Assembly (NCBI RefSeq): GCF_004010195.1
Contig: NW_025214389.1
Location: 8,587-42,819 of the forward strand
DNA from: Chiloscyllium plagiosum
Taxonomy: Eukaryota
DNA length: 34,233 nt
Direction of reading: 5' to 3'
The notes beneath the pieces were generated by a model that was not told the DNA's origin, made no database searches, and saw only the letters and a program-made list of their open reading frames with translations. Shown here one piece after another: positions 1-34,233 of the stretch. A program made the translations under genes and the position numbers. Position 1 is the first letter of the stretch. The number at the start of each line of letters is the position of its first letter.

Positions 1-910
1 GAGTAAAGCGTAAATTGCTTGATGAGCACGTTTATGGATTACACTGTAACTGGCAAAGTAGGAGATAGTGAAATGGACTGTCAGAGAATAAAGCAGAATC
101 TAGATACAATTTGAGTTCTGGGCAGAGAAAACGCAGATAGAACTCAATCTGGAAAATGCGAGGTGATGCATTTTTGAAGATCCAAATCAAGAGCAAACAA
201 TTGAGTAGAAGGAAATGTCCTGTGGAAAATTGATTTGCGGTGAGATCTGGCTGCTCAGGTTAATTGTTCCCTGAAGTTGGCAACCTAGGTTAGTAAAGTG
301 GTGAGGAAAGCATACGGCTTGTTTTCCTTCATCGGACGGGATATTGAGTACATGAGTTGGCATGTAATGTTACAGTTGTATAAGACTTTGGTTCAGCCAC
401 ATTTGCAAAATTGCGTACAGTTCTGTTCGCCAAATTTACCCAAAGAATATGAATACTTTGGAGAGGATGCAGAGGGGGTTAAACACGATGTTGCCTGGTA
501 TGGAGGGCGTTAGCTATGAAGGGATTTGGAATAGATGAGGATTGGGGGATCTGACTGAGGTCTGCAAAATCATGAGGGTGTACACAGGGTGGATAGCAAG
601 AAGATTGTTTTCCCAGAGTGGGGGACTCAATTACTGGGGATCACAAATTCAATGTGACAGGCAAAGGTTTAGGGGAGATATGCGTGGAAACCTCTTCACG
701 CAGAGGGTGGCCAGAGCCTGGAACAGGTTGCCAGCGGAGGTGGTGGGGTGGTAAAGGTCGCATCAAGTGAAATGCATCTGGACAGATCCATTTCTTGAGC
801 AGGGAGCAAAGGGATACAGACCCTGAGTTAATAAGCGACAAGTTCACATTGCCGTTTTGCATTGGCTGTGAGGACTGAAAGGCAGTTCCTGCGCTGTAAT
901 TTTCTTTGTA
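1..910 (+). mobile_element. CR1/HER1-type LINE, decayed 3' part (RT C-terminus + 3' UTR)
   Basis: ORF fragments KAYGLFSFIGRDIEYMSWHVMLQLYKTLVQPHL and RFRGDMRGNLFTQRVARAWNRLPAEVV are typical of the CR1 ORF2 C-terminus; frameshifted. Confidence 0.9.
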
Positions 911-1419
911 ATTTTTTTACTTCTATACATTTCTTCATTTTCGAAGTAACCTTTGTTTTCCTAATTAATTAAACTCTGACCATCTCTGCTTAAACGTACT
1001 TAATAACCAAGTCTCTACAGCCGTTTGCAGTAAGTAATTCCCATAGTTTCACTACCTTCTGAATAAAAAGATTCCTCTTCTTCTCCATCATGAATCAATG
1101 AGCCCTGTCTTGGGATTTTATGCAACCTGGTTACAGATTCGTGCACAAGTGAAAGCAAAAGAAGTACTAATGTTAATGATTGAGACTGAGGTTATGGATG
1201 TTGTCCACATTGAGAAACACCAGAGGCCACATACCTCCAGTCAGAAATACACCGTTCCACATTCCTCTGTCTCCTATGACCAATAAAAACTCTGTGACTG
1301 ACTAAACAACCACCATGCATTGCGATTTGATCTTCTTGACCAACCTGACAGTTTCCAATGTTTTTTTTTAAATTCAAAGATCTGTTATGCGATTTCTATT
1401 TGTAATTTACGTAAATGAT

Positions 1420-2365
1420 AAAGATGAATATGTCAGCGGTCTGATGAGTAATTTTGCAAACGCCTTTTGGAAAGGCATGCACTAATTCGGAATAGTTGGA
1501 GGAATTGTGGATAGTGAGGATGGATGTTAAAGGAAACAGCAGCATGTAAATAAAAATGAAAGCTGGGCAGAGAAATAGAAATTAAATTTCATCGGCAGAA
1601 GTGTGAGGCGATGCATTTTGGGAAGTCAAATGCAAAGGAAAAGCGCACGGCAAATGGCCAGACTCTTAGGAACATTGTTATACAGAGGGATTAGGGATCC
1701 AAATCCATAGCTCGCTGAAAATAACAACGCAACAGGATTTGGTGGCAAAGAAGCTGAGTGACATGCTTCGCTTCATCGGTTGCAGCATCGAGAATAGACT
1801 TTGCATGTCATGTTGTAACCGAATAAAACTTCAGAGCGGCCACGTTAAGAATTATTTGTTGCAGTTCTCCTCGCCACACACCAGGAAGGATATGGATGCT
1901 TTAGAGAAGACGCAAAACAGTTTACCAGCATGTTGCAGGACGGGAATGTGTTAACGATAAGGAGAGTTTGGATGCAGTTGGATTATGTTGCTGGAGTGTT
2001 GGAGGCTGAGGGTGGACCTTTCCAGGTTTATAACATTCGGAGAGGCGTGTACAGTGTGGATATTTGGAATCTCTTTTCCAAACTGGAAATGTCAAATACT
2101 CGGGCGCCACATTATCAGGTGAGAGTGGGATTTTTGAATGAGTTGACTGAGGGAAGATGTTTTTTTCCACAGCTGCTAAAGACGTGGCTGAAGCGAAAAT
2201 GTGAGCAATGTTTTGAACAAGTATTTAGACAAATATATGAACAGGCAAAGAATAGAGGGATATGGACCATATAAGGCAGATGGGTTCAGTTTAGAATAAC
2301 ATCACGATCGGCACGGCCATGGTGGTCCAAATGGCCTGTTGATGTGCTTTCCTGTTCTATTTTCT
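1420..2365 (+). mobile_element. CR1-type LINE, decayed RT C-terminal fragment with 3' tail
   Basis: Degenerate SKFAxD region near 1445; MLRFIGCSIE and QFSSPHTRKDMDALEK; tail ggtccaaatggcctgtt...ctgttctattttcta. Confidence 0.85.
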
Positions 2366-2399
2366 AAAATCACAACATCGTCCGTGTGAAAACCCTTCA

Positions 2400-2830
2400 A
2401 AAACTCCTTAGTACCATATAACTTTCTTGCTCATACTTTGAAACCTCATCAAATTCGACCACAATCTACTCCACCTCTTCTCATTCGAAAATCCCTCCAG
2501 TCCCAGGAGCAGTCATCTGAACCTTCTCTGGCCCCCGTCGAATGCAAGAATATCTTTCCTTTGGGCACTCATGCCCTTTATAATATCCTCGGTGTGGTCT
2601 GCCTCTTACCTAGCATTTTTATAGCAAGAACTCCATATTTTTAGGACTATTCCCTTCGGACTAAATGCCAATATTTGGTTGCCTCCTCTATTACCTGTTC
2701 AAACTGTAAGCTGTCTAAGAACTCCTTATTTTTAGACGCCATTCCCTTCGGACTAAATGCCAATATTTGGTTGCCTCCTCCATTAACTGTTCAAACTGTA
2801 AGCTGCCTATTTTTCACGTTGATATACAAG
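2400..2830 (-). mobile_element. old CR1-type fragment
   Basis: Reverse-strand CR1 motifs (tgaaccttctctg, ggtgtggtct, aaatgccaatattt...ttgcct). Confidence 0.6.
2626..2807. repeat. 91-bp tandem duplication (2 copies)
   Basis: aagaactcc...ttcccttcggactaaatgccaatatttggttgcctcctc...tgttcaaactgtaagctg starts at 2626 and again at 2717. Confidence 0.95.
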
Positions 2831-2999
2831 AATTCCTGAAAACCGTTGTACAGTAAGTCTGAAAGCAAATGGTGCTGATTCGGGAACGTGCTGGAATATA
2901 TTGTAAAGAATATGAAAATAACCAATTTCTGGATTCTTAAAAACAATGGTGGACCGTTAATTTCATAAAACGGTAATATTTAAAAATCTATTTGGTTTT

Positions 3000-3587
3000 A
3001 TACATTGCTGTGACGATAAATAGCAGAATAGATAAGGATGGGGAGGGAATTGGTGGTAGGGGGACATTTGAAGTTTCAAAGCATTTTGACATGTTTCAAC
3101 AAGGGCTAAAGATTAGATACGGAGAGAATAGGACTCCTGAAAAGTCAATCAGGCTGGCTATGTGGAACAACTGCTGTTGGAGGACATTCAAAACAAATAC
3201 TTTGCGTGCTGATTTACTGTGGAGAGGCATGAATCCTCTGGAACTTAGGAAAATAAATATCACGTCTTGAAAAGAGTTCAAATTGGAGAACAGGAGGTGT
3301 TAGATGCCTTAAAATGCAAAAAGGTAAGTAAAATCTTGGGACATTATCCGATATATGCAGACATGTGTACTAAAGATGCTGGAGAATTAGACTCAAGACT
3401 AGAGTGGTGCTGGAAAAGCACAGCGGGTCAGGCAGCATCCGAGGAACAGGAAAGTCCAAATTTCGGGTAAACGACATTCATCAGAACTGAGGACTTTACT
3501 CGAATCCTCCATGATCACATCCATCCCAGGACTTTGTGAGAAGCTAGGGAAGAATTTTCAGGGACTGCCGCAGAGGTATTTGCATCA
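3000..3587 (+). mobile_element. CR1 ORF2 fragments (pre-RT tether), interrupted by a PLE piece; appears to continue at ~7420
   Basis: EQEVLDALKCKKVSK, then catcccaggactttgtgagaagctagggaagaa...gtatttgcatcat. Confidence 0.65.
3370..3510 (-). mobile_element. Penelope-like pLTR fragment with degenerate hammerhead
   Basis: gtgctggaaaagcacagcgggtcaggcagcatcc matches 18260-18290 and the reverse complement of the 12830-12860 region; minus strand reads CTGATGA...cccGAAA. Confidence 0.8.
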
Positions 3588-4263
3588 TACAAAGAACAAA
3601 GACAATTTACAGCTAAGAAATATTCCCTCATCCATCCAAGCCTGAGACGATCCAAATCTACCGTCTAAACCTGTCGCCCAATTCCTAAGCATTAATATCC
3701 GTCTGCTCCCCACCTACTCATGCATCTGTCCTCATGCATTTTAAATAAATCTAACGTGACCGCCTCTACCATCTCTGTTGGCACCGCGTTCCAGACGCCC
3801 ATCACGCTATGTGTGTAGTACTTGCCGCGTGTATCCCCGTTAGACCTTTCGCCTCTCCCCTTGAAAGCGTGACCTTTCGTTTCTGAATCCTTCGCACTGG
3901 GAAAAAGCTTGTATCCATCCACACTGTCTATACCCTTCATGATTTTCTAAACATATATCATGACCCCCCAAACTCATTTTGTTCTAATGAAGACAAACCT
4001 AACCTACTCAACCTCTCTTCATAGCTGGCACATTCCAAACCAGGCAACATCCTCGTAAACCTTCTCTGCATTCTCTGCAAAACGTCCATATCCTTTTGGT
4101 AACGTGGCGAACAGAAATCTACACAGTATTCTGAATGCGGCCGAACCAATGTCTTCTACAATTTTAACATGACTTGCCAGCTCTTATACTCAATACCCCG
4201 TCCACACAGCAGTGGCCCCAACACTGACCCCTTTGGAACAACACTGGTCACCTTTGTCCATTT

Positions 4264-4906
4264 NNNNNNNNNNNNNNNNNNNNNNNNNNNNNNNNNNNNN
4301 NNNNNNNNNNNNNNNNNNNNNNNNNNNNNNNNNNNNNNNNNNNNNNNNNNNNNNNNNNNNNNNNNNNNNNNNNNNNNNNNNNNNNNNNNNNNNNNNNNNN
4401 NNNNNNNNNNNNNNNNNNNNNNNNNNNNNNNNNNNNNNNNNNNNNNNNNNNNNNNNNNNNNNNNNNNNNNNNNNNNNNNNNNNNNNNNNNNNNNNNNNNN
4501 NNNNNNNNNNNNNNNNNNNNNNNNNNNNNNNNNNNNNNNNNNNNNNNNNNNNNNNNNNNNNNNNNNNNNNNNNNNNNNNNNNNNNNNNNNNNNNNNNNNN
4601 NNNNNNNNNNNNNNNNNNNNNNNNNNNNNNNNNNNNNNNNNNNNNNNNNNNNNNNNNNNNNNNNNNNNNNNNNNNNNNNNNNNNNNNNNNNNNNNNNNNN
4701 NNNNNNNNNNNNNNNNNNNNNNNNNNNNNNNNNNNNNNNNNNNNNNNNNNNNNNNNNNNNNNNNNNNNNNNNNNNNNNNNNNNNNNNNNNNNNNNNNNNN
4801 NNNNNNNNNNNNNNNNNNNNNNNNNNNNNNNNNNNNNNNNNNNNNNNNNNNNNNNNNNNNNNNNNNNNNNNNNNNNNNNNNNNNNNNNNNNNNNNNNNNN
4901 NNNNNN
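4264..4906. other. assembly gap
   Basis: run of N. Confidence 1.
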
Positions 4907-6164
4907 ACCATTGACGTCAGGCTCACTGGTCTGTAGATAACTAGAATATCCCTACATTTCTTGTACAGAAGGACAACACTAGCAAACTTCCAGTCCTCCT
5001 GCACCTCACCTGTGCGTAAACATGCCATAAAGATATCTGTCAGGGCCCCAGCTATTACCTCTCCCACCTCTTTCAGCAACCTGGGATAGATCCCATCCAG
5101 AACCGGGAATTTGTCCACCTTAATATCCTGTGGCCTACCCAACGCACCTACCCTACTTATGTCAACGTGATCCAGACTAATCAAACTTATATCTCTAATC
5201 TGAACATTTTTTGTTCCTCTCCTCAGTGAACACTGATGCAAAGTAATCAGTCAGTATCTCGCCCATTCTCTCAGGTTCGACACACAGCTTTCCTTCACTA
5301 TCCTTTAGGGAATCAAACTTTCTCTAGTTGCTCGCTTATTCCTAAATAAGAATAAAATGCTTCAGGATTCTCCTAATTATCCTCGCTAAAGCTGCTTCAT
5401 GACTCATTGTAGGCTGCTTGATTCGTCGTTTAAGACTTGTCCTGGTCTCCCGATATTCCTCCAGGGCCCATTCTGTTCTTAGATCTGAAGCCTTGTGTAC
5501 GCTTCCCTTTTCCTCTTGGCTAGTGGTGCTATTTTTCCTGACATCCACGGTTCACGAATCTTGCCTTTCCAATCCTTTGCCTTCAACGCACATGCTTATC
5601 CTGCACAATCTGTAATCTAACTTTGAAAGCCTCCCACTTATCAAATGTTGACTTCCCTTTTAATAGCTGTATCAAATCCACATTTCTGAGCTCCTGCCTA
5701 ATCTTGATACAATTGGCCTTGGCCGAGTTTACTACTCTTCCCTTTGGACCACTCTCATCTCTATCTACGAGTACTCTAAAACGTTCAGAACTGTCGTCAC
5801 TGTTCCCAAAGAACTCCACCACCTTAACTTCTACCACCTGTCCTTGGTCATTCCCCAATACCAGGTCCCCTATGGCCCCTTCCCTCGTCGGACTCTTGAC
5901 ATACTGCTCTCGAAAACTCTCCTGCACATTTCTTACAAATTCTACCCCACCCAGACATCAGACGCTCGGTGTATCCCAGTCAATTTTGGGAAAATCAAAA
6001 CCTCCCATCACCATTACCCTATTGCATCTACATATTTCCATAAACTGTTTGCCTATGTTCTTCTACCTCACTGTTGAGAAGCCTTTAATACAGTCCCAAC
6101 AATGTGACTTCACGCTTCTTATATCTCAGCTCCACCCATAATGCCTCAATACCCAATACTCAAA

Positions 6165-6424
6165 TCCCGCCTCAGGTGAGTCTTTGTGTGGAGTTTGCAC
6201 ATTCTCCCCATATCTGCGTGTGTTTCCTCCGGTTGCTCTGGTTTTCTCCCACAATCCAAAAATGTGCAGGTTAGATGAATTGGCCATGCGAAATTGTCCG
6301 CTGTGTTAGGTGAAGGGGTAAATGTGGGGGAATGGGTCTGGGTGGTTTGCACTTCGGCGGGTCGGTGTGGACTTGTTGGGCCGAAGGGCCTGTTTCCACG
6401 CTGTAAGTAATCTAATCTAATCTA
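6165..6424 (+). mobile_element. HE1 SINE, 5'-truncated, nested antisense in the LINE endonuclease region
   Basis: tgtgtggagtttgcacattctcccc V-domain core; gggccgaagggcctgtttcc 3' stem; (taatc)n tail; possible aaatc TSD at 6162-6166 and 6425-6429. Confidence 0.9.
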
Positions 6425-7419
6425 AAATCACCCTGGTGTCCTCCTTTAGCACAACCGTGATATCATCCCTGATCAGCAATGCAATTCCAACCCATCTTAC
6501 TTCCCTCCCTGTCCTGTGTGAAGCGTCCATATCCCAGAATATTTAGCTGCCAATCATACCCTTCCTTCAACTACGTCTCAGTGATTATAATAACGTCATA
6601 CTCCCAAGCACCAATCCAACCCCTAAGTTAATCTGTTTTACACACTATTCTACTTGCATAAAATTATATGTATTTCAGGCCACCAGTTCTTTTGCTTTCA
6701 TCTGCTCTCTGCCTACTCTTCCCCTTATTAATGCTATCTTCATGATTCTTACAGTATCCAGTTTCCTCCTCGCTGCCCACTTGTTTTCTCTTCTGGTTCC
6801 CAGCCCTCTACAATTTTAGTTTAAAATCTCCCCAACAACTGTAGCAAAAACTCCACCAAAGGGCATTGGCTCCAGTCTGGTTCAGATATAATCCTTCCAT
6901 TTTGTAATACTCCCACCTTCCCCAGAACCGGTCCCAATGTCCAACAAATCTGAATCCCTCCATCTTACACCATCCCTCAAGCCACGTTTTCATTTAGCCT
7001 ACTTTTTTTCATTTCTACGCTGGCTAGCACGTAGCACTGGCAGTAATCCTGAAATCACTATCTTTGAGGTCCTCCTCTTTAACTTCTCTCCTAGCTACCA
7101 GAATTCTTCATTCCGGAACTCATCTCGTTTTTTGCTTATACCGTTCGTGCATACATGCACCGAACAACTGGCTATTTGCCTTCCCCTTTTCGAATGTTAT
7201 GCAGCTGATCAGTGACATCCCAAACCACTGCCCAAATATATATTAAGCCTTTGCCTTATGACAGCCCTTGCTTCACCTCGCCTTCGTTCGTCGGCACTTT
7301 GTATTAATGGAGGCCCGACTCACGAGTTAAGTCCCTTTTTAAGTGGGAAAACTTACACCTCCCGGTAGCCCTCGCTTCACTCCATCTTCTCTCCTCACCG
7401 CTTTATGAAAATAGACAGC

Positions 7420-8672
7420 CGATACAGACTACTGAGACTAAGTTGGGTAAGGTTTTGGGATAGATTCTAAGCGAAAGGATCATCATGCATTTGGAAAGGC
7501 AAGGGCGGAGTAGCGATAATCATCATGGCTTTGTGCGTGTAAAATGATCTTTCACAAACCCGATTGAGTGTTTGAGGAGGTAGATCAAGGCAGAACAGTC
7601 GACGTTGTCTGCATGGGTTTCAGAACGGCCTTTGACAAGGTTTTTCATGGCAGACTGATTACTAACTGTAGATTACATATAACCAGGGAACAGTTGTCAC
7701 CTGGATACAGAATTTGATTGACGGTAGGAGAAATAATGTGTTCATAGAGGGTTGCTGCTCAAACTGCAGGCCTATGAGCAATGGTGTGCCGTGTGATTCG
7801 TTGATTGATCCACTGTTGCGCATCATTTATATCAAGGATTTGTATGAGAATAAAGGAGTNNNNNNNNNNNNNNNNNNNNNNNNNNNNNNNNNNNNNNNNN
7901 NNNNNNNNNNNNNNNNNNNNNNNNNNNNNNNNNNNNNNNNNNNNNNNNNNNNNNNNNNNNNNNNNNNNNNNNNNNNNNNNNNNNNNNNNNNNNNNNNNNN
8001 NNNNNNNNNNNNNNNNNNNNNNNNNNNNNNNNNNNNNNNNNNNNNNNNNNNNNNNNNNNNNNNNNNNNNNNNNNNNNNNNNNNNNNNNNNNNNNNNNNNN
8101 NNNNNNNNNNNNNNNNNNNNNNNNNNNNNNNNNNNNNNNNNNNNNNNNNNNNNNNNNNNNNNNNNNNNNNNNNNNNNNNNNNNNNNNNNNNNNNNNNNNN
8201 NNNNNNNNNNNNNNNNNNNNNNNNNNNNNNNNNNNNNNNNNNNNNNNNNNNNNNNNNNNNNNNNNNNNNNNNNNNNNNNNNNNNNNNNNNNNNNNNNNNN
8301 NNNNNNNNNNNNNNNNNNNNNNNNNNNNNNNNNNNNNNNNNNNNNNNNNNNNNNNNNNNNNNNNNNNNNNNNNNNNNNNNNNNNNNNNNNNNNNNNNNNN
8401 NNNNNNNNNNNNNNNNNNNNNNNNNNNNNNNNNNNNNNNNNNNNNNNNNNNNNNNNNNNNNNNNNNNNNNNNNNNNNNNNNNNNNNNNNNNNNNNNNNNN
8501 NNNNNNNNNNNNNNNNNNNNNNNNNNNNNNNNNNNNNNNNNNNNNNNNNNATCAGATGTAGACAGAATGGTGAAACAGGCGTTTAGGATGCTCACCTTTA
8601 TTGGTCACCGCATTGAGAATAGGAGTTGGGATGTCATGTTGTGGCTGCAGGGGACATTAGTGAGGCCACAAT
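7420..8672 (+). mobile_element. CR1 RT fragment spanning a gap
   Basis: catcatggctttgtg, gcctttgacaaggt (AFDKV), SNGVPCDSLIDPLL..IYIKDL; after the gap DRMVKQAFRMLTFIGHRIENRSWDVML. Confidence 0.9.
7860..8550. other. assembly gap
   Basis: run of N. Confidence 1.
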
Positions 8673-8687
8673 AAAAGCATTGTTGAT

Positions 8688-8875
8688 CAACTGGAAACAC
8701 CCAAATGGTTCACTTATATCCTTCAGGGAAGGGCGTCGGATATTCTTCCCTGGTCTGGCTTACATACCACTCCAGACCCTCATCAATATTGCTGAATCTG
8801 AGCTGCCTCCAGCACTTGGCGCTGAGGAATGTTTGCTAGTCCAACCAGTGACTCTCTCAGCTCATGAATAAGCAA
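8688..8875 (+). mobile_element. DeuSINE (SacSINE1-like) 3' part
   Basis: tggttcacttatatccttcagggaagg...cctggtctggcttacataccactccagaccc resembles the Deu core domain as I recall it. Confidence 0.7.
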
Positions 8876-8879
8876 CAAA

Positions 8880-10330
8880 TACATATTTCCCTCCATACCT
8901 GTGCAAACAGCATGACCTGCAGCAATTCCTACTTGCTTTGCAATATTCCAGCCCTTGCTCCTCTCTGTAACAGTGTCACCACATCCAGAACCTTCAGTTC
9001 TCTCTGTTAATATCAACACATTACACTGTGACATTGTATTTTCATCCTACTGCGCTGCTCCTGCTCGGAGACCCCTTAGAATACCTTTAGCAACTGCTTC
9101 CTTATTTCTAAAACACTACCATTCTTCAGAATTGTTCGGTTTTTGATGATCTTCGAACCATCTCTTCATTGAATCTGATCCGTTACGTCCTGAGTGAGGG
9201 ACAGTTGGGAATGTATTGCTGAGATTTTGACTATTTCAGTGGAAACTCCGTTTATTGCATATTTTACACTGTTCTTTCAAATGTTTTCCACTTTTCATTT
9301 ACAGTTTTGCATTTCAGTCTGTTTATCTTGATCAGTTCTCCTCTCAAACTCATGTAATTGGTTTTGTTTCGGATTGTCGGGTGTGGATTTTGTTACTTCA
9401 AAATACTTAATCCTATTTTTGTTTCTAGTTGTAGCTTGTGCATTCTGTGATTGACTTTAAAACTTTATAATTTCATTTAACTACACTCTATCAAAATTTC
9501 CCAGAGGATCTTTCAGTATGACGTTACTCGTTCACTTAGCTTCATCACCCAACGGTCGATCTGAGACAGTTACATCGTTAGCCAGTTGCGCAATGTGTCA
9601 TTGAAAAAAAAACACTGACAAAAACATTCGCTGTTCTCCTCGTCGAATATCACTCTTCCTGTGTGACTGTCCCAGACATATGAAGGTCGAAGACTCCCAA
9701 AATTATTACAATGTATTTATTACAAATTCCCATGAATTACTGTTGAGTGCAGTGATGAAAAATAACATGTTTCTCGGCAGCCTAAAAAGTGTTCTCCCAC
9801 TGATGATTTTGACACTTATTACCCAGAACTTTCATTTAGACTAATTCTGCTGCGTAATCAAAGGACAATGCTTTCTACTTAATGCCTTTGTTATCCATTA
9901 CTGTCAGGGTTACTCATTTTGCATTTCCATTCTGCCTGAATCCCCGAAAGGTTGTGTACCACTTAATATTGATGTTCTACCTTTTTATCCTGTAACCCCG
10001 TCTCTGTTGACTACATTTTATTTATGTCAGCAAACAATTCAAACTATCTTATTGCAGATTATGATGCATGCCGAAAACGAACAGTGTAGTTTCTGTTTTC
10101 CCACAATTTCCTGTCACAAATTTATTTACAGTTTTAATAAAAGTCTGTACTTTCCTGCACCTTGCTGCATGTTTTCAGCCACATCGCCATGATGTGACTA
10201 ACCTTCAACATTTCCCATTGGATTTGGAAAGCTCCTATAACCTGAACCCTGTCCCTGCATCCTCTCTATCAGTTTCAATCCCTGTCCATAATCCTACCGG
10301 CATGATTTGCCAAATTACTGTGACCAGTAC
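8880..10330 (-). mobile_element. highly decayed CR1 fragments (endonuclease region)
   Basis: e.g. tgaaggtcgaagactcccaaaattattac (reverse of the VIxGDFN-type motif); no ORF. Confidence 0.55.
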
Positions 10331-10351
10331 AGTTCCAGTGGGGCCCTGTGC

Positions 10352-10860
10352 ATTTTTTTAAATTCACTCAGATAGGTGTCTCTGGCTGGTCAGCATTTCA
10401 TGCCCACCCCGAGCTATCCTTGAACTGAGCAGCTGACTAGACCATTTCAGAGGGCAGATGACAGTCAACACCATTGCTCTAGTGTAGAGTCATATGTAGA
10501 TGACGCGGTGGTTCAGTATTTTGCACTGCTGCCTCAAGGGCCAGTGACCCGGTTTCGATTCTCTCCTCAGGCGCCTGTGTGTGTGGAGTTTGCACTTTCT
10601 CCCCGTGTTTGTTTTGATTTGCACCGGTTTCCTCCCAGATTCCAAACGATGTGCAGGTTAGGTCAATTGTCCATCAGGTTACGTGCATTCGTGAGGAATA
10701 AATGTCGGGAAATGAGTCTGGCTGGGTTACTCTTCAGCAGGTCGGTGTGGATCTTTTGGGCTGAAGGGCCTTTTTCCACACTGTCTGGAAACCAGATTGG
10801 CTGCCTATAATACATTTCATTACTTAAATTATATTATGAGTTCAGATGGGTGTCTCTGAC
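10352..10860 (-). mobile_element. DeuSINE (SacSINE1-like) split by an HE1 insertion
   Basis: cagcatttcatgccca..ccttgaactgag..gaccatttcagagggcag..agtcaacaccattgct..gagtcatatgtag resumes as ccagattgg...cagatggg after ~10790. Confidence 0.7.
10500..10790 (+). mobile_element. HE1 SINE, near full-length with tRNA-derived head
   Basis: A-box-like gtggttcagt, B-box-like ggtttcgattc, core tgtgtggagtttgcactttctcccc, 3' gggctgaagggcctttttccacactgt. Confidence 0.9.
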
Positions 10861-11134
10861 ATCAGTATGAGTTTAGGGATGAAGAATCTATTGAGAATAA
10901 TGCCAGGCCATCGCCTGTCCCATTCATAACTCATCCATCCATTCGTACTATTCCAGTGCAGAATGAATCAAACGCCATTCTTCCCGCCTGTTGTTTGATC
11001 CTGATACTTTCCTGCACTCTGTCGATGTCACTCAGTATCGATCCATGCGGCATCGGTCACTTTGTGTGTCCTATTGCTGCCTCTGACTGCCCCTTTTGCA
11101 GCTACTGCAGATCCTAAGTTAACAGAATTCTCAA

Positions 11135-11231
11135 CTGCAGAGGGAGAGAAAACAGCAGAGGCTTGGGATGGAGACCGGGATTTTCTTGGTCTCTGTGGGA
11201 GTCAGTACCATTCTCCATGTGAAGCACTCAC
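11135..11231 (-). other. candidate 97-nt GT-AG intron
   Basis: Minus strand: GAC|GTGAGT ... ctctgctgttttctctccctctgCAG|TTG. Confidence 0.6.
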
Positions 11232-11391
11232 GTCATCCGTCTGATTTTTGACTCGATGCATTTCTCTGTCTCCTGTGGGTACTCAGGAACGTCCTGAATC
11301 AGCAGAATACCCAATTGCAGTCTCGTCCATCACCACCTTGAAGACGGCTGATCAGCCAAAGGCAGGGGAAATATGGAGCCTTCAATAAATC
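11232..11391 (-). other. candidate 160-nt exon (non-coding, UTR or pseudogene)
   Basis: Acceptor tcttacttcattgCAG|G and donor |GTGAGT; stops in all three frames. Confidence 0.45.
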
Positions 11392-12315
11392 CTGCAATGA
11401 AGTAAGATCACTCACAAGTAACAGAGCATTGAGCATTTAAAAGGTTCGAAACAACGACCTACAAGCCATGACATAGGTACAGTGTTGAAGGGGAGCACAA
11501 AGCATGAAGCTCGCAGGCTCAATTCCCACCCACTCATGAGACGATTACTTTCAGCTCTGCAGGACTGAGCCTTCCTGAGACAGCATAGGGCGTTCACAGT
11601 TATCAATTCAGTCCTGTGATGTCCTAGTGAGCATTAGCCCAATGGAGAAGAAAGCAGGCCTCCGTCAGGACGGTAGTGTTGAAGTCTGGTATTTTTCTGT
11701 TCTGTGGTCCCTCTCCAACACTGTATTCATTTCATGGCACAGAATCAGACAGAAAGGAAACAAAACTTTTGGTCCAACTCATCTGGCCAAGTGCCTTGAA
11801 TCCTTTTCAACTCCTTGAACAGTTCTGATCTCTGGAACTTCCTCCCTTCCTGATAATCGTTGTGTACATTTGAAACCTTGCAATGTTGACTGTCTCACTT
11901 TCTCTGGATTAGTTCCATTCGGGATAACGCAACCAATCTCGGTAATGTCCTCCTCCTGTAACAACAATAACCCTTATTTTTGTCATCTTGCACTGTACCT
12001 ACAGTCCACTATTTCTCTGTCGCACTCCCCAACCTCTACGAAGCGCCCCATCGGTGCACCTTTCTTCAGCCCCATAGCACATGATATCACTGTAACTATC
12101 TCCAGTCCCTATAAGACTCCTGCCTCCTGACCTACAGAAAAACACGGCCTCTGTAACTATATACCGTACTTACAGACCTCCCTATCGGTATCAACTCCCC
12201 CAGTCTGTCCAGACTTTCCTGCCTGTGTAACCTGCTTCAATCCTGACCCCACCACCAAGGATATATTTCCCTCCCCTCCTCTATCAGCTTTCCGTAGAGA
12301 CCACTCCCTCCGCGC

Positions 12316-12412
12316 NNNNNNNNNNNNNNNNNNNNNNNNNNNNNNNNNNNNNNNNNNNNNNNNNNNNNNNNNNNNNNNNNNNNNNNNNNNNNNNNNNNNN
12401 NNNNNNNNNNNN
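12316..12412. other. assembly gap
   Basis: run of N. Confidence 1.
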
Positions 12413-12778
12413 TTAACTCCCCCTCCCACTCCACCGAGGATATGCAGGTCATTGGACTCATCCACCGCCAAACTACAACAACGCGACGGTCGGAGGAGGA
12501 GCGTCTTATCTTCCGACTGGGAACCCTCCAACCACAGGGGGTGAACTTGGGCTTCACCAGTTTCTTCATCCCCCCTCCCCCCCCCTTGTCTCAGCCCAAT
12601 CCCTCCCGCCCGGCACCGCCCTCCTGACCTGCAGTCTTTTTCTTGACCTCTCCGCCTCCATCCTACTTCGACCTATCACCCTCACCTTGACCTCTTTCCA
12701 CCTATCACATTTCCAACGCCCCTCCTCCAAGTCCCTCCTCCCTACCTTTTATCTTCTCCTGCTGAACACTCTCTGCTC

Positions 12779-12814
12779 ATTCCTGAAGAAGGGCATGTGC
12801 CCGAAACGTCGAAT
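12779..12814 (+). ncRNA. minimal type I hammerhead ribozyme (PLE-associated), core intact
   Basis: auuc-CUGAAGA-A-GGGC(AUGU)GCCC-GAAA-CG-UC-gaau: stem I auuc/gaau, 4-bp stem II, palindromic ACGU stem III. Confidence 0.85.
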
Positions 12815-13969
12815 CTTCTGTTCCCTAGATGCTGCCTGACCTGCTGTGCTGTTCCAGCAATAAAGTTTCAGCTTTGATCTCCAGCGTCTGCAGACCTCAC
12901 TTTCTCCTCAATCCTGACAAACCTCCCAGTGTATCGTGTTCTGCAGCCACTTTAACCCTCCCCATGTCTGCAACCTCCTCCAGTCTCTGCAATCTCCTCT
13001 ATTGCTGTAACGTTCTCCTGTCGCCACAATGCTCCTCAACTCTACTTGCAGACATCACTACCTGGCTTCCTAGCCCTGTTAACGCCAGAAGCCACTAAAG
13101 GCATCCATGTACCTGAAACATCCTCATTATTGCTGGATCCAACTCCCGTTCTTACAGCTGTGACTTTATGTAACCTCTTTCAGTCTGAAGAACAATCCAA
13201 TGCCAACATCCCTCTGTATTGCAAACTTCAACCAGTTCCGAAAGCCATCACCACGAACGTCACTATCTGTTACCTCTTCCAGCTCCTCCCTATGTCTGTC
13301 CGCCATCTTGCCCCTACTACCCTACCTATCACATTAATTCACCTACAAAACACGAATTATTTCAATAAACGTCTTCTATCTTTACAAATCAGTCTATCTC
13401 TCAGTAAACTCTTCCTGTTCCTAAACCTCACCCTGTACATAATAACTCTGAGAGTCATGAGAAACATTTGGTCATGACCGCCTCAAGCAAATGACACAAT
13501 ATTTATTTCGACAAATAATGTCATCTCCAATAATCCTTCCTATCACAGTAACCCTCCCAAATCTCGTCATACCTCCCTTTTCAAGTCTCCTCTTCCAGAG
13601 TCCATGAGCTGAATGACCGCCTGGATCTCTTTAACCTCGAGTGGAATGCACAGGCCACCCTATCTCAGTAACATCCTCCAATCATTTAAAAACTCCCTAT
13701 CCGTCTCACCTCCTTCAGTCACTCCAACTCGTCCTTTCTCTGTTACTTCCTCCAGTTACTCAAGAACTCGCTACCTCTGTAATCTCCTCCAGTCACACCA
13801 AAACTCCCGATCTCTGCAACGTCCTCAATGCACCAAAACTCCCAATCTCTGTAACCTCCCCAGTCACTCCAACCCTCCCTGTTCCTGTAATATTCCAGGT
13901 TAGCCAAACACTCACTATCTCTGTAAGCTCCTCTACACACTCCAACCCACACTAACTCCCTCACCTGCC

Positions 13970-14108
13970 GATTTATGATAGTCTATGTATGGGGTGAAAG
14001 CAGGAACAGGACACTGAGTTAGATGATCAGCCGTGATCATACAGAATAGTGGGAAAGGCTCGTGGGGCTGAATGTCCTGAAACTGCCCCCTTTGCTATGT
14101 TTCTATGT
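13970..14108 (+). mobile_element. short CR1/L2-type 3' tail inserted in the minisatellite
   Basis: gatgatcagccgtgatcat...ggctcgtggggctgaatgtcct...ctatgtttctatgt; similar to 28055-28130. Confidence 0.75.
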
Positions 14109-16314
14109 AACACTGCCTGTCTCCGTATCTCCTTCAATCCCCACTACTCTCCCTACATGTTTAACCTACACAACCCCCATGACTGGAAATTTCTCGGACC
14201 TCAGAATAATCCATATCTGTCAAAACTCCTCCAGTCCCTTTCCAATCTGTTTCCTTTTCTAGCCTAGTAACTGTCTCTATCTTTGTAACTTCCTTTAGCT
14301 GCTCGCACCTTCCTTACCTCTCCAACATGATATCGTACAGCGTCCTTACCTTTGTGTGCTTTTCATATCCCCACAGTCACCCCTGCCACTGTGACCTAAG
14401 TCTATACACTGCCACCTTTTCCAACATTTAAACCTTATCTGTGTCTGTTACTTTCTCCTGCTCCTACAGACCTCGCTGTCTGTATGATGTTAAGGAGTTA
14501 ATCAGCCCACCCTGCCTCCATAATCTACACCAACCTCCGGAACCCACTTACATGTGTAACCTCGTCCAGGCCCTGGAAACGACTCTCTCTTTAATTGCTC
14601 CAGCAGTTATATCAAACCTCATCTGTCAAGCCTACTCCAGTCCCGACAAACTCCGCCAGACTCTGCAGCCCAATGTTTGTCCAGCCTCCCCCTCGGCCCT
14701 TCATGTCAACCGATACTCAGCATACTTTTCCAGCCACAAAACGCTGCATATATCTGTTTGCTCCACAATTCCCTACAGTCCTCCATCACCTCAAATATTC
14801 TCTATTTGTGTAACTGTACAACTATCCCTCTGCGTTCAGTATTACTCTCCCAAAAATATCTTTCCATCTGTAAACAGCTCCAAACCCTCCAAACACACCA
14901 TCTCTAAAATCTCCAACAGATCCTTATCTGTGTTACCTCTTCCAGTCCTGAAACACTCTCAAAATGTGCTGACCCTGTAATCCTCCCGAACTGTGTAATC
15001 TTCTCAGGTCTCTGCAACACTCCAAATCTGTAGAATTCAATTAATTGTTTTTGACTCACCCGATCTATTTCCAACAAGACCCTGTATCTATGTACCACCT
15101 TGCTGTCACAATCTTCCACCATGTCAGTGTAAGCTCCTCCAGTCTTTCCATCCAGCTTTTCATCTCCATAATCTTCTCCAGATCTTTTCCATCTATCTAT
15201 GTAATCCTCACCCACTCCTCCAACCCACCCTACCACAGGAACCTCCTCCATTTGTTCATTTGCCCCTATCTGTGTAAGTCTCTCCAGCCCTTATTGGTGT
15301 TCCTGCTCCTTTACGCTCTGCCAGACAACGAAGAATTCCCGTCTGTGTATCCTCCAGAAACTAAGGATCCGATATTAGGAAATGTGTTCATTCACTGCAG
15401 CTTTCCATATCTCTGATATTTCCTCAATTCTATACAAATGCACCATTCCATAAAATACTGCCTCTCTCTGTAAACTACCCACATCTATAACCGATAGGTC
15501 TCACTCCAATCCCTTCCGATCTCCCTGTATTTTCCCTCACTCCATTAACTCCAGCTCATCTCATGTTGTAACTCTTTTCGCTCGTATGTTACTCCCCATC
15601 TCTGTGATATTCTTCAGTCATTGCAATTCTCGTTCTTTATATCCAGATCTTCCAATCCTCCTTATCAATGGAAGGTTACTCATCTCTTACAGCATTTTAA
15701 TACCTGTAGCAACCTGTAACCCCTCAATGCATCCTGTCCCAGTGACTTCCTTAAATACTACAGCTCACTGACTTTGCAATATCTTGCAGCATTGGCAACC
15801 CTACTGATTTCTGTAACTTCCTACAGAACTGTACTCCAAGTGTCTGTGGAACTGAAGCGAAGCTGCAAAGCTGCCTTCACAAGTATTGTGAACGTCTGCT
15901 GCCGAATAACCCTCAGTATCTGTGTCTCTTGGAATCCCACACAATTTACACTGGCTCTGTCAACTGATCCAGCCCCTGCAAACATCTCTACCACTCTTGC
16001 AGCTCCAACTAACATCCCTATCAGTGTAATGCCGAACCCCAAAAATCCTCCCTTTCTCTGTAACACCTGAAGCTCCAAATACCACCACTAGCTGTGTAAT
16101 CTCCAGACGTTACAACCCTCCCTTTCACTGCTACTCCTTCAGGACTGATAACCCTTTATCTTCACGTGCCTTCTTCCATCCCGACAATTTATCTAATCTC
16201 TAACCACCCCGAGTAATATCAAACCAGCCGAAGTCTGTAACATCCTTCAGTATGGACAACCCGTCCTTTCTGTGACAGCTTCTCAAGTGCCTGCATTCTC
16301 CTTTATCTCCGGCA

Positions 16315-16625
16315 TAGGTCGTTGCTCAGGGAAACGAATGTCTTAGTTCCGACAGCGTAAGAGCACCTAAGATTTTTCAGTGTACCAGTAAATTTACCTC
16401 GTCTTCTTAAAACTAATATTTACAAGTTCAATCTTCACCAGCTCGTATCATCAGTAGCCCTCCTTGTTGGCGATCAATCTGGAGAATGTTATCTGAACTG
16501 CCTCCAATGCAAGAACATTTTCCCGCTTCATAGGGACCAAATCTGTTCGCAATTTGAAAGTTTTCCCATTTATTACTCTCCATTCCGTTTGAAATCAATG
16601 CCAGCGTTCTGTTTTCCCTGAACCT
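16315..16625 (-). mobile_element. decayed CR1 RT C-terminal fragment
   Basis: Minus frames give NRTLALISNGME and RENVLALEAVQITFSRLI. Confidence 0.7.
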
Positions 16626-16804
16626 GTATGCCATGCGATCTTTCTAAGAAATATGCACAAGGATTCCCAAGTTACTCTGTAGAGTAGTTTTCTGTAGTTG
16701 ATCTGAAAGCAAGACATGAAAGTGACAGCCAGAAAAGTGCTGAAATGTACCTTAAACGATTTCGCAGAAATGATAGCTGTACACTTAGAAATGAATGCAA
16801 TAAG

Positions 16805-17290
16805 GAAGTTCATAAGACCATCAGATATAGCAGCAGAATTAGGCCATTCTGCCCATTGTGTCTGCTGCACCATTCGATTTTGACTGAATTGTTTCTCAAC
16901 TTCATTCTTTCAACATGTCCGTTTAACCTTTGATCCCCGAACTCATCAGGAGCTCATCTATCTCTGCGATACATAATTTGATTTACTTCGCCTGCACAGC
17001 CCTCTGAGGCAGTGAGTTCCACAGATTTATCACCCTCTTGCAGAACAAACGTCTCTACAACTCCATTCTAATGCCTTGTCCCTTCACTCTGATGCTCTGC
17101 CCTTGGACCCTTGTCTGTCCGACTAATGCAAACATCTTCCGCACCTCCACTCAACCAGTCTCCGTAATATTCTGCAAATTTGAATGAATTTCCGTCGTCT
17201 CTTAAACCTCATCGAAAATAGACTCAGTGATCTCAACTGTTCCTCATGTGAAAAGCATTTCGTCCCTTGGATCTTCTTTGAAAACATGTT
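16805..17290 (-). mobile_element. CR1-type 3' end
   Basis: cataagaccatcagatatagcagcagaattaggccattc tail; gagttccacagatttatcaccctc. Confidence 0.8.
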
Positions 17291-17484
17291 TCCCTTGTTC
17301 CCTCACATCGCTTGTACAGACTGTAAAGTATAGTGTGTATAGCTGTGGTTCCAACATTGACCACTGCGGAGTTCCACTTCCCGACTGACTCATTTAGTCT
17401 CACACTGTCTTCTGACAGTGCCACGCATGTTGTTTGGAAAGTGAAATTTCATTTGACACACGCTATTGGATATTTTTTTGTTTT

Positions 17485-17830
17485 ATTTTGACTGGCTGTG
17501 GAGAGTAGAATAAATGAAAGCGGAGGAATAGCGCATTGTAATTTTCAGAAACCTTTGATCAACGTCTCACTGAAAGGTGATTAAAAACAAAATTGGCACA
17601 TGTGAGATTGGAGGGAATGTACTGGAATGGATTGAGAATACATCAACATATAGAAAACTAAGTCCGAATAAATGGATGCGTGCTTCACTCCGAACTATTC
17701 ACAAATGGATTCGATGCTTTTGATGGATGGACAAAATCTAATGTTTCACGTTTGTTGTTGATATAAAACTAGATGAGCATGTGAATTGTATGGAGGAAGC
17801 AAGGGGGACATGAACAGTTCGTGAGATTCA
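17485..17830 (+). mobile_element. decayed CR1 RT fragment
   Basis: ttttcagaaacctttgatcaacgt (DFQKAFD-like); tggattgagaat; degenerate SKFADD region near 17745. Confidence 0.6.
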
Positions 17831-17844
17831 TTTAAAAGTAATAT

Positions 17845-18375
17845 TGATGGTATGTGGTCATCACTGGAGACCATTATTTTTTGCCATCTGTAATTAACTG
17901 GAGAATGTGGTGGTCAGCTGTCTTCCTGACTCATTGCAATCCTTTGAGTGTCGGGACAGGCAGATTGGTGGTCGAATGGAGCGTGGTTTGGAGAGGACCT
18001 TGGAAATGCTGGTATTCCCATGCAAGTGTAACTCCTGTCTTTCCAGAGTATATTTGTTCCGGATTTGTGAAGTACTGCTGAAAGGGCCTTCCTGGCTAAT
18101 CTCAGTGCTGCTCGTCAATCTCTTTCTTACTCATTCATTCATGCACGTGAGCATTGCCAGCTGGGCCAGCATTTATTATTAATGTTGAGTTGACCCTGAG
18201 AATGTGGTAGACAAAAGTGAGGATTGCAGATGCTGGAAACCAGAGTTTAGATCAGAGTGGTGCTGGAAAAGCACAGCAGGTCAGGCAGCATCTTTCATCA
18301 GGGTTTTTGCCCGAAACGTCGATTTCCCTGCTCCTCGGATGCTCCAGAGAATGTGGTGTTCAGCTGCCACTGCAC
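17845..18375 (-). mobile_element. 3' ends of a second CR1/L2-clade LINE family (tail shared with DeuSINE); two fragments
   Basis: gagaatgtggtggtcagctgtcttc and attcattcatg..ctgggccagcatttatt..ccctgagaatgtggt. Confidence 0.6.
18209..18346. mobile_element. short inverted PLE pLTR insertion with split hammerhead
   Basis: 11-bp TSD gagaatgtggt (18198-18208, 18347-18357); minus arm ends ttcatcag, then plus arm ggtttttgcccGAAACGTC. Confidence 0.85.
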
Positions 18376-18399
18376 CAACCGTTCAAATTGTTTTCCATG

Positions 18400-19195
18400 C
18401 ACCCTCAAGCAGTCGCCACAACATTCCTCGTGTCTCTGACTGTATGCAAACAATGCAACTCTTCCTCTATACAAAACATCCATCACTACCGACAACTGTA
18501 CATTTTCTCACAATATCTCACCTCCTCCATTCCCATGTGTGCTGCTGATCTCTCAACTAACTTTATTTTTGGATAAACCTCTGATCATCGATAAACTGTT
18601 CGTTTCTAAATGTCCACGCCTCAGTATCTGTAATCCTCCATATCACAAATACAGCACAGTTTCACCTCCTTAAATCACTATCAATTACTCTGGATGTTGT
18701 GTTAAATTTGCACTTTCCAACCTCTTTACCCACCTGAGCTCTCAAGCTACTTTAATCCCATTATTTTCACAACCTCTTTGAGCCATGACGTATGTTCCAA
18801 TTATCTGTACCTCCTCATGTCCTGAAGGTTCTTGAAAATCACCAGTGCCCCCAAATCTATATTGCACCCAGTTATTGCAAGTCTTCCATCTCTGTAATAT
18901 TCAACTGTCTCCAGTACCTGCATCAGTCCCTGCCTGCCATTTTGCTCTTTTTGAAACCTTCATATCTTTGTAAACAGCTCACAAAAAGCCTTTTACAGCC
19001 TACAAAGCTATATCACCAAGAAGCCAACATCTTTCATTTTCCTCAGCCTTCTTCAGTGCCTGCAACACTCCATGTAACTTCAAGTAAACTGATTTATGTA
19101 AAGCGGATCTGCTTACCTCCCCAAATCACCTGTCCCATCCCTATAGCTCGCTCAACCACTGTAACCCACTCTGTCCCTCTAATCCTTCTGTTTTC
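18400..19195 (+). repeat. ~37-bp minisatellite, continuation
   Basis: atctgtaatcctcc, atctctgtaatattc, ctgtaacccactc motifs. Confidence 0.65.
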
Positions 19196-19199
19196 GAGC

Positions 19200-22100
19200 G
19201 CTTTCCGGGAATAACGGCGATCCTGTGAGGGAGAATTGAAGAAAGGGAACGTTGTGAATCTCAGTGGAAGTCTGAGGCCTACCATTACCTGTGGTTTATA
19301 AAGGAAGAGAACTAGAGAGTCAGCAGCACAGAGAGGGAGGCAGTTGGAGATGAAGCACACCAGGAGGCTCCAAATTAGTAGCGAGTCATTGTGTAAGTGA
19401 CTGTGTGAGGGAGCATCTTGGAGGAGAGCTTGAGGTCAACTCATACCGAGGAGTTACCGAGGCAGCACATTGTGAGGATATAAATAAACACTGAGGATCG
19501 TGACCCAGTCGTACGTGGGCATCACACTTGCGGTGACACTGTGAGGGAGCGGAGTGGAATGGGAGCTGGAAGATTACATGTATCTGGGAATAACACAGAC
19601 GGTCATCTTGTGAGGTAGCAGAGTGGAGTGCGAGCTGGACGATCACACGTACCTGGGAATAATGCAAATGGTGATCCTGTGAGGGAGAAGAGTTGAGTTG
19701 GAGCTGGAGGATTTCACGGACCTGGGTCTCATCGAGACGGTGAAATTGTGAGGGTGCAAAATGTAGTGAGAACTGGAGAGTTGCACGTACCTGGGAGGCA
19801 AAAAAACGGTGACGCTGTGAGGGAGCAGAGTGGAGTGGGTGCTCGAGAATTACATGTACGTGCGAGTCACAGATAATACTTACTGCTGCTGGACCTGCCT
19901 GCGAAGAGATTTGAAAAGAGTGCAAGAGACATCACAGAAAACAAAGCTGTCAGTTCATTGGCTGATAATACACTGTTATTAGCGACTGTCTGTAACTTGC
20001 TCCAAGTTAGCAAATTTATGTTTTCAACTTCTAAGAGAAGAACTGAACTCAGGAATAAGAGGATAAACTGAAAGTCTGAGCCAATGTAATAAAGTAATCT
20101 CACTAAGCCACCGTTGAATAAGGGACTTTACCCTTAATGTTATTTCTCCGATGTAAAATTTATACTAAGCAATTAATTAAGATTAGATACTTTGCAAATT
20201 TAGACATATCAGCACATGTTTGTCAAGTGTAAAATACGTTCTGGTACATTAGGTAGACATTGCCCCTGCCGGTGTCCCAGGTGGACTTCGGTCTTCGAGC
20301 TCAGACAGTGACTGGAGACTCTGTGGGACATTTATGATACTAAAATTAAGGTAGATAGTACATACAGGGAGAGCCCAGTCAATCGAAGAGATAAAGACAG
20401 AAGATACATAAATAGCCTGATGTCTCACTCACAATTCAGTTTTCCAGTTTGGAACTGATAAGGATACTGACCGCTCAGGACAGCGCAATCAGGGCCATGT
20501 TTGTGGCACCACAAACAGCCTCACTCTACAGGAGGGTAGGGAGAAGGAAGGAGCAATAGTCAGAGGGCATTCAGTAAATTGAAGAAGACGTAAGATTTTC
20601 TGTGACAAAAATTTAATTCCAGGATGATGGGATCAAGAATGTCACCCTATCTGCAGGACATCGGTATGGGGACAGTGAACAGTTGAAGGGCATGCACCTG
20701 TTGGTAGGAATGACGTGGGTAGGAAGGGTAAAGTGTTCTGGGAAACAGAATGTAAGGAACTAGGTGGATTGTTAGCGAGCAGAACCTCAGCAGTAGCAAT
20801 CCCTGGAATATTCCAAGCGCAGTGCTCAAGGGAGAACAGAACTAACAATCGTAGGGAGATGAGAACGTAAATGGAACAGTGGTGTATTGGGATTGGTTCT
20901 GGGGAAGGCAACAAATGCACAAGCGAGTTGGGGTAACAGGTGATAGAGCTGAGACTGAATTCCATGTATATTATGTGGGAATAATATAAAATAATTTTGC
21001 GTGCGTCTCGGATCCAGAAATGAGTAGTCAAGGACACTACCAGGATTCACAAAGTACTTGAAAAAGCAGCTGGTACTAATTTACAACAACAAGATTATCA
21101 GTGGAAGATGGGGTAAGAAAGAATGTCGAAACCTTAGGTATTCTGCGTAGATGTGAATACTTGCATTCTGGTGATTTGCAGATGCAAATTGGTGTGTGGA
21201 AAACTGATGTACCGAAATGCAAGAGCTTGCTCATGCTGGAGTCGGAGTTAAAAATTGCGAGGTATAAAGTATTCCAAAACAATAGAAGAGAAGGAAAAAG
21301 ATGAAGAGTAGCAGTAGTGGTTTACATAGCATTTGTTAAGGACTCTGAGAAGAACAGGATCTGTTCATGGACAGAATGAATTGGGCTGGAGTTACAGAAC
21401 AAAACAATGTACAATTGCACTTTGAGGTACAGCCTGTAGGCAACAACCATTACAAAGTATGCCAGAATAACTATGCAATGCCGTTTGAGAGCGATGACAA
21501 CACTATATAGGAGTTAAACTGAGAAACTTAAATAGTCCACATGGTATACTTGTCGTGCAGGGTGATGAGGAGTGAATGTTCCTGGATTGCATGAAGGAGA
21601 CCTCACTGCAGCAGTATGCTTCCAACCCAAGACCGCATGCACTGTTGGTCCTGATCCTTGGAAAAGAGGTTATACGCGTGGATCCAGGGTCAATAGGCGA
21701 ACATATTGGGGTACAGTGATCATTTATTGTAAACTTCAATATGATGGTAGAGAATGACATGCATTAATTGAGAATGAGAAAAATTATTTAACAGAGAGTG
21801 GCTTTCAATGGGGGTAGAATGAAGGTGAGGAGGTTTGACTGGAACATCAAGCTGATCAGAAATAAAAACCTACCAATGGGCTCTCATCAGAGAGAAGGTG
21901 ATTTGCGTCCAGTCGAAGAATGGTCCCTGAATTGGGAAAGGCCGGATAAACAAATCCAGCGCCCCCTGGGTGACGGAAAAGAACAATAAAATCATTGTAA
22001 GATAGCAAATTGAATTGGAAACCGGGCGAATGCTGGAGTTTCAGAAGGAAGATGGAAGAGCAGGAGGGAATTATTGGAAAACTGAGAGCGAACACAGAGC

Positions 22101-22340
22101 TATTCCAGATTCTTTTGTGGGCATCTCATTATGAGCATGTCAAACGATGAAATAAGGCTGGTTCAAAAACAGAAAGATGCATTCTAATTGGAAAAAGAGT
22201 TCACTGCAAGCAGTGGGGATACACTTGGATATGTTGTAGATGCATGTTCAGTGGATTGAATAATTACTGCGACATAATATAATGTGCAAGGATATGGGGG
22301 AAGGAAGAGATCAATACCAAGCACTGAGATCGGTAGAAGG
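19200..22340 (+). mobile_element. 5' portion of an old CR1 LINE (5' repeats, ORF1, endonuclease), no RT core
   Basis: ORF1-like gtaggaatgacgtgggtagg..agcagaacctcagcagtagcaatccctgga; EN-like RYKVFQNNRREGKR and acatattggggtacagtgatcat (LGxSDH). Confidence 0.75.
19531..19870 (+). repeat. 69-bp tandem repeat, 5 copies (more diverged copies back to ~19205)
   Basis: (c/t)ggt(g/c)a..tgtgagggag..gagtgg..gagctgg..cacgtacctggg at 19531, 19600, 19669, 19738, 19807. Confidence 0.95.
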
Positions 22341-22344
22341 GCTG

Positions 22345-23960
22345 TTGTCATCATGATCCGCCACATGACATCCTTCTGTGACTTCTGTGTCGTTCGGTGT
22401 AATGTCTTGAGAGTCCGCCAACTCCAATAATATAATCATGTCATTGTAACCTTACTGATCCTGTAATATATATTCTGATCCCTGCAACCGACATCAGCAA
22501 ATGCAGCTATCCTTATCTCTGTAACTCATAAAGTCCGTATCAACTTTCTTTCCCTGGATCTTCTCCATCACCTATAATCCTCCATAGCTATAAAGTATTT
22601 CTCAAATCTTGACAGCTCTCCCCTTCTCTGTAACTACTTGATCCACACAAACCAAATCTTTGCAATCTCCTCCAGTCCATACAACAATCAACGTCACTAA
22701 CTTTTTCTGGCCTGTCAAATCGCTTGATCTGCATCACACATGACAGTGTTCATGAAATATGATAATTTCTCCATCACCTACATCTCTGCCAATGGCTTTT
22801 CTTTGCTCCAGTCCCTATAATTTCCCCCGTTGTGTAACGCACTCTAATGCCTAAATAGCAGTTTAAGATCTTCTTGTCCCTACAATGTTCCTGCCTCTGT
22901 AACCACCTTCAGCCCACAAGGCTCATTACCTCTGCAAAATCCAGATTCCAAATCCATCCCGATCTGTGGAAATACTTACAGACTTCCGTGTCTCTGAAAT
23001 TTCTAAAACATGTCAAAACTGAAATAACTCCACAGTGACTGGAATCTCGTCATCAAATTACTTTGTATTTCTACATGCATGATTCATGACACTGATGCAC
23101 ACGCGCTCAGAGCCGGCTCCCCTCGTGAACAGAGGCCCTGACGATCCTGGATTTTCAGATCGAGCCAGGTTAACAGTCCCAATCAGGGAACAAAATTAAT
23201 GAGGCTTACGTGACTGACGTCGTTCCTTTCACGACAAAAAACACTCCACATATCTCTCCCAGTCTCCGGAATCACGAACAGCTACTACAGCACTTTCTGT
23301 AACATTCTACAAGGAAAGTCACATCCTCTTCAGTAGAACCTCTGCTTATAAATCTCCTGCAGTACCAATGCGAGATTTTTTAATGTTTCTGGAAACTGTT
23401 GATCTCAACTTCTTCGACACAGAACTTCTCTTACTAATCTTTAATCGCATCTCAAAACTCGATCTGCCATATGTCTGTGGCCTTCTCCATAAGGATGAAG
23501 TGGTTTTCGAAGCAGGGAACTTCATAGGGCATGGAGCACTTTACAGAAGTAGGAATGTATGAGAAAGGAGTGGGTTTACAGAGGTGAGAATGGTTATAGA
23601 ACACGAAGGATGTCGCATTTACTGCAATTTGTTGACACAGTAGATAGAATTTTTATTTCTGGTGCTGATAGACACAGAGCGCTAAATCATGTTTTAAATT
23701 GTCCAGGTAAGATATTCCTCAGGTTTCGGGAAAGTTTCCTCTCCATAAGGCTCTTTAGCCAAAATATTGATCTGGCTGGTCCAGCGCCATTTTCACTTCA
23801 ATCAAAACTAAAAACGAAACGTGTCTTTGTAATCGCCTTCAGTCTTTAGAACATTCCATAACCTCCAGCCTTCACGCACCTTCCTGTTACTGTAAACTCC
23901 TCTGGACCTTAGAGCCATCCTGGTCTCTGGCACTTGCTACTATCCCTGAATTTCTTCCGA
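22345..23960 (+). repeat. ~37-bp minisatellite continuation, interrupted by a solo LTR and a short CR1 piece (~23490-23650)
   Basis: ccttatctctgtaactc, ctttgcaatctcctccagtccatacaac, ctctgtaaccaccttcagccc. Confidence 0.7.
23020..23236 (-). mobile_element. solo LTR (~217 bp)
   Basis: Minus strand runs TGtcgtg...gttccctgattgggactgttaacctgg...tgtggagttatttCA; A-rich near-identical flanks (aaaac / aaaaa); resembles a common shark LTR from memory. Confidence 0.6.
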
Positions 23961-24221
23961 ACGTTTCAACAAACCAAATGAAATGATAGCTTTAAAACGT
24001 ATGAACCATTCAGGAGATGTGGCTGCAGTGTGGCCACGAGTGAGAATTATGGTTATTCAAGGGTTTTAACAATTTTTACAGGAATGATAAATGGACCAAC
24101 ACACTGAAGTCGCCCTGTATATTAAGGGCGGAATCAGTAATATTATGATACTCATCAATTGACGCACTACTCCTCAATGCCCTCTCTCGTCTTCCGTGCA
24201 CATTGATCCTGTCAGATATTG

Positions 24222-24422
24222 TTGAAACTTTATTGCTGGAACAGCACAGCAGGTCAGGCAGCATCCAGGGAACAGGAGATTCGACGTTTCGGGCACAGGC
24301 CCTTCTTCAGGCACAGGCCCGAAACGTCGAATCTCCTGTTTCCTGGATGCTGCCTGACCTGCTGTGCTGTTCCAGCAATAAAGTTTCAACTTTGATCTCC
24401 AGCATCTGCAGACCTCACTTTC
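24222..24422. mobile_element. young inverted PLE pLTR insertion with hammerhead core
   Basis: 15-bp TSD tcctgtcagatattg (24207-24221, 24423-24437); 74-bp near-perfect inverted arms 24221-24294 / 24317-24390; right arm nearly identical to 12799-12907. Confidence 0.95.
24279..24310 (-). ncRNA. hammerhead core lacking the 5' arm of stem I
   Basis: CUGAAGA-A-GGGC(CUGU)GCCC-GAAACGUC-gaau, preceded by gugc instead of auuc. Confidence 0.6.
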
Positions 24423-25091
24423 TCCTGTCAGATATTGGTAAACTTTGAAAACTTTTGAAAATATGTACAGAGACTACTCTGTACACTGTCTGTACTGGAT
24501 AACTAATGATTTTTTAAAAGCACGTACTCTGACAATCCGGAGACTACAGGACTTCCGGTGCAGAACTTGGCCCTGTTAAAAAATGTCTTTAGGGATTCTG
24601 CCTCTACTCCACTTCCATACGTGACTTTTATATCCCGACCAACTCTGGGTTAAATAACAACTTACCTCACCAATTGCCTAATATTTCAGCCCATTAAATT
24701 AAATATTCGTCGTTGCAAACAGAGCTCTAGAGTCGGAGCAAGATATTGTCTCCCTCTCTATGCAGGCCTCTGACAACATGTGCACCCCACTCAAATCACC
24801 TGTCAGCATTGTCCATTCAATTGTTCCTCATAACTGCACTTTCACGTTCACAGCTTAACAGATCTCGTCTATACTTTCTACAGCCCTATTCCATCCTTCC
24901 ATGTGATTTGGTGCCCAGATCTGTACGCAGTACGCAAGCTATGACTGAACTCATTATTTCCACAGATTCGGAATAAGCTTCATACTCTTGCATTCTGTAC
25001 ATTGGCTGGATAAAGGAAATATTGATGTGTCTAGCTACTTGCAGGGATCTACCCACACTGAGATATTCTCAGTAGTTGCACATTAATCCTT

Positions 25092-25532
25092 AGAACATAG
25101 AACATAGAACAATACAGCACAGAACAGGCCCTTCGGCCCACGATGTTGTGCCGAACATTTGTCCTAGCTTAAGCACCCATCCATGTAACTATCCAATTGC
25201 CGCTTAAAGGTCACCAAAGATTCTGACTGTACCACTCCCACAGGCAGCGCATTCCATGCCCCACCACTCTCTGGGTAAAGAACCCACCCCTGACATCTCC
25301 CCTATACCTTCCACCCTTCACCTTAAATTTATGTCCCCTTGTATCACTCTGTTGCACCTGGGGAAAAAGTTTCTGACTGTCTACTCTATATATTGCTCTG
25401 GTCATCTTATAAACCTCTATCAAGTCACCCCTCATCCTTCGCCGTTCCAACGAGAAAAGGCCGAGAACTCAAGATCCCTCTGTTCCTCCACCTCACTAAG
25501 AACCCTACCGTTAACCCTGCATTCCTTATTGT
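25092..25532 (-). mobile_element. young HER1/CR1 3' end with internal deletion
   Basis: (agaacat)n tail, ggcccttcggccc stem, ERRRMRGDLIEVYK..RYRGDVRGGFFTQRVV. Confidence 0.92.
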
Positions 25533-26191
25533 CGATGACCACAAATGCCTTGGCTTACAACTCTCGTACTTGCTAGTCTCACTGTTTGTCAACTGCCTGC
25601 CATGGATCTCTTGTCAAATCCACGTAAGACACACTAAGTCACAACTTACTGGTTCAAGACGACAGTGTGACTAATTATGCACAATCTTTCTTGAACATTT
25701 CCAGACCGACTGTCCTGAGGTCTCCGAGACTGTCTCAGTGACTGTTCTTCCAGATTTCCAGCTTCCACCTATTTAGTCCGCACTTTGCTCCTTATTAAAT
25801 AAAGTTGTGGTGTTTGCCCTTCTCCAGTCCTCTTTCATCATCCCTGTGTCCAGTGAGGATTGGACAGCGATGGTCAGTAAAAGGCAGTGGATTTTCTCTT
25901 GGCTCAGTACAACAGAACAGTATGTTAGGCCCTTTAATTATGTTAATCTCCTTCATAAGTCCTCTCTCTGTAAACCTATAACTCCCAATATTTGACACTT
26001 CATCAGAGAGGATACGCCCTATTTTCGTACAGACCGTCAGGGGGCGACATCATCATATGATTTTGTCGAATTTAGTTTCAGTAAAGTCTCAAGCCAACTG
26101 CCTGGATTAACCAAAACGAACCAAATCTCCTGCTGCACGTGTTTATTAAAAATCATCACAATTGGATTCTCATTGCAAAACTGCTCTGGAC

Positions 26192-26410
26192 ATGGCAGAT
26201 GTGGAGATTTAGGGCCCCATTTTGTAGACAAGCACATGAGGTTCTGGTGGATGTCTGGTGCAGGAGAGGGACATTATCTTCTTCCAGGACTGGTAGAGGT
26301 GGCCATGACACCGCACCTGACAGCTTGGTCTGTGAGATGTCAGCCTTCTTGGTGAATACCCAGCAGTGTATGAAAGATGCCTGTGACCTTCTCCTCTCGA
26401 CAGGGGAAGT
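26192..26410 (+). pseudogene. decayed Myb/SANT-like (Myb_DNA-bind_5 type) ORF, probably from a PIF/Harbinger transposon
   Basis: Stitching frames from ATG 26192: RAP/PHFVDKHM, EVLVDV, VQERDIIFFQD, LTAWS, NTQQCMKDACDLL follows the RAPxF..ELEVLV..R.DILF..AW..QC.KK..DL pattern. Confidence 0.6.
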
Positions 26411-26749
26411 GCCTGCATCTTCATTTTGTGTCATCTAGCTCACTCTATCTCTGTTACTGCAATCACCTCCCACAAGCTTATGTTCTTCCACTCCCACTGA
26501 ATGCCGCACCTTCGCTCCTTCTCTCTCTAACCTCTTCCCTGTTCCTCTCCCTAACTCTGGACGGTGTCTGTACTGCCTATTCAGAGACTCAGGACACCGC
26601 GCCGCCTTTCCCCCATCTATATCAGCACTAACAGCTGTGCCAACCATTTTTATCTCCCTTAATACCTTTTGGTAATTTTGTCATCCCGAAGTAGGGCAGA
26701 AAGAACCAAGAGGAATAAGAGTCTCCCCAATGTTCACCTCTTCACACTG

Positions 26750-27140
26750 AATGATCGTTTTTGCAGCTGAGAGCGGCGGGTGTTGAGCGGAAGTGAGGTC
26801 GGAGGACAGAGGCTGTTGGGAAGTTTAGTGTGTTTCATGTAATTAGGTGTGTTCCAGAGAACTCGGAGGAAGGATGCAAAGCAGGACTTCCAGGGTGGTC
26901 ATCTCCATTTTGATTCCGGCTCCGCGGGCTGGACATGGCAGGGACAGGGAGATAATGGACTTGAATGTGTTGCTGAGGAACTGGTGTAGGAAGCAAGGAT
27001 TTAAATTCTTGGATCGCTAGGGTATGTTTTGCGGTAAGGGTAAATTATACAAGGGTAACGAGTTGCACCTTACTAGGTGGGGAACCAGCATTTTGGAGGC
27101 AGGCTTGCCACTCTAACACAGGTGTGTTCCAATTGAGTAA
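26750..27140 (+). mobile_element. CR1 ORF1 (SGNH esterase-like) fragment
   Basis: SRTSRVVISIL..LNVLLRNWCRKQGFKFLD..LYK..ELHL. Confidence 0.85.
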
Positions 27141-27204
27141 TGGGGCGAGGGCAAAAAGAGGAAAGAGAGAATAAGTACAGTTAAGAAAAACAACATAATG
27201 ATGA

Positions 27205-28140
27205 AAGTATTCAAAATTAGCAAATTTGCTGATGACATAAAGCTGGGTGGCAGGGTGAAATGTGAGGAGGATGTTATGAGAATACAGGGTGACTTGGACA
27301 GGCTAGGTGAGTGGACAGATGCATGGCAGATGCAGTTTCAAGTGAATGAATTTGTGTTTACCCACTTTGGTCGGAAGAACAGGAATGCAGATTACAATCA
27401 AAATGGAATCAAGTTACGTAAAGGGGAATTAAAACGAGATCTAGGTGTTCTTGTACATCAGTCAATGACAGCAAGCAAGCATGCAGGTACATCAGGCAGT
27501 GAAAAGATCTAATGACCTGCTGGGATTCATATCAAGAGGAATTGAGTATAAGAGCAAAGAGCTCCTTCTGCAGCTGTACAGGACCCTGCTGAAATCGGTC
27601 CTTAGGTATTATGTGTAGTTTTTGTGTCCAAATGTGAGGAAGGATATTCTGGCTAATGAGGGAGTGCAGCATAGGTTCACGAGGACAATTTCCGGAATGG
27701 CGGGGTTATCATATGTGGAAAGATTGGAGCGACTGGGCTTGTATACACTTGTGTTTCGTAGGACGAGAGGGGATTTGATTGGAACGTATAAGATTATTAA
27801 AGGATTAGACACTCTGGAGGCAGGAAGCATGTTCTCCCAGATAGGTGAATCCAGAACAGAGGAGATAGTTTAAAAATAAAGGATAAGCCATTTGGAACAT
27901 AGTTGAGGAGAAACTTCTTCACCCAGAAGTGGTGTATATATGGAATGTTCTGCCCCAGAAGGCCGTGGAGGCCAAGTTTCTGGATACTTTCAAGAAAGAG
28001 GTGAATAGGGCACTTAAAGGCAGTGGGGATTCGGCAGGAACTGGATACTGATTTTGGATGGTCAGCCATGACCATAATGAATGGTGGTGCTGGCTCGAAG
28101 GGCCGAATGGCCGACTCCTGCACTTATTGTCCATTGCCTT
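27205..28140 (+). mobile_element. CR1 RT C-terminal part + 3' tail
   Basis: KISKFADDIKLGG..IQGDLDRLGEW..WQMQF; RKDILANEGVQHRFTR..RGDLI; tail ggctcgaagggccgaatggcc. Confidence 0.95.
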
Positions 28141-28802
28141 TTGAAGGATCCTGACATTAAAATGCACGACAAGCTAACTGGTCCAAATTCCCGGATTCGT
28201 ATCTGAGACTGCCCTTGACTGTTGGGCTCGGTAACTGATTGTGGAGAATGATAACAAGCTTCCTGTGTTTGTGTCTGTGCTAAACAACAAGACAATACAG
28301 CAGTTGTGTGAGCCTGGCAGCTGTGGCTGAGGGGCAACACTCTAAATGGGACTGTAACGCTCGGCAATAATTCTGTGATCATTCAAGTCATCTCAAAATG
28401 ACTGTGCCCAACAACCCGTGAGCGGCCCAGAGGTGCAGTCCACGATGTGTCCCTGAGCACAATGTCCTTGCAGCAGCATTGCAATGAGATTTCACAGTGC
28501 ACCGTGAGGGGCAACTTTGAAGTACAAAACTATACTCTCAGTGTGTTGGATGTGTGCTGTGATGACATGGTAAAGCTGGCATGTGACAGATGCCAGCGCT
28601 GGTGTGTGACGTATATGCACCCCCTGTCTTTGGGTAGACGTTGTTACCCAAGATAGTCTTCCAGCGGAGCGAGGGGCGAGATGGTGTCACCAGTTACTAC
28701 TTCTGACTTTAATGTCAAATTCATTATATTGAGTGTCCTCACAGTGGGAGAAATGACATGAAGTTTCAAATTAATGAAACGAGATCTGCATTAATCTGAT
28801 TG

Positions 28803-28838
28803 TTATTTATTCATTCATTCATGTATTTATTTATTTAA
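28803..28838. repeat. (ATTT/ATTC)n microsatellite
   Basis: ttatttattcattcattcatgtatttatttattta. Confidence 0.7.
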
Positions 28839-29244
28839 CTTACTTATCATATCTCCTTCAAACGTACCTCACCAATAATTGTTTTTTCTACTCTTGTATA
28901 AAGCTCAAAATATGCCTCTGATGGTTTGGTAAATGCGTATCAGGTAGTCTCTCAGCCACTCATGTCAAAGTGAAAACAAATCAGTTTTGACGAATTTGTC
29001 ATTATGGCTGGATTAGGAAGACTGTCCCCTTTTAATTTTGGGACCACGTTTTCACGGAGCCACTTCAATCTACTCTCGGGATACCTGTCACTGCTCTGAT
29101 TCTGATTTACTTTCTCTTTATTGCTTCCTGTTCACTTGAATGTTGGCTGCTATCGAAATCCTAATGCATTTAGGTTCATTTATTGATCTGAGGAGTTGAG
29201 AATTGTAAACTCATGAGCAAACGTCATTACATCTGACCTTATGA

Positions 29245-30560
29245 AGGAGAAAGCATGCAGATAGCTGGTTTCCAAAGTAACTGCCTTCTTCGTTCGTCTA
29301 GACGATCATGCGTTAAGAAGGTGCTGCATAATAAGCCTTGGAACAGGGAATCTTCTGGATGGTGTACACTGATACCGTTTAGCATCAGGAGTGGAGGAGA
29401 TGGATGTTTGTGGAAGTGACACAAATAAAATGGGCTGGTTTTGTGCTGGTTAAGTCCTGAAATGCAATCCATCACTGGTGTTGGGGGGGGGGGGGGGGTG
29501 CGGCTGGGATGTGAGCACGTGAGTTACTCACTTCAGAATACCTCGACTCTGACTTACCCGTGAACATATTGTCAGTTATGTGTCTAATCGAGGGCAATTT
29601 CTGGTCAATGGTAGCACGCAGGATGGTAATAATCACCGCATTGGAGACTTAGTGAGTATATTGCTTTTGAAATTCAAAAAAGGATGGTTTGTTTCTTTGT
29701 CGTATTATTTATCTAATATTTTTGTTGCATCAACATTACTTGCTATTTATCAGACTTGCAATTGGAACAGACATTAAGTGCGCCTGTCGGGACACAAACT
29801 GAATGATGTTGAACAAGCTGTTGCTGATTGATCACGTTATTAATAACATCTTCCTAAACATTTACATAATAGATGGGTCAGTGACGAGCTGCAATTCAAG
29901 TGCCCTGCTTTTTGTTTGCTGGACGTTCTTGGGCAATCTATCACATTGTAGGTAGATGTCAGTGTTCTTGCTGAAATTGAATAGCTTGCCCAGAGATGTG
30001 GTAATCTCTGGAGTTACTCCCGCCATTTCTTGACATTGTATGGAGTGAATGGAATTCTTTGAAGATTGGGGTTGGTGATGCTGGGCCAACTGAAGGAGGC
30101 CGAAATGGATCATCTGCTCAACCCTACTGGCTAAAAATGTCTACAAATGCGGTAGCTTCGTTTTTATTCCCTGATGTGCTGTGCTCCCCCATAACTGGGG
30201 ATTTTATTGTTGGAGAGCAGCAGCCCACTTCTACTCCAATGCTATCTTTCATTGTCCATTTTCTTGCATGACTACATGTTGAAGGACCGCAGACATAGGT
30301 CTGAAACTCTTGATAATGGGATTACAGAGCTCTCACCATCACTTGCTGATATTGCTATTAATATGCAAGTCGGTCTGCTCTGTTGCTGAAGACAATGAGC
30401 TTTTCCAGGCTGTCCCCTCATATTGACGTCTGGCTGGTTCTGCTCACACCTGGCTTTCTTCACTTTTCATAGTATCAGGGTGGATCCCTGGCTTGATGGT
30501 TACTGTCGAGTGGGAGCTTTGTCAGACGGTGGGGTTGCAGACTTTATTTGTTGTAATGAA
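29245..30560 (-). mobile_element. decayed CR1/L2-clade LINE ORF2 fragments (same family as 17845-18090)
   Basis: aaggtgctg..aagccttgg, tggatggtgtacactg, atagcttgcc, ccgccatttcttga, ggttgatccctggcttgatggt-like motifs. Confidence 0.65.
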
Positions 30561-30661
30561 AAGGATCATGCTCGTCGATCTGTCTACATGCTGATTAAGT
30601 AAACACTACTGAACACACCAGACAAAAACCGTCTCCATCCAAACCGTCTACTCTAAGGGGT

Positions 30662-30884
30662 CATGAATTGGAGATGCCGGTGTTGGACTGGGGTGTACAA
30701 AGTTAAAAATCACACAACACCGGGTTATAGTCCAAGAGGTTTAATTGGAAGCACACCAGCTTTCGGAGCGATGCTCCTTCATCAGGTGATACTATCACCT
30801 GGTGAAGGAGCGTCGCTCCGAAAACTAGTGTGTTTCCAATTAAACCTGTTGGACTATAACCTGGTGTTGTGTGATTTTTAACCT
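30662..30884. mobile_element. inverted PLE pLTR insertion, second family, with two mutated hammerheads
   Basis: ~90-bp arms 30702-30791 / 30793-30882 with 1-nt spacer; cac-CUG(A/G)UGA-A-GGAGC(NUC)GCUCC-GAAA(G/A)CU(G/A)-gug on each strand; imperfect TSD tactctaagggg / tactctgaggag. Confidence 0.85.
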
Positions 30885-32094
30885 TACTCTGAGGAGGTTC
30901 CATTCGATATTGAGAATATTTAAATCACCCATAACAACAACTCTCCTACATTTTTATTTTTCCAAAATCGCCCGTCGATGAGTTCTTCAACATCTCTACT
31001 GCTATTAGACGTCTGGAGAAAACCCCCAATGACACGGCTGTTCCCTTGTTGTTCCTGACTTCCGCCGATGCTCACTCCATAGACAAACCTTCCTCAACAA
31101 CCTTTGTTTCGGTAGCTGAGATGCATCCTCTGATTAGCAATGCGACATTCCTCCTATTTTTCCGCTCTCCCTGTTTTTTTTTTAAACGTTATAAATCCTG
31201 GAACTTCAAGCAACCATTCCTGCCCCTGTGAAACGCACGTCTCCGTTATGGTCATAACATGATAGCGCCAAGTACTGATCCATGTTCTAAGTTCGTCACT
31301 CTTTATTCTGACGCTCCTTGCGTTAAAGCAGACACACTTGATCCGATCCCTTTGATTCATCGCGTGAGAAAACATCCTGAAAGATTCACTACATCCTGTT
31401 ACTACCCCATCTGCAACTGTCGCCTCTCAGATAGTGAGACTGATTCCCACACCCCTGCCATCTCGTTATCACCCTCCCACACCACACGAGCAAATCTCAC
31501 ACAAGGTACATTTATTCCCCTCCAGTTCAGGTTCAACCCGTCCTTCATGTACAAGTCACAGATTCCCTTGAAGGTATCTCAATCTTCGAGGTGTTAAAAG
31601 CCCTCCCTCCTGCACCAGCCTCGCAGCTACGTGTTGAACTGCATTCTCTGACGGTTCCTCACCTCACTATCTCCTGGCACCAGTAGCAAGCACGAGATTA
31701 CTGCTCTACTCGTCCTGCTCTTCAGCTTCCAAATTACCTCTCTGCAATCACTTTTCAGATCCTCAATCTCTTTCCTGGCTATATCATTGGTGCCGATATG
31801 TAACAAGATTTCTGGCGTCTCACCCTGCCCCTTCAGAATGCTGTAAAACCGAATGGCGACAACCAAGACCCTGGTACCTTGGAGGCAGCATACCTTCCTG
31901 GCGTCCCTTTTCTGGCCACAAAATATCCAGTTAATCTATTGTGTCCCCTACCAGCATTGCTTTTCTATTCTCCCCGTTCCCGTCAGACCCGCAGTGCCAG
32001 GCTCAGTGCCAGAAACCTGACAACTATGACTTCGATCTTACCCACTGAAAAAAATCCCGGCAGCCCTCGTTTCTCTCCGCCGTATTACCTCTCT

Positions 32095-32440
32095 GCTCTG
32101 TTCAAAAATGCGTTTTACTCAACTTCGCAGCCGTCCTTTGTCCCTCCCTTGAAACACTCGCCAATTGGAGTACTCGACGCCTGAGCTAAGTGTTTTTTTA
32201 AACTGTTATACTCACGTTCCCAGCAGTCTTTCGCTCCTCCCTCGCAACTCACGAGAAATGGAGGCCTTGACCCCTGAGGTACGTTTTTCAAACGTGATAG
32301 TCAATTTCCCAGCAATCCTTTTCTCCTCCCTCGCACCACTCAGCAAATGGGGGCTTCGACACCTGAGGTAAGTTTTTTACAGTGTTGTACTCACCTTCCC
32401 AGCACACTTTCAGTTACCCCTCGCACCTCTCGGCAAAGTG
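32095..32440. repeat. ~90-bp tandem repeat (3-4 copies) at the LINE 5' end
   Basis: ctgag anchors at 32181, 32274, 32363; recurring ttcccagca..ccctcgca..aaatgg. Confidence 0.85.
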
Positions 32441-32550
32441 AATTGTGGCGGTGGATTATAGACGGAGGTGTTGAAGGTAGCGCATGAATTGCAAGCAAAG
32501 ATCAATTGACAGTACGGAAAACTCAAGCCAAAGTACCAAAATATCATAGT
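32441..32550 (+). mobile_element. Gypsy integrase zinc-binding region remnant
   Basis: Frameshifted YR.EVLKVAHELQA / QLTVRKTQAKV matches the ..AH..GHLGxRKT pattern. Confidence 0.65.
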
Positions 32551-32679
32551 CAGAAAACAATTACAGGGAATCACGGTTATAAGTCATGCAAGCATTTTTA
32601 ATCTTGGGGAGAGACAACAAACATCTGAAGAGATAATATATCTCCACGCTCCCAGGAAAAAAAAATACCATCTATTTAT

Positions 32680-33525
32680 AAATGGTACATGACTGGGCTG
32701 AGGCGTGACAGATGGAGTTCAATTCAGAGAAATCCAAGCTGCTGCATTTTGGGAAAACAAATATTTGCAGGACTTCTACACTTAATAGAAATGTCCTCGG
32801 GAGTGTTGCTGAAGAAAGCAACTTTTGAGTGCAGATTCATAGCTTCTTGAAAGTGGAGTCTCACGTCGAAAGGACAGTGAAGAATGCGTTTGGTATGCTT
32901 TCTTTTATCGGCCATTGTATTGAGTACAGGAGTTGAGAGGTTATGTTGCGACTGTACAAGACATTAATTAGACCAGTAGTTGAATGCTACGTGTGATCCT
33001 GGTCTCCTTCCGCTCGGAAATGTGTTGTGAACCTTGAAAGGGTTCAGAAAAGATTTACAAGGATGTTTCCAAGGTTGCTGATTTTGAGCTGTAGGTAGAG
33101 GCTGAACACGCTGGGGGCTGTTTTCCCTGGAGCGTCGGAGGCTGAGGGGTGACCTTATATATATCTACAAGATTATAAGCCCCATGGACATAAATATACA
33201 AGGTCTATTCCCTGGGGTGGGGGAGTCCAGAACTAGAGGGCATAGATTTATAGTGAGGGGAAAGATATAAACGAGACCTAACGGGCAACCTTTTCACGCA
33301 GAGGGTGGTACATGTATGGAATGAGCTGCCAGAGGAAGTGGTGGAGGCTGATACAATTTCAACATTTAAACGGCATGCGGATGGGGATAAGAATAGGAAG
33401 AGCTTGGAGGGATATGGGCTGGGAGCTGGCAGGTGGGACTAGATTCGTTTGGGATATCTGGTCGGCATGGATGGGTTGGGCTGAAGGGTCTGTTTCCGTG
33501 TTGTATATATCTATGGCTCTATGGC
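32680..33525 (+). mobile_element. CR1/HER1 3' part
   Basis: gatggagttcaat, attgagtacaggagttg, gaggctgaggggtgaccttat, gggctgaagggtctgtttcc, tail tctatggctctatg. Confidence 0.92.
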
Positions 33526-33869
33526 ACGTTCAGCAAATATTTCTGACACCAGAATTCGATGGAGGAAGGCATTCAGAACAGAAGATTTGCAGAGAAAACT
33601 TCCCCGATAGCACAATCAGCAGAGTGGATAGGAGCACTCCACAAGACACAGCCTGTGCGAATTTTCAGAGACTCACTTTTTTTGTTGTTTGCATAGCAAG
33701 TGGATTTATATAAGTAGGAACTGTGCTGTTGAAGCAGAATACAAAATAATTTACTACTTCTTAATTGTAGAGTGTGTGAACGGAATTGATTTCATTTTGC
33801 TATTTTGTTATAACATATTAGTTGGGGGCGTGTTACGAGTCAGGTTATATCCCTTGTCACACTTCATTG

Positions 33870-34233
33870 TCAGATAATGAGTGCGTCCACGAGATATCCA
33901 GAAGCTATTTCGTTACATAGTATCACGGTTAAAAGAATTGTTGGAAAGTTACTCCTTTTTTTGCGGAATGCGTACCATCCGCAAAGACACAAAGTTAAGT
34001 AAAGTTACTTATTGAAGTTATGGACAGCTGTGGAATAAAACCGTTCAAATCCATTGCTTACCATCCAGAATTGCAGGGAGTATTAGAATGGTTGATTAAA
34101 AATTCAAAGACCATGTTGAGAGCCTGTACTCAAGAAATTCCAGTGGATTATAATAAGGAATTCCATTTGCACAGTTTGCAATAAACGAATGCACCAAATG
34201 AATCTACCTAATTCTGTATGAATTAGATTCTGG
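33870..34233 (+). mobile_element. Gypsy LTR-retrotransposon integrase core (rve) remnant
   Basis: IMSASTRYPEAISLHSITVKRIV; GIKPFKSIAYHPELQGVLE..KTMLRA; then GIPFAQFAI and PNEST; frameshifted. Confidence 0.85.

Follow-up and report, generated by a model that had tools for sequence, protein, structure and literature searches.

Insertions of Penelope-like elements (PLEs) that carry an endonuclease (EN+) follow a recurrent layout. A canonical EN+ PLE unit comprises a pLTR, an adjacent inverted and 5'-truncated copy, a tail of 30–40 bp and a TSD (PMC8557442, PMC3846280). How the inverted and tandem insertions are formed is described there as still undefined (PMC8557442). Elements of the Neptune clade additionally carry a CX2-5CxxC linker between RT and EN (PMC8557442). 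For PAc (Poseidon, Anolis), it was found that both target strands are cleaved and extended, that two start sites bound the tail, that the protein is predicted to be dimeric, and that ribozyme cleavage is not needed (PMC11167929).

Minimal hammerhead ribozymes (min-HHR) of metazoan PLEs occur as thousands of solo motifs, and opposite-strand pairs lying 100–700 bp apart are already known (PMC4209133). The solo motifs are ascribed to truncated PLEs, with no mechanism given in the accessible text (PMC4209133). In D. virilis Penelope, transcription starts within the pLTR, 46 nt before a 75-nt intron whose end abuts helix I (PMC2377424). In another type of retroelement, LINE-1 (L1), an extra G marks the copied cap in full-length insertions (PMC11702581). 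Inverted pLTRs, tails, TSDs, minimal hammerheads and opposite-strand pairs are therefore not new in themselves (PMC8557442, PMC3846280, PMC4209133). Conversely, no report of a cap-marked common stop at the edge of a PLE ribozyme was found in the literature covered, a search that had most subscription journals and Repbase notes outside its scope.

The locus considered here is a hairpin-shaped insertion in the genome of Chiloscyllium plagiosum. It resembles canonical EN+ PLE units in having a head-to-head inverted copy, a TSD, a tail on one arm only (36 nt here) and a GIY-YIG domain with a Neptune-type linker in its family, and the group differs from them in that most sampled units are only about 200 bp long, with both arms ending at one apparently cap-marked point. 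The hairpin is probably a one-off insertion of a Neptune-type PLE, in which both target ends prime RT at two fixed sites and the cDNAs run off a likely capped RNA 5' end, 4–8 nt before the hammerhead core, to be end-joined head to head.

Penelope-like insertions in the window

The window, that is, the whole stretch of DNA analysed (34,233 nt of contig NW_025214389.1), holds five Penelope-like pLTR pieces, belonging to families named A, B and C here (Table 1). Family A coordinates are counted from the A of ATTCC as +1, with C3 of the core at +5; in family B, +1 is the A of ACAAYCAC and C3 lies at +9. An earlier sequence-only reading had identified the sites in the window as PLE pLTR insertions with a minimal hammerhead, and this identification stands. 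The CUGAnGA core, the extra unpaired base before stem II, the G-C closing pair (G10.1-C11.1), the palindromic minimal stem III and the short stem I are those of metazoan PLE min-HHRs (PMC4209133), and the GAAA core is present as well. Across families A and C the stems are invariant and loop II is variable; stem II differs in family B. No hammerhead model of Rfam matched the window, where only chance miRNA-hairpin matches below the gathering scores appeared (30747-30842). The number of CTGANGA motifs in the window was discarded as evidence, being uninformative alone (34, with 24.6 expected; 4 of 100 shuffles reach 34).

Table 1. Features of the Penelope-like insertions in the window
Feature	Position	Strand	Remarks
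Old single family C arm	3374..3491	-	Ends near core (about 3484-3491)
Longer family A (subfamily A2) copy	12415..12909	+	Passes through ribozyme; GIY-YIG C-terminus, pyrimidine-rich 3' UTR, tail; assembly gap upstream
Minimal hammerhead of A2 copy	12779-12814	+	Putative transcription start at the A at 12779; folding forms stems I and II
Family C insertion	18198..18357	-	11-bp TSD at 18198-18208 and 18347-18357
Left TSD copy, 15 bp	24207..24221	.	Exact repeat of 24423-24437
Inverted arm, spanning +94..+4; outer end at second RT start site	24221..24311	-	100% to reference copy L034
Filler, 5 nt	24312..24316	.	Stem II loop, antisense; sequence vs arm limits
Primary arm, spanning +21..+130; outer end at first RT start site	24317..24426	+	99% to L034; includes ~36-nt tail
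Right TSD copy	24423..24437	.	First 4 nt common to element end
Family B hairpin	30664..30885	.	Primary arm +130..+4 on minus (30664-30790); inverted arm +1 (30791) to +95 (30885)

The genome was searched in a 3.56-Gb assembly with gaps in long repeats. In this assembly the exact 32-nt tail motif of family A occurs 12,026 times and the exact 49-nt motif of family B 7,243 times. Family A encodes a GIY-YIG endonuclease whose ORF ends upstream of the pLTR, as in EN+ PLEs. Pfam PF01541 matched family A copy L042 with 22.9 bits (cut-off 22.6, E 1e-4) and copy L067 with 21 bits, below the cut-off; at 12415-12620, the longer family A copy of the window has the same endonuclease C-terminus as its sister copy L042. 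A C-x4-C-x2-C linker is found in five family A copies (L042, L067, L069, L089 and L165), and by this cysteine motif family A is classed as a Neptune-type PLE. Among the copies recovered there was no full-length element, as the long ones run into assembly gaps, and family B yielded no ORF.

The hairpin at 24221-24426 is a stub of such a Neptune-type PLE. Its arms pair over 74 nt at 99%, and the strand switch at the edge of CUGAnGA, noticed from the sequence alone, was confirmed together with a 15-bp TSD. It had also been read correctly that, at the restart, the stem II loop stands in the orientation of the left arm. The 5-nt filler is flanked by microhomologies of 2 nt (GG) and 4 nt (stem II arm). 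The inverted arm contains the core CUGAAGA at 24304-24310 as well as stem II and GAAAC-GUC, and its hammerhead is probably inactive, since only one of the four 5' bases of stem I is kept. The primary arm lacks CUGAnGA, so that there is no ribozyme on that side. As a separate observation, an ATG at +51 opens a 42-codon frame both here (24346-24426) and in copy L165, crossing both RT start sites into downstream sequence.

Four insertions, this one included, had been cited as folding back at the hammerhead. The description suits 24310 and 30792, which are hairpins; 18300 proved to be an inversion and not a hairpin, and 3485 has no second arm. The 30792 hairpin has arms of 93 nt, an inverted arm that begins exactly at +1, and a weak TSD with a 6-bp candidate only. 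At 18300, the primary arm (+125 to +50, 18214-18292) and the second arm (+12 to +55, 18300-18343) nearly abut, and between them lie 9 nt of the hammerhead core in flipped orientation (18294-18302); one arm ends 45 nt inside the core. At 3485, neither a strand switch nor a TSD was found. To the right of that arm, 76 nt show no likeness to the family A and C references above that of shuffled sequence (35-188 of 200 shuffles do as well), and the sole better-than-shuffle match is an 18-nt sense match to the family B upstream flank. Elsewhere in the window, dispersed inverted copies of other repeats are 73-80% complementary (334-544 with 3994-4203, and 25404-25462 with 33115-33173); these are probably LINE fragments.

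Position of the junctions and the stop before the core

Genome samples were picked by tail motifs, blind to the junction; because the motifs are exact, the copies are young, and all lie in the first part of a single contig. The family A sample covers the first 90 places of the motif list (93 motif matches, in the first 26 Mb of contig C1) and the family B sample 70 places (72 motif matches). The 93 family A matches comprise 55 with an adjacent inverted arm (one added by hand), 15 solo copies with a TSD call (one of which, a tandem with a false call, was dropped, leaving 14), 18 with neither, and 5 that touch N gaps. A TSD of 12-17 bp was called in 46 of the 49 short family A hairpins. In agreement with the layout of EN+ PLE units (30-40 bp tail, inverted 5' copy, TSD), the outer ends have two fixed positions, +94-96 and about +130: the inverted arm ends at +94-96 in 36/55 sampled family A cases, and the 3' ends lie at +126 to +135 in nearly all sampled copies of that family. 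Both correspond to sites at which RT starts in PAc, where two such sites bound the tail (PMC11167929).

The inner ends are equally concentrated. Of the inverted copies, 46 of 55 in family A and 36 of 54 in family B (two loci counted twice) have an arm that ends no more than 10 nt from C3, a strong departure from a uniform distribution over 181 nt (p = 3e-34 and 8e-14). Clustering of the junctions at the 5' edge of the ribozyme, as opposed to an even spread, had been anticipated and is seen in both samples. The inversion itself does not set the stop point, since 10 of the 14 true solo copies of family A with a TSD start within the same 10 nt.

Genome-wide exact counts for family A arms with an intact core give 1,909 ends at +2, 2,297 at +1 and 967 at -1, while 6,758 of 11,931 arms (57%) pass -2 and read straight through the ribozyme. 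The ribozyme is thus no barrier, yet 43% of the arms stop within 3 nt. In the family A sample, 23 arms passed the stop window; four of them ended in the next 7 nt and the other 19 were spread over 700 nt. The stop lies at an initiator-like A, 4 nt before the core in family A and 8 nt before it in family B, where it coincides with no helix end and falls 5 nt outside stem I.

An additional base is often found in front of +1. If templated, it would be C in both A and B. In family B, hand tallies over the first 100 rows listed for each pattern gave G 77, T 13 and A 10 before arms ending at +1, and G 22, T 60 and C 18 before control arms ending at +2 (p 4e-15). The corresponding family A tallies, again of the first 100 rows listed, were G 45, A 45 and T 10 at +1, with G in 6 of the controls at +2 and 18 at -1. 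In family C, the first pattern showed a templated T in 97 of 100 rows; with a second pattern the preceding base was G 23, A 17 and C 60, C being templated in some subfamilies. Inspection of 30 family B loci revealed the G in all 19 hairpins and in 3 of 7 solos, carried by 13 arms of the +130 type and 9 short arms. The four solos without it end in A, at least three of them with TSD overlap, and the remaining four loci are point mutants of read-through copies. At four picked junctions (L351-L354), the extra base is present on both arms. The G signal of family A is weaker: among 30 inspected loci there were 12 G ends, and the other arm or the TSD can account for all but 5 of them.

Upstream of the stop, TATAAA occurs at -28 to -32 in 20 of the 21 family B copies that keep upstream sequence (e.g., L144, L121, L131). 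A purine at +1 in an initiator-like context fits the Pol II initiator consensus. These signs suggest that +1 is a Pol II start and that the G is a copied cap; the young junctions would then indicate the RNA start to one base in two families, with both arms copied up to the cap. G would equally result from an RT that adds C wherever an RNA end is blunt, and the +2 control ends, which may be trimmed products, do not speak against this. In family A, stem I has +1 itself as its 5' base, so that the start site and the edge of the ribozyme are inseparable. No RNA start peak was listed in one poly(A) single-cell run that is not cap-targeted and may be from another species (1,375 reads, drawn from about 2% of its total). 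The D. virilis case would suggest an acceptor splice site at +1; this was rejected because no AG precedes +1 and the copies contain no upstream exon. In D. virilis the start lies upstream of the intron (PMC2377424), whereas the start proposed here abuts the ribozyme.

It is unlikely that +1 is instead a real RNA 5' end made by processing, with an exonuclease halted at a protein-bound ribozyme or with recapping, and that the G reflects C-tailing by terminal transferase activity. Some RTs do add C at blunt ends, and the family A end coincides with the foot of stem I. However, the family B end lies outside the ribozyme, and its TATAAA and initiator-like purine fit a promoter. C-tailing is further opposed by four of the 93 family A copies (L105, L084, L062, L036), solo-type copies that start at +29 to +34 near the predicted cut, one of them exactly there after TSD removal, and that show no extra G. 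A minority of templates may accordingly be cleaved RNA.

The sequence-only reading had also proposed that ribozyme structure dictates the inversion point, either because the fold stalls RT or because the cDNA folds back on stem II. Certain details agree with this: the stop of family A and the 5' base of stem I are one and the same, the primary arm begins at +13/+14, the 5' arm of stem II, in 8 of 49 short hairpins of that family, and the joint at 24310 bears the snap-back signature of stem II, as do 6 of the 49 short family A joints. Stem II thus shapes a minority of joints, and the earlier suggestion that it mediates the one at 24310 was upheld. As a general rule, the proposal is not supported and is quite improbable. 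Stalling conflicts with the same stop in non-inverted copies, with the passage of 57% of family A arms, with the different offset in family B (8 rather than 4 nt), with the untemplated G, and with the weak folding of the isolated motif (z -0.8 and -0.6). A fold-back must restart inside copied sequence, so that the primary arm should reach further 5'. Family A shows the reverse: in short hairpins, the inverted arm reaches further in 28 of 49 and the primary arm in 9 of 49 (p 0.003), making the inverted arm usually longer at the joint than its supposed template. In family B the corresponding figures are 20 and 12, not a significant difference (p 0.22). A position immediately after the cap would point to a function of the hammerhead in decapping or as part of the promoter or leader, rather than in setting the junction.

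The two arms and how they may be joined

Arm length is concordant within insertions. Both arms are short, both long or mixed in 49, 6 and 0 cases of family A and in 42, 7 and 3 cases of family B, and subfamily alleles are common to both arms. This concordance would favor a single RNA molecule as template, an argument weakened by shared long-copy ancestry and possible arm conversion; the both-long class is not independent either, as several long hairpins have one junction in common. A C/T difference between arms at +45 (in the window and in L074 and L091) was considered as proof of two RNA templates and dismissed as insufficient, with 17 differences in 3,121 nt against 9 shared non-reference bases.

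The joints themselves are diverse: 24 of the 49 short family A joints show microhomology, 8 are blunt and 17 contain insertions. The same 49 hairpins have 45 distinct junction strings, no TSD core is repeated among 45, and the three repeated strings are the simplest microhomology joints of 1-3 nt. The best 30 genome matches to the 24310 locus, chosen by likeness and left out of the counts, likewise have many different joints. It is therefore highly unlikely that hairpins such as 24310 are a MITE-like family amplified from pre-inverted masters. The label MITE-like, given in the sequence-only reading, is apt for the shape and does not hold for descent of the short class as a unit with a fixed junction, and that all copies stem from one pre-inverted master is contradicted for short hairpins by the same diversity. 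For part of the long class, masters are real: identical junctions recur at -145/-72 (4 loci), -119/-119 (2 loci) and, with filler, -162/-71 (4 loci), and several long family A copies carry identical host flank next to +105. Pre-inverted master loci, as judged from these copies, exist and appear to be copied by read-through together with host DNA; their junctions lie far from the ribozyme. The long head-to-head copies had been picked by repeated spacing in the list of family A arms passing -2. The loci concerned are L038, L050, L393 and L394 (-145/-72), L399 and L400 (-119/-119), and L395-L398 (-162/-71).

The published interpretation of palindromic PLE junctions, proposed for rotifer PLEs, is self-priming on an antisense transcript, which would make the head-to-head repeat (PMC3846280). 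Reads from both strands do exist here and are explained by read-through of host transcripts. Self-priming does not predict the fixed +94 outer end, the extra base on both arms or the longer inverted arms, and as the origin of these hairpins it is very improbable; the present data favor priming by both target ends on sense, capped RNA.

In the preferred reading, with both target ends as primers, the two cut DNA ends would each prime cDNA on sense RNA, at the two known PLE start sites (+94-96 and about +130). Both arms would thus be first-strand cDNAs, to which the fixed +94 end, the extra base on both arms and the longer inverted arm all point. Probably one RNA served for both, and displacement of the +94-primed cDNA by the enzyme primed at +130 would explain why the +94 arm reaches +1 more often. 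The cDNA ends would then be joined, probably by host microhomology-mediated end joining, in which stem II may at times act as the primer of a snap-back (24312-24320 being an example). Without the upstream TATA, short copies would be promoterless; with no ORF either, they would be dead ends, and ORF-bearing copies would come from read-through RNA.

More tentatively, and at somewhat less than even chances, PLEs may perform a step like the retroviral 'strong-stop', in which RT sites lie 95-130 nt behind the cap and a dimeric enzyme, primed from both target ends on one capped RNA, makes overlapping cDNAs through strand displacement that become head-to-head hairpins by the thousands. If true, such a step would explain the inverted repeats of PLEs, their tail, why partial tandems are needed and why solo minimal hammerheads are so numerous, and the mRNA would have the ribozyme at its extreme 5' end.

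PAc offers a close parallel, as both target strands are extended there from two RT start sites bounding the tail, with an uncleaved ribozyme RNA as the template (PMC11167929). In the accessible text of that study, the RNA 5' end is not mapped and inverted copies are not explained (PMC11167929). The thousands of young junctions in this genome can be regarded as a record of the PLE insertion reaction, and concrete predictions follow from them that apply to the in vitro PLE system already established.

LINE-1 twin priming is similar in that the second target end primes a second cDNA, with a TSD, microhomology joints and an extra G at complete 5' ends (PMC11702581). L1 arms, however, abut with an overlap or deletion of 1-10 nt (PMC11702581), as at 18300, whereas the PLE arms here overlap by 70-95 nt, which follows if both arms start at fixed sites close to the cap.

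The units also resemble animal non-LTR retrozymes, which are short, non-coding and PLE-derived and carry a type I hammerhead (bioRxiv 10.64898/2026.07.22.740005). Retrozymes, however, are head-to-tail tandems bounded by ribozyme cleavage (bioRxiv 10.64898/2026.07.22.740005), whereas the units here occur singly or head to head, and they start some 30 nt before the cut site. In the window, the four sites are head-to-head or solo, without head-to-tail tandems of complete hammerheads. Elsewhere in the genome, separate tandem units of about 200-320 bp exist. Retrozyme-like head-to-tail units of about 205-224 bp (L152-L155, L169-L171, L175-L176) recur on several contigs; they consist of the hammerhead, the tail and the start of downstream sequence, with a jump back by microhomology.

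Transcripts and potential for double-stranded RNA

Poly(A) reads include sequences of these families in both orientations, and 92% of those reads continue into unrelated flanks (from about 2% of a single run, whose species may differ). The unrelated flanks fit passive read-through of host transcripts. If transcribed, the 24310 insertion would plausibly fold into a long duplex and provide dsRNA; its predicted fold energy of -172.9 kcal/mol (z -23) is a trivial consequence of the repeat. As a sign of A-to-I editing, A>G and T>C places in the poly(A) reads are confounded by family variants. The genome is seeded with thousands of near-perfect inverted repeats of 70-95 bp, lying within host transcripts. 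Beside two family A insertions, open frames resemble host coding exons (L045:2240-3031 and L088:2047-2688), one presumably glycosidase-like and the other forkhead-like.
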